A stretch of 64,000 nt of DNA from Candidatus Latescibacterota bacterium (GCA_963791045.1 CAWBQK010000015.1:96001-160000); one strand, 5' to 3'; positions 1-64,000 are shown, counted from the stretch's first letter. Numbers and translations are program-made. The notes: generated by a model not told the origin, from the letters alone.

Positions 1-56
1 GGGTGTCGTTCTTCTTCTATAGAGGGGCGGAGAAGAGCCCGGCGTTCAGCCCGGCC

Positions 57-1508
57 TCATCCCTGTGGTTCCTCCATCGGTGCAGCAAGCACCGGATTTC
101 GATTAGCCGTCGTTTCATCCAGACGCCGCACGGGTGTGGAGTGAGGCGCCGTCTTGAGCAACTCGGGATTCTCTTCGGCCTCGCGCGCAATGGTTTTCAT
201 AACCTCGATGAAGCGGTCCAGCGTTTCTTTGCTTTCCGTTTCCGTCGGCTCGATCATGAGAGCCTCAGGAACGATCAACGGGAAGTATACGGTCGGCGCA
301 TGGAATCCGAAATCAAGCAGCCGCTTCGCAATGTCGAGAGTTCTGACGCCGTACTTCTTGAAACGCTCCCCCGAGGCGACGAATTCGTGCATACATCGCT
401 TGCCGTGAGGAATCGGGTATACGTCACCCAGTTCGTGCGCCAGATAGTTCGCATTGAGATTCGCCGCCCCGCTGACGCGCTTCAGACCCTCCGCTCCATG
501 TCGGGCTATATAAGTAAGAGCCCTCAGGTATATTCCAAAATTGCCGTAGAAAGAATGGATCGCGCCGACACTGGACGGGTTGTCGTAGTCGAACACCAGG
601 CGGCCGTCTTTTTCCGCCACCCGGGGGCCTGGAAGATACGGCGCGAGTGTTTTCGACACACCGACGGGACCGGAGCCGGGGCCGCCGCCACCGTGGGGCG
701 TCGAAAACGTTTTGTGCAGATTCATGTGCATGATGTCGAAACCCATATCTCCCGGCCGCGCGCGTCCGAGCAGCGCGTTGAGATTCGCACCGTCGAGATA
801 ACACAACGCCCCCTTTGCGTGGGCGCGTTCGATGATCTCGCCGATTTTGCTCTCAAAAATTCCGAGCGTGTTGGGAACGGTCAACATCAGCACCGCGGTT
901 TCTTCATCGAGCGCGGCGTCGAGCACATCCATGTCGACTTCGCCGTTCTCGCCGGATGGGATCGGATGATTTTCAAAACCGACCAGATGAGCGCTCGCGG
1001 GGTTTGTCCCATGAGCCGAATCGGGCACGAGGACCTTGTGTCGTTTTTCGTTTTTGTCTTCGAAATATTTCTTGGCAACGAGCATTCCCAGGAGTTCGCC
1101 ATGGGCGCCTGCGGCCGAGCCCAGCGAAAACGCGTCCATGCCGCTGATGCCGCAAAGTTTTTTCTCGAGTGTATAAATCACTTCCAGAGCGCCCTGGGTG
1201 TCCGAACCCGACTGCTCCGGATGCAAGCCGGCAAACCCGGGCATCGCCGCAACGTCTTCGTTTACTTTGGGGTTGTACTTCATCGTACAGCTACCCAGTG
1301 GATATAAATCCTTATCGACATGGTGATTGAGCGTGGAAAGCGCGACGAAGTGTCTTACCACCTCGGGCTCGCTGACTTCGGGCAGCCCGGGCCGGTTTTC
1401 CCTCAGGTACTGCTGGGGGATGTCGGTCGGTAACGGCGCGGGTTTCCCCGAACCGAACGCGTACCCACATCTACCCTCGCGGCTTTTCTCAAAAATCGTT
1501 TTTTGCAT
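57..1508 (-). CDS. gcvPB: Glycine dehydrogenase (decarboxylating) subunit 2
   Basis: YPLGSCTMKYNP, DSAHGTNPASA, PLP-lysine motif LHKTFSTPHGGGGPG, MIEPTETESKETLD. ATG at 1508 chosen over TTG 1523. Confidence 0.97.
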   Translation of the reverse strand: MQKTIFEKSREGRCGYAFGSGKPAPLPTDIPQQYLRENRPGLPEVSEPEVVRHFVALSTLNHHVDKDLYPLGSCTMKYNPKVNEDVAAMPGFAGLHPEQSGSDTQGALEVIYTLEKKLCGISGMDAFSLGSAAGAHGELLGMLVAKKYFEDKNEKRHKVLVPDSAHGTNPASAHLVGFENHPIPSGENGEVDMDVLDAALDEETAVLMLTVPNTLGIFESKIGEIIERAHAKGALCYLDGANLNALLGRARPGDMGFDIMHMNLHKTFSTPHGGGGPGSGPVGVSKTLAPYLPGPRVAEKDGRLVFDYDNPSSVGAIHSFYGNFGIYLRALTYIARHGAEGLKRVSGAANLNANYLAHELGDVYPIPHGKRCMHEFVASGERFKKYGVRTLDIAKRLLDFGFHAPTVYFPLIVPEALMIEPTETESKETLDRFIEVMKTIAREAEENPELLKTAPHSTPVRRLDETTANRNPVLAAPMEEPQG

Positions 1509-1519
1509 CCTCGATCCTT

Positions 1520-2863
1520 TCAAACCCCTTTGAGAATATCACGGAACAGCCCAAGATCGTCGTCGGTCCTTTTTTCAGTGACCGCGACGAGAAGATCGTT
1601 CCGATATTCGTCTCCAAAATATTTTCCGAGCGGAATCCCCGCGAGGACACCCTTTTCCCCAGCCTTACTCACAATCTCTTCCGCGGGAACGGGACAGCGC
1701 ACGACGAACTCCCTGAAGAACGGGCCATCGTATTTGAGTCCGAACCCGTCGATTTCCGAAATCATCCGGGCCAGGGCGGCCGCTTTGTCGTGGCAAATTT
1801 TACCGAGTTCGTAGAAACCGCATTCACCAAGAAGCGACAGATAAACGGTCGCGCGCAACGCCACGAGTCCCTGGTTGGTACAGATGTTGGACGTCGCTTT
1901 CTCCCTGCGAATATGTTGTTCCCGTGTCTGCAGGGTGAGGACGAACGCGCGTTTGCCGTCGACATCTTTTGTTTCGCTGACGAGTCTTCCCGGCAGGCTT
2001 CTCACATATTCTTTTTTGCACGCCATAAAACCGAGGAGGGGTCCGCCAAAATTCATATTGTTTCCGAGGCTCTGGCCCTCACCCACCGCGATATCGGCGT
2101 CGTACGCCCCCGGAGGCTGAACAAGAGACAGAGAAATCGGATCGATCGCCGCGACGAGGAGCGCGCCGGCGGCCGCAATGGCCTCCCTGTATTCCCAGGG
2201 ACACTCGAGAACGCCGAAATAGTTGGGCGTTTGCAGGAGAACGGCGGCGATCTCATCGTTCAAAGCCGAAACCAGCGCGGCCTGGTCCACCGCCCCACTC
2301 GCCGTGACGGCAACGGGTTCGAGAACAAAGTCGCGCCCGTTCGTATAAGTCCGTAGAACTTCCAGGTAACGTGGATGAACGCTCTCGGCGTACAAAAGCT
2401 TCCGGCGACGCTTGATCTTCGTCGCCATAAGCGCCGCTTCCGTGAAAGCCGTCGCACCGTCGTACATCGACGCGTTCGCTACGGGCAGGCCGGTAATCCG
2501 GGATATCGATGTCTGATATTCAAAGATCGCCTGCAACGTGCCCTGGCTGACCTCCGGCTGATACGGCGTATAGGCGGTATAGAATTCCGAGCGGCCCGTC
2601 ACATGCCCGATCACGGAGGGCACTATATGATCGTAAATTCCACCGCCGAGAAAACTCACCATATCGCCGGCCGGGTTGTTCTTCTTCGCGATACCCGAGA
2701 ATTCGCGAATAGTATCGTACTCCGTTTTTCCAGCGCCAATCGGGAGATCGCCCGCGACCCGGAATTTCTCGGGGATGGCTTCGAAGAGGGCGTCCTCAGA
2801 TGCTATACCGAGGGCCTCGAGCATTTGCCTGCGGTCGTCGCGGGTGTGATACAGGTAAGGCAT
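1520..2863 (-). CDS. gcvPA: Glycine dehydrogenase (decarboxylating) subunit 1
   Basis: FLGGGIYDH, FYTAYTPYQPEVSQGTLQ, LQTREQHIRREKATSNICTNQ. ATG at 2863 (MPYL) just after the gcvH stop. Confidence 0.97.
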   Translation of the reverse strand: MPYLYHTRDDRRQMLEALGIASEDALFEAIPEKFRVAGDLPIGAGKTEYDTIREFSGIAKKNNPAGDMVSFLGGGIYDHIVPSVIGHVTGRSEFYTAYTPYQPEVSQGTLQAIFEYQTSISRITGLPVANASMYDGATAFTEAALMATKIKRRRKLLYAESVHPRYLEVLRTYTNGRDFVLEPVAVTASGAVDQAALVSALNDEIAAVLLQTPNYFGVLECPWEYREAIAAAGALLVAAIDPISLSLVQPPGAYDADIAVGEGQSLGNNMNFGGPLLGFMACKKEYVRSLPGRLVSETKDVDGKRAFVLTLQTREQHIRREKATSNICTNQGLVALRATVYLSLLGECGFYELGKICHDKAAALARMISEIDGFGLKYDGPFFREFVVRCPVPAEEIVSKAGEKGVLAGIPLGKYFGDEYRNDLLVAVTEKRTDDDLGLFRDILKGV

Positions 2864-2864
2864 C

Positions 2865-3251
2865 CTATTCCTTTCCAACCATCTTGTCGTATTCGCTCTT
2901 TTCCATCAGACCATCGAGTTCGGCACGGTCGACCAGCTCGATCTTTACGAACCAGCCCTCGCCGTACGGGCTGTGATTGACGAGACCGGGGTCATCATTG
3001 AGAGCGGCGTTGACTTCTTTGATCAGGCCCGTCACGGGCGAGAACAAGTCGGCCACGGTCTTCACCGCTTCGATCGTGCCCATCGGTTCCATCTTCTTGA
3101 CCTCTTGCCCCTCTTCTGGGAATTCGATAAAGACGATATCGCCCAGTTCACCCGACGCGAAGTCGGTAATACCTATGGTCACGACATTCGAATCCGCTTC
3201 GAACTGAACCCACTCGTGTTCTTTGCTAAAACGCACATTCTCGAAACTCAT
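2865..3251 (-). CDS. gcvH: Glycine cleavage system H protein
   Basis: SKEHEWV, GITDFA..LGDIVF, lipoyl-Lys in IEAVKTV, VNHSPYGEGW. Confidence 0.97.
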   Translation of the reverse strand: MSFENVRFSKEHEWVQFEADSNVVTIGITDFASGELGDIVFIEFPEEGQEVKKMEPMGTIEAVKTVADLFSPVTGLIKEVNAALNDDPGLVNHSPYGEGWFVKIELVDRAELDGLMEKSEYDKMVGKE

Positions 3252-3267
3252 GCTGTGCTCCTTTCCA

Positions 3268-4380
3268 TTACTTTGCGCGACTTTTATAAAACGGAAGCGA
3301 TATCAGTTCCGCGCGGGCTTCCCTGCCCCGGATTACAACCTTGTATTCCGCCCCCTCGGTTTTTGCTTTCCTGTCGATCGAAGCCATACAGAGACTCTTT
3401 TTCAACGTCGGTGAAAAACCACCGCTCGTGACCTTACCGATTTCAACACCGTCCTTCACGACGACGTAACCCTGACGGGCGATGTTTCGCCCTTCGATAT
3501 CGAAACCGACCAGGGTTCGCGGCGGACCGTCCTTCTTCTGCCGCCGTAGCGTGTCGGCGCCGCGAAACGACTCTTTCTTGAGCTTCACGACCCACCCCAA
3601 ACCCGCCTCGAGTGGCGAGGTTTCGTCATCGAGTTCGTGACCGTACAAACAATAGGCGGCCTCGAACCGAAGCGTGTCACGAGCTCCGAGTCCAATCGGC
3701 AGAATGCCGTGCTCCGCCCCCACATCAGATAGCTGCCGCCAAACCAGCGGCGCTAGCTCGGGGGAAACAAAAACCTCGAAGCCAATCTCACCGGTATACC
3801 CGGTCCTGGAAACAAGAACTTCGGAGCCCTCGAAGTCGAAACGAAATCCCTTGTAGTAAGACACCTCGTCGATTTCGCGTCCCACGTCTTTGAAAATTGG
3901 CGCCGCCTTCATAATGTCTCTCGCCAGGGGACCCTGAATGGCGATCAGCGCATACGAGTCACTGACGTTCTCCACCTTGACGTCCTTTTGCTCGAACGAG
4001 AGAACGTGTTTGAAATCCTTGTCGATGTTGGCCGCATTGACCACCAGAATGATCCGATCCTCTTCGAGAACAAAGACGAGAAGATCGTCCACCGTTGATC
4101 CGTCTTCGCGGCACATCACACTGTACTGCAGCGCTCCGGCGGCGAGCTTTGTACAATCGTTGGTAATGATTTCATTGACAAAATTCTTGGCCCCCGGCCC
4201 CGTAACCAGGAACTCACCCATGTGACTGACGTCGAATAACCCGGCGCGTTCCCTGACGGCACGGTGTTCTTCAATAATGCTTCCGTAACTCACCGGCATG
4301 AAGAAACCGGCGAACTCCACCATTTTGGCGCCCAGTGTTTCGTGGATTTCCGCCAACGGCGTTTTTTTTGTTTCGATCAT
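3268..4380 (-). CDS. gcvT: Glycine cleavage system aminomethyltransferase T
   Basis: GLFDVSHMGE, SRTGYTGEIGFE, GLGARDTLRFEA; AAGGAG Shine-Dalgarno upstream. Confidence 0.97.
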   Translation of the reverse strand: MIETKKTPLAEIHETLGAKMVEFAGFFMPVSYGSIIEEHRAVRERAGLFDVSHMGEFLVTGPGAKNFVNEIITNDCTKLAAGALQYSVMCREDGSTVDDLLVFVLEEDRIILVVNAANIDKDFKHVLSFEQKDVKVENVSDSYALIAIQGPLARDIMKAAPIFKDVGREIDEVSYYKGFRFDFEGSEVLVSRTGYTGEIGFEVFVSPELAPLVWRQLSDVGAEHGILPIGLGARDTLRFEAAYCLYGHELDDETSPLEAGLGWVVKLKKESFRGADTLRRQKKDGPPRTLVGFDIEGRNIARQGYVVVKDGVEIGKVTSGGFSPTLKKSLCMASIDRKAKTEGAEYKVVIRGREARAELISLPFYKSRAK

Positions 4381-4510
4381 CCCATCTCCTTGTTCCGCAA
4401 TCGCAAACCCTTCGACCTGTCACCCCAGACGGAAACCACCGCCCCACAGGTCTCTTGTGGTCGTCCCGGCGGCCGGATCGTCCGCGTCCCCAAATAATAT
4501 ACGGCGACCT

Positions 4511-7360
4511 TCAACCACTCCGATCCCCCGCCGAAGGATCATTGACATCCCTCAACATGGAACCGGTGTAAGAGGTCTCGCACTTCATTACTTCTGAAGG
4601 AGTGCCCGTCGTCACCACCCGGCCACCGTCGTCGCCGCCTTCGGGGCCGAGATCGATGATATAATCAGACGCCAATATTACATCGGGGTTGTGCTCTATA
4701 ACAACCACCGTATTTCCCTTATCCACAATTTTGTTCAAACACATCCAGAAGCATTTGCACGTCGTCGTGATGAAGCCCCGTCGTGGGCTCATCCAGAAGA
4801 AAAAGCGTTTTGCCCGTGCCACGCTTCGAAAGTTCTGCCGAGAGCTTCACCCTCTGGGCTTCGCCGCCGGACAGCGTCGTCGCCGATTGGCCGAGATGGA
4901 TATAACCAAGCCCCACCGATTCGAGGGTCTCGCACTTACGTTTGACCGAAGGAATGTTCTCAAATAGCTCGTGGGCCTGGTTTACCGTCAAATTCAGCAC
5001 ATCGGAAATATTGTGTCCTTTGAACGTCAACTTCGAGCGTTTCCTGGTTATACCTTTCCTTTGCACGCCTCGCATTTCACATAAACATCCGGGAGAAAGT
5101 GCATTTCGACTTTGATAAGCCCGTCCCCCTGGCACTTCTCGCACCTTCCGCCCGCGACATTGAAACTGAACCGCCCCGGCTTTGTACCCGCGAATTCGGC
5201 TCTCGGGCAAGTTGGGCAAAAAGGTCCCGGATCGGGGTGAAGAGCCCAGTGTAGGTCGCCGGGTTCGACCGCGGCGTTCTGCCGATCGGCGACTGATCGA
5301 TATCGATAACTTTGTCGATGTGCTCGACCCCATCGATGCGCATCGTGCCTACCCGGAAAAACGTTCCCCTGGTGGAAGTGACGTTTGAGACCGAGAAACA
5401 AGATGTCGTTCACAAGCGTGCTCTTCCCGGAACCGCTGACGCCGGTCACACAGGTGAACACACCGAGCGGAAATCGACACATCTATCTGTCTTGAGATTG
5501 TTCTCGCGCGCGCCACGAACCACGAGATGGGTCCCATTCCCCTCTTTCGGGTCGCGTTTCTTAAGATCGGTCCCCGTGGTATTCAGGTAGTGCCCCGTCC
5601 GGCTCTCCGGCGTGTTTCTGATATCATCGACCGTGCCTTCGGCGACAATGTAGCCGCCACCAAGACCGGCGCCCGGACCGAGGTCGACGACGTAATCGGC
5701 GGCCAGAGGATCGTGTCCCGGTCATGTTCGATAACGATGACCGTATTCCCAGATCACGAAGTTCTTTGAGGGTACGAATGAGGCGTTCGTTGTCACGGTG
5801 GTGAAGACCAATGCTCGGCTCGTCGAGAATGTAGAGAACCCCCATGAGCCGTCGAGCCGATTTGCGTCGCCAGGCGCAGCCGTTGGGCCTCACCGCCGGC
5901 AAGCGTCGCGGCGCTTCTGTCGAGGGTCAGATAGTCCAGACCCACATCCTGGAGAAACTGAAGGCGATGCGTGATTTCTTTGAGAATCGGCTCTCCGATC
6001 GTTAAGCGCGTTTCCCTCGAGCTCGAGCCTAGAAAAAAACTGAAGAGGAATCCTTGACGCATGAGCGCGCAAATATCGGCGATACTGCGTCTCCCCGACC
6101 GTAACGGCAAGCGCCTCTTTTTATCCGTGCCCCACCACATGCCGGAGCACGCATCGTTACTCATGTACGATTCGATCCATTTCCGAACGCCTCGGAACTC
6201 GTCTGCCGATAACGCCGTCGGAGCCAGGGGACGAGCCCTTCATACGAAGAACGGTACTCGCCCTTCATTCGCTCGAGATCGACGTTGATGGTGATCTCCT
6301 CATCGGTGCCGTGCATGATCGCGTGGGTCGACCTTTCGTCGAGATCCTCGAAAGCGGTGTCGAGGTCGAATCCGTACATCTCGCCCAACGCCATGAGCTG
6401 CGACTTGCCCCATTCACCTTTTAGCTTTCCGAGCGGAGCAAGCGCCCCATCGGCAAGAGCTAGCGACGCGTCGGGAACGAGAAGCTCGAGATTGAAATCC
6501 AGCTTTGCCCCCAGTCCGTTGCACTCGGGGCACGCGCCGTAAGGAGAATTGAACGAAAACATCCTGGGAGAGAGTTCTCCAAAACTTACCTCGCAGTAGG
6601 GACAGGCGAAGTACTGGCTGAACAGCGCGTCTTCCTTACCGGGCACCGACACGAGAACAAGCCCATCCGAAAACCGGCTCGCCGTTTCGATCGAGTCGGA
6701 GATTCTTTTGTGGTTCTTCGCCGTCACCGTCAACCTGTCGACGACGATTTCGATATCGTGTTTTTTCTGTCTGGCGAGAGTGGGGATCGAATCGATGTCA
6801 CAAACGTCTCCATTCACACGCACTCGGACGAACCCCTCCTTCTGGATACGTTCGAAGACCCTCCTGTGCTCGCCCTTCCTCCCCCTCACCACCGGGGACA
6901 GGATCATGATCCGGTTCGACCCCGCCATCGACATTATGCTGTCGCGAATCTGGCCCACCGACCGCTGCGAGATGCGGCGGCCGCACTGGTAACAATGCGG
7001 CTCGCCCGCACGCGCGAACAACAGCCGGAGATAATCGTATATCTCGGTCATCGTCCCGACGGTGGAACGCGGGTTGCGCGAACTCGTTTTTTGTTCGATT
7101 GAAATCGCGGGGGAGAGGCCCTCTATGCGATCGACATCCGGCTTCTCCATCTGACCGAGAAACTGGCGTGCGTAGGCGCTGAGGCTTTCGACGTACCGCC
7201 GCTGCCCTTCGGCATAAATGGTGTCGAAGGCGAGCGACGACTTGCCCGATCCGCTAAGACCGGTGATAACGATCAGTTTGTTCCGCGGCAGCGTGAGACT
7301 GATGTTTTTGAGATTGTGTTCCCTCGCCCCCCGAACGACGAGGTCCCTATCCTTGCGCAT
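4511..7360 (-). CDS. uvrA: Excinuclease ABC subunit A, broken by many single-base frameshifts in 4700-6200 (probably consensus error)
   Basis: [32 protein letters not shown]. Fragments in alternating frames give [80 protein letters not shown]. The 2850-nt span fits a full-length UvrA. Confidence 0.93.
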
Positions 7361-7381
7361 GTGATGCCGTTCCTCCAGCGA

Positions 7382-7397
7382 TCGATAAAATTATCGA
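7382..7397. promoter_or_regulatory. Perfect 7-2-7 palindrome TCGATAA-AA-TTATCGA just upstream of the uvrA SD (candidate operator)
   Basis: Seen directly in the asnS-uvrA spacer; function inferred. Confidence 0.35.
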
Positions 7398-7414
7398 GGG
7401 GCGGACTGCCGATG

Positions 7415-8719
7415 TTATGGATTGAGTCTGTTCAAAAGTCTTGGAAACGGGATCGCCTCTCTGAGGTGTTTCACACCGCAAACGTACGCGACCATCCGCT
7501 CCACTCCGAGACCGAACCCCGAGTGAGGAACCGATCCGAACCGCCGGATGTCGAGATACCACTTGAATGCATCCATGGGAAGTTCGTGCTCCTTGATCCT
7601 CTGCTTGAGCAATTCGAGATCGTGTATACGCTCGCCGCCGCCAATGATTTCACCGTAACCCTCCGGCGCCAGGAGATCGACGGAGAGCGAGTAACGGTCA
7701 TCATCTTTGTCGGGCTGCATGTAAAACGCCTTGATGGCCGTCGGATAATGATGGACGAAAACGGGCTTCCCGAACTCGTTACTGATCACCGTTTCATCGT
7801 CCCCGCCAAAGTCTCCGCCCTTTTTGAACTCGATTCCCTTTTTGTGAAGAATCTCGACGGCGTCGTCATAGTGAAGTCTTTCGAACGGGCGCTTGACGAC
7901 TTCGAGCCTGGAGAGATCGCGTTCGAGATCATTGGCAAGCTCCGTCCCGCATGTTTCGAGACAGCGCGCCACGATGTATTCGACAAATTCTTCTTCGAGA
8001 TCCATGATGTCGTCGAGCGTGGCAAACGCAACCTCGGGCTCGACCATCCAGAACTCCATCAGGTGCCGCCGCGTCTTGTGTTTTTCCGCGCGGAACGTCG
8101 GACCAAAACAATAGACGCGTCCAAACGCGGCCGCCGTCGCCTCGTTGTACAGCTGTCCGCTCTGCGACAAGTAGGCCTTGTCGCCAAAGTAATCCGTCTC
8201 GAACAATGTGCTCGTTCCCTCGCACGCGTTGGGCGTGAGGATCGGCGCGTCGATGTTGTAAAAACCCCGATCGTCCAGAAAATCACGGATCGCCTTTATG
8301 AGATGATGCCGGACTTTCATCACGACGTGCTGCTTGCGGCTCCTCAGCCACAAGTGCCGGTGATCGAGAAGAAACGCGGGGCCGTGATCTTTTGGCGTGA
8401 TCGGATATTCTTCAGCGGCGGAAAGAAGCGTCACTCCCTTGATCATGATTTCGAATCCGCCGGGGGCGCGTTTGTCCTCTCGCGCCTCGCCGACAATCTC
8501 GACACTCGACTCCTGCGTCAGCTCACCGAGTAAATCGAACTCCGCTTCGGTCACGTCGTTCTTGCCCGCCACCGCCTGCACGTACCCGGTCCCGTCCCTG
8601 AAGATGACAAAACGTATTTTCCCGCTCGATCGGGTGTTGTGAACCCATCCGCGGAGCGTCACGGTTTCTCCGACGTGTGATGAGAGGTTTTCAATGTATG
8701 TGTATGTCATGTCGGACAC
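7415..8719 (-). CDS. asnS: Asparagine--tRNA ligase
   Basis: OB fold ([16 protein letters not shown]), [55 protein letters not shown]. Confidence 0.95.
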
Positions 8720-9073
8720 ACCTGTCCTTTCAATCGTGAGCCATGTTCCGGTTCGGATAACAGATACGGGGCCCGTGGACCGGGGTGGCCGTCCGGTAGA
8801 AAAGAGGCCGCCGCCACGGTTCCGCGGTGATCAATTGTCTATAAGATAAACCGATTACGGAATGAGGCAAGCGCCCGAACCGCATCAAGCCACCGATAAT
8901 AACACAAAAATCACCAAATCGCCAAAAACGGAAATTGCAGTGACCCGTTCAAGCGGGAGCATCGACGGACCCGGCGGAGCCGCCACCATAACTTGTTGTT
9001 GAATTTGGCTTTATGTGATGCGACAAAGTTCGGTCTCAAAACTCCCCCGGAACATTCGGACGGCAACTCCGAC

Positions 9074-9089
9074 AGGCATGATTTTTGCC
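9074..9089 (+). promoter_or_regulatory. Sigma54 (-24/-12) promoter, AGGCATGATTTTTGCC
   Basis: GG(9075-76)-N10-GC(9087-88) with GGCA and TTGC cores, about 90 nt upstream of the likely start of the TPR gene. Confidence 0.7.
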
Positions 9090-9176
9090 AAGCCCTTAAC
9101 ATCAAAAGAGTTAAACACCGTAAACACAATAATATCGACTCAAACGACCAATTTCGTGACGAAAAGGAGAGCATTC

Positions 9177-11018
9177 TTGGTCCGATTGCCGCGGCCACCG
9201 GTCGCAATCTGCATGATTCTGGCTTTGATTGTTCTCGCCGTCCCCGTGAAGGACGCCGGTGCCGGCGTGTCCCTGTACCGGTCGGAGCAGGTGGAGAACG
9301 GAGCCCGCAAGATCCCGATCCTCGCCCAAATGTCATATCGGAATGCCCTCGCCGCGCTCGACGATGGAGACAAAGTCCAGGCGGAGAAACAACTGCTTCT
9401 GGCGATCAGGTATGATCCCGACTACTCGGACGCGTATTTCACTCTGGCTCGAATAAAGGCCCTGAGTCTTCAGCCCGACGCGCCCGTTTATTTGTTCCAG
9501 GCCGTCGAATCTTTGTGGCGAACATTCCGGACACAAAAACTGCTCGCCGTAAACGGCGCCGCCGCCGTGTCGTTCGTGTTGATCGCCCTGAACCTTTTGG
9601 CGTGTTTGGCGTTTGCAATAAAGTACCTCCCGTTCGTCGCGCACAAGCTTTCCGAAACTCTCGAGAAACGTTTTAACACGGCGTTCCCCGGCTTCGTCAG
9701 CTACCTGATTCTTCTTTCGCCCGTGGTCGCGTTCGTCGGGACGGTAATCCCGCTCGCGTACCTTACCGTGCTTTGCTGGTTGTTCATGTTCCGCAGGGAG
9801 AGAGTGTTGATCTTCGCCTTGATGGCGCCACTCATTGTGGCGGGAATCGTCGATCGGCATGTGCAGCTCGCCGAGATTTTGACCAACCCAAAATCATTGA
9901 CATCGCTCGTTGATCGAGCGAACGAAAGCGCCGGCGATGACTATTTGATCACCGAGATTGGGCGGACACAAAGAACGGGACTTGAGGCCGAAAAGAATCT
10001 TGCCCTCGGCCTTCTTCATTACAAAAAGGGCTCGTACTACGACGCATCGGAAAATCTTTTTAAGTCTACATCTCTCCAACCGGAGAATACGGCCAACTAT
10101 ATCAACCTGGGAAATGTCCACTTCATGCAGGGCGAGTACGAGAAAGCTCTGCAGGGTTACCGCAAGGCCGAAGTTATCGACCCCGTGGATCCGGTCTGTC
10201 AGTATAACCTTGCTCAGGCGTACATCAAGACGCTGATGATGAAGAAGGCGTCGCAGTCGCTTCACACGGCGTCCGAAGGCGGTATCGAGCACGAGAAAAG
10301 CCGGTATGCCCCGGACGCGCTCGATGCCCAGCTTGTATTTCCAAAACTTTTTTCGAGACAAGAGCTGTGGGCGTTGGCACTGAAGGAATCAAAGCTCCAG
10401 GTCGATTCCGCATCAATCGGGGCACTATCCGGTTTTGCCGGGATACCGCGCCGGGCCGGAGCAATACTGCTTCTTCTGACGCTTGCCGCCGCTGTAATCC
10501 TTTCGCGTCTCGTCAAGCCGGAGAAGCTGACATTTCAGTGTTCCAACTGCGGCAATCTTACGTGCAACACTTGCTGCAGCAATGACCGGGACATGAGCCT
10601 TTGCGCGGACTGCGCCGAGACCATCAAAACCGTTTCATCCGAGAAAGTCGTTGACGCGCTTCTTCGTCAGAAACGCCAGAGCGTGCTCGTGCGCCGCAAA
10701 AAATCGACACGAGTCGTCTCCATGCTTCTCCCCGGCATTCGGGATATTTTCTACGGCCGCGTCGGACGCGCCGTCTTTGTCGCCGGTTTGTTTTCGATAT
10801 CACTCACGTTTTTGATTTTCCGCGGCGCAATCGTAAAAGACCCATTCGCCGTAGTTGTACAAACGCCTCTTTGGAAGTTGATTCTTCCCGTTATCGGAAT
10901 CGTGTTTTCGTATGTATTGGCAGGCGCATCCAAACCAAATTTCAAGTTCAGGACTCAGCGATACGGTGGCCAATCGTCACGCCCCGTTGATACGGGCAAG
11001 TCGGCCAACGCCGCATAA
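9177..11018 (+). CDS. Multi-pass membrane protein with TPR repeats and a Cys-rich (B-box-like) zinc finger
   Basis: Likely TTG start at 9177 (AGGAG 7 nt upstream, then a signal-like segment). TPR patterns (AIRYDPDYSDAYFTLA; NYINLGNVHFMQGEYEKALQGYRKA), several TM helices, CSNC-x4-CNTC-x9-CADC. Confidence 0.8.
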   Translation: MVRLPRPPVAICMILALIVLAVPVKDAGAGVSLYRSEQVENGARKIPILAQMSYRNALAALDDGDKVQAEKQLLLAIRYDPDYSDAYFTLARIKALSLQPDAPVYLFQAVESLWRTFRTQKLLAVNGAAAVSFVLIALNLLACLAFAIKYLPFVAHKLSETLEKRFNTAFPGFVSYLILLSPVVAFVGTVIPLAYLTVLCWLFMFRRERVLIFALMAPLIVAGIVDRHVQLAEILTNPKSLTSLVDRANESAGDDYLITEIGRTQRTGLEAEKNLALGLLHYKKGSYYDASENLFKSTSLQPENTANYINLGNVHFMQGEYEKALQGYRKAEVIDPVDPVCQYNLAQAYIKTLMMKKASQSLHTASEGGIEHEKSRYAPDALDAQLVFPKLFSRQELWALALKESKLQVDSASIGALSGFAGIPRRAGAILLLLTLAAAVILSRLVKPEKLTFQCSNCGNLTCNTCCSNDRDMSLCADCAETIKTVSSEKVVDALLRQKRQSVLVRRKKSTRVVSMLLPGIRDIFYGRVGRAVFVAGLFSISLTFLIFRGAIVKDPFAVVVQTPLWKLILPVIGIVFSYVLAGASKPNFKFRTQRYGGQSSRPVDTGKSANAA

Positions 11019-11038
11019 CCTGAACCGGAGCAAACAAC

Positions 11039-12145
11039 ATGTCGCTCGAAGGAAATCTGACAACTTTTGGACTATCCGAAATTCTCCAATTGATTGCCGT
11101 CCAGCAGAAAACGGGGATGCTCGCGATTACCCGGCAGAGCAGCTCGATGAAGTTGTTCTTCCGAGAGGGCAAAATCGTCTCGACGAGAGACAGACGCCGG
11201 AGCGCACGGGATCCATTCGCCGATTATCTCGCCCGATACGGCATTACCTCGCGCGACGAACTGGTGCGGCTTAATGAAATCAGCACACAGTCCAAGCTCG
11301 ACGTGACGGACGTCATGATTTCCGAGGGTCTTTTCGACGATGAATCGCTTCTGCGGCATTACCACCACCACGTCCAGGAAACCGTGCACGACATTCTCAC
11401 ATGGGAACAGTGCAGCTATCGGTTTATCGCCGGGCAAGAGATCGTAAACGGGGCCAAAATCCATTGTGAAATCAATGTCGAGGGCCTGCTCATGGAAAGC
11501 ATGCGGCGAATCGACGAATTCCCACAAATGCTCACCGAATTTCCGGACGGAGAGATAACCATCCGCCGGAAATCGCAGCCCGGGGGCGATAGCGAACTCA
11601 CGCGAGTTGAGACAAACATATTAGAAATGCTTTCCGAAGACAGGACGATTAACGACATCGCCGCACACGCGCAAGTCCCGCGATTCGATACATATGAGGC
11701 TCTGAGACATCTCAGTGAAAAGGACCTCATCGAGGCGGAGATCAGCAAGGCCAACGAACCCGAATTGGACATCGAGAAAAAAATCGCCGCCAAGCGCAAA
11801 AGGCGCCCGAGACGGAACCCTCTGCCCCTGCTGGCAGCATTTTCCGTTTTTGCCGTCTGCAGTTTGTGGGGCGCGAAGCAGATGACGCCCGTCGTGACAA
11901 AGGTTCTTTCGCTCGACCCCGGCAAGACGGTCACCGCGGAGAAAACCCAACACGAGCGGGACACGGTGGAAATGGAACTCCGTTGGTCGCTTGAAAGTTA
12001 CCGGGCCAGCTTCGGCACATACCCGGCACAGCTTTCAAGACTCGAAGATCGCGGGCTCGCATCGACGTCGCTCCTCGAAAGGGCCGGCCGCTACTCTTTC
12101 AGATACTATTTGACTCCAGAAACGGGCAGATATACCCTCTTGTAA
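11039..12145 (+). CDS. DUF4388 (PATAN-like) protein with a TM helix and a C-terminal GspG/pseudopilin-like segment
   Basis: MSLEGNLTTFGLSEILQLIAVQQKTGML..FFREGKIV; INVEGLLMESMRRIDE; basic stretch plus TM; LRWSLESYRASFGTYPAQLSRL. Confidence 0.8.
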   Translation: MSLEGNLTTFGLSEILQLIAVQQKTGMLAITRQSSSMKLFFREGKIVSTRDRRRSARDPFADYLARYGITSRDELVRLNEISTQSKLDVTDVMISEGLFDDESLLRHYHHHVQETVHDILTWEQCSYRFIAGQEIVNGAKIHCEINVEGLLMESMRRIDEFPQMLTEFPDGEITIRRKSQPGGDSELTRVETNILEMLSEDRTINDIAAHAQVPRFDTYEALRHLSEKDLIEAEISKANEPELDIEKKIAAKRKRRPRRNPLPLLAAFSVFAVCSLWGAKQMTPVVTKVLSLDPGKTVTAEKTQHERDTVEMELRWSLESYRASFGTYPAQLSRLEDRGLASTSLLERAGRYSFRYYLTPETGRYTLL

Positions 12146-12178
12146 CTTTTCCGCGTTGGCTCATAACCCTCCCCCTCG

Positions 12179-13132
12179 TTGTCAATTGTGCGTATTGTTA
12201 TCCGCATATGTGATTTCTTGTTCGTCTGCCGCCCGGTCATTCTGATCCCGGCGTGGAGCTTCTATTTGATAGGCGCCGCGGCCGGCCTCGACTCGCATAC
12301 CCACCCACGCGCTTTCTTCCCTTCACCGCTGACTGCGGCGTGTTTGACGGCGATTCTGGTGACGGCGTATCTCCTCAACCAGGTTTTTGATACCGAATCC
12401 GACACGCGCAACAACAAGTGCCTTTTCATCGCGCGGGGCGTGTTGGGGACCCGCACGGTCGTTTTTATGGCCGTGGGTTTCTTCCTCGCCGCATCCATCG
12501 CGTACCGGAGGGTCGACGCCATCCACCGCATCCCGCTCTTCGTCGCGCTCTTGCTTGCCCTATTGTATTCGCTTCCGCCGGTTCGGCTTTGCGCAAGACC
12601 CTTTTTCGATATGTTCGCCAACGCCATCGGCTACGGGGGCGTCGCCTTTGTACTCGGCTTCAACGCGTACGACCCGTCGATAACCGGCGCCGCATGGATT
12701 GCGGCCCCGTATATCCTCCTGGTCGCGGCGACGTTTGTTCACACGACGATTCTCGATTACGATGGGGACCGCGAAGCGGGGAAGATTAGCACCAGCGTCT
12801 TGATCGGGCTTGGGGCTTCGACGTACCTGGCGGGCGCGCTCCACGCGGCGGCGTTCATCATCGCGCTCCTGGCGGGAAAACCGGCGGCGATAATCGTCAC
12901 GGGAGCAACGCTCCCGGTTTTGTTCTACACGTTCGTCAAACGAACACAGCGGGCCAGCTCGTTTCTCATCCAGGCAAATACGCTCGTTGTCACCATCGCC
13001 GCGGCGGTAGCATGGCCGCTGTATCTCGCCATCGTGGTACCGCTCATTTTACTTTCGCGTTTTTACCATGCGCGGCGATTCGGGATCATCTATCCCGGCC
13101 CCGGAACGAGAGATTCTTCGCGAGCGGAGTGA
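12179..13132 (+). CDS. UbiA-family prenyltransferase
   Basis: Highly hydrophobic, with two Asp-rich motifs NQVFDTESD and TILDYDGDREAG, plus LYSLPPVRL. Start may be GTG 12188. Confidence 0.85.
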   Translation: MSIVRIVIRICDFLFVCRPVILIPAWSFYLIGAAAGLDSHTHPRAFFPSPLTAACLTAILVTAYLLNQVFDTESDTRNNKCLFIARGVLGTRTVVFMAVGFFLAASIAYRRVDAIHRIPLFVALLLALLYSLPPVRLCARPFFDMFANAIGYGGVAFVLGFNAYDPSITGAAWIAAPYILLVAATFVHTTILDYDGDREAGKISTSVLIGLGASTYLAGALHAAAFIIALLAGKPAAIIVTGATLPVLFYTFVKRTQRASSFLIQANTLVVTIAAAVAWPLYLAIVVPLILLSRFYHARRFGIIYPGPGTRDSSRAE

Positions 13133-13964
13133 GGACGGAAAGCCCGTTTATCACCCGGCACTTCATCTCCTCGAACCAGAAGAAACCGGAACGCTCGAGC
13201 TTCCAGCCCAAAGAAACAGTCGTATCAATGATGTACACGCCGTTTCGACGCAGGCAGAACCAGTCCACGTATTCGTTGGTGTGACGCGGATACAACGAGA
13301 AGGCGCCCGTGTACCCGGCCGCTTCGACCGCGGCCCGGCTCGGCCCGTCGTACCGGCCGAACGGGTACGAGAAACTCAAAACCTCAACGTCAGTGCGATC
13401 GCTTATCATCTTGCGGGAGTCGACGATTTCCGCCTCAAGCTCTCCACCAGACAAACGGGTCACGTCCGCGTGCGACATGCCGTGCGATCCGAACCTGGCC
13501 CCACGCCGGGCCATTTCCTCCACCTGGTCCCAGGACAGATGAGCGAACGGCGGACGTCCGAGGGAGAGATCCCAGGTGTTCTCCTTCCCCGCAAAATCCG
13601 CAACGAGAAAAACGAGCGCCGGAATCCCGCGGGGGACAAGATCCTCGACGAACACGTCGAAGAGTTCCTGATAGCCGTCGTCGAATGTCAGCAGGATTTT
13701 TTTGGCATTTGCGGGTATACGGCGCAGGAGTGAGTCGTAGTATTCCTCTTCGCCGATGAACGTGTACCCGCGGTCGATGAGAAAGTCGAGCTGTTCGACG
13801 AACCTGCGGCGGGGCATCCACGTACCTTCAAAACAGAAACTGTCGCTGAATTTGTGATAGCACAGAACACGCGGGACGTCTTCCGGGGGAAAGCGATACC
13901 GGGACCTCCACCTCATATAGAGGAGCGCCAGAATAGCGACGACTATAACGGCAAAGGCGATCAT
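13086..13964 (-). CDS. Polysaccharide deacetylase (NodB/CE4) with N-terminal membrane anchor
   Basis: VLCYHK, LTFDDGY, FGSHGMSH, FSYPFG. Confidence 0.9.
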   Translation of the reverse strand: MIAFAVIVVAILALLYMRWRSRYRFPPEDVPRVLCYHKFSDSFCFEGTWMPRRRFVEQLDFLIDRGYTFIGEEEYYDSLLRRIPANAKKILLTFDDGYQELFDVFVEDLVPRGIPALVFLVADFAGKENTWDLSLGRPPFAHLSWDQVEEMARRGARFGSHGMSHADVTRLSGGELEAEIVDSRKMISDRTDVEVLSFSYPFGRYDGPSRAAVEAAGYTGAFSLYPRHTNEYVDWFCLRRNGVYIIDTTVSLGWKLERSGFFWFEEMKCRVINGLSVLTPLAKNLSFRGRDR

Positions 13965-14121
13965 GAATTCCTGGTTCCGGAGCCGGCTCGTGCTCCCCCG
14001 GCGGGGCGGGTCTTACGGTTCAACTTGAACGACACCCCACAATGTGTTAGCGTTGCCTCTCGCTTTATCGTGGCGACAAGAAAAAACGATACTCAAATTC
14101 GATCCTGCATTGGAGGCATAA

Positions 14122-15231
14122 ATGATAATCGGTATCCCACGTGAGATCAAATCAAACGAGGCACGTGTTGCAATGACTCCGGAAGGAGTTAAGGCGGCAA
14201 GCATTCATGGGCACGATGTTTTTGTCGAAACATCGGCGGGCACGGGGAGTGGGTTTCCCGACAGCGATTACGAACAAGCTGGGGCCACAATCCTGGGCAC
14301 GGCGGAGGAAGTCTGGGCAAAAGCGGAGATGGTGGTCAAAGTAAAAGAGCCTCTCCCAAGCGAATACGGATACCTGCGGGAAGATCTGATTCTCTTTACC
14401 TATCTTCATCTCGCCGCCGACCGCAAACAAACCGACGCCCTGCTCGAGAGCAAGACGACGGGCATCAGCTACGAAACCATCGAGCTACCCAATGGGGCGC
14501 TCCCCCTCCTCATGCCGATGAGCGAAGTCGCGGGCAGGCTTTCCGTCCAGGTCGGCACCTGGGCCCTCGAAGCCCCCAACGGTGGACGCGGCATCCTTCT
14601 TTCGGGTGTCAGCGGCGTGGCACCGGGCCGAGTGCTCGTGCTTGGAGCCGGCACTGCGGGTAAGAACGCGATCCGCATCGCGATGGGAATGGGAGCACGG
14701 GTCGTTGTGATCGATATCGATCCGTTCAAACTCCGGTATCTCGACGACATCTACCACGGGCGCCTGACGACGCTCGTCGGCAATGCGGCGAATATCGAAC
14801 AGGAACTGGCGCGCGCGGACATGGTAATCGGCGCCGTTCTTCTCGCCGGAGCGAAGGCCCCGAAACTGATAAAGCGGGACCACCTCAAGAATATGAAGAA
14901 AGGATCCGTCATCGTCGATGTTTCGATCGACCAGGGCGGAATCGCGGAAACGAGCAAGCCGACGACCCACGCGGACCCCGTTTATAACGTCGACGGCGTG
15001 GTCCACTACTGCGTGGCCAACATGCCCGGCGCCGTCCCGGTTACCAGCACGGCGGCACTGACCAACGCGACGCTCCCGTACATCCTTGAGGTCGCTGACC
15101 TGACACCCCTTGAAGCGGCAAAGAAGAGTCTCCCGCTGGCGATGGGTTTCAACACCTACGCGGGCAAAATCACATGCCCCGGTGTTGCCGAGGCGTTCGA
15201 ATTGCCGTTGGGTAAACTGCCGCTGGAGTAG
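14122..15231 (+). CDS. ald: Alanine dehydrogenase
   Basis: IGIPREIKSNEARVA, VKVKEP, FTYLHLAA, PMSEVAGR, DVSIDQGG..ET, HYCVANMPGAVP; GGAGG SD. Confidence 0.97.
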   Translation: MIIGIPREIKSNEARVAMTPEGVKAASIHGHDVFVETSAGTGSGFPDSDYEQAGATILGTAEEVWAKAEMVVKVKEPLPSEYGYLREDLILFTYLHLAADRKQTDALLESKTTGISYETIELPNGALPLLMPMSEVAGRLSVQVGTWALEAPNGGRGILLSGVSGVAPGRVLVLGAGTAGKNAIRIAMGMGARVVVIDIDPFKLRYLDDIYHGRLTTLVGNAANIEQELARADMVIGAVLLAGAKAPKLIKRDHLKNMKKGSVIVDVSIDQGGIAETSKPTTHADPVYNVDGVVHYCVANMPGAVPVTSTAALTNATLPYILEVADLTPLEAAKKSLPLAMGFNTYAGKITCPGVAEAFELPLGKLPLE

Positions 15232-15252
15232 CGGCGGGATTAGTGAAGATCG

Positions 15253-16527
15253 TCAGGAGCGGGTGAGCCCGAGACCGGCCGATGAGGGCCCGAGGCTTAC
15301 GATCGTGTTTTTGTCACTGTCGAGGAGATCCGACGCCGATTCAAGGACGTCGTCGAGGGTGACCCGATCGATTCTGTCGATGATTTCTTTCTCGCTTGTT
15401 TGTCGCCCGTAATAGATCTCGTTACGGGCGATTCTCATCATCTTTGCCGCCGATGTTTCCAGACCGAGGAGTATTTTGCCCTTGAGATGTTCCTTCGTGT
15501 CGCTCAACTCTTCTTCTCCGACATCGCCGTTTTTCAACTTTTCCAGTTCACGAAATACCTCGGCTATTGCGGCGCCCGCGTTGGCGGGCTTGACGGCGAG
15601 ATACGTTCCCACCATACCGGCGTCCCTGGCCGTTTCGGAATAGGTAAAAACGGAGTATGCGTAACCGAGTTCTTCGCGGATACGCTGGAACAAGCGCGAA
15701 CTCATCCCGCCGCCGAAAAGCGTGGTCAACACGGTTAGCGCGAAGCGGCGTTCGTCAAGATACGAACACGCCCTGCCGCCGATACAGATATGCTGATGAT
15801 GAAGTTTTCGCCGGTGATACCGGCGCGCTGGTTGGTGGCGGCCCAACTTCCTGGTGGTGTGGCTCACGCCACCGTCCCGGAACCGGAACGCCAGGTCACA
15901 GATTTGTCGGCGCAGCGCCTTGTCGAACTTTCCGAATACTGAAATCACGATGTTGCTCTGGCGAAAGTGCCGTCGCGAGAATCTGAGCAACGCTTTTCTG
16001 TCGAAAGCGGCAACCGTCTCGGGCGAACCCAGGATCGGCTTGCCCATCGGGTGATCGGGGAACACTTCAGACGCGAAGAGGTCGTGGATGACGTCGTCCG
16101 GCGCATCGAGCACGTCGCTGATCTCCTCCAAAACAACCTGTTTCTCGAGTTCGATCTGATCGGGCGGAAATGTCGAACGCATGAACATGTCATCAAGCAC
16201 ATCGACAGCCAGGCCCGCGTGACTCTGGAGAACCTGTGCGAAGAGACAAATCTGTTCCTTGGTTGTAAACGCGTCCAGGGATCCGCCGATTTTCTCGAGC
16301 GCCTGGGAGATTTCGAAGGGGGTGCGCGTCGTCGTGCCTTTGAAGAGCATGTGCTCGAGGAAATGGCTCAACCCTTCCTCGCCGGCCCGTTCGTCCCGCG
16401 AACCGGTTTTTATCCACACGCCAATACAGAACGCGCGCGAAAACGGGTTGTCCTGGTGCAATACCGTGACCCCGTTTTCGCCCACGTATCTTTTTACGCG
16501 TGGTGTTCGGAAAGGTGTGGAAACCAT
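15253..16527 (-). CDS. M16 family zinc peptidase
   Basis: GSRDE, HFLEHMLFKGT (HxxEH), GGGMSSRLFQRIREELGYAY; usual position after pnp. Confidence 0.93.
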   Translation of the reverse strand: MVSTPFRTPRVKRYVGENGVTVLHQDNPFSRAFCIGVWIKTGSRDERAGEEGLSHFLEHMLFKGTTTRTPFEISQALEKIGGSLDAFTTKEQICLFAQVLQSHAGLAVDVLDDMFMRSTFPPDQIELEKQVVLEEISDVLDAPDDVIHDLFASEVFPDHPMGKPILGSPETVAAFDRKALLRFSRRHFRQSNIVISVFGKFDKALRRQICDLAFRFRDGGVSHTTRKLGRHQPARRYHRRKLHHQHICIGGRACSYLDERRFALTVLTTLFGGGMSSRLFQRIREELGYAYSVFTYSETARDAGMVGTYLAVKPANAGAAIAEVFRELEKLKNGDVGEEELSDTKEHLKGKILLGLETSAAKMMRIARNEIYYGRQTSEKEIIDRIDRVTLDDVLESASDLLDSDKNTIVSLGPSSAGLGLTRS

Positions 16528-16537
16528 CTGAGAAAGA

Positions 16538-18667
16538 TCAACGCCTACGCGATCGGTCTCGGCCTCGATCTCTGTCGTCGGATGAGCCTTCCGGCGCCTC
16601 TTCGAGCGCCTTCTTGCTCAGACGAACCTTGCCGTCCGAGTTGACCTCGATAACCTTGACCTTGAGAATGTCGCCGACTTTCAACACATCCTCGACCTTG
16701 TCGATCCGATGATGCGCGATTTCCGAAATGTGGAGCAAGCCGTCCTTGCCGGGAAGAATTTCTACGAAAGCTCCAAAATTCACGACGCTCTTGACGGTGC
16801 CCTCGTAAATCTGGCCGACCTCGGCTTCGGCGGTGATCTCTTCGATCCGCTTGAGAGCGATATCGGAGGATTCCTTGCCGACAGCGGCGATTTTTACGGT
16901 TCCGTCGTCATCGATTTCGATGGTTGCTCCGGATTCTTCCTGGATTCCGCGGATGATCTTGCCGCCCGGGCCGATGATTTCACGGATCTTGTCGACGGGG
17001 ATCTTGATCATTGTGATCTTGGGCGCGAACACCGAGATTTCTTCGCGGGCGGTATCGATGGTGCCGTTCATGACTCCAAGAATATGTACGCGCCCGTCAC
17101 GAGCCTGGTTGAGGGCTTTCGTGAGAACCTCTTCGGTGACGCCGGCAACCTTGCAGTCCATCTGGAAAGCGGTAACACCGTTCTCGGTTCCCGTCACCTT
17201 GAAATCCATGTCGCCGAGATGGTCTTCGGCGCCCAGGATATCGCTCAAAACGGCGACCTTGCCGTCCTCGATCACGAGCCCCATCGCGATCCCCGCGACG
17301 GGCTTTTTAATCGGAACGCCGCCGTCCATGAGCGCGAGGCTCCCGCCGCATACGGTGGCCATTGAACTCGAACCGTTCGACTCGAGAACATCGGAGACGA
17401 GACGGACAGTGTACGGGAAGTCATCCTCGACGGGGATCAACGGTTTCAGCGCGCGTTCGGCCAGCGCGCCGTGTCCGATTTCACGCCGTCCCGGGCCGCG
17501 GATCGGGCCGACTTCACCGACGCTGAACGACGGGAAGTTGTAATGAAGCATGTAACGCTTCCAGTTCTCACCCTCGATCGTATCGAGCATCTGCTCGTCC
17601 CGCGCGGTCCCGAGGGTCAAAGCGACGAGGCTTTGTGTTTCCCCACGGGTAAACAACGCGGACCCGTGCGTACGGGGCAGCACGCCGACTTCGCAGGAGA
17701 TGTCGCGGATATCCGTCCACTTCCTGCCATCGATACGAACGGCATCATCGAGAACCATCCGGCGCATTTCCTTTTTCTCGATTCCTTCGAGTTGCTTGCC
17801 GATGTACTCTTCGTGGTCGGGATACTGTTCGACAAAGGCTTCGAGCGCTTCGGTGTGAACGGCCTGCATCGCATTCTGGCGATCCATTTTGCCTTTTATG
17901 CGGAGGTTCTGTTTGATCGAATCGAGATATTTTTCTTCGACAGCCTGGTCGATTTCCTCAACAACGACGGCCTCAGGGATCGCGCGTTTCTCCTGCGCTC
18001 CCGTCTTCTCGACGAGCTCACGCTGGAGTGCGTTGAGTTTCTTGATCTCTTCGTGCCCGAAAGAAATCGCTCGGAGAATTTCTTCTTCGGATACTTCGTC
18101 GGCGCCACCTTCCACCATGATCACCGCATCGTCGGACCCGGCAACAATGATGTCGATCGTGCTTTCCTCAATCTGGTCCGTAGTAGGATTGACGACAAAG
18201 TCTTCGCCCACCTTGCCCACGCGCACGCCGGAGATCTCCGCGCCAATTGGAATATTTGAAAGAGCGAAAGCGGCCGAGGCACCGGTGATTCCGAGTACAT
18301 CGGGTTGGTTCTGGCCGTCATAGCTCAATACCTGCGCGAAAATCTGGGTTTCGAACATAAAGTTCTTGTCGAACAGGGGGCGGATCGGTCGGTCGATCAA
18401 ACGAGCGGTAAGAGTTTCCTTCTCGCCGGGACGGCCTTCCCTTTTGAAGAACCCACCTGGGATTCTCCCCGCGGCGTACGCCTTTTCCCTGTACTCCACA
18501 AATAGAGGAAGATAGTCCCGATCGGTCGGCCTTTGGCTCGACACCACGGTAACCAGCACGATGGTGTCACCGTGTTGCATCAACACGGAACCGTCGGCCT
18601 GCTTGGCCATGCGACCGGTCTCGATCGAGAGACTGGATCCATTAATCACAGAAGTGACGTTAGTCAT
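16538..18667 (-). CDS. pnp: Polyribonucleotide nucleotidyltransferase
   Basis: GRIPGGFFKREGRP, RREIGHGALAERAL, ESNGSSSMA, EDHLGDMDFKV; KH and S1 domains. Confidence 0.98.
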   Translation of the reverse strand: MTNVTSVINGSSLSIETGRMAKQADGSVLMQHGDTIVLVTVVSSQRPTDRDYLPLFVEYREKAYAAGRIPGGFFKREGRPGEKETLTARLIDRPIRPLFDKNFMFETQIFAQVLSYDGQNQPDVLGITGASAAFALSNIPIGAEISGVRVGKVGEDFVVNPTTDQIEESTIDIIVAGSDDAVIMVEGGADEVSEEEILRAISFGHEEIKKLNALQRELVEKTGAQEKRAIPEAVVVEEIDQAVEEKYLDSIKQNLRIKGKMDRQNAMQAVHTEALEAFVEQYPDHEEYIGKQLEGIEKKEMRRMVLDDAVRIDGRKWTDIRDISCEVGVLPRTHGSALFTRGETQSLVALTLGTARDEQMLDTIEGENWKRYMLHYNFPSFSVGEVGPIRGPGRREIGHGALAERALKPLIPVEDDFPYTVRLVSDVLESNGSSSMATVCGGSLALMDGGVPIKKPVAGIAMGLVIEDGKVAVLSDILGAEDHLGDMDFKVTGTENGVTAFQMDCKVAGVTEEVLTKALNQARDGRVHILGVMNGTIDTAREEISVFAPKITMIKIPVDKIREIIGPGGKIIRGIQEESGATIEIDDDGTVKIAAVGKESSDIALKRIEEITAEAEVGQIYEGTVKSVVNFGAFVEILPGKDGLLHISEIAHHRIDKVEDVLKVGDILKVKVIEVNSDGKVRLSKKALEEAPEGSSDDRDRGRDRSRRR

Positions 18668-18721
18668 ACAAACCTACCAGTATTCAAAATGAATTGGAGA
18701 TAAATGCGAAAAAGACAGTGA

Positions 18722-18991
18722 CTACTTCCGCAAATTCAGTTGTTTTAGCATTGCCCTGTAGTTCTCGACCTTCTTGTTCTTAAGATAGTCAAGAAGCTTG
18801 CGCCGTCTTCCGACGAGCTTGAGGAGACCGCGCCGCGAGGCGTGATCTTTCTTATGAACCTGAAAATGGTCGGTCAGCTGGCGGATACGCTCGGTAAGCA
18901 AAGCAATCTGAACTTCGGCGGAGCCAGAATCATGTTCATGCAGCTTGTACTTTTCGATGATCTCCTGTTTCTGCTCTGCATTAAGCGCCAT
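18722..18991 (-). CDS. rpsO: 30S ribosomal protein S15
   Basis: [38 protein letters not shown] at 18991 with AAGGAGGT SD. Confidence 0.98.
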
Positions 18992-19014
18992 CGTCAATGC
19001 ACCTCCTTAAGATT

Positions 19015-19080
19015 GCGACACGATGGCCGCAGCCCGAGCGAATCGTGGGGAACAGCTCGAGCCGCTATGATTCAAGTCGC
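19015..19080 (-). promoter_or_regulatory. Putative structured rpsO leader (candidate S15 autoregulatory RNA)
   Basis: Outer GCGAC/GUCGC stem enclosing a GCGGCUCGAGC/GCUCGGGCUGC stem whose G-U pairs work on the mRNA strand; ends a few nt before the SD. Confidence 0.5.
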
Positions 19081-19190
19081 TGAAAACTAACATACGACTA
19101 TTTGATTGTAAAGCAATATCTGTGCACAATACCGCAAGCCACGGACACAAAATCGGCCCAAACACCGGATACCGGATGTAAACCGGGTCA

Positions 19191-20180
19191 TTACCGGCCG
19201 CCTCCGGCGCCCTGGGCATCCTGATTTCCCGCCTGCAGCCGTCTCAAAGCTTCCTTTTGGTCGATTTCAAGCTGTTCGGCCAGGTCGGACGGGGTGTCGA
19301 ACGCCTGTTCCTTCCTCAGAAAGCTGTGGCAATAGACCAGCAGGTGCTGGTCATAGAGATCGCCCTCGAAATTGAAAAGGTGGACCTCGGCTTCCCTCGT
19401 CTCCTCGGGCAGTGATTTCATCGTCGGGGCCCTGCCCACATTCATCATTCCATCGAACGTGTGCTCCCGGAACACCACCCGCACCGCATAGACACCCCGC
19501 GGCGGCCACAGTTTGTAAGGGTCGGTTATCGACAGGTTCGCGGTCGGAAAACCGAGCCCACGTCCCTTGCCGTGTCCCCTGACCACCCTTCCGGAAATCA
19601 GGTACGGATGGCCGAGATACGAATTCGCTTTTTCGAAATTTCCCTCGATCAACGTGTTTCTGATCCGCGTGCTCGACACAATTTCGTCGCCTTGTTCGAC
19701 CGCTTCGACAACTTCAACCGTAAAGCCGAGTTTCGACGCGTCCTTCTTTACACGCTCCGGACTCCCCTCGCGGTCCTTGCCGAAATGGCAGTCATAACCA
19801 AGAACGATGTGTTTCATGTCGAACGGTTTGAGGAGATACCTGTCTAGAAACGCCCGGTATTCAACCTCGGCAAGATGAGAGTCGAAATTCAGAACGAGGA
19901 TTCCATCGAGCGCATACCGCGACAGGATGGAAACCCTCTCCTCCATCGTAGTCAGCAACGGCGGCATCATCTTGGAATGCGTAACGACCAGCGGGTGCGG
20001 ATCGAAAGTGACGAGGTAACATTGATCGATTCCCTCGCGCCGCTTGGAGCGGATAAGCTCGCGCACGATCCGCTTGTGCCCAAGATGTACGCCGTCGAAC
20101 ACGCCCAGCGTTACCGCGCTGTTTTTGGGAGCGATCGCCCTCAGTTCTTCAACCGAACGCGCGACAACGGGTGCTGCCAT
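19191..20180 (-). CDS. ribF: Bifunctional riboflavin kinase/FAD synthetase
   Basis: LGVFDGVHLGH, TFDPHP, VSSTRIR, GRGLGFPTAN, EVHLFNF. ATG overlaps the truB stop (TGATG). Confidence 0.96.
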   Translation of the reverse strand: MAAPVVARSVEELRAIAPKNSAVTLGVFDGVHLGHKRIVRELIRSKRREGIDQCYLVTFDPHPLVVTHSKMMPPLLTTMEERVSILSRYALDGILVLNFDSHLAEVEYRAFLDRYLLKPFDMKHIVLGYDCHFGKDREGSPERVKKDASKLGFTVEVVEAVEQGDEIVSSTRIRNTLIEGNFEKANSYLGHPYLISGRVVRGHGKGRGLGFPTANLSITDPYKLWPPRGVYAVRVVFREHTFDGMMNVGRAPTMKSLPEETREAEVHLFNFEGDLYDQHLLVYCHSFLRKEQAFDTPSDLAEQLEIDQKEALRRLQAGNQDAQGAGGGR

Positions 20181-21136
20181 CAGGTCCGCGACCCCCGGTT
20201 GTTCACGAGCAGCCGGTACGAATCCACCCACGCAAGTCGATTTCTCCCCGGCCCCTCGGACCTGGATCCAATGGCGAGGAGATTGTCGTTTTCGTCGAGA
20301 ATCCGAATCGCCGGAGCCGATTCTTTCAACCCCATCGACCTCACAACGTCCGTCTGCCCCGGCAGGGCGCCATTCATAAGTGCTTTGACCGCCCGGTCGT
20401 TGATGACGATTCCGGGCAGAAAATCAAGGGCATCCGCCAGTTCCATTCCGGCAAGTCCTTCGGCGTCTCCATCGAAGAGCCGGCCGCTCGGGAACGCATC
20501 GCCGACGTTGAAGGGTCCGACCGCCGTCCGCACGAGCTTTCTGATATGCGCGGGGACGTCCAGCCGCGCGCCGAAGTCCCTCGCCAGCGCCCTGATATAA
20601 GTCCCACGCGAGCAGTTGACCCGGCACCCGACATACGGCAAATCGACCGAGGTAATTTCAAATCCGTAGATGTTGACCTTTTTGCCCTCAACCCGCGGCG
20701 TCTCCCCCGCACGAGCGAGTTCGTAGAGCCGTTTTCCATTTTTCTTGAGGGCCGAGTACGCGGGAGGTTCGAGTATACATTCTCCCAAAAAAGTCTCCGC
20801 CGTCTTCTCAAGATCCTCTGTTGAAAGCTCGGGGCACGGCGCCTCCGCATCAACCTCGCCTTCGGCATCGAGAGTCGTCGTTCCGACGCCAAGAACGATC
20901 TCAAACTCGTACCACTTCCCGAGATCCATAAACTGCTCGACGGTTCGGGTCGCCACTCCCGTGCACAGCACAAGCACGCCTTCGGCAAGCGGGTCGAGCG
21001 TCCCGGTGTGCCCCACCCGGCGAAGCCCGGATACTTTTCTCAACGCCTCAACGACGTCAAACGAGGTCGGGCCGCTTTGTTTGTTGATCACGAATATTTT
21101 GTTGTCAAATTCATTCATGTTTTTTGTCGCGATCAC
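20180..21136 (-). CDS. truB: tRNA pseudouridine(55) synthase
   Basis: GHTGTLDPLAEGVL, PPAYSALK..GKRLYELARAG, CSRGTYIRALARD. Confidence 0.96.
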   Translation of the reverse strand: MIATKNMNEFDNKIFVINKQSGPTSFDVVEALRKVSGLRRVGHTGTLDPLAEGVLVLCTGVATRTVEQFMDLGKWYEFEIVLGVGTTTLDAEGEVDAEAPCPELSTEDLEKTAETFLGECILEPPAYSALKKNGKRLYELARAGETPRVEGKKVNIYGFEITSVDLPYVGCRVNCSRGTYIRALARDFGARLDVPAHIRKLVRTAVGPFNVGDAFPSGRLFDGDAEGLAGMELADALDFLPGIVINDRAVKALMNGALPGQTDVVRSMGLKESAPAIRILDENDNLLAIGSRSEGPGRNRLAWVDSYRLLVNNRGSRT

Positions 21137-21573
21137 TCGCCATCCTGCGTGGTTTCGAGATCTCCATCGTCCTCAGTCGGCCCGGCTTCATCGACATCGT
21201 CTTCGGCGATTTCGCCGTCCGAGAGTCTCTCGTTTCTAATCTGTCCGATGGCATCTTCGATCCGCATCGCCTTGTCGAGTGTATCGTCATAGACGAAACG
21301 CAGGTCGGGCGCCTGGCGAAGTTTCAGTTCGCGCCCGATCGCCGTTCGAAGAAAATTCTTGGCGCTGATGAGTCCCTTTCGCGTCTCGGTGCGCGTGCTT
21401 TCGTCACCCATCACGGTAAAATACACCTTGGCCGTGGCGAGGTCGGGAGCGACCTTGACGGACGTGATCGAGACCAGCCCGATCCTGGGATCCTTGATCT
21501 GACTGAGAATCAAGTCTCCGAGGAGCTCTTTGATCCGTCCATTGATCCGCTCTTTTCTATATGACTTTGCCAT
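21133..21573 (-). CDS. rbfA: Ribosome-binding factor A
   Basis: IKDPRIG.VSIT.V.V.PDL..AKVY, LRQAPDLRFVYD; acidic tail. Confidence 0.95.
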   Translation of the reverse strand: MAKSYRKERINGRIKELLGDLILSQIKDPRIGLVSITSVKVAPDLATAKVYFTVMGDESTRTETRKGLISAKNFLRTAIGRELKLRQAPDLRFVYDDTLDKAMRIEDAIGQIRNERLSDGEIAEDDVDEAGPTEDDGDLETTQDGE

Positions 21574-21589
21574 TTTTTCTCCGGTACCT

Positions 21590-21871
21590 TCAGCGAATCT
21601 CCCGAGTACAGTCGAGAATCGTTATCCGATGGTCCCTCTCCAGGAACTTGAGCACTTTGTCGCAGGTTGATTCGGCAGTTCGCCCATCCACACCAACGGT
21701 AACAATGGCCAGGGCGGCGCGTTGCCACTTGTCGTGATGATCCACTTCTGAAACGGAAACGTTGAACCGCTGGCGCAGTTTCGTTTTCACGCTGTTCAGC
21801 ACGAATCGTTTTTCTTTTAAAGAAGAACGGCCGGGCAGGTGAAGATCTATTGCAAGAAGTTTGACTATCAT
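21590..21871 (-). CDS. DUF503 (YlxP-like) protein
   Basis: SLKEKR..L, FNVSVSEVDHHDKWQRA; usual position between infB and rbfA. Confidence 0.9.
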   Translation of the reverse strand: MIVKLLAIDLHLPGRSSLKEKRFVLNSVKTKLRQRFNVSVSEVDHHDKWQRAALAIVTVGVDGRTAESTCDKVLKFLERDHRITILDCTREIR

Positions 21872-21895
21872 GATTTGATTCGGCGAATCAAATCA
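21871..21895. repeat. Perfect 11-bp inverted repeat abutting the DUF503 start codon
   Basis: TGATTTGATTC-GGC-GAATCAAATCA. Confidence 0.7.
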
Positions 21896-21907
21896 GCTCG
21901 CGGAGGA

Positions 21908-24610
21908 TCACACAACCTTTGCTTTTTCTTCGATCACATAGGCCTCGACAATGTCGCCTTCGCGCAAGTCGCTGATGCCCGCAACACCGATCCCGCATTC
22001 GAAGTCCTTTTGAACGTCCCTGACGTCATCCTGAAAACGTTTGAGGGAGGATAGCTTTCCGTCAAAAATCTCTTCCTCGTCGCGGAGAACCCTGACCTGG
22101 GCATTTCGGTTTATGGTCCCTTCGATGACAAACGAGCCTGCGATGAGTCCCAAACGGGAAATCCTGAAAATCTGACGAACTTCGGCGCGTCCAAGAACAC
22201 GTTCGACCATTACCGGCTCGAGCATTCCGTGAAGCGCCTCGTCAACTTCAGAAATACACTCGTAAATCACGTCGTACGCGCGAATCTCAATGCTTTCCTT
22301 CGAGGCGGCGTTAAGAGCCTCGGGAGAAACCTTCACGCCAAAGGCGATGATAATCGCGTCCGAGCTGTCCGCCAACAACACATCTGACTCGTTGACGACT
22401 CCGACACCCGAGTGAATTACCTTCACCCCGATATCCTCAACGGTGAGTAACGACAGGTTGTCGCTCAACGCTTCTATCGATCCGTTCGTGTCGCCCTTTA
22501 TGATCAACCTGAGTTCTTTTACCGCGCCTTCCTCGAACTGTGTGTACAACTCTTCGAGGGTCAGCTTCTTTGTCATTCTTCTGTCCCGGTCTTTCGCGGC
22601 TTGCTGCCTGAGAAGACTGAGATCTCGAGCTTCGCGCTCGCTCGCCACAACGGTCATCTTGTCCCCCGCTTCGGGGAGTCCGTTGCTACCGAGAACCAGA
22701 ACGGGCATCGCCGGCAGCGCTTCCTTTATCGGCTTGCCGCGGTGATCGAACAAAGCGCGGACCTTGCCGTAATGGTGTCCAATAACGAAAATATTTCCAA
22801 TGCGGAGAGTTCCCTGAGTAACGAGGACCGTGCAGAGATTCCCGCGGCCCTCCTCCTTTTTTACTTCAACGACCACGCCAAATGCGGACGCATCGGCGTC
22901 GGCCTTGAGTTCGAGGAGATCCGCCTGCAGAAGAATCATTTCGAGGAGCTTATCGATCCCGTCACCCGTCTTCGCCGACACCTCGACAAAAATAACATCT
23001 CCGCCGAATTCCTCCGCGACCACTTCGTGTTCCATCAGCTGCGTCTTAACATTCGCAGGATTCGCTCCGGGCAAATCCATTTTGTTGACGGCAACGACCA
23101 ACGGCACCTCGGCGTCCCTCGCATGGTTGACCGCTTCGCGGGTCTGCGGCATCACACCGTCGTCCGCTGCAACAACCAGAACTACGATGTCGGTGATCTG
23201 CGCGCCGCGTGCGCGCATCGCCGTGAACGCTTCGTGACCCGGCGTATCGACAAAGGTGATCTTCCCCTTGGGCAGATCAACTTCGTACGCGCCGATGTGC
23301 TGTGTAATACCGCCCGCTTCACCCGCGGCGACTCTAGTCTTCCGGATAAAGTCGAGGATCGACGTTTTGCCGTGGTCGACATGGCCCATCACGGTTACGA
23401 TCGGTGATCTTGGCGTAAATCGGCTCTCGTCGATGTCCTTTTCGGGCTTGAGCAGACTTTCGATTTCGTCGGCGACGAATTCCACGTTCATTTCGAGATC
23501 ATCCGCGATGATCTCGATCGTTTCCCTGTCGAGCCCCTGGTTGATCGTCGCTGTGATCCCCAGGTCGAGGCATCTCATTATAATATCGTTCGCGTCCGCC
23601 TTAAAAAGATCCGCAAGTTCGCGGACGGTCTGTCCTTCGACGACCTGAACGGCCTTCTCGGCGACTTCGCCGTCTTCAAGCGGCTTGCTCTTGCGTCGTT
23701 TGGTCTTGCGGGTGGTGTCTATCTTCGCCAGGGTCCGGCGAACACTCTCCCTCACCGCGCGTTCCTGAGCTTCAACATCGACGGGATCTTTTTTCTTTCC
23801 ACCCCTGCCCTTGCGGGGCGGCAACTGCTGTTCCGGTCGGCGTTTCTTCTCTGCTACCGGCCGCCGCGGATGTTCCGCCTTCTTTTCTTTGTCGGGCGCC
23901 TTGGCCGGCTTTGATACTTTGGTGTGTTCTTTTACTTCGGATCCCCGAGTCTTTTCCTTTGGTTTTGCGTCCGCCCGATGCGCCTCTTTTGGTTTTGGTT
24001 TTGGTTCGGGCTTTGGCTCGGGCTTTGGGGGCTCCGCCTGGACAATTACTCTCCCAGGAGCCTTTGGGCGTCCTTTCAAAACGGGATCGGACGTAATGAT
24101 ATCGAGGGTCGCCGACTTTTTGGATTTTTCAGCCGCTTTGTCTTCCGGTTTCTCCGCCGCGGATTTTTCTTCCTTTTTCGCTTCTACTTTGGCCTTATCG
24201 GCTTCCTCTGGTTTCTCCGGCTCCACCTTAGGCTTCGAATGCACCTTCTTTTCAACAACGGCCTTTTTTCCCGACTTGGTCTTGACCGTCACCGTACGGG
24301 TGGTCTGATCACCATCGGTTCTAATCTCTTCGGTCTTCACCGTGGTCACATCGGCCTTGCGAACAATCTTCACTTTTTTTGACGATGCCTTCTTCGCCGC
24401 GGTAGCTTCCTTATTGGCCAGCGACACTTTGGCTTCTTTGGCCTTAGCGGCGATCTTTGGCGGAAGTTTGAAGTGCTCGCTGATTTCCACGAGCATCCCG
24501 TCGTCGAGACGGCTCATGTGGCTCTTGACCTCGAAACCGGCAATAAGCAGCAGATCGACGAGGACCTCGCTCTTGGCGTTGAGTTGTTTTGCTAGCTCAT
24601 ATATTCGCAT
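21908..24610 (-). CDS. infB: Translation initiation factor IF-2
   Basis: MRIYELAK N-terminus, [41 protein letters not shown]. Confidence 0.98.
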
Positions 24611-24644
24611 CTAAGAAAGCTCCAATAAGGGCGGAACCCGTGCC

Positions 24645-26257
24645 CTAAGTTGCGTCTCCCTGCCGGGGAGGCTCGTCCGACTCTTCCTCGCTTGCCGGCG
24701 ACAGAGTCTCTTCCTCGGTAACATCGGTTTCTTCGGTTTCTTCGGTGGCTTCTGTTTCTTCGGCGGTCTCCACCTGATCCGCATCGGCATCAGCGGCCTT
24801 TTCCTCGGGCTCGTCGCCATCGGAATCATCGGCCGGCTCATCATCATCTATCGTGTCTGCAAACAGGGTTTCCTCCGTGAGTTTCGCCGGGGGAGCCTTT
24901 TTTACACCATCTTCGTCCGTGGGCGTGTCATCGTCGAAGAGCGGTTTCTCATCAATCTTGGCGCGCTCGCGTTCCTCGTTTTCTTTATCCATCAACTCTA
25001 CGAGAGCCTTCTCCAGCTCCTCGATCGTGCCGGTAGCCGTCTCCATGAGCTTCGCCACCGTTTTGGGACCCATGCCGGGGATTTCGAGAATATCTTCTTC
25101 GGACGTTTTGGCGAACTTCTGAACGGTGCTGATACCTGCCGCCTTGAGTTTCTCGGCAATCCTGTCTGTGACGCCAACCATTTCCTCGATCGACATCGTG
25201 AGGTGCTCCTGCAGCCGTTCGCGTTGTTCGAGATCGCGGGTCGTCGTAAGATCGATCTGCCACCCGGAAAGCTTTGATGCCAAGCGAACGTTCTGACCGT
25301 CTTTGCCGATGGCGAGCGAAAGCTGATCTTCCTCGACAACAACCAGGACGTTCCTGTCATCGGAGTAGACGCGCACCGAAGAAATCTTCGCAGGGGAAAG
25401 CGCGCGGCTCACAAACGCCGGCACGTCCTCGCTCCAGGGCACGATATCAATCCGCTCACCGCTGAGTTCGTTGACAACCGCCTGGACGCGGGATCCTTTC
25501 ATTCCGACGCACGCACCCACCGCGTCAACGCGTTCGTCACGCGAATAAACGGCGATCTTCGAACGTCCGCCGGCTTCACGGGCGACGCTCTTGATATCGA
25601 TTATTCCCTCGTATATCTCCGGGACTTCCTGAGCAAAGAGCTTCTTGAGGAACTCGGGGCTCGTACGCGACAGGGTAATCATCGGCCCCTTGGCCTCTTT
25701 GTCCACCCTGACGATGCACGCGCGAATCGAGGACCCCTGGTTGTATCTTTCGCGTCGTATCTGTTCCTTCTTCGGCATCGTCGCCTCGGCGTTGCCAAGG
25801 TTGACGAGGATACCGTTTCTGTCGATTTGCTGGACGGACCCCGAAACGATCTCACCGACCCGGTTTTCGTATTCCTCGAACGTTCTGTCACGCTCGAACT
25901 CCCGGATCTTCTGCGTGAGAATCTGCTTGGCGATCTGAATCGCGTTGCGGCCGAATTCGGCGAAGGGCATGTAAATCTTAATTATGTCGCCGGGCCTGGC
26001 CTCTTCATCGTATTCCTGCGCCTCTTCGAGCGAAATTTCCAACGGCGGACTCTCTACCTCTTCGACAACTGTCTTCAACAGGTAAAGCTCAATATTTCCC
26101 TTTGCCGTCCTCCATTACCTCAACCTCGGCGGCGCTCCCCATTTTCTTCTTCACCGCGGAAGAGAAACCGGCCGAGAGGGTTTCCATCAAGACGTCTTTG
26201 TCTATACGTTTTTCGACGGATGAGATCGTTAAATGCTTCGGAAAACTGCGGGTTCAT
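24645..26257 (-). CDS. nusA: Transcription termination/antitermination factor NusA (two apparent +1 indels near the 5' end)
   Basis: ATG at 26257 overlaps the rimP stop (MNPQFSEAFNDL). Next frame gives SVEKRIDKDVLMETL..AVKKK, then GNIELYLLKTVV. Shifts at about 26220 and 26100. Downstream FGRNAIQ, EVPEIYEG, GACVGMKGSRV, LAIGKDGQNVRLA. Confidence 0.95.
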
Positions 26258-26757
26258 TTTCGGCCGTCCTTCACCTTTCTGGACCGTTTCTGTTTCTTAT
26301 CGATCTTGTATTCCTGAGCGAAAAGGTTGGCTTTTATGATGTCCGCCAGCCGGATTTTCTTTTCGCCATCATCGGTGTCCATCACGAGGACGCCATCCAC
26401 ACACGAGAGAATAGGCCCCGTGTATGTCTTTTTTCCTTCCGCTGGATCCACAAACTGGACCCGGGCTTCGCTCCCGGTAAAGCGGACAAAGTGCTCTTCT
26501 TTGGCAAGCGGCCTGTTGCTTCCCGGCGACGAGACCTCGAGAAGATATCGGCCCGGAAAAGGGTCGAGATTGTCGAGAACAAGTCCGAGCGCACGGCTCA
26601 CCATCATGCAGTGTTTGACACTCACACCCTCGTCGCGATCGATGTAAAGCCGAACGATTGGGCTCCGGGGACTACCCACGATTTCGAGCTTCACACATTC
26701 AAACCCCAGGATCTCCAACTCTGGTGCTATGACCTTCTCTAACTCACTGTTGTTCAT
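26254..26757 (-). CDS. rimP: Ribosome maturation factor RimP
   Basis: VRLYIDRDEGVSVKHC..VSR, YLLEVSSPG.NRPL; ATG at 26757. Confidence 0.95.
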   Translation of the reverse strand: MNNSELEKVIAPELEILGFECVKLEIVGSPRSPIVRLYIDRDEGVSVKHCMMVSRALGLVLDNLDPFPGRYLLEVSSPGSNRPLAKEEHFVRFTGSEARVQFVDPAEGKKTYTGPILSCVDGVLVMDTDDGEKKIRLADIIKANLFAQEYKIDKKQKRSRKVKDGRK

Positions 26758-26814
26758 AGAAGTACACCTGATGGAGAGAAAAATCGGGGCTCTGCGTCCG
26801 GTAGCGAACAGGAT

Positions 26815-26845
26815 ATGAAAAAAGTGGGCCCCCGCGCCCACTCAT
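26815..26845 (-). promoter_or_regulatory. rimP leader (terminator-like hairpin)
   Basis: AGUGGGC-gcgggg-GCCCACU followed by a U-run upstream of rimP, matching the described GGGc..gCCC rimP-leader. Confidence 0.75.
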
Positions 26846-26892
26846 ACATCCAACAATGTAATACCAGAAACGGCTGATGTTGCAAGCAAAAC

Positions 26893-27868
26893 TTAAAAAG
26901 AAAAGTTATATAGAAAGTCCACCATGAGGGTCCCAACCTGCCGCAGAGTCTCGACCGAACATTTGTCCGGGGTGTCTTCGAGCGTGTGCCAATACTCGTA
27001 CGGAAAATGGATGAGGTCCACCGTCGGGATTCCCGCCAGCAGGAGTGGTATGTGGTCGTCATACATCGGCTGAGTTCGTTGACTTACGAATATGTCCAAT
27101 CCCAGCGTTTCGGCCCTCGCGAACAGGTCTTTGGTCAGCGTCCGGTTCGCTGCCGAGCGAATTGCCCTCCTGGAGAATCCGCGCATCCGCGGCACCGACC
27201 ATGTCGAGAAGCATGCCGCACACGGGGTGATATCCCTCAAGATTGGCCGCAAAGTGTTTAGAACCAAGAAGATAGTATTCGAGGTCGCCCTCTTTCCCAT
27301 AGTCCTCGCCATCAAAGAACACCAGATCGACGCCAATTCCCTTTGGAAGCCTGACGGACATGATGTCGGCGAGCTCCAGCAGCACCGCGACCCCGCTGGC
27401 CCCATCGTTGGCGCCCAAAATGGGCATGTTGCGGAGACTGTCCGCCTCCTCCTGGTCGGCCCGCGGCCGCGTGTCGAAATGAGCGGCGAGAAGCACGCGT
27501 TTTGTTTGATCGGGGGCGAAACTGCCAATAACATTGACGAGATTGAGTGTGCGATCACCGTAAGGATCGCTTCGCTTGAACCGCTGGAGAGACACATCCG
27601 CTCCCCGGCTCTTCAGATGATTTGCGATATACAGTACCGTGCTGTCGTGCGCGGCCGTATTGGGCGGCCGTGGTCCGAATTCGCACTGGTCAACGAGATA
27701 CCGCCACGACGGCTCGCCCGTAAACTCGATTTGCTCGTCGGCCGAGCAGCCAACGACGGAGAGAATGGCGAGGAGCAGGCATGCGAAGGGAACGGCGAAA
27801 GCACTAAAACGTAAACGTCGCGGTGATCCCGATACGAACGATGGTAGTTGTCTGATCCGATGCTTCAT
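26893..27868 (-). CDS. M28-family lipoprotein, Bacteroidota-type glutaminyl cyclase-like (one frameshift at about 27154)
   Basis: Lipobox VVGC, QCEFGPRPPNTAAH, AHFDTRP, GANDGASGVAVLLELA, FFDGEDYG, LLDMVG; then in the shifted frame DDHIP and YWHTLEDT. ATG 27868 has an AAGGA SD and overlaps the sprA 3' end. Confidence 0.85.
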
Positions 27869-30800
27869 TGTGGGTCCTTGTAAAATCCGTAAACAGCGAA
27901 CCGTTGAGCGCCCGCGAGAAGTTGTAGGTAAGCCGCGGGGAAATTCCGAACGATGTCGTTCCGGGTATCGAGATAAAACGGCCCGGTCCCCCCGAAGAAC
28001 GACGTCCGCCGGTTTTGGAGAAATTACCATTAACGCTCGTGTCCAGTCTACTCTTGAGCGTCTTGTTTCGCAAGAACGGCAGGGGTATCTTTACCGCATT
28101 TCCGGGTGTGAAAGAATATTTCATATCCGCGGACACACGAAGATTCGTGTTCTCCGTTACGGACCCGCGGGTATCATTCATGTCTTTTCCGTACTGGACA
28201 CCAATCGTGCTCCGGATGCCGTTTTTCCACTGGAAGATGATCGACGGCGTCAAACTCTGGTTTTCACTCGTGTTCTCGAGAACACTATTCCTCTCGGATT
28301 CACGGGTCGTTTTGTTGTATGTCAGAGTGGCGCTCGTCGCCGTAAACAACCCTCGGAACGGGCCAAACTTTTCCAGCCCCTTCCAGCTCACGCTGATATC
28401 CGGCCATGTCATGTTTCTCGACTCAGTATTGGCCTCACGAAACGTCGTCGAGGTCGCCGAGCGGTTGAACCGCGCCGCGACATCAATGTTGCTGGTCAGC
28501 TGGACGCCTGAATCAAGCGTCAACCCCACAGTTTCTGAGTCGCGTTCGGGCGTATCGAGTTCTTCTCCCCTGTACATGACTCCGCTATTCGTGGTCAGGC
28601 CAAACTGGTAGGCCAGCGACGGCCGCCCTGGAATTCGCGAATAGGAGTTCGCCGTCCGTTGCGACACGGACGCGTTTATCTTTCGGATGCTGGCAAATAT
28701 TCCCGTCACTTTCTTCACGGCGAAAAGCGGGCTTATCTTGCGTTTGCTTTTTGTGGAATCGCTTTCCGCGACCGCGCCGCCGCTGGTCCCAGTTGTATCG
28801 ATTGGAGCGGCCCCCAACCCCCTTGGCTGGGGGTTGGCATTCGGATCTTCTTTCTCCATCAAACCCACGGCGCCAAAAATATTGCCCAGGTATCGTCCGA
28901 TGTCGAACCTGAGCTTTAGGCTGAATATCACGGTTCGCCGACACGTTACGCACGCCGTTCGGGTCGCCGGGTTTCTGAATGTTGGGACTGGCATCTTCGC
29001 GATAGCCCGCGCTGTAGTTGATGTCCGGGCTGAACGCCTTTATGAGAAACATCGGCGGTGGCTTGTAGTTCGCCTGGAACGAGTGGTTCCGGTTCGTCTC
29101 GGTGCCGATATCGATCCCCATCCATTCGTGGGGAAGCTTGAGATCGCGTTGGGTCTGCATCCTGAACGAGGATGTCAGCGAAGTAATCGGCACGTAAGTA
29201 ATGGAGCCCGATTCGCCTATTCCCGCGTTCCACACGAGCGGATCGGGGGACAGGCGTCCACCGACCGTTCGATATCGCTGTCCTTTCGTCCGGGATGCAT
29301 TGACGCGGTAATTGAAAGAATTCGGCCAGTAGCGAATTCCAAAATTCTTGAACAACCGCAGCCTGTGCTTACCGCTGAACGTGATCGAGTAGTCGAGTGT
29401 CCCGCTCATGGTCAGTGTCGTGTCCGCGCTCGACGGTGTTTTCTGACGCGACTGACTCATCGAGTAGTTCGCCTTGAGTTTGTCGAATGAATATTTGAGG
29501 AGCGGGTTTTTTGAACCGCTCCTGGTGAGCGTGGTGCTGAATCCACGGAGGGTGGTTTGGCTCTTCATGCTGTCCTGAACGGCAGAGTCCGAAATCTCGG
29601 TATCGCTGTTCGGCATAAATTTGGGCAGATTCGTGTTCTGGCTGAAACTCCCCGTCACGGGCACTTTGAAACCGAACAACGGGAAAAAATGTTCGATGCT
29701 CGTTTTGGCGCTGAGCGACACGGAGTTCGTGTTGGTGCCGCTTCCCCTTTTTTGACCGAACGGAGTATAATCCGCGCCCGTTTGCTGCCAGCTTCCACTA
29801 AGGGAAATCACATTCCCCATGTTCAGCGAACCTGTCACACGCTGGGCCGTATCGATATCCCGTCTTCGATTTCCGAGGTAAATATCGTTGATCCACACTT
29901 CGCCCGTCACCGACCGGTCACTCTTGTTCCGGAGCCCGGCGTAGAGGAAGCGGACGTTAAACATACTCGGTTTGTTCGGCCGCCCGACCATGCGAACGGT
30001 ATACGTTCTGCTCGGATCGGCCATGTCCTGCGCCGTTCCGACAACAACCGAGTCATCCGGCTCGAACTTGAGATCGGAGAAATCGGCAAGATCCACGAGA
30101 ACTCGAGACCAGTTGCCATCGCTGAAAAACTGGGATGTCAGGGGGATCTGTATTTCGTAGAACGTGAGGCTGTCGAACGCCATCCGGAAAAAATACTCCA
30201 GGTCAGGATCTATCTTGTCCGTATGAACGAACATGTTGAGATCCTGGTATGTCGAAAAGTCCAACCCCGCCCCGGTGAACCGTTTTCGAATTCGCCACGA
30301 GTGGCCCGGAGCGATGTTTTCATAGTCTACGAGAAGCGACTGTTCTTTTTCCGCGATGTCGTTCTGAATGTTCGGCTGGACCGGCGGGTTGTATTTCGTC
30401 GGGTCCGTTTTGGTGCTTATGACACCGAGCGCGAATCTCTCGATAAGCGTGTCGGGCATTACGACAAGGCTATCGGCGAGCGTTCTGAGACCGTCCTCAT
30501 CCCACCGGTTGCCGACGAACTTGAAGCCGCATATCTGGATCCTGCTCCGGCGCGGGCTCACGGTGTCGCTTATGTGATCGAACCAGATTCTCATGTGTTT
30601 GATCTGTTCGATCGCCGGCTTCCCGTCTTTCTTGATTTCGGCGTAATCTCCGAGATTAATACGGTACTGCCGCCAGGAATCCAGACTGTCGGTGTAGAAG
30701 TCATTCGGCGGGTTGAAATCCCTGCGAACATCGACCACCGCGCTGTCGGACAAATCGATGATATAGGTAAAGTATGCGTTCGCCGTTTCAAGCTGCCCCG

Positions 30801-33800
30801 ATCCGTCGAGATCCTCACTATCGAGAAGACCGTTTCCCTCCGTCCCGTTGATCCGTGTGAACCGATTGCCGTCTTCCTCGATCCTCTGGCTGATGTAGTC
30901 ATCGTCGGGATCGTCCCCCGCTTCGCCGGTTGAAATACCATCAAGACCGGTGTCTTCGTTGAGCTCACCGCCGATCGTAAAACCGTCGCGGTTGGAGTCT
31001 TCATTGTTGAATTCGTTGTCGTCCGGGTCGTAGAAATCCTCATCAATAAAACCGAGATCGAGGTGGAGGACACCCTTCCGGTCGGCTGATTTGGTCTGGA
31101 AATCGTTGACCCAAATTTCTATGAACTGCCCCTGCGACAAATCGAGACCGCCGCGAAAACCCGCCATGACGCCAGCCCACTCGGTCGAGTCGGTCGACGG
31201 TTCGAAGAATTCCACTTCGAGGGATGGAACGAGGGTGCTCTCCCGTTCATCGAGTTCCGGGTTGAGGTCGCGGCGGTGGACGCCACGGTCGGGCTCGATG
31301 TTGTACCAGAACAAGCCGGCGTTTTTTTCCGAAGACAGCGTCTGCGTAAACGTAGGATCTTCGGGATCGACGGGCGGACTCGCCCATGACCAGCTTCGCC
31401 GCGAAAGCGAAAGGATGTCCGAGTCTTCGACGCCTTCCATGTCGTCGATGTAGGCTTCGCCATTTGTGTTTGGATCGGGCATGCTGATGGCGATACCGCC
31501 GTTGACGCTCAGCGAACTCCTGGCGTCGGTATCGACGAGCGGCAGCATATTGACGATCGACGTAAATATCTTGGGCTCATACTGGAGATTGGCGTCGAGT
31601 CCACCGACGACGGAGCGCGTCGGCTCCTCTCCCAATCGGGGGTGCGTGGTCGAACTCGCCTTTGACTCGTAAAGCCACGTGGTGCCGATCCGCGAACTCT
31701 TCGAGAGGTTGAGGATCGAGTTGAACCCCAATAACGTGCTGGATGCCCCACCGGCAAATGGTTTGTACTCGTAGTCAATGGTTATGTTTGAACTTGGTGT
31801 GAGCTGATCGAGAACCTCGCCGGTGAGCTCGACCTCTCCCGTTTCGTAATCAATGTTGTAATCCCGGTTTCTCGCAAGCGTCCTGCCGTCGAGCTTGATA
31901 ACCTCGCTGCCTTCGGTGATGTTGAACGCGTCGATCCGGAACGTTCGGGAAGTGCTCGAACCACGCACAATGATATTGAACCGAGAACTCGACAGGAAAT
32001 CCTGATTCGTCTGCGCAGTCGTGTACATGATTGTGTTCGGGAGCGTTGCGTAGGGACCGGTAAACGCGAACCCATCGGGAAGAGTGTCGTTTATCGTCCA
32101 CGCGGCGACCTGGGCCGGGTCCGGGTCGAACGGCCACAGCCCGGGAAAAGTGAGCAGCCCGCGGGAAACGTCCACCACGCCCGAGGTGAGGTCGATGCGG
32201 CTGTCCGGCGGCCCCGTGCCCGTCTGGTCGGTCTGGTCGAGACCGAATATACGGATAAAGGGAACATCGAGAGAATCGGGTGTCGTCGGGTTCTGACGGA
32301 TCGAAATCTCAGCGATTTCGAGTTCGAGCGAGCTCGCATCGATGTTCGAGAGACCGAGGTTGTAAATGTTCCGCATCATGTACTGCCATGTGTACCCGAA
32401 ACGCCCCGTCGGCAACGGATCGGCCGGCCAGATGAGTTCAAATTCGAGCGGCGCATCCTCGAGATCCGACGCGGGTTGTGCGTAGTCACCGATCGTATCG
32501 CCGGCAACGTTTACATAGGCGACGGCGAGCACCTCGCCCTTCGAGACCGGCCGGACGAGTTCGATCCCGTTGACATCCTCGGTCACCGCGTCGAGGACAA
32601 AGAGGTAGTCATCGCCCGGGATGAGGATTTCGAACTGTCTCTTTTCGAAATCATCCCCGCGTCCGATGTCAGTTCCGGTTCCAAACGTATCAACGTATGC
32701 GATTCCCCATGTTTTCGGCCTCGAGGACGCCTCGAAGTCCTGGATCGACCGGTACACATCGATCAGACCCACTCTTGGCCGGACAAAGCGGCCGCCCATT
32801 CCAGGAGTGGGCGGATGGTCGAGATAGAAATATTTATTCGCGACGAAGTTGAGACTCGAAATGGTTCGCTCTTCGGTCTGACCGAGAGATCCGCCGGACG
32901 GGGTGAACGACGCACGCGATGCCTCGCCCTCCTCCTTGCTCGCGATCACCGTCATGTCCATCGGGCCGACCTGGGCCAGCGTTTTGATCCCGAAAAGCCC
33001 CTTCGATGATGTCGAAAAACTCACGAGCGGCGACCCGGGGAGCGACAAACTTGTGTTTCCGAGTTCGATCAGCTTAATGATGTCATCGTCGAAACCCACA
33101 TAGTTCAACCGGATCCGGTTCTGCCCCTCGAGTGTGCTGCTGCTCGTATGATCGACCTGTATATTGATTTTCTCACCGATCTGCCCCTGGAGACGCACAT
33201 CGAGTTCCTGCTTCATATCGAGCGACGGGAAGAGCGGTTGCTTTTGCTGTCCCTCTACGCCATAGAACGGGCTCACGCGGCGGGTTTCCCCGGCAAACGT
33301 AATCTGCTCGCGGCCGGAGATATCGATGTTGGTCTTGTCCCCCTCGCCGATAAGCTTTTCGACGGCGCCGGGAAGGGGAACGGGTATATTTATGTTAAGA
33401 AGCCCCTTCTGTTCCTCCTGATCCTGGTCCAGCGCGGTTACCGAATGGACAACCGACTCGCGCCACACCTCGTTGCGCGTGGAATGGAAGCGAGCCGCGG
33501 CGATTTCATCCACGGTTTCCAACGTCACTTCGACGCCGGGCGCGTCGATCGGCCGTAGTGAGAAAGCGATGAATTCCCCATCCCGGACTTCGTCGCTCTG
33601 GAACCGCTGTGTGAGGGGCACACGAAAGGTGATTTTAAGGTTGGCGTTCGGAGCGTACTCCTCGATTACACGCTGGCGCGAGAAATCGCTCGAGAGGAAG
33701 TTCGGAACGGTGTGGTGTTCACCAAGATAGACGACGTTGAGGGGAGTGCGCAGTGTATCCCACGGATTTTCTACATAGAGATCGCGAAAATCATTGAGGT

Positions 33801-33927
33801 CGAGGGTAAAACTTTGGGCGTGGATCGTTGTATAAGTTGTAAGTGAGATGACCGCTGCCGTCAAAAGCAGCAATAGCCGCCTTGCAGATGTTCTACTCGT
33901 CAAATGCAATGGGTATCTCTTGGCCAC
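27804..33927 (-). CDS. sprA: SprA/Sov-like outer-membrane protein (T9SS translocon homolog), about 2040 aa, one frameshift at about 28925
   Basis: Signal peptide, GQIGEKINIQVD, IIKLIELGNTSLSLP..GLFGIK..QVG, MRNIYNLG, GSEVIKLDGR.L.RN.DYNIDYETG, AYIDDMEG, GEVWINDI; beta-strand-rich C-terminus ending TATFTF. The two ORFs join by removing one base in ..NRDI|SLKLRF. Confidence 0.88.
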
Positions 33928-34072
33928 GTTTTGTCCAACAACGGGGAAGTCATGGGTTCACAAACCACTTTGGGGAAGACTTCGAGTTCGATCACCATCT
34001 CAAAATATGTCAGAGCACCCCGGGTGGGCATACGTCGGGCTGTCCCTGTTTCGATACAGAATCCTGCTGAAT

Positions 34073-34175
34073 TGTCACCTTTTGGCGACAGTTTCCCATC
34101 GACACCTAGACCCCGACCGGTCAATCCCGCCACCGGCAAACCTTTTCGGTTTTGTCGCGGGACCGGTCAGGTGTC
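34073..34175. other. Tandem stem-loops in the sprA/lptF divergent spacer (possible structured leader or ncRNA)
   Basis: GACACCT(34101-07)/AGGTGTC(34169-75) encloses two GACCGGTC copies, CCCGC/GCGGG and CAAACC/GGTTT stems; a second hairpin lies at 34073-34090. Confidence 0.4.
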
Positions 34176-34190
34176 ACATGTACAAAGTGC

Positions 34191-34220
34191 TTGAAAACAA
34201 AACAATTATTTGTGTATATA
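34191..34220 (+). promoter_or_regulatory. Putative sigma70 promoter of lptF
   Basis: TTGAAA-18-TATATA with TGTG just upstream of the -10, in an AT-rich patch. Confidence 0.45.
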
Positions 34221-34263
34221 AATACGAAGTTTCGAATTTCTTAACGCTGAAGGATCGACATCA

Positions 34264-35688
34264 ATGATTCTCGAACGTTACATAGTCCGCAACTACATCG
34301 GACCGTTCATATTCTCGCTGTCGATCTTAACTTTCATTTTTATAATGGATTTCATCCTTCGCTACATCGATTTGTTTCTCGACAAAGGCGTCGCCTTTCA
34401 CATCGTCCTTCAGACATTTGTTCTGAGTCTTGGTCACATGTTTGCATTAATCATACCAATGGCCGTGCTGCCCGCAACGCTGATGGCGTTTGGTAACCTC
34501 GCATCTGAAAACGAGATAACGGCCATGAAGGCGAGTGGGATCAGCCTTTACCGAATGGTGCTCCCGGGGTTCGTCCTCGCGTCCCTGCTCACGTACGGAA
34601 TGATTCTCTACAACAATCACGTTCTGCCGGAGAGCAACCACAAGCTGCTCAACCTCCTCATCGACATCAACAAGAAGAAGCCGACGATAGAGATAAAGGA
34701 GAATGTTTTTATCGATGCCTTCGAGGGATACAAGATCTACGTCAGACACAAAGATGACAAGACGGGCAGAATCCGAAACGTCCAGATTTTCGAAAGCGAC
34801 AAGAAGGGCACGCTCATAAAGACAATCACCGCGGAACAAGGAAAGCTCGAATTCATCGAGGCGAGCCAGATTCTTCGTTTCGAGCTGGAGAACGCGGAAA
34901 TTCACGAGATACCCCAGGGGAACGACCCCTCGACCTACCGCCGGACGGTTCTGAAGAACTACATAATGAATATCAAGGACATCGACCGGTCGCTCAAAAG
35001 AAGCGAAAGAAACTACCGCGGCGACCGTGAAATGAGCGCCCAGATGATGCGCGACAAAATCGGAGACATACGGAACGACATCGTCGAAACCCGGGCGAAA
35101 ATGACGAGAATGGCGGGGCTCCAGGTTAACAACATGCTCGCCCTTCTCGAGCCCGCCGTCCGCGACAGTGTGTTCGGCGAGGGCAAGAGCCCGGAAACAC
35201 ACTCGCCCGACGGAAGGCCGAGACCCAGAATCCAGGCCCACGATGCCCAACCGAAACGGGAGACGGGCGAGAGACAATCCAAGGAGCTGCTGACGCGAAA
35301 GGCGCTTGAGAGCCAGTCCGAAATAAAGAAATCGTACTTCAGACAGATCGACCGGTATCGCGTGGAGATTCACAAGAAGTATTCGATACCCTTCGCATGT
35401 GTTATCTTTGTCCTCATCGGCTCCCCCATCGCAGTACGTTTGGGACGATCGGGGATGAATACGGCGATCGGTCTTAGCATTCTCGTTTTTCTCGTTTACT
35501 ATATCTGCTTGATTGGTGGCGAAAAACTCGCCGACCGGCGTATACTCAGTCCGGTGATCGCGATGTGGGTCCCGAATTTTCTGTTTGGAGTCGCCGCATT
35601 GATTCTTATTCGGAGAACCACACTCGAACAGGGCGCAATCCGCTTTCGCTTTCTTAGCCGTTTCAAGGTATTTCGAAAAAACCCATGA
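34264..35688 (+). CDS. lptF: LPS export ABC transporter permease LptF (long form)
   Basis: ILERYI, IPMAVLPATLMAFGNLASENEITAMKASGISL, EIHKKYSIPFAC, AMWVPN. Confidence 0.9.
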   Translation: MILERYIVRNYIGPFIFSLSILTFIFIMDFILRYIDLFLDKGVAFHIVLQTFVLSLGHMFALIIPMAVLPATLMAFGNLASENEITAMKASGISLYRMVLPGFVLASLLTYGMILYNNHVLPESNHKLLNLLIDINKKKPTIEIKENVFIDAFEGYKIYVRHKDDKTGRIRNVQIFESDKKGTLIKTITAEQGKLEFIEASQILRFELENAEIHEIPQGNDPSTYRRTVLKNYIMNIKDIDRSLKRSERNYRGDREMSAQMMRDKIGDIRNDIVETRAKMTRMAGLQVNNMLALLEPAVRDSVFGEGKSPETHSPDGRPRPRIQAHDAQPKRETGERQSKELLTRKALESQSEIKKSYFRQIDRYRVEIHKKYSIPFACVIFVLIGSPIAVRLGRSGMNTAIGLSILVFLVYYICLIGGEKLADRRILSPVIAMWVPNFLFGVAALILIRRTTLEQGAIRFRFLSRFKVFRKNP

Positions 35689-36767
35689 ATTTCCGCATAC
35701 ACGACAGATACCTGCTCAAACAGTTCATTCGGATTTTCTTTATCGCCATCCTGGCGTTCACGGTCATCTATATCACGATCGATGTCTTCGAGGAGATTGA
35801 CAACTTTATCGATCACGAGGCGAGCCTGCCGACGATCGGTCTCTACTACCTTTTTTCGATCCCGTTTATTCTCACATACATCATTCCCGTCTCGCTTCTC
35901 CTCGGGGCAATATTCGCGCTTGGCATCATGTCCCGCCGAAACGAAATCACCGCGTTTATCGCTTCGGGGCTGAGCCTTGTCCGGATTGCGACGCCTATTC
36001 TGGTCACAGCCGTCGCCGTGAGCATCTTTTCAACCTGGTTCAATGACGAAGTGGTTTCCAAAGCCAACCGCCGCAGCGAGGACATAAAACATCACGAAAT
36101 CGAAGGCCGTACCAGGTCGAACCCAACGATCAAGGAAAACTTCCACTACCTGGGGGAAGATGGCTATGTGTATCTCGCCCGCCGCTACAGCATCGCGACA
36201 AAGACACTGCACGACGTCGTCGTACAAAAGTTCGATGAGACAACCCTGATTCGGCGTGTTGACGCGAAGAAGGCAAAGTGGAACGACGGCCAATGGACAT
36301 TCACAAATGGCTTTGACAGGCTTTTTGATTCCGACGCCGAGCATGTCCAGGCTTTCGATGAACTCCTGATCCCCGAGATTCACGAGCTGCCGAATGATTT
36401 CGCCAAAGACCAGGTCGACGTGGAGCACATGAATTTCAAAGAGCTGGCCACGCACGTTGAGAAAGTCCAACGAAGCGGGGGCGATGTCGAACGCTACCTC
36501 ACCGATCTTTATTTCAAATTCAGCTATCCCCTCGCCGGTTCGATATTCGTCCTGCTTGGCGTCGCGTTGTCCTCGGGCAAAAGAAAGCAATCCATCGCCA
36601 CCGGCTTCGGTCTCACCCTGGCGATCAGCTTTATCTACTACGGCGTATTGAGGGTCGGTCAAACCCTCGGGTACAACGGTGTGCTGCCGCCTTTGCTTGC
36701 GGCGGAGCTGGGAAACATTATATTCCTGGTAATAGGAATCGCACTCGTCGCCAGGGCAAACAAATGA
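35685..36767 (+). CDS. lptG: LPS export ABC transporter permease LptG
   Basis: IHDRYLLK, RRNEITAFIASGLSL, KFSYPLA, GVLPPLLAA; ATGA overlap with lptF. Confidence 0.9.
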   Translation: MNFRIHDRYLLKQFIRIFFIAILAFTVIYITIDVFEEIDNFIDHEASLPTIGLYYLFSIPFILTYIIPVSLLLGAIFALGIMSRRNEITAFIASGLSLVRIATPILVTAVAVSIFSTWFNDEVVSKANRRSEDIKHHEIEGRTRSNPTIKENFHYLGEDGYVYLARRYSIATKTLHDVVVQKFDETTLIRRVDAKKAKWNDGQWTFTNGFDRLFDSDAEHVQAFDELLIPEIHELPNDFAKDQVDVEHMNFKELATHVEKVQRSGGDVERYLTDLYFKFSYPLAGSIFVLLGVALSSGKRKQSIATGFGLTLAISFIYYGVLRVGQTLGYNGVLPPLLAAELGNIIFLVIGIALVARANK

Positions 36768-38425
36768 TCATCGTTTTATTCATAAGCATTTTTCTCGCGT
36801 TGGCAGGAGCCGCAGCACCGATTGCCGCCGGCAATCCGACCTACAAGATCAAGAAATCGGACGTCGAGCTTCTCTCCTCCGATATGCAGGAGATCTTCGC
36901 CGGAACCCAATACCTCATGAATCCCTTCCAGATCCGGCACTTTTTGTCGCTTGCGACCGAGGAAGATCACATCGAGTGGATCAACCGTTTCTGGCAGCTC
37001 AACGACCCCACACCCACGACACCGGAGAATGAGAGGCGCGAGGAGCACCTCGTACGCGTCAAGCTCGCCAAAAAGTTCTTCCCGAGCAGAAAATGGCCGG
37101 GGTGGGACAAACGTGGCGAAGTTCTCATCCGGTACGGTCCTCCCGATTACCGGGGCAAGATATGGGGAGAAGTCACCATCAAGAAAATGCGACCGCCGGG
37201 AGAGCTGTGGTACTTCCAGCGCCACGACATGCTCATCGCGTTCCAGCAGTTCGGCCTCAACGACGAATACATTTATGCGATAAACGGCACGGGGATCTGG
37301 AACGATCTCTCCCCCGACCTCATCGAGTTTCTGCTTTATGACACGTCGGAAGGACTTGCCCAGAAATTTCCCCTCGACATGATGGAATCATATGAACCCG
37401 TCGCCTTCGACGAGGGCTATCAGAAACTCGGAGACCCGATCGCTGAAGCCAATTATCTCCAGGCGCAGGCGCCTAACCTACCGGAAAATATCGACGCGAT
37501 AATGGACCCCAATGTCCAGCGCAGCATGCCAAAGGACATATCCGATGTGTTCCAAAGGGACAAGATCATGGAGGTCGCCAACAATTTTGAGATCGTGCTC
37601 GAAGACATACCGGCAAGCTACCCGTTCAACTTCAACCGCAAAGAGCTTCCATTCTATTTCGGCGTCGACCAGTTTCGAAGTGGCGACGATCACAACAGAG
37701 TCGACATCAATCTCGAACTCCCCGTGGTATTCGAGGGCGGCTCATCGTTCGAGGAGACGTACCATGCGGAGGTTGTGATCTGGAACTCAGAATTCGAGGA
37801 GGTGGCGCGAAAACAACGAGACATAGTGCTCAAAACCGCGCCGGACGTGGACGATTTCGCCAATCTAGTCCCCACGCAATTGGTGCTTTCGCTCGAAAAA
37901 GGTTATTACAGGATGGCGGTTTCGGTTAGAGGCGAGAATTCAGGATCCGAATCGTCTTACAAGACATCGTTCACCTGCCGCACTTTTGGGCCCGAGCTCG
38001 AACTCAGCGATATCCTTTTTGCCCGGCGGATCGCGCAGAGCGAAAGATCGTCTATTTTCTCGCGCGGAGCGCTCGAAGTCATACCACATCCCGTCCGGGC
38101 CTACGGCCGTTCAATCGCGATACCGCTCTACTTCGAAATCTACAATCTCACATTGGATGAACGCGGCGTATCGTCGTACACGATTGGTTACCAGGTCATT
38201 CCACATTCTAAAAAGAAAAAACACATATGGGACCGGTTCGATGACGCCCTGCCCATCGTGTCGTCGCGTTTCGAATCGTCGGGGTACAGCGAGAACGAAA
38301 CACGCTATATCAACGTCGGAACCCACAATCTCTCCCAGGGTTCTTTCGATATCCTCGTAACCATCACGGACAACCTTTCCGGCGACGTCACCTTCCGCAA
38401 AGGCACTTTCTCAATAGTCGAATAA
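36764..38425 (+). CDS. GWxTD-domain secreted protein (variant motif)
   Basis: Signal peptide, FWQLNDPTPTTPENERREEH..RV..A, GWDKRGEVLIRYGPPD, ELWYF, LELSDILFA, VIPHPVR.Y, LYFEIYNL; ATGA overlap with lptG. Confidence 0.8.
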   Translation: MIIVLFISIFLALAGAAAPIAAGNPTYKIKKSDVELLSSDMQEIFAGTQYLMNPFQIRHFLSLATEEDHIEWINRFWQLNDPTPTTPENERREEHLVRVKLAKKFFPSRKWPGWDKRGEVLIRYGPPDYRGKIWGEVTIKKMRPPGELWYFQRHDMLIAFQQFGLNDEYIYAINGTGIWNDLSPDLIEFLLYDTSEGLAQKFPLDMMESYEPVAFDEGYQKLGDPIAEANYLQAQAPNLPENIDAIMDPNVQRSMPKDISDVFQRDKIMEVANNFEIVLEDIPASYPFNFNRKELPFYFGVDQFRSGDDHNRVDINLELPVVFEGGSSFEETYHAEVVIWNSEFEEVARKQRDIVLKTAPDVDDFANLVPTQLVLSLEKGYYRMAVSVRGENSGSESSYKTSFTCRTFGPELELSDILFARRIAQSERSSIFSRGALEVIPHPVRAYGRSIAIPLYFEIYNLTLDERGVSSYTIGYQVIPHSKKKKHIWDRFDDALPIVSSRFESSGYSENETRYINVGTHNLSQGSFDILVTITDNLSGDVTFRKGTFSIVE

Positions 38426-38427
38426 CC

Positions 38428-38485
38428 AAAAAAAGAGCACGCCGTATTGTCATTCCAAATAAGGAACAAACAAGCCGGCGTGCCC
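38428..38485 (-). terminator. Intrinsic terminator of the metK-ending operon
   Basis: GCACGCCG..CGGCGTGC stem with inner pairing, followed by U7 on the minus strand. Confidence 0.6.
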
Positions 38486-38540
38486 GTCTGCAATTCTCGC
38501 CCGGCGCCTTCGAAATCAGACACGGCGCCGAAATCCCGGA

Positions 38541-39695
38541 CTAGCCAAGGGCTCCCTTGAGCTTGTCGGCGAAATCCGTCTTCTCCCAGGTGAAATCCTG
38601 CTCTTCCCTGCCGAAATGACCGTAAGCGGCCGTTTGGCGGTAAATGGGACGCCTGAGATGGAGCCTCTCGATGATTCCATCGGGAGTGAGATCAAAAGTC
38701 TTGCGGACGATCTCGGTAAGCTTGATGTCTTCGACCTTACCCGTACCGAAGGTATCAACCATGATCGACACGGGCTCGGGCTCGCCAATCGCATAGGCGA
38801 CCTGGATCTCGCAGTTATCCGCCAGGTCCGCGGCAACAATGTTCTTGGCGATGTGCCGTGCCGCGTAAGACGCGCTGCGGTCGACCTTCGACGGGTCCTT
38901 ACCCGAGAACGCGCCACCGCCGTGGCTACCGACGCCGCCGTAGGTATCGACGATAATTTTGCGTCCGGTGAGGCCGCAGTCCGCCTTTGGACCACCCTCC
39001 ACAAACCGGCCGGTCGGATTGACGAACAGAATGTAGTCGTCGTCCGTCTTCATCTCGTATTTTTCGAGGACGTATTCGACGACGTGTTTCTTGAGGTCTT
39101 CGCGAATCTGATCGATGGAGACATCGTCGTCGTGCTGCGTCGAAACAACGACGGTGTGAACGCGTTTCACCGCGCCGTTCTCATACTCCACCGTGACTTG
39201 TGACTTGCCGTCGGGACGAAGATAGGACAGGTCTTTGATTTCCCTGCGGACTTCGGCCAGTCTGCGTGTGAGCTGGTGCGCCAGAAAGATCGATACGGGC
39301 ATCAGGACTTTTGTCTCTCGGCACGCATAACCGAACATCATGCCCTGGTCTCCGGCCCCGCGCTTGTCGACGACGCCGAGGCGAATGTCGGGCGACTGCT
39401 CGTCGATCGACGTGATAACCGCACAGGTGTGGTAATCAAACCCGAATGACGCATCGGTGTAACCGACGTCCTTAATTACCTGTCGCGCGATACTGGGGAT
39501 GTCAACATATGCGTCCGTGGTGATTTCGCCGGTGATGAAGGCCATCCCGGTCGTGACGAGCGATTCGCACGCCACCTTGCCGTGCGGATCTTTCGCGAGC
39601 ACCGCATCGAGAACGCTGTCAGATATCTGATCGGCGACCTTGTCTGGGTGTCCTTCCGTTACCGATTCCGATGTAAAAAGCCGATTCACAGCCAT
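38541..39695 (-). CDS. metK: S-adenosylmethionine synthase
   Basis: [57 protein letters not shown] before ATG 39695. Confidence 0.98.
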
Positions 39696-39736
39696 TCTGT
39701 CCTCCTTCACAAGAACGGTAATTAACCAAGCACCGT

Positions 39737-40717
39737 CTATTTAATTATGACTTCGCTCGAGTCTCCAATGTTGAGATTCTGAAAGCCCCCTCTTACCACG
39801 GCGTTTGAACCAATGATGCTTCCATCGAGAAGACAATTGTTCACGTTGGCGCCCCGGTCGAGCACAGAATCCTTTATGATTGAATTTTCGACAACCGAAT
39901 CGGCCGCTATCGATACGTACGGCCCGACTATCGAGTTTACAATCTTAACCGACGGCGCGATGAAAACGGGCGGTATTACTATCGAACCATCCGCCGCCGG
40001 CGCCTCATGCACTCCTTCGAGAAGCCGCCTGTTCGTCTCGAGCAGCGCCTCGGGTTTTCCGCAATCAAACCATTCATCAATTCCGAACGTTTCGAATTCC
40101 GCCCCCCGGTCAATCATCATTTGCAGGGCGGTCGTTATTTGATACTCACCGTGTTCCCTGATGTCCTTATCGATCTGCTCCTGAAGTACTTCAAAAAGAA
40201 GCGATGAGTCTTGAATATAGTAAAGTCCCACCAGAGCCAGGTTACTCGGGGGTTTTTTGGGTTTCTCCACCAGACGGGTGACCCTACGACCATCAAGTTC
40301 GCAAACACCGAACCGTCTTGGATCCTCGACTTCCTTGACGCCGAGGACGTTTGTCGTCGCCCCCGTGATGCTTCTGAGGTCAGAACGAACGACGGTATCA
40401 CCGAGTATCGTGAGAAGCGGCTCTCCCGTGTTCGCCGTGTCCCTCGTCATGTTCATCGCGTGGCCGATCCCGAGCCGTTCCGCCTGGTAGACAAAAGTCG
40501 CGTCGAGATCCTTGTACTCGGCCTTCACGTATTCTTCTATGAGCTCACCCTTGTATCCGACGATGAGCACAACCGACGAAACACCGAGTTCAATGACATC
40601 GTCGAGAATATGCGATATGATCGGCCGTCCGGCAACATAAAGTAGCGCCTTCGGCAACGTATAAGTATGGGGTCTGAGACGTGTTCCGATCCCAGCTGCG
40701 GGGATAATAGCTTTCAC
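39737..40717 (-). CDS. Sugar-phosphate nucleotidyltransferase with left-handed beta-helix tail
   Basis: [28 protein letters not shown], hexapeptide repeats. Confidence 0.9.
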
Positions 40718-40772
40718 CTCATCACAGCCTTTCCAAGCAAATTTTGTCTCGTGATTGACGCCAGACTACGCC

Positions 40773-41843
40773 TCAGTCGGGGTTTCTCTTGAGGCGGTCT
40801 TTCAGAAAATCGATGTTTGTCACGGGCGTTGGATCAACGCCGTTCAAATATGCCAAATACACGCTTGCGAAGTCACCAAGAATCATCGCAGCCAGGATTC
40901 TCGTCATTCGGCCCCCAACCACGTTCGGGATCCGGATGATGCCGCCGGAAAGCGGGCCGATGATTTCGAGGGCAATATCGGCCTGTCTGAGAGCCATCGG
41001 ATCATCTTCCTCGTCTTCGAGAGAGATAACCACGATCTGATCACGGATGGAATCGAGCGCTTTCCAGCCGACGATCTCGTTGTGATTGAGCTCGGAAAAG
41101 GTCGCGAAATGGGCGAGCGACTTCCCGTTTTCGTTTATCTGACAGCTCCATCTTCGAGCGACGGCGTCGAAAAGCCCTCCGCAGGAATACACGAACGGAA
41201 GCTTTCCCTCAAACCGGCGGGCGAGATCCGCCGCTTCGTTTTCGGGCGAATCCGGAGCGTATTCGCGACAAAGTATGCTGAGTTTCTCCCTGGCCTCTTC
41301 GAATTCCGCATCTTCGACCCTGGCAATCCCCATGGCGCTGAGCGTACAGATCAGCGGAAAAAACGAATAGGCAATCGCCGACCGCGGCGGCATTCCCCCG
41401 GGGATCTTGCACACCGGAATGGAATCGCGCTGGCAGCGTTTTTCGAGTTCTCCGCCACTCGTTATCGCGACCGCCGGCATCCCCGCGTCGCGAACCGCAT
41501 CGTAGGCGGAGAGCGTCTCACCGGTATTGCCCGAGTAACTCGAGAAAACAAAAAGCGCGTCTTCGTGCAGTGAAGACGGCACGTCATAGGCACGGTTGAC
41601 GTGGAGCGGAATATTCAAGCGGTTGCCAAAAAACGAGCGCACCATGTCACCGCCGATTGCGGACCCACCCATCCCGAACACCACTATTTTTTTTGGTGAT
41701 TGCGGAGAGAGAGTTTCGGCAAATTTCTTTCCGCGCTCCCACGCGTCGGACATATGCGATGGGAAGGCCAGAACGAGGTCCAGCATTCCTTTCTTGTCAA
41801 ATTCGCCGCGGAGTTTTTCAAAACTTACAGATTTATAGGCCAT
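40773..41843 (-). CDS. Bifunctional phosphoglucose/phosphomannose isomerase (SIS family)
   Basis: GMGGSAIGGD, SSYSGNTGETL, PPRSA, QINENGK, ELNHNEIVGW, GVDPTPV..I..LK. Confidence 0.93.
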   Translation of the reverse strand: MAYKSVSFEKLRGEFDKKGMLDLVLAFPSHMSDAWERGKKFAETLSPQSPKKIVVFGMGGSAIGGDMVRSFFGNRLNIPLHVNRAYDVPSSLHEDALFVFSSYSGNTGETLSAYDAVRDAGMPAVAITSGGELEKRCQRDSIPVCKIPGGMPPRSAIAYSFFPLICTLSAMGIARVEDAEFEEAREKLSILCREYAPDSPENEAADLARRFEGKLPFVYSCGGLFDAVARRWSCQINENGKSLAHFATFSELNHNEIVGWKALDSIRDQIVVISLEDEEDDPMALRQADIALEIIGPLSGGIIRIPNVVGGRMTRILAAMILGDFASVYLAYLNGVDPTPVTNIDFLKDRLKRNPD

Positions 41844-43689
41844 GTTGTGTTCCCTCGACAAACAATGAAAGCTCGGGAATCCGATCCATCAAGAACGCTC
41901 TGACATGCGATTCGATTTTCTCGGTCGTGGAGTACTTCTGGATACGTTTCACGAGCAGTTTACATTCGTCATATGTGACCGACCGGACGATTTTCTTGAC
42001 TTCAGGCATCGCGTTCGGACTGCAGCTGAATTCATCAACGCCGAGCCCGAGAAGAATAACTGTTGCGAGCGGGTCCGCGCACATTTCGCCGCAGACCGCC
42101 GTCGGAATGTTGTTCTTCTTTGCGGCATCCACCGTCATTTTCAAAAACCGTATAATGCTTGGGTGTAGATGCTGATACAAATGCGAAATCTTCGTATTGC
42201 CTCTGTCAACCGCCATCGTGTACTGGACCAAATCGTTGGTTCCAACAGAGAAGAAATCAACTTCCTTCGCGAGCGCTCCCGCCATGGCGACCGCCGCCGG
42301 AGTCTCGACCATGATGCCGATTTTTACATCGGGATCGATGCGGTAACGGCTCTTCGTCAAGTCAGCCTTAACCTCTTCGCAAATTTCCTTGGCCAGGATG
42401 ACTTCCTCGATCCCGACGATGAGAGGAAACATGAGCCGGACTTCTCCGTAAGCGCTTGCGCGGTAAATGGCTCGAAGTTGTGTTTTGAAAATATCTTTTC
42501 TTGTCAGAAGAAAGCGAATACCGCGCCACCCCATAAACGGGTTCAGTTCCGCCGAACTGTGCAGATATCCCGCGATCTTGTCGCCGCCGATATCGAGCGC
42601 ACGTATCGTTACAGGCTTGCCCTTGATATTGTCAACGACCTCGCGATAAACCTTGTATTGCTCCTCCTCGGTGGGAAGCTGGTCCTTCGCGATGAAGAAG
42701 TACTCGGTCCTGAAGAGCCCGATGCCCTCCGCACCGAAGTTGAGCGCGGACTCGATCTCTTCCGGCAGATCGATGTTCGCCTCGAGAAGAATCTTCCTGT
42801 GGTCGAGCGTTTCGGCGGGGTATCCGGTCAGAGTGAGAAGCTGTTTCTCGAACTCTTTCCAGCGATCGATCTCGACCTGGTATTTCTCTACGGTGCTATC
42901 AAGCGGATTGATGATCACGGTGCCGCAGTTACCATCGAGGATCACCATATCCCCGGTCTCGATCAGCGGACTGGTGTCTTCGAGACCAACGACCGCGGCG
43001 ACGCCCTGAGATCGAGCGATGATCGCCGTGTGCGACGTCCGACCGCCAAGGTCGGTGGCATATCCGAGCACGAGACGGCGGTCAAGCTGCGCGGTATCGC
43101 TGGGAGAGAGTTCGTGAGCGACTACGATAGAGGGTTCGGCCGGATTGAGAATCATCTCCCGTTCCATCCCGAGAAGCTTTCGCAGCACGCGTCGTTTGAC
43201 ATCAAGAATGTCAGCGGCGCGGTCTTTGAGATATTCGTCGCCGATATTGCCGAAGCTCGAAACAACCTTTGATATGACGACCTTCAGGGCCCACGCGGCA
43301 TTGAATCCCTCGGTGCGAATCAGGGCTTCGGTGTCGTCGACCACCATCACGTCATCGAGGATGAGAAGATGGGCATCGAAGATTCGAGCATGGTCCTCGC
43401 CCATTTGATTGGCGAGGTCGGTCTTGATTTCAAGGAGTTCTTCACGGGTAACCGCGAGCGCCGAGTTGAAATTATCAACCTCGGACTCAACCATGTCGTG
43501 CGGAATCCGCGTGTGCGGAACGCTGAGGTCCTCCGAGTCCACGACGTGTGCTTTGCCAATGACGATCCCCGGCGCGGCGGAAATGCCGTACCGGATTACT
43601 TCGTCTTTGGATGAACGCGCGGAATCATCCTTTGACTCGCTTCGGGAGCCCACAGTGTCCTCCGAAGATTTAAGCCGTTTGGTGTCCAT
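41833..43689 (-). CDS. ptsI: Phosphoenolpyruvate-protein phosphotransferase (PTS enzyme I)
   Basis: GGRTSHTAI (phospho-His), GIGLFRTE, ELNPFMGWRGIR, SVGTNDLVQY, VCGEM. Confidence 0.97.
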   Translation of the reverse strand: MDTKRLKSSEDTVGSRSESKDDSARSSKDEVIRYGISAAPGIVIGKAHVVDSEDLSVPHTRIPHDMVESEVDNFNSALAVTREELLEIKTDLANQMGEDHARIFDAHLLILDDVMVVDDTEALIRTEGFNAAWALKVVISKVVSSFGNIGDEYLKDRAADILDVKRRVLRKLLGMEREMILNPAEPSIVVAHELSPSDTAQLDRRLVLGYATDLGGRTSHTAIIARSQGVAAVVGLEDTSPLIETGDMVILDGNCGTVIINPLDSTVEKYQVEIDRWKEFEKQLLTLTGYPAETLDHRKILLEANIDLPEEIESALNFGAEGIGLFRTEYFFIAKDQLPTEEEQYKVYREVVDNIKGKPVTIRALDIGGDKIAGYLHSSAELNPFMGWRGIRFLLTRKDIFKTQLRAIYRASAYGEVRLMFPLIVGIEEVILAKEICEEVKADLTKSRYRIDPDVKIGIMVETPAAVAMAGALAKEVDFFSVGTNDLVQYTMAVDRGNTKISHLYQHLHPSIIRFLKMTVDAAKKNNIPTAVCGEMCADPLATVILLGLGVDEFSCSPNAMPEVKKIVRSVTYDECKLLVKRIQKYSTTEKIESHVRAFLMDRIPELSLFVEGTQHGL

Positions 43690-43700
43690 ATTTCCGGATT

Positions 43701-43967
43701 TTATTCTTCGTAAAACTTATTGTTGATGAGTTCTTCGATGGCATCACGGGCTTCCGATTCGTCGCCCCCATCGATCTCAATGGTTATCATCGCGCCGGGT
43801 TCAATCGCCAGGCTGGCCAGCCCAAGGATGCTCTTGCCGTTCGCCTTTTTGCCATCCTTGATGACAAAAACTTCGCTGTCGAACTTCGTAGCTGTTTTGA
43901 CGAATTCACCCGCTGCTCGCAGATGCATCCCGATCTTGTTGGTCACTTCGGCCTCAAACTGTATCAT
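43701..43967 (-). CDS. ptsH: Phosphocarrier protein HPr
   Basis: GMHLRAA (His15) and NGKSILGL (Ser46). Confidence 0.96.
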   Translation of the reverse strand: MIQFEAEVTNKIGMHLRAAGEFVKTATKFDSEVFVIKDGKKANGKSILGLASLAIEPGAMITIEIDGGDESEARDAIEELINNKFYEE

Positions 43968-44039
43968 AACTATACTCTGTTCTGTAACCGGCCGTTCGAT
44001 ATCTCTCGCCGGTTTGCACGGGCGACCCGCATGACAACC

Positions 44040-44792
44040 CTAGCCAATTAGAAGAGCTATAAACGCAGAGGTTGGGAAAAGGATTATTGCAACCCAGGAA
44101 GCTGGAACATCTCTTCTCAAAAGATAAAGGGTAACCGCCGCCAGGATAACGGCCAGCAACAACGTGATATGGCCGTGTTCGGGGAACCGGTGAAAAAGAA
44201 CCCCAAGAAGCACCCCCGCCACACCCGCACTCATCCCTTCGACGATGCTCAATACCTTTTGGAACTCGGGACCCGAGAAGACGTCCACGAGCTCCCAGCC
44301 TTTGGCGTAGCCAAAGAAAACTCCCCACAGGCGGCACGCGACTATCATCACGTTATATAGCAAAAAAACTGCCAATAACCCCAAGGGGAGCTTATATATA
44401 GCAAAGATACATGCGAAAGTCAATGCCAAGGGTTTTAGATTTCCGATAAACAGCATGTCCCCCATGGCGGCAAGAGGCCCGGTCAACGCGCGTTTAAAAT
44501 ATTCGATATCATCGTCGGTTACCGGCTTCCCGTCCCTCTTATCCTGCTCGAGCCTGAGCACTCCTCCAACAACGAGAGGTGTAAAATTCGGGTTGCAGTT
44601 AAAGAACGATAAGTGCTTGAGGAGTAAGGCGGTTCCACCCGTCGAGTCCAACTTTCCGCTGGCCGGCCCGAGGGCACTCACCAACCCCAGGTTCTGCATC
44701 CCACGCCGGTTGAGAAGCCCCTGGAGAAAGAGGAGCCGGAGGAATACGCGAAACAGCGTAAAACGGCCGATCTTGGTTTTTACCTCAGCCAC
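44040..44792 (-). CDS. PTS mannose/fructose/sorbose family IID component
   Basis: RGMQNLG, HLSFFNCNP, GPLAAMGD, FGYAKG. GTG 44792 overlaps the IIC end. Confidence 0.85.
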   Translation of the reverse strand: MAEVKTKIGRFTLFRVFLRLLFLQGLLNRRGMQNLGLVSALGPASGKLDSTGGTALLLKHLSFFNCNPNFTPLVVGGVLRLEQDKRDGKPVTDDDIEYFKRALTGPLAAMGDMLFIGNLKPLALTFACIFAIYKLPLGLLAVFLLYNVMIVACRLWGVFFGYAKGWELVDVFSGPEFQKVLSIVEGMSAGVAGVLLGVLFHRFPEHGHITLLLAVILAAVTLYLLRRDVPASWVAIILFPTSAFIALLIG

Positions 44793-45478
44793 AGGAATAT
44801 CACCACCACCACGGCACAGACCAACAACGCGCGTCGGAGATGGTGCTGCCAGAACAGGTGGACGAGCGATGCGGCGCCTATCGCGGGAACGAGTAGACTC
44901 CACTTTGTAGCGCCTTCGACGAGCAAGCCGCCGGTAAACCGGGTCAGTCTGTCACCCGCGTAGTAACCTCCCGCCCCGAGAGCCAGGATGAGAAGCGCCT
45001 CAACAAGAAATATAAATCCGACGGCCCCCGCGTGGACCCAAAAGATCCGGCGCACCGTGGTCTTCCCGGTGGCGTCCGCGGCAAACTCGATTCCGCTCAG
45101 CATCCGATTTTGCAGCCCAAAAAGCGGTGCAGTTATCCGCGCCCCCACCTCGCCCGCAAGGAGTCCTATAAACACACCTATGGCGCCAACGAAGACAAAC
45201 CTCGGATCGCTGGTATTCTGAATGAGGAGGGCGGCGGTGCCAGCGCCAACAACCCCGGCGGCAATCTGATCCGGAATCCTTGCCCCGCGCATGGGAACGA
45301 TCGAGAGGTAAACGAGCTCGAGAATCACCCCGACGGCGAGCGCGATTTCGATCTCACCGATGGCGAACCCGACGGCGGCGGCGGAAAACACGGGCTGGGC
45401 GAGCAGACTCTGCCACCCCGCCCTGTAATCGACGGCGAGAATCCCGCCCATTATTCCCAGTATGACAAACGAACTCAT
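44780..45478 (-). CDS. PTS mannose/fructose/sorbose family IIC component
   Basis: D..AGWQSLLAQPV, GVILELVYL...PMRGARIPD; hydrophobic; position in the operon. Confidence 0.8.
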   Translation of the reverse strand: MSSFVILGIMGGILAVDYRAGWQSLLAQPVFSAAAVGFAIGEIEIALAVGVILELVYLSIVPMRGARIPDQIAAGVVGAGTAALLIQNTSDPRFVFVGAIGVFIGLLAGEVGARITAPLFGLQNRMLSGIEFAADATGKTTVRRIFWVHAGAVGFIFLVEALLILALGAGGYYAGDRLTRFTGGLLVEGATKWSLLVPAIGAASLVHLFWQHHLRRALLVCAVVVVIFLWLR

Positions 45479-45578
45479 TTATCGAGCCTGGTTGGTGTGC
45501 CGTTCGAAATTGTAAACGAATGTCATTTTATAAGAGAAATCGCTGAGAATCCATGCAAATCCCCAGCATTCGATTGAA

Positions 45579-45725
45579 CGTTGCTTGGCGCGGGGCGGGA
45601 CATGCCGTTTGCTTCGCGCTCTCCGCTGGCGGTCGGCTAACCGTCGGCTGCGCCGCCGGTGGATCCTCCCTGGCTCCGAGCAATGCTACGCAAACGGCAT
45701 GTCCCGCCCCGCATAGGAGGCAACG
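45579..45725. repeat. MITE/REP-like palindromic element with perfect 23-bp inverted repeats
   Basis: GCGGGGCGGGACATGCCGTTTGC (45590-45612) and its exact reverse complement (45690-45712), with a 77-nt foldable spacer and outer CGTTGCTT/AGGCAACG pairing. Confidence 0.75.
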
Positions 45726-45740
45726 AAGCAAGAGGGAGGG

Positions 45741-46217
45741 TCAGACTACGATAGAGTTTATGATCGTGGGGGTGTTGCCGGGGATGTCCTGGGCCGTCAA
45801 CGTCACGCCCTGCTTGACCAGCTCGCGCAGCAGGCGCTTGTCTTCTTCTGAGAGGAATACGAACGGAAGGATCTCGTCGGTCTGGGGGCGGTAGTGCAGC
45901 CCGCCGACATTTATTTCCTCGAACCGTGCCCCGGATTTGATCACTTCGTAGACGTCGGGAACGGACTCAAAAAGCATCAATACCGATTCCGATTTGAAGA
46001 TGTCGTCATGAAGACCCGCGGCGGTTTCGGCGAGCGTATGAAACGAGACCTTCATCTGCGGGGGTACGCTCGCCGTGTAGAACTTGCGTTCCCACGTGTT
46101 CCCCGCGATACGGTCGTTGGACACAACTATCCGATCGGGCTTCAACACCCTCGCCCACCCAAGGACCACCTGTCCATGGATAAGCCGGTCGTCTATGCGG
46201 ACAAGACTTAGCGGCAT
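45741..46217 (-). CDS. PTS mannose/fructose/sorbose family IIB component
   Basis: VRIDDRLIHGQV, EINVGG. Confidence 0.95.
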   Translation of the reverse strand: MPLSLVRIDDRLIHGQVVLGWARVLKPDRIVVSNDRIAGNTWERKFYTASVPPQMKVSFHTLAETAAGLHDDIFKSESVLMLFESVPDVYEVIKSGARFEEINVGGLHYRPQTDEILPFVFLSEEDKRLLRELVKQGVTLTAQDIPGNTPTIINSIVV

Positions 46218-46609
46218 TACATTTGGTTGGGATCCACCGACTGGATACTGCTGTGTCCGCGGCCAAGGATTTCCGCGGGAAGTTGCTCGAACGACACACT
46301 CTCTCGCTTGTTAAGAAAAGCGAGCAACATAGGCAGGTTGACCCCCGTTATTATCGGGACGTCATCACGCTCGACTTTCAGTTGCATACACGCGTGACAA
46401 CAACTCCCCCCAAAAAAATCGACAAAGACAACACATCGCTCGCCCGCCGCTGCCGCAACCAGCGAGTCGATCTCTTGTTTGAGCGCCTGAGGTGATTTCC
46501 CCTCATTGGTGACGCCGTGACAGTGCGAGAATTCGCCAAAAATGACTTTGGCGGTTTCGATCAACGCCGTCGCGAGCCTGCCGTGCGTGACAAGAATACC
46601 TGTGACCAT
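46217..46609 (-). CDS. PTS mannose/fructose/sorbose family IIA component
   Basis: ILVTHGRLA, VDFFGGS, ITGVNLPMLL; ATG at 46609. Confidence 0.93.
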   Translation of the reverse strand: MVTGILVTHGRLATALIETAKVIFGEFSHCHGVTNEGKSPQALKQEIDSLVAAAAGERCVVFVDFFGGSCCHACMQLKVERDDVPIITGVNLPMLLAFLNKRESVSFEQLPAEILGRGHSSIQSVDPNQM

Positions 46610-46635
46610 GTTCGACCTGATTGATGAATTCGGTG

Positions 46636-47610
46636 CTACTCCGTATCGTACCTGAGATAATGGCGGGTCCGCCGGTCGCTTTCCATCTTGTCGATGAGGA
46701 GCTGGTTGAACCGGTCGGCCGCCTTGTACCCGTAAACCTTGAACATATGATTCATCGCGATGACCTCGGAAATTACCGTGATGTTCTTTCCGGGAAAGAG
46801 CGGGACGTCGACCCTCGGTATTTTGACTCCGAGTATTTCTGTGTAAACCTCGTCGAGGCCCTGGCGCTCCCAGTCTTTCTTCCTGTCCCATTCCATCAGG
46901 TTCACCACTACCTCGAGGCGTTTCTGGACGCGGATCGACCGGATACCGAACTTGGCCTGTATGTCGATGACGCCGATCCCGCGGATTTCCATGAAGTGCT
47001 GGAGGTGTTCATGCCCGCGGCCCAGGATGATGTCTTCGGCCTTCTTCATCATAAACACGCTATCATCCGCCACAAGCCTGTGGCCGCGTTCGACGAGATC
47101 GAGCGCGATCTCGCTCTTGCCGATTCCACTCTGGCCGGTGAAGAGCAGGCCGACGCCGTAAACATCGACCATCGTGCCATGAACGAGTTCCGTCGGAGCA
47201 AAATAGTCATCCAGAAATCGGGTGAGTTCGTGGATAAACGGCGTCGTCGACATGCTCGTTCTGAGCAGCGGAACACCGTGCTCGTTGCACGAATCGACAA
47301 GCTCGATTGGAACATCGAGATGGTGTGTGATGATGAAACAAACGAGCGGGACGGAGAAAAGGTTTTCCACGACCCGCTTGCGTTCTGATTCTTTTCTTGT
47401 ATTCAGATAGAGAATTTCGGTCTCGCCAAGAATCTGAATACGCTCGTTCAGGAATGTCTGCATAAAACCGGTTAGAGCGATTCCCGGCCTGTGAACGTCC
47501 GTAACCGTAATCGGCAGAGCTCCTTCGATGTGATCGTTGAGGTGTTCGAGCGCCAATGCTTCGGTGGTCGTCTCGAAGAACTCATTTACGGAGAGCATCT
47601 CTTTCTTCAT
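46636..47610 (-). CDS. hprK: HPr kinase/phosphorylase
   Basis: VHGTMVDVYGVG, GQSGIGKSEIALDLVERGHRLVADD, MEIRGIGVI. Confidence 0.97.
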   Translation of the reverse strand: MKKEMLSVNEFFETTTEALALEHLNDHIEGALPITVTDVHRPGIALTGFMQTFLNERIQILGETEILYLNTRKESERKRVVENLFSVPLVCFIITHHLDVPIELVDSCNEHGVPLLRTSMSTTPFIHELTRFLDDYFAPTELVHGTMVDVYGVGLLFTGQSGIGKSEIALDLVERGHRLVADDSVFMMKKAEDIILGRGHEHLQHFMEIRGIGVIDIQAKFGIRSIRVQKRLEVVVNLMEWDRKKDWERQGLDEVYTEILGVKIPRVDVPLFPGKNITVISEVIAMNHMFKVYGYKAADRFNQLLIDKMESDRRTRHYLRYDTE

Positions 47611-47613
47611 GTA

Positions 47614-48144
47614 CTACGCCTCGATAAGCCCCAGTGATCCGTCCTCTCGCTTGAAGAGAACCGACAAACGCTTAGTGTTTTTGTTCGAAAAGATACTGAA
47701 TCCCTTGCCATCCGAATTCATCTTCTTGACCGCCTCGCTCAAGGTCAAAAACGGAAATTCGATCGGATCAACGGCGACAATCCCCTCGCCGCCTTCAGCA
47801 CCCTGCAGAGGCTCCTCGGGCGGGAGATCGACTTCGATCTCCCCGAGCTTGGGAGATTTCTTACTGAACCGCTTCCCCTTGTATTTGCTGATTTGCCTTT
47901 CGAGTTTTTCGACAACCCTGTCGACGGAGACGTACATGTCTTCGGATTCCTCGCGGCTGTTGAAATCCTTCCCGTTTACATGGACTGTAACCTCCACGGA
48001 ATGCCTGTATTTCTCGAGTTCGAAGATGATATGGGCGTTCACTATGTTGTCAAAATGCTTTGTCAGCTGCTCCACCTTGGTCTCTGCGTATTCCTTGAGT
48101 GCTGGGGTCAGTTCGTAGTGTCTGGAAGTCGTTTCAATGTTCAT
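47614..48144 (-). CDS. hpf: Ribosome hibernation promoting factor (long HPF)
   Basis: RHYELTPALKEY, DMYVSVD..VEKLERQI.KYK, C-terminal LFKREDG..GLIE. Confidence 0.93.
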   Translation of the reverse strand: MNIETTSRHYELTPALKEYAETKVEQLTKHFDNIVNAHIIFELEKYRHSVEVTVHVNGKDFNSREESEDMYVSVDRVVEKLERQISKYKGKRFSKKSPKLGEIEVDLPPEEPLQGAEGGEGIVAVDPIEFPFLTLSEAVKKMNSDGKGFSIFSNKNTKRLSVLFKREDGSLGLIEA

Positions 48145-48169
48145 GTCTCACCTCTCTATAGCAATAAAG

Positions 48170-48185
48170 GTCAACTCACATGCCG
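48170..48185 (-). promoter_or_regulatory. Sigma54-like site with a non-canonical -12 (CGGCATGTGAGTTGAC) upstream of hpf
   Basis: GGCATG-N4-TTGA instead of TTGC, placed so transcription would start just before the GAGAGGTG SD. Confidence 0.35.
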
Positions 48186-48411
48186 CCTGCGGACACATCA
48201 AGATTCCGAACCGGGAGACAGGAGCTTGAGGTAAAGTTTCGCGTCTGTAAGACTTTTCTGGAGAGTGATGGAAATGCTGTTAAGTATCTAAATATCAACT
48301 CTTTCGCCTGTTTGATAGGTATTAATTAACGAGTTAACAAAGAGAGTTTTTCACTCTTCAATTACAGTATACATGGATGGGCGTAAACCCGCCAAGACTT
48401 TTAGCCGGCCG

Positions 48412-49842
48412 TTAATACTGCTTTCTCATCCTCGCCGGCAGTATGTTGAGCTGCTCCCTGTACTTCGCCACCGTACGCCGAGCGATATTGAGACCATCGG
48501 CCATTAGAATGTCGGCTATCTTCTGATCACTCAGTGGGTTATGGTCATTTTCCTGCTCGATAATCCGGCGTATTTTGTCCTTGGCGCTTTTGGCCGAAAT
48601 CTCGTTGCCGTCCTGAGTCCCAAGACTGCTCGAGAAGAAGAACTTGAGTTCGAAGACGCCCCTTGGGGTCTGAACGTACTTATTTGTCGTCACGCGGCTG
48701 ACCGTCGATTCGTGCATGTTGATCTCGCTCGCCACCTGCTGGAGGGTGAGCGGTCTCAAGGCTGCCGTCCCTTTTTCAAAAAACTCGCGTTGTTTCCGGA
48801 CGATGCACTCCATCACCTTTACCATCGTGCGGCGGCGCTGCTCAATCGTTTGAATCAGCCAGCGCGCCGACTTGAGCCGCGACTGGATAAACTCCTTCGT
48901 TTCACGATTACCTTCGTGGTTTTCCTTGAGAAGCTCTTCCTGGTACACCGAGTTGATCCGGAGCCTGGGGATATTCTTGTCGTTGAGATAAATTACGTAT
49001 TTTTCGTCGACCTTCTCCACAACGAGATCCGGAATCACGTAGTGCGGGTCTCCCGCCATGATCTCCAACCCCGGTTTGGGATCGAGCGTGCTGATTACTT
49101 TGCACTGGTTCTGAATATCGGGAATCGAAACTTTGAGCTTTTTGCTCAGCTCGGGGTATTTCTTCTGTTTGAATTCATCAAAGTGGTCGCGGATGATTCG
49201 TGCGGCCAGAGAGTCTTCCAGCCCGCGAACGGCGAGCTGAATGAGCAGGCTTTCCTTAAGATTGCGAGCCCCGACGCCGGGCGGGTCGAACGTCTGGATG
49301 ATGCTGAGGACCTTCTGAACTTCCTCGGTCGATGTCTCGAAGGTGTTTGCAACTTCTTCGAGTTCACAGGTGAGATAGCCGCTATCGTCCAGGCTGCCGA
49401 TGATATAGTCGCCAATCTCGATAGTGCGCTCGTCGTCGGTCACTATCCGCAGCTGGCTGATCAGCTGCTCGGTAAAAGAACGTTTTGCGACGGGAACTCT
49501 TTCGACAAAATCCTCCGGGGCCTCCTCGCCCAGACCGGCGGCAACTTCCCAACCGGACTGCAAGTATTCTTCCCAGTCCACTTCTTCGTCTTTTTCTTCC
49601 GAGTCATTCTCGTCGGCCTTCTCTTCGTTCTTGTCGGTCTCCGCTTCCTGGCGCTCTTCCTCCTGTTGGGTCTCGAGGAAATCCTCTTCTTCATCGAGGA
49701 GAGGGTTCTCCATGATTTCCTGCTTGAGCATCTGCTGAAGCTCGATCGCGGGCATCTGGAGAAGCTTGAGCGCCTGCTGGAGCTTGGGCGTCATCACCAG
49801 CTGTTGTCTCTGCCTTAAGTGCAGGCCAATTTTCATTTCCAT
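48412..49842 (-). CDS. rpoN: RNA polymerase sigma-54 factor
   Basis: MTPKLQQALKLLQ, DPPGVGARNL.E.L, MHESTVSR, RpoN box ARRTVAKYRE. Confidence 0.98.
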   Translation of the reverse strand: MEMKIGLHLRQRQQLVMTPKLQQALKLLQMPAIELQQMLKQEIMENPLLDEEEDFLETQQEEERQEAETDKNEEKADENDSEEKDEEVDWEEYLQSGWEVAAGLGEEAPEDFVERVPVAKRSFTEQLISQLRIVTDDERTIEIGDYIIGSLDDSGYLTCELEEVANTFETSTEEVQKVLSIIQTFDPPGVGARNLKESLLIQLAVRGLEDSLAARIIRDHFDEFKQKKYPELSKKLKVSIPDIQNQCKVISTLDPKPGLEIMAGDPHYVIPDLVVEKVDEKYVIYLNDKNIPRLRINSVYQEELLKENHEGNRETKEFIQSRLKSARWLIQTIEQRRRTMVKVMECIVRKQREFFEKGTAALRPLTLQQVASEINMHESTVSRVTTNKYVQTPRGVFELKFFFSSSLGTQDGNEISAKSAKDKIRRIIEQENDHNPLSDQKIADILMADGLNIARRTVAKYREQLNILPARMRKQY

Positions 49843-49870
49843 CGCAATCACCTGGTCCAGTCGTTATTGC

Positions 49871-50625
49871 CTAGAGCCGGAAAGACTCGCCGAGATAGAT
49901 TTCTCTGACTTCGGCGTCTTCCGCAAGTTCATCGGGCGCACCGGATCTTTTGATGCTTCCCTCATACATGACGTAGGATCTGTCGGTTATGCTCAGGGTA
50001 TCCCTCACGTTGTGATCCGTAATCAGGATCCCGAGCCCGCGCTGCTTGAGCTTTTTGACGATTTTCTGCAAATCCGCCACGGCAATGGGGTCGATTCCGG
50101 CAAACGGCTCGTCGAGAAGCATGAATTTGGGCTCAATAACCAACGCCCGTGTGATCTCGACCCGTCTTCTTTCCCCCCCGAAAGCTGGTATCCCATACTC
50201 TTACGAATGTGCGAGATATCGAGCTCATCGAGGAGCAAATCGAGCTTTTCCTTACGCTCAGATTTGGTCATTTTCATCGTCTCAAGGATAGAAAGCAGGT
50301 TTTGTTCCACAGTCAGCCCTCTAAATATTGAAGGGTCCTGAGCGAGGTAACCTATTCCCATTCTTGCACGTTTGTACATCGGCGTCTTTGTGACGTTTTT
50401 ATCCCCGAGAAATATCTGGCCACCACTGGGCCGAATCATTCCAACTACCATGTAGAACGTCGTGGTCTTACCAGCGCCATTTGGCCCAAGAAGTCCAACC
50501 ACTTCCCCGGCATCAACCCGGATACTGACGTCGCTCACGACACGGCGTTTGCTGTACACCTTGACCAGGTTCTCGGTCTGGATATAAACCTCGTTCGAAG
50601 ATGGGGATTTCGCGTCTTCCGTCAT
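49871..50625 (-). CDS. lptB: LPS export ABC transporter ATP-binding protein (frameshift in the G7 run at 50173-50179)
   Basis: [16 protein letters not shown]; one extra G restores [38 protein letters not shown]. Confidence 0.95.
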
Positions 50626-51176
50626 CCGTCGAATTCACCTTCCTCGTCGATGATCGTCGCCTTAACGTCGCGTTTTATATCTACTTTTCCAAGATCGTCC
50701 CGGCACTCGAGACCGTACCCCGTCATCACGTCACGACCGCGCGTGAGCTTGACGAATGAATCGCTCAAAATCTTGTTTTTCTGATTGTCCCACAGCAGGC
50801 TGTCCGTCTCGAGAATATCCCCGTCAACCGACGTCACAACCACATTTCCCCAGGCGAGCATATTCCTGGTGTCCTCGTAGTATTCCCCAGAGTCCGAGAC
50901 GAGTGTCGTCCTGATATCACCCAGCTCGTCGAAGAATTGAAAGGTTGGGTTGTCGAGAATCACAAGCTTCTTTTCCTTGTACCGGCTCGCCATCGGTGCG
51001 GTGAGCCTCCAGGTGGCAAGCCCACTGTCGGTCTCTTCGGTCACAAAATCTACAAAGACGTCGTCGGGTGTGTCGCCGACTTCGTACGCGATTTCATCGG
51101 ATGGCTCGCTCGAACACGCGGCGAGGAAAAGCCCGGCGATTATCCCGAAATACAACAGCCTATTGAACCGTATCAT
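50622..51176 (-). CDS. lptC: LPS export periplasmic protein LptC (lipoprotein type)
   Basis: Lipobox [25 protein letters not shown]....I.SD.FV, G.GL; ATG at 51176. Confidence 0.85.
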
Positions 51177-52086
51177 TTTCACCCTCCACCCTCTCCTGTT
51201 CACGCCACCTGTCATGGAACCACACCCACTGCTTTGGATCGTACCGGATAAGCTGCTCGATGGCCAACGAGCATCGTCGAGTAAGCTCCTCAATTTTCTG
51301 ATTCTTGTCCAATGTTTTTTCCGGCGGTTCGACCCGTGGAAGAATCCGGATCTCGTGCCGCCCGTTGTGCCTCATGTAGATCGCCATCGGCACCACCGGC
51401 GCATCCGTCTGCACGGCAAGTCTCGCCACACCAGTCGGGGTATGCGCCGGTCGATCGAAAAACGGGACATAGATTCCGCTCACCCGGGTGTGCTGATCGA
51501 TAAGCACGGCCAGCGCTTCGCCGTCTCTCAGTACCCTGAGCACTTCTTTGCCGCCTGTATCTCGATCGATCGTTGTGTACCCCATCGATGCCCGGATCTT
51601 CACCAGCCGCTCATTCAGGCGCCTTTCCCAAATCTCGCGACCTACCACGTTCAGCGGGTACCCGTGATGGGCAAAATAGCCGGCAAGAAGCTCGAAACAG
51701 CCGATATGGCCCGTAATTACTATAATTCCCTTTCCAACCTCCAACGCCTCGTCGAGGTATTCCCGGCCTTCGACCTTCTCGACGAGCCCGGCCAGCCGTT
51801 CTTGCGAACTTCCCTCGAGATTGAGAAATTCGTAGAAATTCTTACCCAGCGTCTTGAAAGTCGCGCCGGCGAGCGCAGCGCGGACCGAGGCCGGCGACTC
51901 GGGAAACGCAAGGGCCAGATTCGACAGGGCGCGGTCGCGGTCCTTTTTGAAGATCCGGCTTGCCGTCATCCCAACCGCCGAAAAGAATTTCAACCCCACA
52001 CCGCGGGGAATGGTCCGAGCGAAGTGCATCAACCCGTTAAATGCGAGGACTTCGAGATTTCTTTTTATTTTTTTTGATCTTCTCAC
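51160..52086 (-). CDS. Lipid A biosynthesis acyltransferase (LpxL/HtrB family)
   Basis: TGHIGCFE (HX4E), LIDQ, PFFD..A.T, P.QWVWFH.RW. Confidence 0.9.
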   Translation of the reverse strand: MRRSKKIKRNLEVLAFNGLMHFARTIPRGVGLKFFSAVGMTASRIFKKDRDRALSNLALAFPESPASVRAALAGATFKTLGKNFYEFLNLEGSSQERLAGLVEKVEGREYLDEALEVGKGIIVITGHIGCFELLAGYFAHHGYPLNVVGREIWERRLNERLVKIRASMGYTTIDRDTGGKEVLRVLRDGEALAVLIDQHTRVSGIYVPFFDRPAHTPTGVARLAVQTDAPVVPMAIYMRHNGRHEIRILPRVEPPEKTLDKNQKIEELTRRCSLAIEQLIRYDPKQWVWFHDRWREQERVEGENDTVQ

Positions 52087-52189
52087 CCTTGTACCCTAAA
52101 ACACCCTCTAAAAAGAAAGCATCAACTACTCCGCAAAATCTCTAAAAACCTTACACTTATATAGTTAGCACACAGGCAGGCGCTCGTCA

Positions 52190-52205
52190 AGCAAAATGTA
52201 TGCCA
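52190..52205 (-). promoter_or_regulatory. Consensus sigma54 site TGGCATACATTTTGCT upstream of the acyltransferase-lptC-lptB-rpoN operon
   Basis: Exact TGGCA-N6-TTGCT spacing (GG-N10-GC); shares its last T with a TTGACG -35-like hexamer. Confidence 0.75.
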
Positions 52206-52319
52206 CAAGAAACGACTAGAAGGTCAAGGGCGGGAGGGGATCGTATTGGGAACAGGGTTGGCGGGTGGGGAGCGGTGAATATTTCGCACCTGGAGATTCG
52301 CGCGCCGGGGCGAGGAATC

Positions 52320-53381
52320 CTATTCGACGCTCAGCCCCGCCTGGAGGATATCATGGATGTGCAGGAGACCGGTTGGACGCCCGGAGTCATTGGTAATAAA
52401 GAACATAGTAAGCGGCCCACTCGCGTTCATCTCCATTCGGTTCAACGCGACCGACGCAAGCACATGGGGTCCGATCGTCTTGGGATTTCTTGTCATCAGG
52501 GTGTGTACCGGCGCTTCGAGCGAGTTGTCCTTCCGGACCAGAATCCGCTTGAGATCACCGTCGGTGATGATCCCGCACAATACACCGTCGCCGTCGACAA
52601 CACCGACACACCCGACGGCTTTGTCCATCATTTCGAGAAGCGCCTCCTGGAAGGGCGTTTCATGGGTCACGAGCGGAACGGCATCCCCCGTACGCATCAG
52701 TTCTTTTACCCGCAGCGTGAGCCGCTTGCCCAGAATTCCGCTCGGATGGAACCGCGCAAAATCTTCCGGCTTGAAACTCCGCCGTTTCATGAGCGCCGCG
52801 GCCAGCGCGTCACCCATGACCAACGCGACGGTTGTACTCGTTGTCGGGGCGAGATCGAGCGCGCACGCTTCATGGTCGACCTGTGTGTCGAGAACGATGT
52901 CGCTGTGCTCGGCAAGAAACGATTTGGTGTTGCCCGTCATCGCGATGATGGTGACTCCGAGACGCCTGAGAGTCGGGAGCAGCGGCCGAAGCTCGTCGCT
53001 CATTCCACTCTTCGAAAGAAAAACGACAACGTCGTCGCTGGTTACGAGACCCAGGTCTCCATGGGCGGCTTCGACCGGGTGAAGATAAAAACTCGGAGTT
53101 CCCGTGCTCGTGAGCGTCGCCGCGATCTTCTTCGCGATAAGACCGGACTTACCGACGCCAAAAATAATCAGACGCCCGCGGCATCTGAAAATCGTGTCAA
53201 CGGCATCGTGAAAATAGTCGTTGACCCTCCCACCGACCTGCTTGAGGCCTTCGATTTCATCGCGGAACACCGCTTTGGCGATATCGATGTCCTGCTTGGA
53301 CGCCTTCTCGTCGACCGGCCGCAATCTCGCCGTTGGCGACTCCGCGATCAATTTTTCTTTTTTTTCTGTTACTTTCTTCAT
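52320..53381 (-). CDS. kdsD: Arabinose-5-phosphate isomerase (SIS plus CBS domains)
   Basis: GVGKSG, TSTGTP, HPVEAAHGDLG, LAPTTST, FHPSG.LG; CBS pair. Confidence 0.95.
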   Translation of the reverse strand: MKKVTEKKEKLIAESPTARLRPVDEKASKQDIDIAKAVFRDEIEGLKQVGGRVNDYFHDAVDTIFRCRGRLIIFGVGKSGLIAKKIAATLTSTGTPSFYLHPVEAAHGDLGLVTSDDVVVFLSKSGMSDELRPLLPTLRRLGVTIIAMTGNTKSFLAEHSDIVLDTQVDHEACALDLAPTTSTTVALVMGDALAAALMKRRSFKPEDFARFHPSGILGKRLTLRVKELMRTGDAVPLVTHETPFQEALLEMMDKAVGCVGVVDGDGVLCGIITDGDLKRILVRKDNSLEAPVHTLMTRNPKTIGPHVLASVALNRMEMNASGPLTMFFITNDSGRPTGLLHIHDILQAGLSVE

Positions 53382-53412
53382 TCTGTTTCCGCCTCTGGAT
53401 CTCCAGGGGAAC

Positions 53413-54246
53413 TTAGTTTTCGTTTTTTAAGCGTCGTGAAATTTCAAATATACGCCGTGCGTTCTCGAGCAAACTCTCCAGGTCGGAAAATGGGAGCATC
53501 GACGCGCTGTCGCTCTTCGCACGCGCCGGATCCACGTGCGTTTCGATAAACAATCCGTCACACGGCATAGCCGCCGCCGCGCGCGACATGGCCGCGGCAA
53601 GAGCAGGTTCGCCACCGGATTTGTCCCCGAGACCACCCGGGCGCTGCAGGCTGTGCGTCGCGTCAAAAATCACCGGGCATCCAAATGATTTCATCCTTGG
53701 TATCCCGCGGAAATCAACCACGAGATCGTTGTATCCAAAAGTGGTTCCACGTTCGGTAACAAGTATGTTCTTTGCGCCGACGTTCTGCACCTTCTGGATC
53801 GCCAACCCGATCGCATCGGGGGAGAGGAACTGGCCCTTTTTTATGTTCACCGCGCGCGCGTGCCGGCCGGCGGCCTCGAGCAAGCTCGTCTGCCTGGAAA
53901 GAAAGGCTGGAATCTGAACAATGTCAAGCACCTCGGCCGCCGCCACCGTTTCCTCGACGGTGTGGACATCCGACAAAACCGGGCAACCGACGCTTTCCCT
54001 TACCTTTTCGAGGATTCTCAAACCCTCTTCGACGCCGGGCCCCCTGTAACTTCTGCCGGAACTCCGGTTGTCTTTGAGGTAACTGGCCTTGAATACGAAC
54101 GCGTACTCTTTTGTCACCGGCAGCCCGGCGATCTGTTCGGCGAGACGAATCGTCTCGGTTTCGTCCTCGATTACGCAAGGACCCGCGATCAACACCGGGG
54201 GGGAGTTTTCATCAATGGTTATCTGGCCAATTCGAGTCGGCTGCAT
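53413..54246 (-). CDS. kdsA: KDO 8-phosphate synthase
   Basis: AGPCVIE, QIPAFLSRQT, NIKKGQF, ERGTTFGY, FDATHS.Q.PGG, FIETH, KSD; the KANRS loop reads KDNRS. Confidence 0.95.
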   Translation of the reverse strand: MQPTRIGQITIDENSPPVLIAGPCVIEDETETIRLAEQIAGLPVTKEYAFVFKASYLKDNRSSGRSYRGPGVEEGLRILEKVRESVGCPVLSDVHTVEETVAAAEVLDIVQIPAFLSRQTSLLEAAGRHARAVNIKKGQFLSPDAIGLAIQKVQNVGAKNILVTERGTTFGYNDLVVDFRGIPRMKSFGCPVIFDATHSLQRPGGLGDKSGGEPALAAAMSRAAAAMPCDGLFIETHVDPARAKSDSASMLPFSDLESLLENARRIFEISRRLKNEN

Positions 54247-54272
54247 TTTGTCAGTTCTCGTTTGTCTGGGAA

Positions 54273-55955
54273 TTAGGTGTTGATGGCCCGTCGAACTTCG
54301 ATTGTCGATTCTTTGGATACCTGCTTCGCCGCCCTTACGAGTTCTTTAAACAGTGGGTGGGGTCGGTTGGGCCTGCTCTTCAGTTCCGGATGAAATTGAA
54401 CGGCGATAAAATAGGGGTGGTCTTTGATCTCTATGATTTCAACCAGACGGTCGTCGGGTGATGTACCCGAGATGACGAGGCCTTTTTCCTCGAACAACTC
54501 GCGATACTTGTTGTTGACTTCCCAACGATGCCGGTGTCTCTCCGCGACCTCCGCGGTTCCATAGCACCTACTGGCAAGCGTGTCGGGTTTGATCCGGCAT
54601 GGATAAGCACCCAACCTCATCGTCCCGCCCTTGTCTCCGTCGTGCGTCTGGTCTTTCATCAAATCGATAACAGGGTTCTGACAGTTGGCGCTGAATTCGG
54701 AACTTGCCGCATCGGGTATTTCGCAAACATTGATAGCAAATTCAATAACGGCGCTCTGAAGACCAAGGCAGATTCCAAGAAACGGAATTTTGTTTTCGCG
54801 CGCGAAACGCACGGCATCGAGTTTACCCTGGATACCGCGCTCTCCAAATCCGCCGGGAACGAGAACGCCCGACACATCCTTCAAGTAACGTTCGGCGCCA
54901 TGACTCTCAATGTCTTCCGCGTCGACCCACACGATGTTGACTTTCACATCGTTGTGGATTCCCGCGTGGGTGAACGCTTCGATGATCGATTTGTACGCGT
55001 CCCGCAGGTGGACATATTTGCCGCAAACGGCGATCGACACTTCGTCTTCAGCATCCGCCATCCGCTTGAGCAGACGCTGCCATTCGTCGAGATCCGGCTC
55101 GGGCACGTCCAGATCGAGCGCCTTTATGACAATGCTATCCAGCCGTTCTTTGTGAAACTGGATCGGCACCTGGTAGATCGAAGCCACGTCTTTTGCCTCT
55201 ATAACGGCCTCTTCGCGGACGTTACAGAACAACGCGAGTTTCTGGCGGATGTCCCGGTTGAGTGGAACTTCCGTCCGGCACAGAAGAATATCAGGCTGGA
55301 TGCCGATTTCCCTGAGCTGGCGGACGCTGTTTTGCGTCGGTTTTGTTTTCAGTTCCTTGGCCGCCCTTATATAGGGCACAAGTGTGAGATGAATAAACAG
55401 GCAATTTTCCGCGCCAATTTCAAGACGAAGCTGGCGCACCGCTTCCAGGAATGGCTGGCTCTCGATGTCACCCGTCGTCCCGCCGATCTCGGTGATGACG
55501 ATGTCGGGCGAAGCGTCGGACTCGCCGACTCCGCGTATCCGGCTGATGATCTCATCGGTGATATGCGGAATCACCTGGACGGTCTTGCCGAGATAACCGC
55601 CCCGGCGTTCGCGGTCAATGACCGCCTGATAAATTTGGCCGGTGGACACGCTGTGGTCACGCGTGACATCGGAATCGATAAACCGTTCGTAATGCCCGAG
55701 GTCCAAATCGGTCTCCGCCCCGTCGTCCGTGACAAAAACTTCGCCGTGTTGAAAGGGACTCATCGTTCCGGGATCGACATTGATATAGGGGTCCATTTTC
55801 TGGATCGTCACCTTGAGCCCGCGCTGCTTCAACAGAAGCCCGAGCGACGTCGCCGCGATTCCCTTTCCCAGAGACGAAATGACTCCACCGGTGACAATTA
55901 TGTGTTTCACGGTCCGCTCCCCGTCTGGCTTGTTCGTTGTCGCTCTGTGACCCAC
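54273..55955 (-). CDS. pyrG: CTP synthase
   Basis: VTGGVISSLGKG, DPGTMSPFQHGEV, KTKPTQ, GICLGLQ, ERHRHR, QFHPE. Alternative start GTG 55910. Confidence 0.98.
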   Translation of the reverse strand: MGHRATTNKPDGERTVKHIIVTGGVISSLGKGIAATSLGLLLKQRGLKVTIQKMDPYINVDPGTMSPFQHGEVFVTDDGAETDLDLGHYERFIDSDVTRDHSVSTGQIYQAVIDRERRGGYLGKTVQVIPHITDEIISRIRGVGESDASPDIVITEIGGTTGDIESQPFLEAVRQLRLEIGAENCLFIHLTLVPYIRAAKELKTKPTQNSVRQLREIGIQPDILLCRTEVPLNRDIRQKLALFCNVREEAVIEAKDVASIYQVPIQFHKERLDSIVIKALDLDVPEPDLDEWQRLLKRMADAEDEVSIAVCGKYVHLRDAYKSIIEAFTHAGIHNDVKVNIVWVDAEDIESHGAERYLKDVSGVLVPGGFGERGIQGKLDAVRFARENKIPFLGICLGLQSAVIEFAINVCEIPDAASSEFSANCQNPVIDLMKDQTHDGDKGGTMRLGAYPCRIKPDTLASRCYGTAEVAERHRHRWEVNNKYRELFEEKGLVISGTSPDDRLVEIIEIKDHPYFIAVQFHPELKSRPNRPHPLFKELVRAAKQVSKESTIEVRRAINT

Positions 55956-56002
55956 CGTTTATCTCCTGGACCCGTTGAATTGTGGAAAAACCCAGTCTAT
56001 GC

Positions 56003-56764
56003 CTAGCCCAATGCTTTTTCAACGTTTTTTACATCACCTGGAACATCAACACCCACGGTCGCTTCAGCGGTTTCCACCACATGGATCACCATATTGTTTT
56101 CCAGCGCGCGCAGCTGTTCGAGGCTTTCGGACTTCTCAAGCGGCGCCTGCGGCAGCTCCGCGAAACGAATAAGCGAATCGCGCCTGAAGACATATATGCC
56201 CACATGACGGTATCCGAGCGTCCCTTCATCGTCGGGTCGCGTATTCGTCGCCGCCGGATTGAAACGGTGCGGGACAGGAGAACGCGAAAAATAAAGCGCA
56301 CGCCCCCCCCCGCCAACGACCACCTTGACAATATTTGGATTGTTGAATTCGGCTTCTTCGTATATCGCGTGACAAGCCGTCACGATGTCGATCGCCGGAT
56401 CTTTTTCCATCGCCGCGACCATTTCTTCGACGAGCCCGATAGGAAAAACCGGTTCGTCGCCCTGGAGATTTACCACAATCCCGGCATCGAGCGTCGCGGC
56501 GACCTCGGCAACGCGGTCGGTGCCGGTGCGATGATCGCCGGTCGTGATGACAACTTCGCCGCCAAATTCCCTTACGGCGGCGGCGATGCCTTCGTGGTCG
56601 GTCGCGACAACGACACGCGCTGCTCCACGTATCCTCCGCGCCCGTTCGTAGACCCATTGGATAAGTGGTTTACCGGCGATTAACGCGAGTGGTTTGCCGG
56701 GAAAACGCGACGACTGGTGACGTGCGGGCAGAATAATAGCAAAGCCCGAGGGCATTACAGGCAC
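56003..56764 (-). CDS. kdsB: 3-deoxy-manno-octulosonate cytidylyltransferase
   Basis: PAR..SSRFPGKPL, TGTDR, VNLQGDEP, ALYFSR, LEQLRALE, VDVP.D. Confidence 0.96.
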   Translation of the reverse strand: MPVMPSGFAIILPARHQSSRFPGKPLALIAGKPLIQWVYERARRIRGAARVVVATDHEGIAAAVREFGGEVVITTGDHRTGTDRVAEVAATLDAGIVVNLQGDEPVFPIGLVEEMVAAMEKDPAIDIVTACHAIYEEAEFNNPNIVKVVVGGGGRALYFSRSPVPHRFNPAATNTRPDDEGTLGYRHVGIYVFRRDSLIRFAELPQAPLEKSESLEQLRALENNMVIHVVETAEATVGVDVPGDVKNVEKALG

Positions 56765-56866
56765 CTCGTTCTAAAAAAGGGGTCCATGCAGTAAGGGGCG
56801 TTAGAAGGGGGAAGAGGGACTGGTACCAGGCGGGGCTGCGCAGGACAAGGCCGTCCAGGGATCACC

Positions 56867-57124
56867 CTAGGCGGCCTGATGTACGCTGACCCGTTTCTTG
56901 TTCTTGCCAAATGACTCGAACCGGACCACTCCATCTATCTTTGCAAAGAGCGTATCGTCTTTGCCCTTTCCTACGTTCTCACCGGGATGAATCTTGGTTC
57001 CGCGCTGACGGATGATAATACTGCCGGCGCTAACTCGTTCACCCGCATAATGCTTGACACCCAGCCGCTTTGCCTGGCTGTCTCGCCCGTTCTTTGTGCT
57101 TCCAAGACCTTTTTTGTGAGCCAT
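56867..57124 (-). CDS. rpmA: 50S ribosomal protein L27
   Basis: [25 protein letters not shown]. Confidence 0.98.
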
Positions 57125-57161
57125 CTAGTTACACCTCGTTCAAAACCTGGAACAAACCGCC

Positions 57162-57482
57162 TCAACCGGCAAATGTCTTTATCCGGACTTCGGTAAAACC
57201 CTGGCGGTGTCCGTTGGTTCTGCGATAATCTTTTCTTCTCTTTTTCTTGAAAACTATGACTTTTTTGTCTTTACCGTGACGAACGACTTCGGCTTTGACA
57301 CTTTTGCCCTCGACGTACGGAGTGCCCACCTGGATCTTTTGTCCGTCCGAGAGGAGCATCACCTTGTCAAAAGACACCTCGGCACCAACCTCGTCTTCCG
57401 TTAGCGGAATCCGAACCAGCTCTTCGGCAGCGACTTTGCACTGGCATCCGTCGACATCAACAATCGCGTAGGTATCCATCAT
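57162..57482 (-). CDS. rplU: 50S ribosomal protein L21
   Basis: YAIV...G.Q.KV, VGTPYV, KVIVFKKKRRK.Y...GHRQ.FT. Confidence 0.97.
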   Translation of the reverse strand: MMDTYAIVDVDGCQCKVAAEELVRIPLTEDEVGAEVSFDKVMLLSDGQKIQVGTPYVEGKSVKAEVVRHGKDKKVIVFKKKRRKDYRRTNGHRQGFTEVRIKTFAG

Positions 57483-57523
57483 GCCTTCCTGAATCCGTTG
57501 AAAAATCGTCAAATAACCTTTCT

Positions 57524-57552
57524 TTAATACCGAAAATCACCCCGATTGTCAA
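57524..57552 (-). promoter_or_regulatory. Sigma70 promoter of rplU-rpmA
   Basis: TTGACA-17-TATTAA, with the -35 overlapping the RNase E/G stop codon. Confidence 0.7.
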
Positions 57553-59096
57553 GACAGTTCTTGCACCAGATCGCGGAAGCTTCTCATGGAAACGACTTTG
57601 AAGTCCTCGCGATGGAGCCGGGGATCGTCCTGAATCTCGATCTTGAAACGGTACTGCCGTTCGATCGAGTCGAAAGACGCCCGCCGCTCCTCTTCCAAGA
57701 AGAGTGCAAGTGATGAATTGACACGAAGTTGGATCCGCTTCTCGTTGGTGCGGGAGCCGATCCGCCGAATCCACTGTTCGATTTTGTTGGCCAGCGAGTC
57801 GAAGGACAACACCTTGCCCGTCCCTTTGCAGTACGGGCATTCGTCGCTAAAAAAATGAAGCAGGCTTGGTCGGACTCGCTTACGGCTGACCTCGACAAGC
57901 CCCAGATCGCTCACGGCAAACGCCTTGGCCCGCGACTTGTCTTTGCGGAGATAGTGACGGAGTTCGGAGAGGACCTTGCGCCGGTTGGCCTCCCTCTCCA
58001 TGTCGATAAAATCGATGACGATGATCCCGCCGATGTCCCGAACCCGCAGCTGCCTTGGAATTTCCTTCGCCGCCAGCATGTTGGTTTCGAAGATGGTCTC
58101 CTCCTGATCTTTCTTCCCCACATACCGCCCCGTGTTGACGTCGACCGCCACGAGCGCTTCGGTCGGATCGATGGTTATGTAACCGCCCTTTTTGAGCCAG
58201 ATCTTCCGGTCGAGGGTTTTTTCGATTTCGCGTTCGATATTGAATTTGTCGAAAATCGGCGTCTTGTCGCGGTACAGTTTGACTCGCGAACAGAGATTGG
58301 GGCTGAACGTCTTGAGATACTGCTGCAGTATCTTGAATTCGCGTTCGTTGTCGATGAGTATCCTGTCGACGTCATCGGTCATGACATCCCGGACCATCCC
58401 GATCAGAAGACCGACTTCCTCGTGGATTCGCAAGGGGGCCGCCGCCTTTTCCGACCGCGTCTTAATCTCCTGCCAGAGTTTGTGGAGATAGTTGATGTCT
58501 CCGACAATCTTCTTGGAATCAACACCGGTGCACGCCGTTCGCGCGATGATCGCCGTGTTGGCCGGCTTGCGGCGCGCGATAAGATTCTTGAGTCGTGCGC
58601 GTTCCTGCCTCGACTCAATCTTTCTCGAAACACCGAGATAGCTCAGGCTCGGCAGGTAGACGACAAACCGTCCGGGGAGCGATATCTGGGTCGTCAACCG
58701 CGGCCCCTTGGTACCTATCGCCTCTTTGGTCACCTGGACGAGGACTTCCTGCCCCTTTTTGAGAACCTTTTCTATGGGTGTCGGAGGGGGGGCATTCTTG
58801 TCGCGGGGATCCCTGCGCCCACCCCTGCGCCGGGGTGTTTCGACGATATCGAATTCTTTGAGCTTTTCGGGCGAACCCGAAAGATCGTTGGCGTGGAGAA
58901 ATCCCGCCTTTTCATATCCGATATCCACAAACGCCGCCTGGATTCCCGGGAGAATCGCGTTGACCCGTCCGAGGTAGAGATCGCCGACGAGTCGTTTCGA
59001 CTCCTCGCGTTCGACGAGAAACTCGACGAGATCGCCGTCCTCCAATGTCGCCACCCGGATTTCGAGCGACGTCATGTTGATTATGATTTCTTTCAT
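57549..59096 (-). CDS. Ribonuclease E/G family (RNase G length)
   Basis: ATG 59096 (MKEIIIN) overlaps the upstream stop. PGIQAAFVDIG, QVTKE.IGTKG, DVNTG, IGGIIVIDFIDM, CPYCKGTG. Confidence 0.95.
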   Translation of the reverse strand: MKEIIINMTSLEIRVATLEDGDLVEFLVEREESKRLVGDLYLGRVNAILPGIQAAFVDIGYEKAGFLHANDLSGSPEKLKEFDIVETPRRRGGRRDPRDKNAPPPTPIEKVLKKGQEVLVQVTKEAIGTKGPRLTTQISLPGRFVVYLPSLSYLGVSRKIESRQERARLKNLIARRKPANTAIIARTACTGVDSKKIVGDINYLHKLWQEIKTRSEKAAAPLRIHEEVGLLIGMVRDVMTDDVDRILIDNEREFKILQQYLKTFSPNLCSRVKLYRDKTPIFDKFNIEREIEKTLDRKIWLKKGGYITIDPTEALVAVDVNTGRYVGKKDQEETIFETNMLAAKEIPRQLRVRDIGGIIVIDFIDMEREANRRKVLSELRHYLRKDKSRAKAFAVSDLGLVEVSRKRVRPSLLHFFSDECPYCKGTGKVLSFDSLANKIEQWIRRIGSRTNEKRIQLRVNSSLALFLEEERRASFDSIERQYRFKIEIQDDPRLHREDFKVVSMRSFRDLVQELS

Positions 59097-59920
59097 GTTC
59101 TTGACTCCAATGCCGCACGGCTTATCGGGGAAACCAACGCGTTCGCTCTCTTGACGTAGAGTGAACTTCTCACCACGTGTACCGGTGTCTCGAAAGAACC
59201 GGGATCCCCGGCGAAAGGCGCGAGAATATTTTCGGGAAAGAGACTCTTCCCGCCGTGCATTGTGCTGACGTATTCGATTCTGATTACGGCATCCGACTCT
59301 GGCCCGCTTGGTTTGTCGATAGATGATTCCAACATTGTTGGAGTATCGGGCGCCGCGTCCGGCTGAGCATCGTGCTTTCCGCCCGCGGCAGGAAACCGCT
59401 CGCCGAAGGCCCTGGCAAAGTCGTCGAACGACCGCACCACGATCCTCGCGTGGGGTTCCCCCGATCCATCGGATACCTCGAAATTTGGTACACCGGCTCC
59501 GCCGGAAGACGAGCCAAAAAGGTCCGCCGCGTCGACCCGGACTTCGTACCGGGCCGCTTCGACATCGGCGGCGAGTTTTCGAACCGACTCCTCGACACGC
59601 CCCGTATCCAGAACCCGAATTCCTTCGGGGAGAACGGCATTGCACCGGTCCGGCACGTCTTCGGCCGGTGTGTCAAGAATCACGTCCACGAACTCGTCGA
59701 GACCTTCCCAGCCGGTACGAAGCGACGGCCCGAAGGACATCTTCGGGTGGGGGTTGAACCCCTGCGAGAAACTGACGGGTAACCCGGCGGTGGCAAAGCA
59801 GCGCCGGAAGATCCGCAAGAGATCCCGATGCGATGTAAACCGGATCGGGCCCCGTTTCTCATACCTGATTCGCAGACGCACCATGGCTAGTTCCGACGGA
59901 CGCACCTCCAGGGCCGGCAT
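59093..59920 (-). CDS. TIGR03936 radical SAM-linked protein (DUF2344), stand-alone
   Basis: RIRYEK.G..RF.SH.DL.R.F.R....AGLP..FSQGFNPHPKMSFG, LPEGI. Start may be ATG 59884. Confidence 0.88.
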   Translation of the reverse strand: MPALEVRPSELAMVRLRIRYEKRGPIRFTSHRDLLRIFRRCFATAGLPVSFSQGFNPHPKMSFGPSLRTGWEGLDEFVDVILDTPAEDVPDRCNAVLPEGIRVLDTGRVEESVRKLAADVEAARYEVRVDAADLFGSSSGGAGVPNFEVSDGSGEPHARIVVRSFDDFARAFGERFPAAGGKHDAQPDAAPDTPTMLESSIDKPSGPESDAVIRIEYVSTMHGGKSLFPENILAPFAGDPGSFETPVHVVRSSLYVKRANALVSPISRAALESRT

Positions 59921-59992
59921 ATCGCCGCACGCGTGCTGACAGAGAAAGTTTCTCGCACGACATAAGCTGCCCCGGGCTTGAGTCCGGTGGTT

Positions 59993-60918
59993 TTAGTTTT
60001 GCGCTGAGCCTTTTTCCAGGATGGACCTTTGCGGCGTTGTCGAGTGTGGCACTTTGAAGTCCCCGTTCGAACATCGATATCAAACGGGTGGCGAGCAGAT
60101 CCGCGGGTGCGCTTCTTTGGCACCGGCGTGCTTGGGCATATGAACGAGTTTTTTCATCGTCGATTCTCGAACTACTGAATCATCCACTACCGCGACCCGC
60201 TTGCCCCTTAGAACTCCCTTTACCGGACTGAACTTGATGCCGACGTTCGTGTCGTGCATCGACTGTTCCGGTTGGTTAAAAGTTCCACCCACATAAAGAT
60301 TTCGGATGAATCCAAGTTCGAATGAGATGCCGTGATCCTGGGAAAATCCAAGTGTGGATAAGTTGCTCGAGTCCGTAATGGCAATCACCATTTCCGCTTC
60401 CACGGGGTGATTCTTCGCGAGCGCTACTCCCAGCTGCCGGCTCATTTTATCCACGTTTTCTTCAATTACTCTTCGGTCTGGACGTGAAAAATAAATAAAC
60501 TCGAAAATGCGTTTGGCCTGCTCCGTCGATTCGGCAACGGCCGTCGACGTTATGCCTTTCTTGTCGACAACGACAAGTTTTCCTGGCCGTACATCCCTGA
60601 TGTACTCGGCTCCAATCATGACCTCCAGCCGCTTTTTCTGGCTTCTTGCTCAAAGAAGAACAACCTCGGCATCCATGGTCGCGGTGATAATCGAGCCGTT
60701 TCTTTTCATTTCCGAACGGCATTCGAACGCGTCGACGTGGATTTAGTTTTTCGCCAACGCAAACTCACCGACCCTTCGGTCTACGACCGGCGGCTGGATA
60801 TTTGTGAAACGAGGTTGCCCGGTGGTGAAGGACACAGACTCGGAAACGCGTGGAAGGCGGCGACGGAACAATTCCAAATTCCGAATACGCCGCAACATTC
60901 GCCAGTGGGCTCAACCAT
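59993..60918 (-). pseudogene. purF: Degraded amidophosphoribosyltransferase
   Basis: ATG overlaps the upstream stop: MVEPTGECCGVFGIW. Relics LHHR, NIQP..ALA, GSII..TMDAEV, IFEFIYFSRPD, DSSN, RNLYVG.TF.QP, VVDDSVVR, ICSPPV, C.NGDF. Internal deletions, frameshifts and in-frame stops. Confidence 0.9.
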
Positions 60919-61592
60919 TACTCGGTCAATTCGATTTTCTCAACGCCAAGAAAACGGAACCCCTGGTAGTTGGGGTTGAGAAGAAGTCCTCTGTCGCGCC
61001 TTTCGGTCACGACAATTTCCCTGGCGATCGCCCTGGCGTCCTCATCCGAATCGGCAGCGACTGCCAATTGCCACCACGTTCCCAGTATGTGTACCACCAC
61101 TGGAGCCGCAGAAAGCTCGTCCTCGAGCTTTCTCGAAATCTTCTCTTTCGCGGAGGTATCTATATCCTCCACGAGGATATCGGTCTTAAAGACCGACGTA
61201 TCTTTAAGGATAACCTGAATCTTTTCTTCATTGCCAATGAAATCTGGTCCGGAGCCCGCTGTAATTGACGATCTGACCTGCGCGGCAAGCTGGTGATTCT
61301 GTTCCAGCGGCGAGATTCCGTCCACGAACTCCTCTCCATCCCATGCACACCTCAGCAAATAGTTGTGTTTATTTCGATTATAGAATGTAGCCTGTGTGTT
61401 GAGCACACGCCGCAGCGTCGCAAGAGTCTTCTGGGGGTCATCGGTCTCGATAGAGAACGCGAATGAGTCCATCCGCCTCAGGCCTAGAAGCTTACGCTCA
61501 TAACCCATTTTACTGCAAAGGGTTATCATCGCCGTGTTCGCGACGAGATCGGCGCCCTTGAGCATTACATCCAGTGTCACATCGATCGTCAC
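60918..61592 (-). CDS. Tandem PurS-like protein (two PurS-fold domains in one chain)
   Basis: Overlaps the purQ stop. Domain 1 V.LDVMLK..D....A...L...GY.....R..F.IE..N...Y; domain 2 ends LLLNPNYQGFRF (cf. PurS LLANPVIEDY). Confidence 0.7.
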   Translation of the reverse strand: MTIDVTLDVMLKGADLVANTAMITLCSKMGYERKLLGLRRMDSFAFSIETDDPQKTLATLRRVLNTQATFYNRNKHNYLLRCAWDGEEFVDGISPLEQNHQLAAQVRSSITAGSGPDFIGNEEKIQVILKDTSVFKTDILVEDIDTSAKEKISRKLEDELSAAPVVVHILGTWWQLAVAADSDEDARAIAREIVVTERRDRGLLLNPNYQGFRFLGVEKIELTE

Positions 61593-62413
61593 TGCGCAAG
61601 CCCCTTTCGGAGTGACTCAAAAAATCCTCGACCGGGACCCGGGAGATACATGGAATCTCCGCCGGCCGTCTCACGTGTCCGCCCCCACACACCACCCATG
61701 CGTCTCGGCACCTGGTGAAGCCATGTGGCGCGCTCGGGGTGCGGCATAAGAGCCAAAACATTGCCACCGGGGTTTGTCACACCGGCAATAGCAAGGAACG
61801 AACCGTTTGGATTGTCGGGGAATGTCTCCGCCGTGCGGCCGTCGGCCGACGCGTAGAGCACCGCTATGCCCTTTTGTGATTCGAGGCTGCCCGCAACACC
61901 CTTCGAGGCGGTTACAAATCGTCCCTCGGCGTGGGCGAGCGGCACCGGAACCGTCCCCGCGTCGTCGTCGAGGCCGTCGAAAAAATCGGTGAATATGCTC
62001 GGCGCGGGCCCCTTCTTCAAACGGACCCAGTTGCAATAGTATCCGCTCCGGTCCGGCATCCGGTTCGGCGCAAGCGCCAGGTCGATCGCCCCGGATTCGA
62101 AACCAGGAACTGCGCCCGCTTCGACCAATATCTGCGCGCCGTTGCAGATTCCCATCACGGGAATGCCACGCTCGGCCGCTTCGAATACCGCGTCCATGAT
62201 CTGGTCCTTGGCGGCGACCACACCGGCGCGAATCCGGTCCTGATAGGAAAACCCGCCGGGGAGCACGATTGCCGCGGCGTCCCGGAGAGATTCGGCCGGA
62301 GCGTTCCAGCGGAGAATCCCCGCTTCGAGCCCAACCGCCTCGAGTGCAAGAACGGTTTCATACTCGCAGTTGACACCGGGAAACTGAATGACGACGACTT
62401 TACCCTTCATCAT
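61589..62413 (-). CDS. purQ: FGAM synthase glutaminase subunit
   Basis: FPGVNCE, LPGGFSY.D..RAG, GICNGAQIL, AHAEGRF, NPNGS, MPHPER. Confidence 0.96.
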   Translation of the reverse strand: MMKGKVVVIQFPGVNCEYETVLALEAVGLEAGILRWNAPAESLRDAAAIVLPGGFSYQDRIRAGVVAAKDQIMDAVFEAAERGIPVMGICNGAQILVEAGAVPGFESGAIDLALAPNRMPDRSGYYCNWVRLKKGPAPSIFTDFFDGLDDDAGTVPVPLAHAEGRFVTASKGVAGSLESQKGIAVLYASADGRTAETFPDNPNGSFLAIAGVTNPGGNVLALMPHPERATWLHQVPRRMGGVWGRTRETAGGDSMYLPGPGRGFFESLRKGLAQ

Positions 62414-62419
62414 TATCCT

Positions 62420-64000
62420 CTATGCGAAAAGCGGGTTGCACTTGCCGTTGACACGGTGCGCCGAATCGATTTCGGCGACGGTCACGTTGACTTCTTCTCC
62501 GCCCCACTTTATGACGAGCGAGGCATCTTCGGTTGTTTCGCCGAGCGGCTGCCACGTTGTTCCATCCGCGGCGAGGTCCTTTGCGAAATCGTCCCAGCGG
62601 TCGGGAGCGATTTCAACGACGATGCCGCCAAACTCGCCAAAGAGATATGGCGCGGCGGCATCTCCATCGGGCACGACTCCAGTGAGATCAATCAGACACC
62701 CGCGCGGAGACGGCTCGCCGGCGATCATCATTTCTCCGAGTGTGACGGTAAGTCCGCCGTGGCTGATGTCGTGCGCGGCAAGGACGGCGCCGTTCGCGAC
62801 CCCGTCGATGAGCGATCGGATCATCGACGCTTCGCGGTCGAGATCGGGGGCGGGCGCATCGTACACGGCGTCCGGCATGAACCGGCGCGCGTATTTGCTT
62901 CCACCCAGACGGTCGTGGAGTTCACCGAGCAAGACCAGTTTTGATCCGGCGCGTTTGAACCCCATGTTCTTGCTCACACTGACGTCGTCAATTCGTCCCG
63001 CCGCGGCCACAATCGGCGTGGGAGCGATTGGTTGTCCGTTTTCGCTCTGGTTGTAGAACGAGACATTGCCCGACACAACGGGGATACCGTGATCGCCGTC
63101 GCGCGAAAGTTTAAGTCCTCTGCACGCGTCGCCGATTCCGCGCACGCCTTCGGAGAATTCCCAGAACACCTCTGGCTGTTCGGGATCTCCGTAGTTCAAA
63201 CAATCCGTGATCGCGAGAGTGCGACCGCCCACGCAGGCGACGTTTCTCACCGCTTCACACACCGACCACACACCACCGAGATACGGATCGACCGCCCCGA
63301 TTGCCGAGTCGCCACCAATACCCGCGGCGACACCAAAATTCTCGCCCCTCATAAAAACAGCGACGGCGGCGTCGGCTTCACCCGGCCGGAGGACGGCCCG
63401 CCCCTGGACTTCACAATCGTAGTGCCGGAAGAGTATCGACTTGTCCGACACGTTGTACGACGAGAGAAGCTCGAGTAACGCGTCTCGCACCGGCGGCGCA
63501 ACGCTAGTGTCCGGTTTGTCCGCGGGCTTTTTCGCCCTGGGCGCGGACTCGCGGTCGTACTCGATTCCCGTGGTGATAACGTCGACATGCGCGTCACATA
63601 CGACTTCCGACCCGCGGGTCAGCTTGAATCTCAGGTCGTCGGTGACGCGACCGATCACGAAGGCGCCCGCGCCCGCATAAATGTGCGGCAAGTCAAAATC
63701 TTCGTTGTAAATCTTTAAGACGGCAGGTGTGAAATCAGTGGGCACAAACAGCGCGTACCGTTCCTGGGTTTCCGAACAGGCGATAACCTCGGACAGGAGA
63801 GAATCCGACGACTTGTGTACATCATCGAGGTTGAGTGTCGCGCCCACACCGCCGGCCTGAGCCATTTCCGACACCGCGCAGGCGATCCCGCCGGCGCCGA
63901 GATCCTTGAAACCGATCGGAATACCGAGCCTCTTTGTCTCGGCAAGAACCACCTTGGTCGCTTCGGCAAGCACCCGTTTGAGGAACGGGTCGGGCACCTG
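62420..64000 (-). CDS. purL: FGAM synthase small PurL (5' part outside the window)
   Basis: DLGAGGI.CA.SEMA, SETQER, EAVRNVACVG, DCLNYGDPE, VSGNVSFYN, AHDISHGGL, LFGE. Confidence 0.96.
   Translation of the reverse strand, partial: QVPDPFLKRVLAEATKVVLAETKRLGIPIGFKDLGAGGIACAVSEMAQAGGVGATLNLDDVHKSSDSLLSEVIACSETQERYALFVPTDFTPAVLKIYNEDFDLPHIYAGAGAFVIGRVTDDLRFKLTRGSEVVCDAHVDVITTGIEYDRESAPRAKKPADKPDTSVAPPVRDALLELLSSYNVSDKSILFRHYDCEVQGRAVLRPGEADAAVAVFMRGENFGVAAGIGGDSAIGAVDPYLGGVWSVCEAVRNVACVGGRTLAITDCLNYGDPEQPEVFWEFSEGVRGIGDACRGLKLSRDGDHGIPVVSGNVSFYNQSENGQPIAPTPIVAAAGRIDDVSVSKNMGFKRAGSKLVLLGELHDRLGGSKYARRFMPDAVYDAPAPDLDREASMIRSLIDGVANGAVLAAHDISHGGLTVTLGEMMIAGEPSPRGCLIDLTGVVPDGDAAAPYLFGEFGGIVVEIAPDRWDDFAKDLAADGTTWQPLGETTEDASLVIKWGGEEVNVTVAEIDSAHRVNGKCNPLFA

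Follow-up and report, generated by a model that had tools for sequence, protein, structure and literature searches.

A candidate single-chain tandem PurS encoded next to purQ in a Candidatus Latescibacterota bacterium

The gene directly following purQ in a 64,000-nucleotide stretch of DNA from a Candidatus Latescibacterota bacterium (hereafter the window) encodes a 224-aa protein, which is here called PurSS. Very probably, this protein is a fused and asymmetrically diverged PurS dimer that serves a small-type FGAM synthase made up of PurL, PurQ and PurSS in a ratio of 1:1:1. PurS itself (PF02700) is a protein of about 80 aa, which forms a homodimer and is a subunit of the PurL-PurQ-PurS2 complex. 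Structures are available from T. maritima (1VQ3 and 3D54), M. jannaschii (2YX5) and S. tokodaii (2ZW2). According to three papers, homodimeric PurS corresponds in structure to the N-terminal domain of large PurL, and homologues function poorly when PurS is missing (PMC3815217, PMC3261824, PMC7124931); the field treats this N-domain as the equivalent of a PurS dimer. Full-text literature searches outside subscription journals and supplements yielded no account of a tandem PurS occurring in nature. The sole "PurSS" in the field is a synthetic concatenation, which was built to align both systems (PMC3815217).

Position of the tandem gene in the purine cluster

The tandem gene (60918-61592, minus strand) is a frame of 224 codons without any interruption (Table 1). 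Its GTG start (61592-61590) overlaps by 4 nt with the TGA stop of purQ (61591-61589), and a purine-rich AAAGGGG is located about 10 nt 5′ of this start. The overlap suggests translational coupling of purQ and the tandem gene, as had been proposed in the preliminary description of this locus. The deposited gene call for the ORF (P0002) begins at Met10 and comprises 215 aa. As residues 1-9 form a first strand that is conserved in the homologues, both in the alignment and in the model, the GTG start and a length of 224 aa appear to be the better call. That the ORF is more than a chance frame is indicated by its full-length conservation, which holds for 178 of the 201 phylum genomes. In two studies, RNA libraries (three runs) yielded short contigs of 151-252 nt that map with 1-3 mismatches to 60737-61164, covering the 3′ part of the tandem gene and the downstream purF remnant. 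As RNA libraries may also contain DNA and the contigs are so small, they are a hint of expression at most. The 5′ part of the gene has no cover in these libraries, which carries no meaning.

Table 1. Features of the tandem PurS gene and its surroundings (window positions)
Feature	Position	Strand	Remarks
Tandem PurS ("PurSS") gene	60918..61592	-	224 aa + stop, GTG start
N-half, residues 1-92	61317..61592	-	predicted PurS-fold domain + extra beta-hairpin strand (87-92)
Linker, residues 93-132	61197..61316	-	predicted helices 95-112 and 122-131; low confidence 114-128
C-half, residues 133-224	60921..61196	-	predicted PurS-fold domain
GTGA, tandem-gene start / purQ stop overlap	61589..61592	-	read from sequence
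purQ, glutaminase subunit, 274 aa	61589..62413	-	TIGR01737 196.2 bits (cut-off 177.8); PF13507 E 2.7e-44
purL, small type	62420..64000	-	cut by window end
purF remnant (pseudogene)	60062..60826	-	TIGR01134 150.7 bits (cut-off 350), profile positions 201-370 only

The order of genes is purB-purL-purQ-PurSS, which is also found in relatives, with purL, purQ and the tandem gene being three separate ORFs. The full purL extends to contig position C15:160795 and encodes 791 aa (protein from L025), which score 682.8 bits on NF002290 (cut-off 648) and 667 bits on TIGR01736 (cut-off 525.75). On the large-PurL models the window PurL/PurQ reach 166 and 94.5 bits, far below the cut-offs (783 and 1123), and a search of the window genome detected no large PurL. 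PurL matches the small-PurL profile with residues 31-781 (profile positions 1-716); as this alignment starts at the first profile position, PurL has just 30 extra N-terminal residues. Open frames of 500-1385 aa in relatives, which would have been fusions with PurQ or PurL, were recognised as GC-rich stop-free read-through over separate genes, and none of the loci inspected supported a fused PurSS-PurQ/PurL form.

The preliminary description had placed the gene in a purL-purQ-X-purF slot. The first three members of this order are present, and the fourth is a truncated remnant here. About the first 80 codons of purF are missing, and the remaining sequence exhibits in-frame stops, an internal deletion and a frameshift after "...SPPV", with 49% identity to the PurF of L056 over residues 83-392. 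In the relatives L056, L058 and L144, an intact purF occupies the slot downstream of the tandem gene.

Sequence relatives and predicted fold of the two halves

Pfam and NCBIfam searches with the 224-aa protein yielded no family at E <= 1, which places it below the gathering score of PF02700 (22.2 bits), and no PF18076. Profiles of the whole length and of the N-half retrieved no PurS from the PDB sequences. With the C-half profile, searched against 177,635 PDB sequences, T. maritima PurS came first (E 0.044 and 0.073, full-length alignment) and Thermus PurS followed at E 1.4. The failure of the protein to match Pfam is attributed to the divergence of its halves from PurS.

A word-indexed homology search identified 142 relatives among 1705 candidates. 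Among the 120 of these 142 that were listed, nearly all have 210-240 aa and none carries a precomputed Pfam domain. All matches listed are named "hypothetical protein", just as the preliminary description had expected of automated pipelines, and stem from Latescibacterota/Krumholzibacteria-type MAGs. Sub-threshold, in-register PF02700 matches were present in five of 32 diverse phylum members (E 4.4e-4 to 0.12; four in the C-half, one in the N-half); any other Pfam family matched at most two of these 32 proteins. A bridge to PurS was provided by an exhaustive HMMER search, in which a 67-sequence family profile was compared with 1.84 billion cluster representatives. Of these, 516 matched at E <= 0.001, with 289 reaching E <= 1e-10 and 47 reaching E <= 1e-30; the best 150 of the 516 are mostly 160-245 aa long and align N-part on N-part and C-part on C-part. 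When 69 two-domain representatives of 159-195 aa (profile E 1.9e-39 to 1e-18) were scanned with Pfam, PF02700 was matched by 42 of them at E <= 0.1 and by 22 over the 22.2-bit cut-off, and in P0147 (49.6 bits) and P0218 (47.2 bits) the match covered two stretches. PF18076 (FGAR-AT_N) was matched by one of 76 scanned proteins, at E 0.064. As 22 of these profile relatives pass PF02700, the 224-aa protein can be placed in the family of tandem PurS proteins. Judged from the sequences, the lineage of the window protein appears to have fallen below Pfam detection and to have gained a longer helical linker.

Both halves carry motifs of their own. In the N-half these are LKGxDLVAxTA (11-21) and FYNRNKH (70-76, nt 61365-61385), and in the C-half W174 and GLLLNPNYQ (202-210, nt 60963-60989). 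An alignment of 46 sequences exhibits two signature blocks, with F70-Y-N-R-x-K-H76 ending the N-half and G202-L-L-L-N-P-N-Y-Q210 ending the C-half, the closing motif (LL)xNPxxx being located at the same place as in PurS. According to the family alignments, each half has a separate set of invariant residues. The likeness between the N-half and the C-half is in register but weak (hhalign E 0.001, probability 21%), which counts against two fused PurS units. The earlier proposal, supported by the data as a whole, was a PurS dimer that is fused and asymmetrically diverged while PurQ and PurL stay separate. The linker joining the halves, previously estimated at about 55 aa, comprises about 40 aa. 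Its length differs between lineages, with relatives having linkers of about 15-25 aa or low-complexity insertions (L022, P0065). The first helix of the C-half has been lost in one phylum family.

A model of the whole protein, built by AF2 with the 46-sequence alignment (pLDDT 85.0, pTM 0.81), consists of two strand-helix-hairpin-helix-strand units (residues 2-84 and 133-219), with an additional strand and a pair of helices between them. The PurS-like patterns that the preliminary description had read in both halves are thus matched by two predicted units and by the invariant closing block of each half. The model was compared exhaustively with 48,161 representative PDB chains by VIA-align. Rank 1 was the N-terminal domain of Salmonella large PurL (4lgy_A; Z 9.2, rmsd 3.5, 138 aligned), with residues 1-215 of the model aligning to -1..142 of the chain and both halves being covered, and rank 2 was the N-terminal domain of human PFAS (9n9w_A; Z 9.1, 149 aligned). 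Ranks 3-5 were the PurS chains 2zw2_B (S. tokodaii), 2yx5_A (M. jannaschii) and 1vq3_A (T. maritima) with Z 7.2, 6.1 and 5.8, which align on model residues 126-221, i.e., the C-half, with an rmsd of 2.0-2.2 over 79-83 residues. Residues 1-94, folded alone with a phylum-wide alignment of 33 sequences, yielded an N-half model with a pLDDT of 94.4. Here the same three PurS chains occupied ranks 1-3 among the 48,161 chains (2zw2_B, 1vq3_A and 2yx5_A; Z 8.5, 8.2 and 8.2), with an rmsd of 1.9-2.5 and 79-82 of about 85 residues aligned.

As Z values of 7-9 alone can, according to the tool, be reached by unrelated models or by chance, the argument for the fold rests on rank: the few FGAM-synthase chains among the 48,161 take all top places with two independent models. 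Many other matches were observed at Z 4-5, as the fold belongs to the common class of two-layer alpha/beta sandwiches. Of the checks that had been suggested, Foldseek and the N-half profile were negative, with Foldseek finding nothing in the PDB at E <= 0.001 and human PFAS just at rank 16 (probability 0.60), whereas VIA-align and the C-half profile led to PurS. Taken together, a PurS fold in both halves, as previously claimed, is supported by the predicted models. These models further suggest that the dimer is intramolecular and formed by two diverged PurS-fold domains, not by two identical chains.

Occurrence in the phylum and short forms in metagenomes

The 201 phylum genomes are Krumholzibacteriota/Latescibacteria-type MAGs, and the tandem protein is encoded in 119 of the 125 genomes of high quality and in 78 of 81 genera. 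Several of the genomes without the protein fall in one divergent genus. Among named records, the long form is represented by 26 loci in MAGs of Candidatus Latescibacterota and Krumholzibacteriia. The tandem architecture is therefore not unique to the window, being phylum-wide and having shorter relatives elsewhere. Language-model look-alikes, taken as leads only, came from Krumholzibacteriota and Eiseniibacteriota, and those of the short forms from Armatimonadota.

The search for another purS, which had been named as a check, was negative. PF02700 had no match at E <= 10 in the window genome (80.9% complete), whereas the same search detected PurS in 12 of 14 control genomes. Across all 201 phylum genomes there were five PF02700 matches at E <= 0.01, one of them reaching the cut-off. 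Three of the five (G039, G172 and G096) fall within the tandem gene, in the part encoding its C-half; the other two (G115 and G109) belong to a membrane protein of the vWA/TPR type and were discarded as PurS candidates. No stand-alone purS was found in the 201 genomes.

As 34 of 36 genomes in the order contain purM, 33 of them with a score over the cut-off, the clade makes purines de novo. The window MAG has no detectable copy of purM, which is ascribed to the MAG being incomplete. With a completeness of 80.9%, no detectable purM and a broken purF, a complete purine pathway cannot be demonstrated for this particular MAG.

The short tandem forms (about 160-190 aa, from metagenomes) belong to the same family as the window protein, with co-linear halves (E down to 2.5e-39) and half-specific motifs, which are FVNPNKH and GLLxNPHxQ in the forms of 159-195 aa. 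They differ from the lineage of the window in having linkers of about 15-25 aa and in passing Pfam PurS in 22 of 69 cases, whereas that lineage has an added helical linker and goes undetected. Three of the 16 short-form cluster members listed carry the label "FGAM synthase PurS component" (JGI/IMG). Shorter tandem forms are thus already labelled PurS in some databases, and the fused, diverged PurS is a variant of known PurS. With a 10-sequence alignment, 77 metagenome loci of the short form were recovered. In 29 of the 52 loci having more than 900 nt upstream, purQ lies directly upstream on the same strand, so the place after purQ is often shared, and several loci (L144, L147, L148) exhibit the order purB-purL-purQ-PurSS-purF. 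In the remaining 23 of the 52 loci the short form is located away from purQ. When the neighbours were scanned in five purQ-less loci, a PurM-like gene was seen immediately downstream in L140, and unrelated genes in the other four.

Proposed function and alternative readings

PurSS comprises, in the predicted models, two PurS-fold domains in one polypeptide, i.e., a covalently linked PurS dimer, and most probably replaces the PurS homodimer in the small-type FGAM synthase (FGAR amidotransferase, step 4 of the purine pathway). The complex would then contain one PurL, one PurQ and one PurSS, compared with the ratio of 1:1:2 for ordinary PurS. By analogy to PurS and to the N-terminal domain of large PurL, PurSS may act as a non-catalytic adaptor that keeps the PurQ glutaminase on the PurL synthetase, whereby ammonia would be channelled and the activities of glutaminase and synthetase coupled. 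That PurSS binds PurL/PurQ, does so in this ratio and takes part in channelling ammonia is what we infer by this analogy. Predicting a complex of the tandem protein with PurL (residues 17-791) ended in "no answer" (score 0.01, mark 0.32), a result that is neutral on binding. As the halves are no longer identical, each seems to have fixed its own surface, the N-half with LKGxDLVAxTA and FYNRNKH, the C-half with W174 and GLLLNPNYQ. Fusion may have let the halves specialise for the two non-equivalent protomer positions of the PurS dimer in the complex, and distinct surfaces of the halves would fit the differing environments of the two protomers.

The tandem protein resembles PurS in the predicted fold of each half (N-half Z 8.2-8.5, C-half Z 5.8-7.2) and in the linkage of its gene to purQ/purL, with a small PurL being present without a large PurL and with the tandem gene being the sole PurS-like gene in the genome. 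Unlike PurS, it has two domains per chain and a helical linker of about 40 aa, its halves have diverged from each other and from PurS, and the implied ratio is 1:1:1, not 1:1:2. The order of the genes also differs, being purL-purQ-PurSS here and purS-purQ-purL in Bacillus.

With the N-terminal domain of large PurL/PFAS (PF18076; Salmonella 4LGY, human 9N9W) the tandem protein shares a single chain with two PurS-like units, which in the predicted model pack as a pseudo-dimer. The likeness to the pseudo-dimer of large PurL, pointed out earlier, is thereby borne out by the best VIA-align matches of the whole model. In contrast to this N-domain, the tandem protein is free-standing, i.e., unfused to synthetase or glutaminase, and has 224 aa compared with about 140. 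A further organisational step between small and large systems is mdPurL of some methanogens, in which the N-terminus of PurL is reported to carry a fused PurS-like region of about 200 aa (Brown et al., 2011, PMC3261824). According to this paper, mdPurL likewise comes without a separate purS and with a separate PurQ, whereas the PurS-like pair has its own gene here and PurL has its 30 extra N-terminal residues in place of an extension of about 200 aa. The tandem protein is thus intermediate between the PurS2 system and large PurL, as the preliminary description had suggested, and this holds for architecture only. Judging by the order of the genes, a simple route to an N-terminal fusion is not suggested. 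It appears rather unlikely that the protein is a surviving "PurSS" stage of a path on which PurS was duplicated and fused, the module then joined PurL (as in mdPurL) and later PurQ, with the N-domain of large PurL as its descendant. If true, the N-domain of large PurL, including that of human PFAS, would derive from a free-standing tandem PurS and not from two separate fusion events.

The opposite direction, in which the N-terminal domain of a large PurL was split off as a gene of its own without any fusion of PurS with PurS, is very unlikely. It could explain why the whole model matches the N-domains of large PurL (Z 9.2 and 9.1) better than single PurS (Z 7.2), but a two-domain query is expected to favour a two-domain target, so this ranking does not discriminate. 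By hhalign, E values of 0.79 and 0.094 were obtained against the N-domain of E. coli large PurL, and of 0.18 and 0.0082 against a shallow alignment of enterobacterial N-domains, none of them being significant; the value of 0.0082 (probability 4.8%) belongs to a weak alignment in a plausible register, in which the short-form profile is placed on the second of the two halves of the enterobacterial N-domain. This test is a weak one, as deepening the search gave Enterobacteriaceae alone, with at least 82% identity, among the 120 matches listed. Against a fission, PurL and PurQ pass the small-subunit equivalogs and stay far below the cut-offs of the large-PurL models, the relatives match the Pfam family of PurS, with 22 of 69 scoring over its cut-off, whereas PF18076 was matched just once, and the tandem gene sits after purQ, not before purL.

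Slightly less likely still is the recruitment of a PurS-fold protein to another task, e.g., as regulator of the pur operon or as small-molecule-binding adaptor, with the function of PurS being dispensable or supplied otherwise. A sequence which has diverged past Pfam detection, a long, lineage-specific helical linker, short forms that do not adjoin purQ in 23 of 52 metagenome loci and a fold from a common sandwich class would all be compatible with such a change of role. However, small PurL and PurQ have been kept although no other purS occurs among the 201 genomes, and in B. subtilis small PurL is reported to need PurS (PMC3261824). The tight coupling to purQ, the location in the pur cluster across the phylum and the unbroken sequence bridge to bona fide PF02700 members likewise argue for a PurS function. 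That the gene is functionless, being either a misassembled read-through of two adjacent purS copies or a decaying remnant like the purF pseudogene next to it, is scarcely conceivable and already contradicted by the conservation seen in the sequences: one relative (G196, at L020) has its halves in different frames, but the window frame is uninterrupted, stops occur in four among the 150 matches listed (G035, G130, G134 and G076), two of which (G035 and G130) are the terminal stop of the frame itself, and both the half-specific invariant residues and the confident AF2 models speak against decay.

If the tandem protein is the fused PurS dimer proposed here, its relevance for the phylum lies first in annotation. 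As the phylum seems to "lack PurS" and the replacement is called hypothetical, reconstructions from MAGs could mis-score FGAM synthase and de novo purine synthesis in these organisms. A natural free-standing PurSS would, through its half-specific conservation, show which surfaces of the PurS protomers do different jobs, and it would make the order of the fusion events testable. As a single-chain adaptor it would fix the stoichiometry and could ease reconstitution of the small-type complex and structural work on it. The interest of PurSS would thus lie in the evolution of an enzyme and in the annotation of MAGs, and not in new chemistry.

The purF slot beside the tandem gene and other purine genes of the genome

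What remains of purF beside the tandem PurS gene is a pseudogene. Roughly the first 80 codons are missing, the catalytic N-terminus among them, and the rest is interrupted by in-frame stops, has suffered an internal deletion and shifts frame after '...SPPV'. In two relatives (L056 and L058) the same slot is filled by an intact purF of 467-476 aa, and no purF-sized frame was present in the slot beside the tandem gene in two further loci (L049, from genome G079, and L073). The best other purF copy of the genome under study is read in two frames, with one frameshift near position 200600 that is either real or an assembly error. A second purF-like gene on the same contig is more distant (173.8 bits).

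The 80.9% complete assembly of this genome contained no detectable purM, with the best match to TIGR00878 reaching 45.4 bits, and a tblastn search of it with the PurM-like protein encoded directly downstream of a short tandem PurS in a metagenome locus (L140) yielded no match either. Within the order, purM is present in 34 of the 36 genomes.

Short contigs (151-252 nt, one to three mismatches) from three runs of metatranscriptome libraries, belonging to two studies, map to window positions 60737-61164, in the 3' portion of the tandem PurS gene and in the purF remnant. This is only a weak hint of transcription in this region.

Features of the purF neighbourhood, other purF copies and tandem proteins with linker insertions
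Feature	Location	Strand	Length	Remark
purF remnant (pseudogene)	window 60062-60826	(-)		between tandem gene and DUF2344-like ORF
DUF2344-like ORF	window 59093-59920			far side of purF remnant from tandem gene
Best other purF copy	C9:200081-201494
Second purF-like gene	C9:267997-269382
L022	L022:3123-3911		263 aa	Pro/Gly/Ala-rich linker insertion
P0065			285 aa	linker insertion of repeated 'PDKDTAGHKVP'-like unit
P0138			268 aa	linker-insertion example, grouped with L022 and P0065

Possibly split, fused and remodelled tandem proteins

In one relative (L020; G196:C1, ~405796-406408) the two halves of the tandem gene do not share a reading frame, and the frame of the N-half continues into purF; either a frameshift separates them or the gene has truly become two. 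Among the 150 representatives listed from the profile search, the only clear fusion is P0177 (300 aa), in which a short tandem PurS is followed by an additional C-terminal domain of some 125 aa.

In family f6 of the phylum (L027-L029, L038-L040) the tandem protein comprises about 190-200 aa, its inter-domain region is remodelled and helix 1 of the PurS unit is absent from the C-half, an asymmetry more extreme than that of the window protein. The inter-domain linker is, furthermore, a hot spot for low-complexity insertions, as observed in L022, P0065 and P0138.
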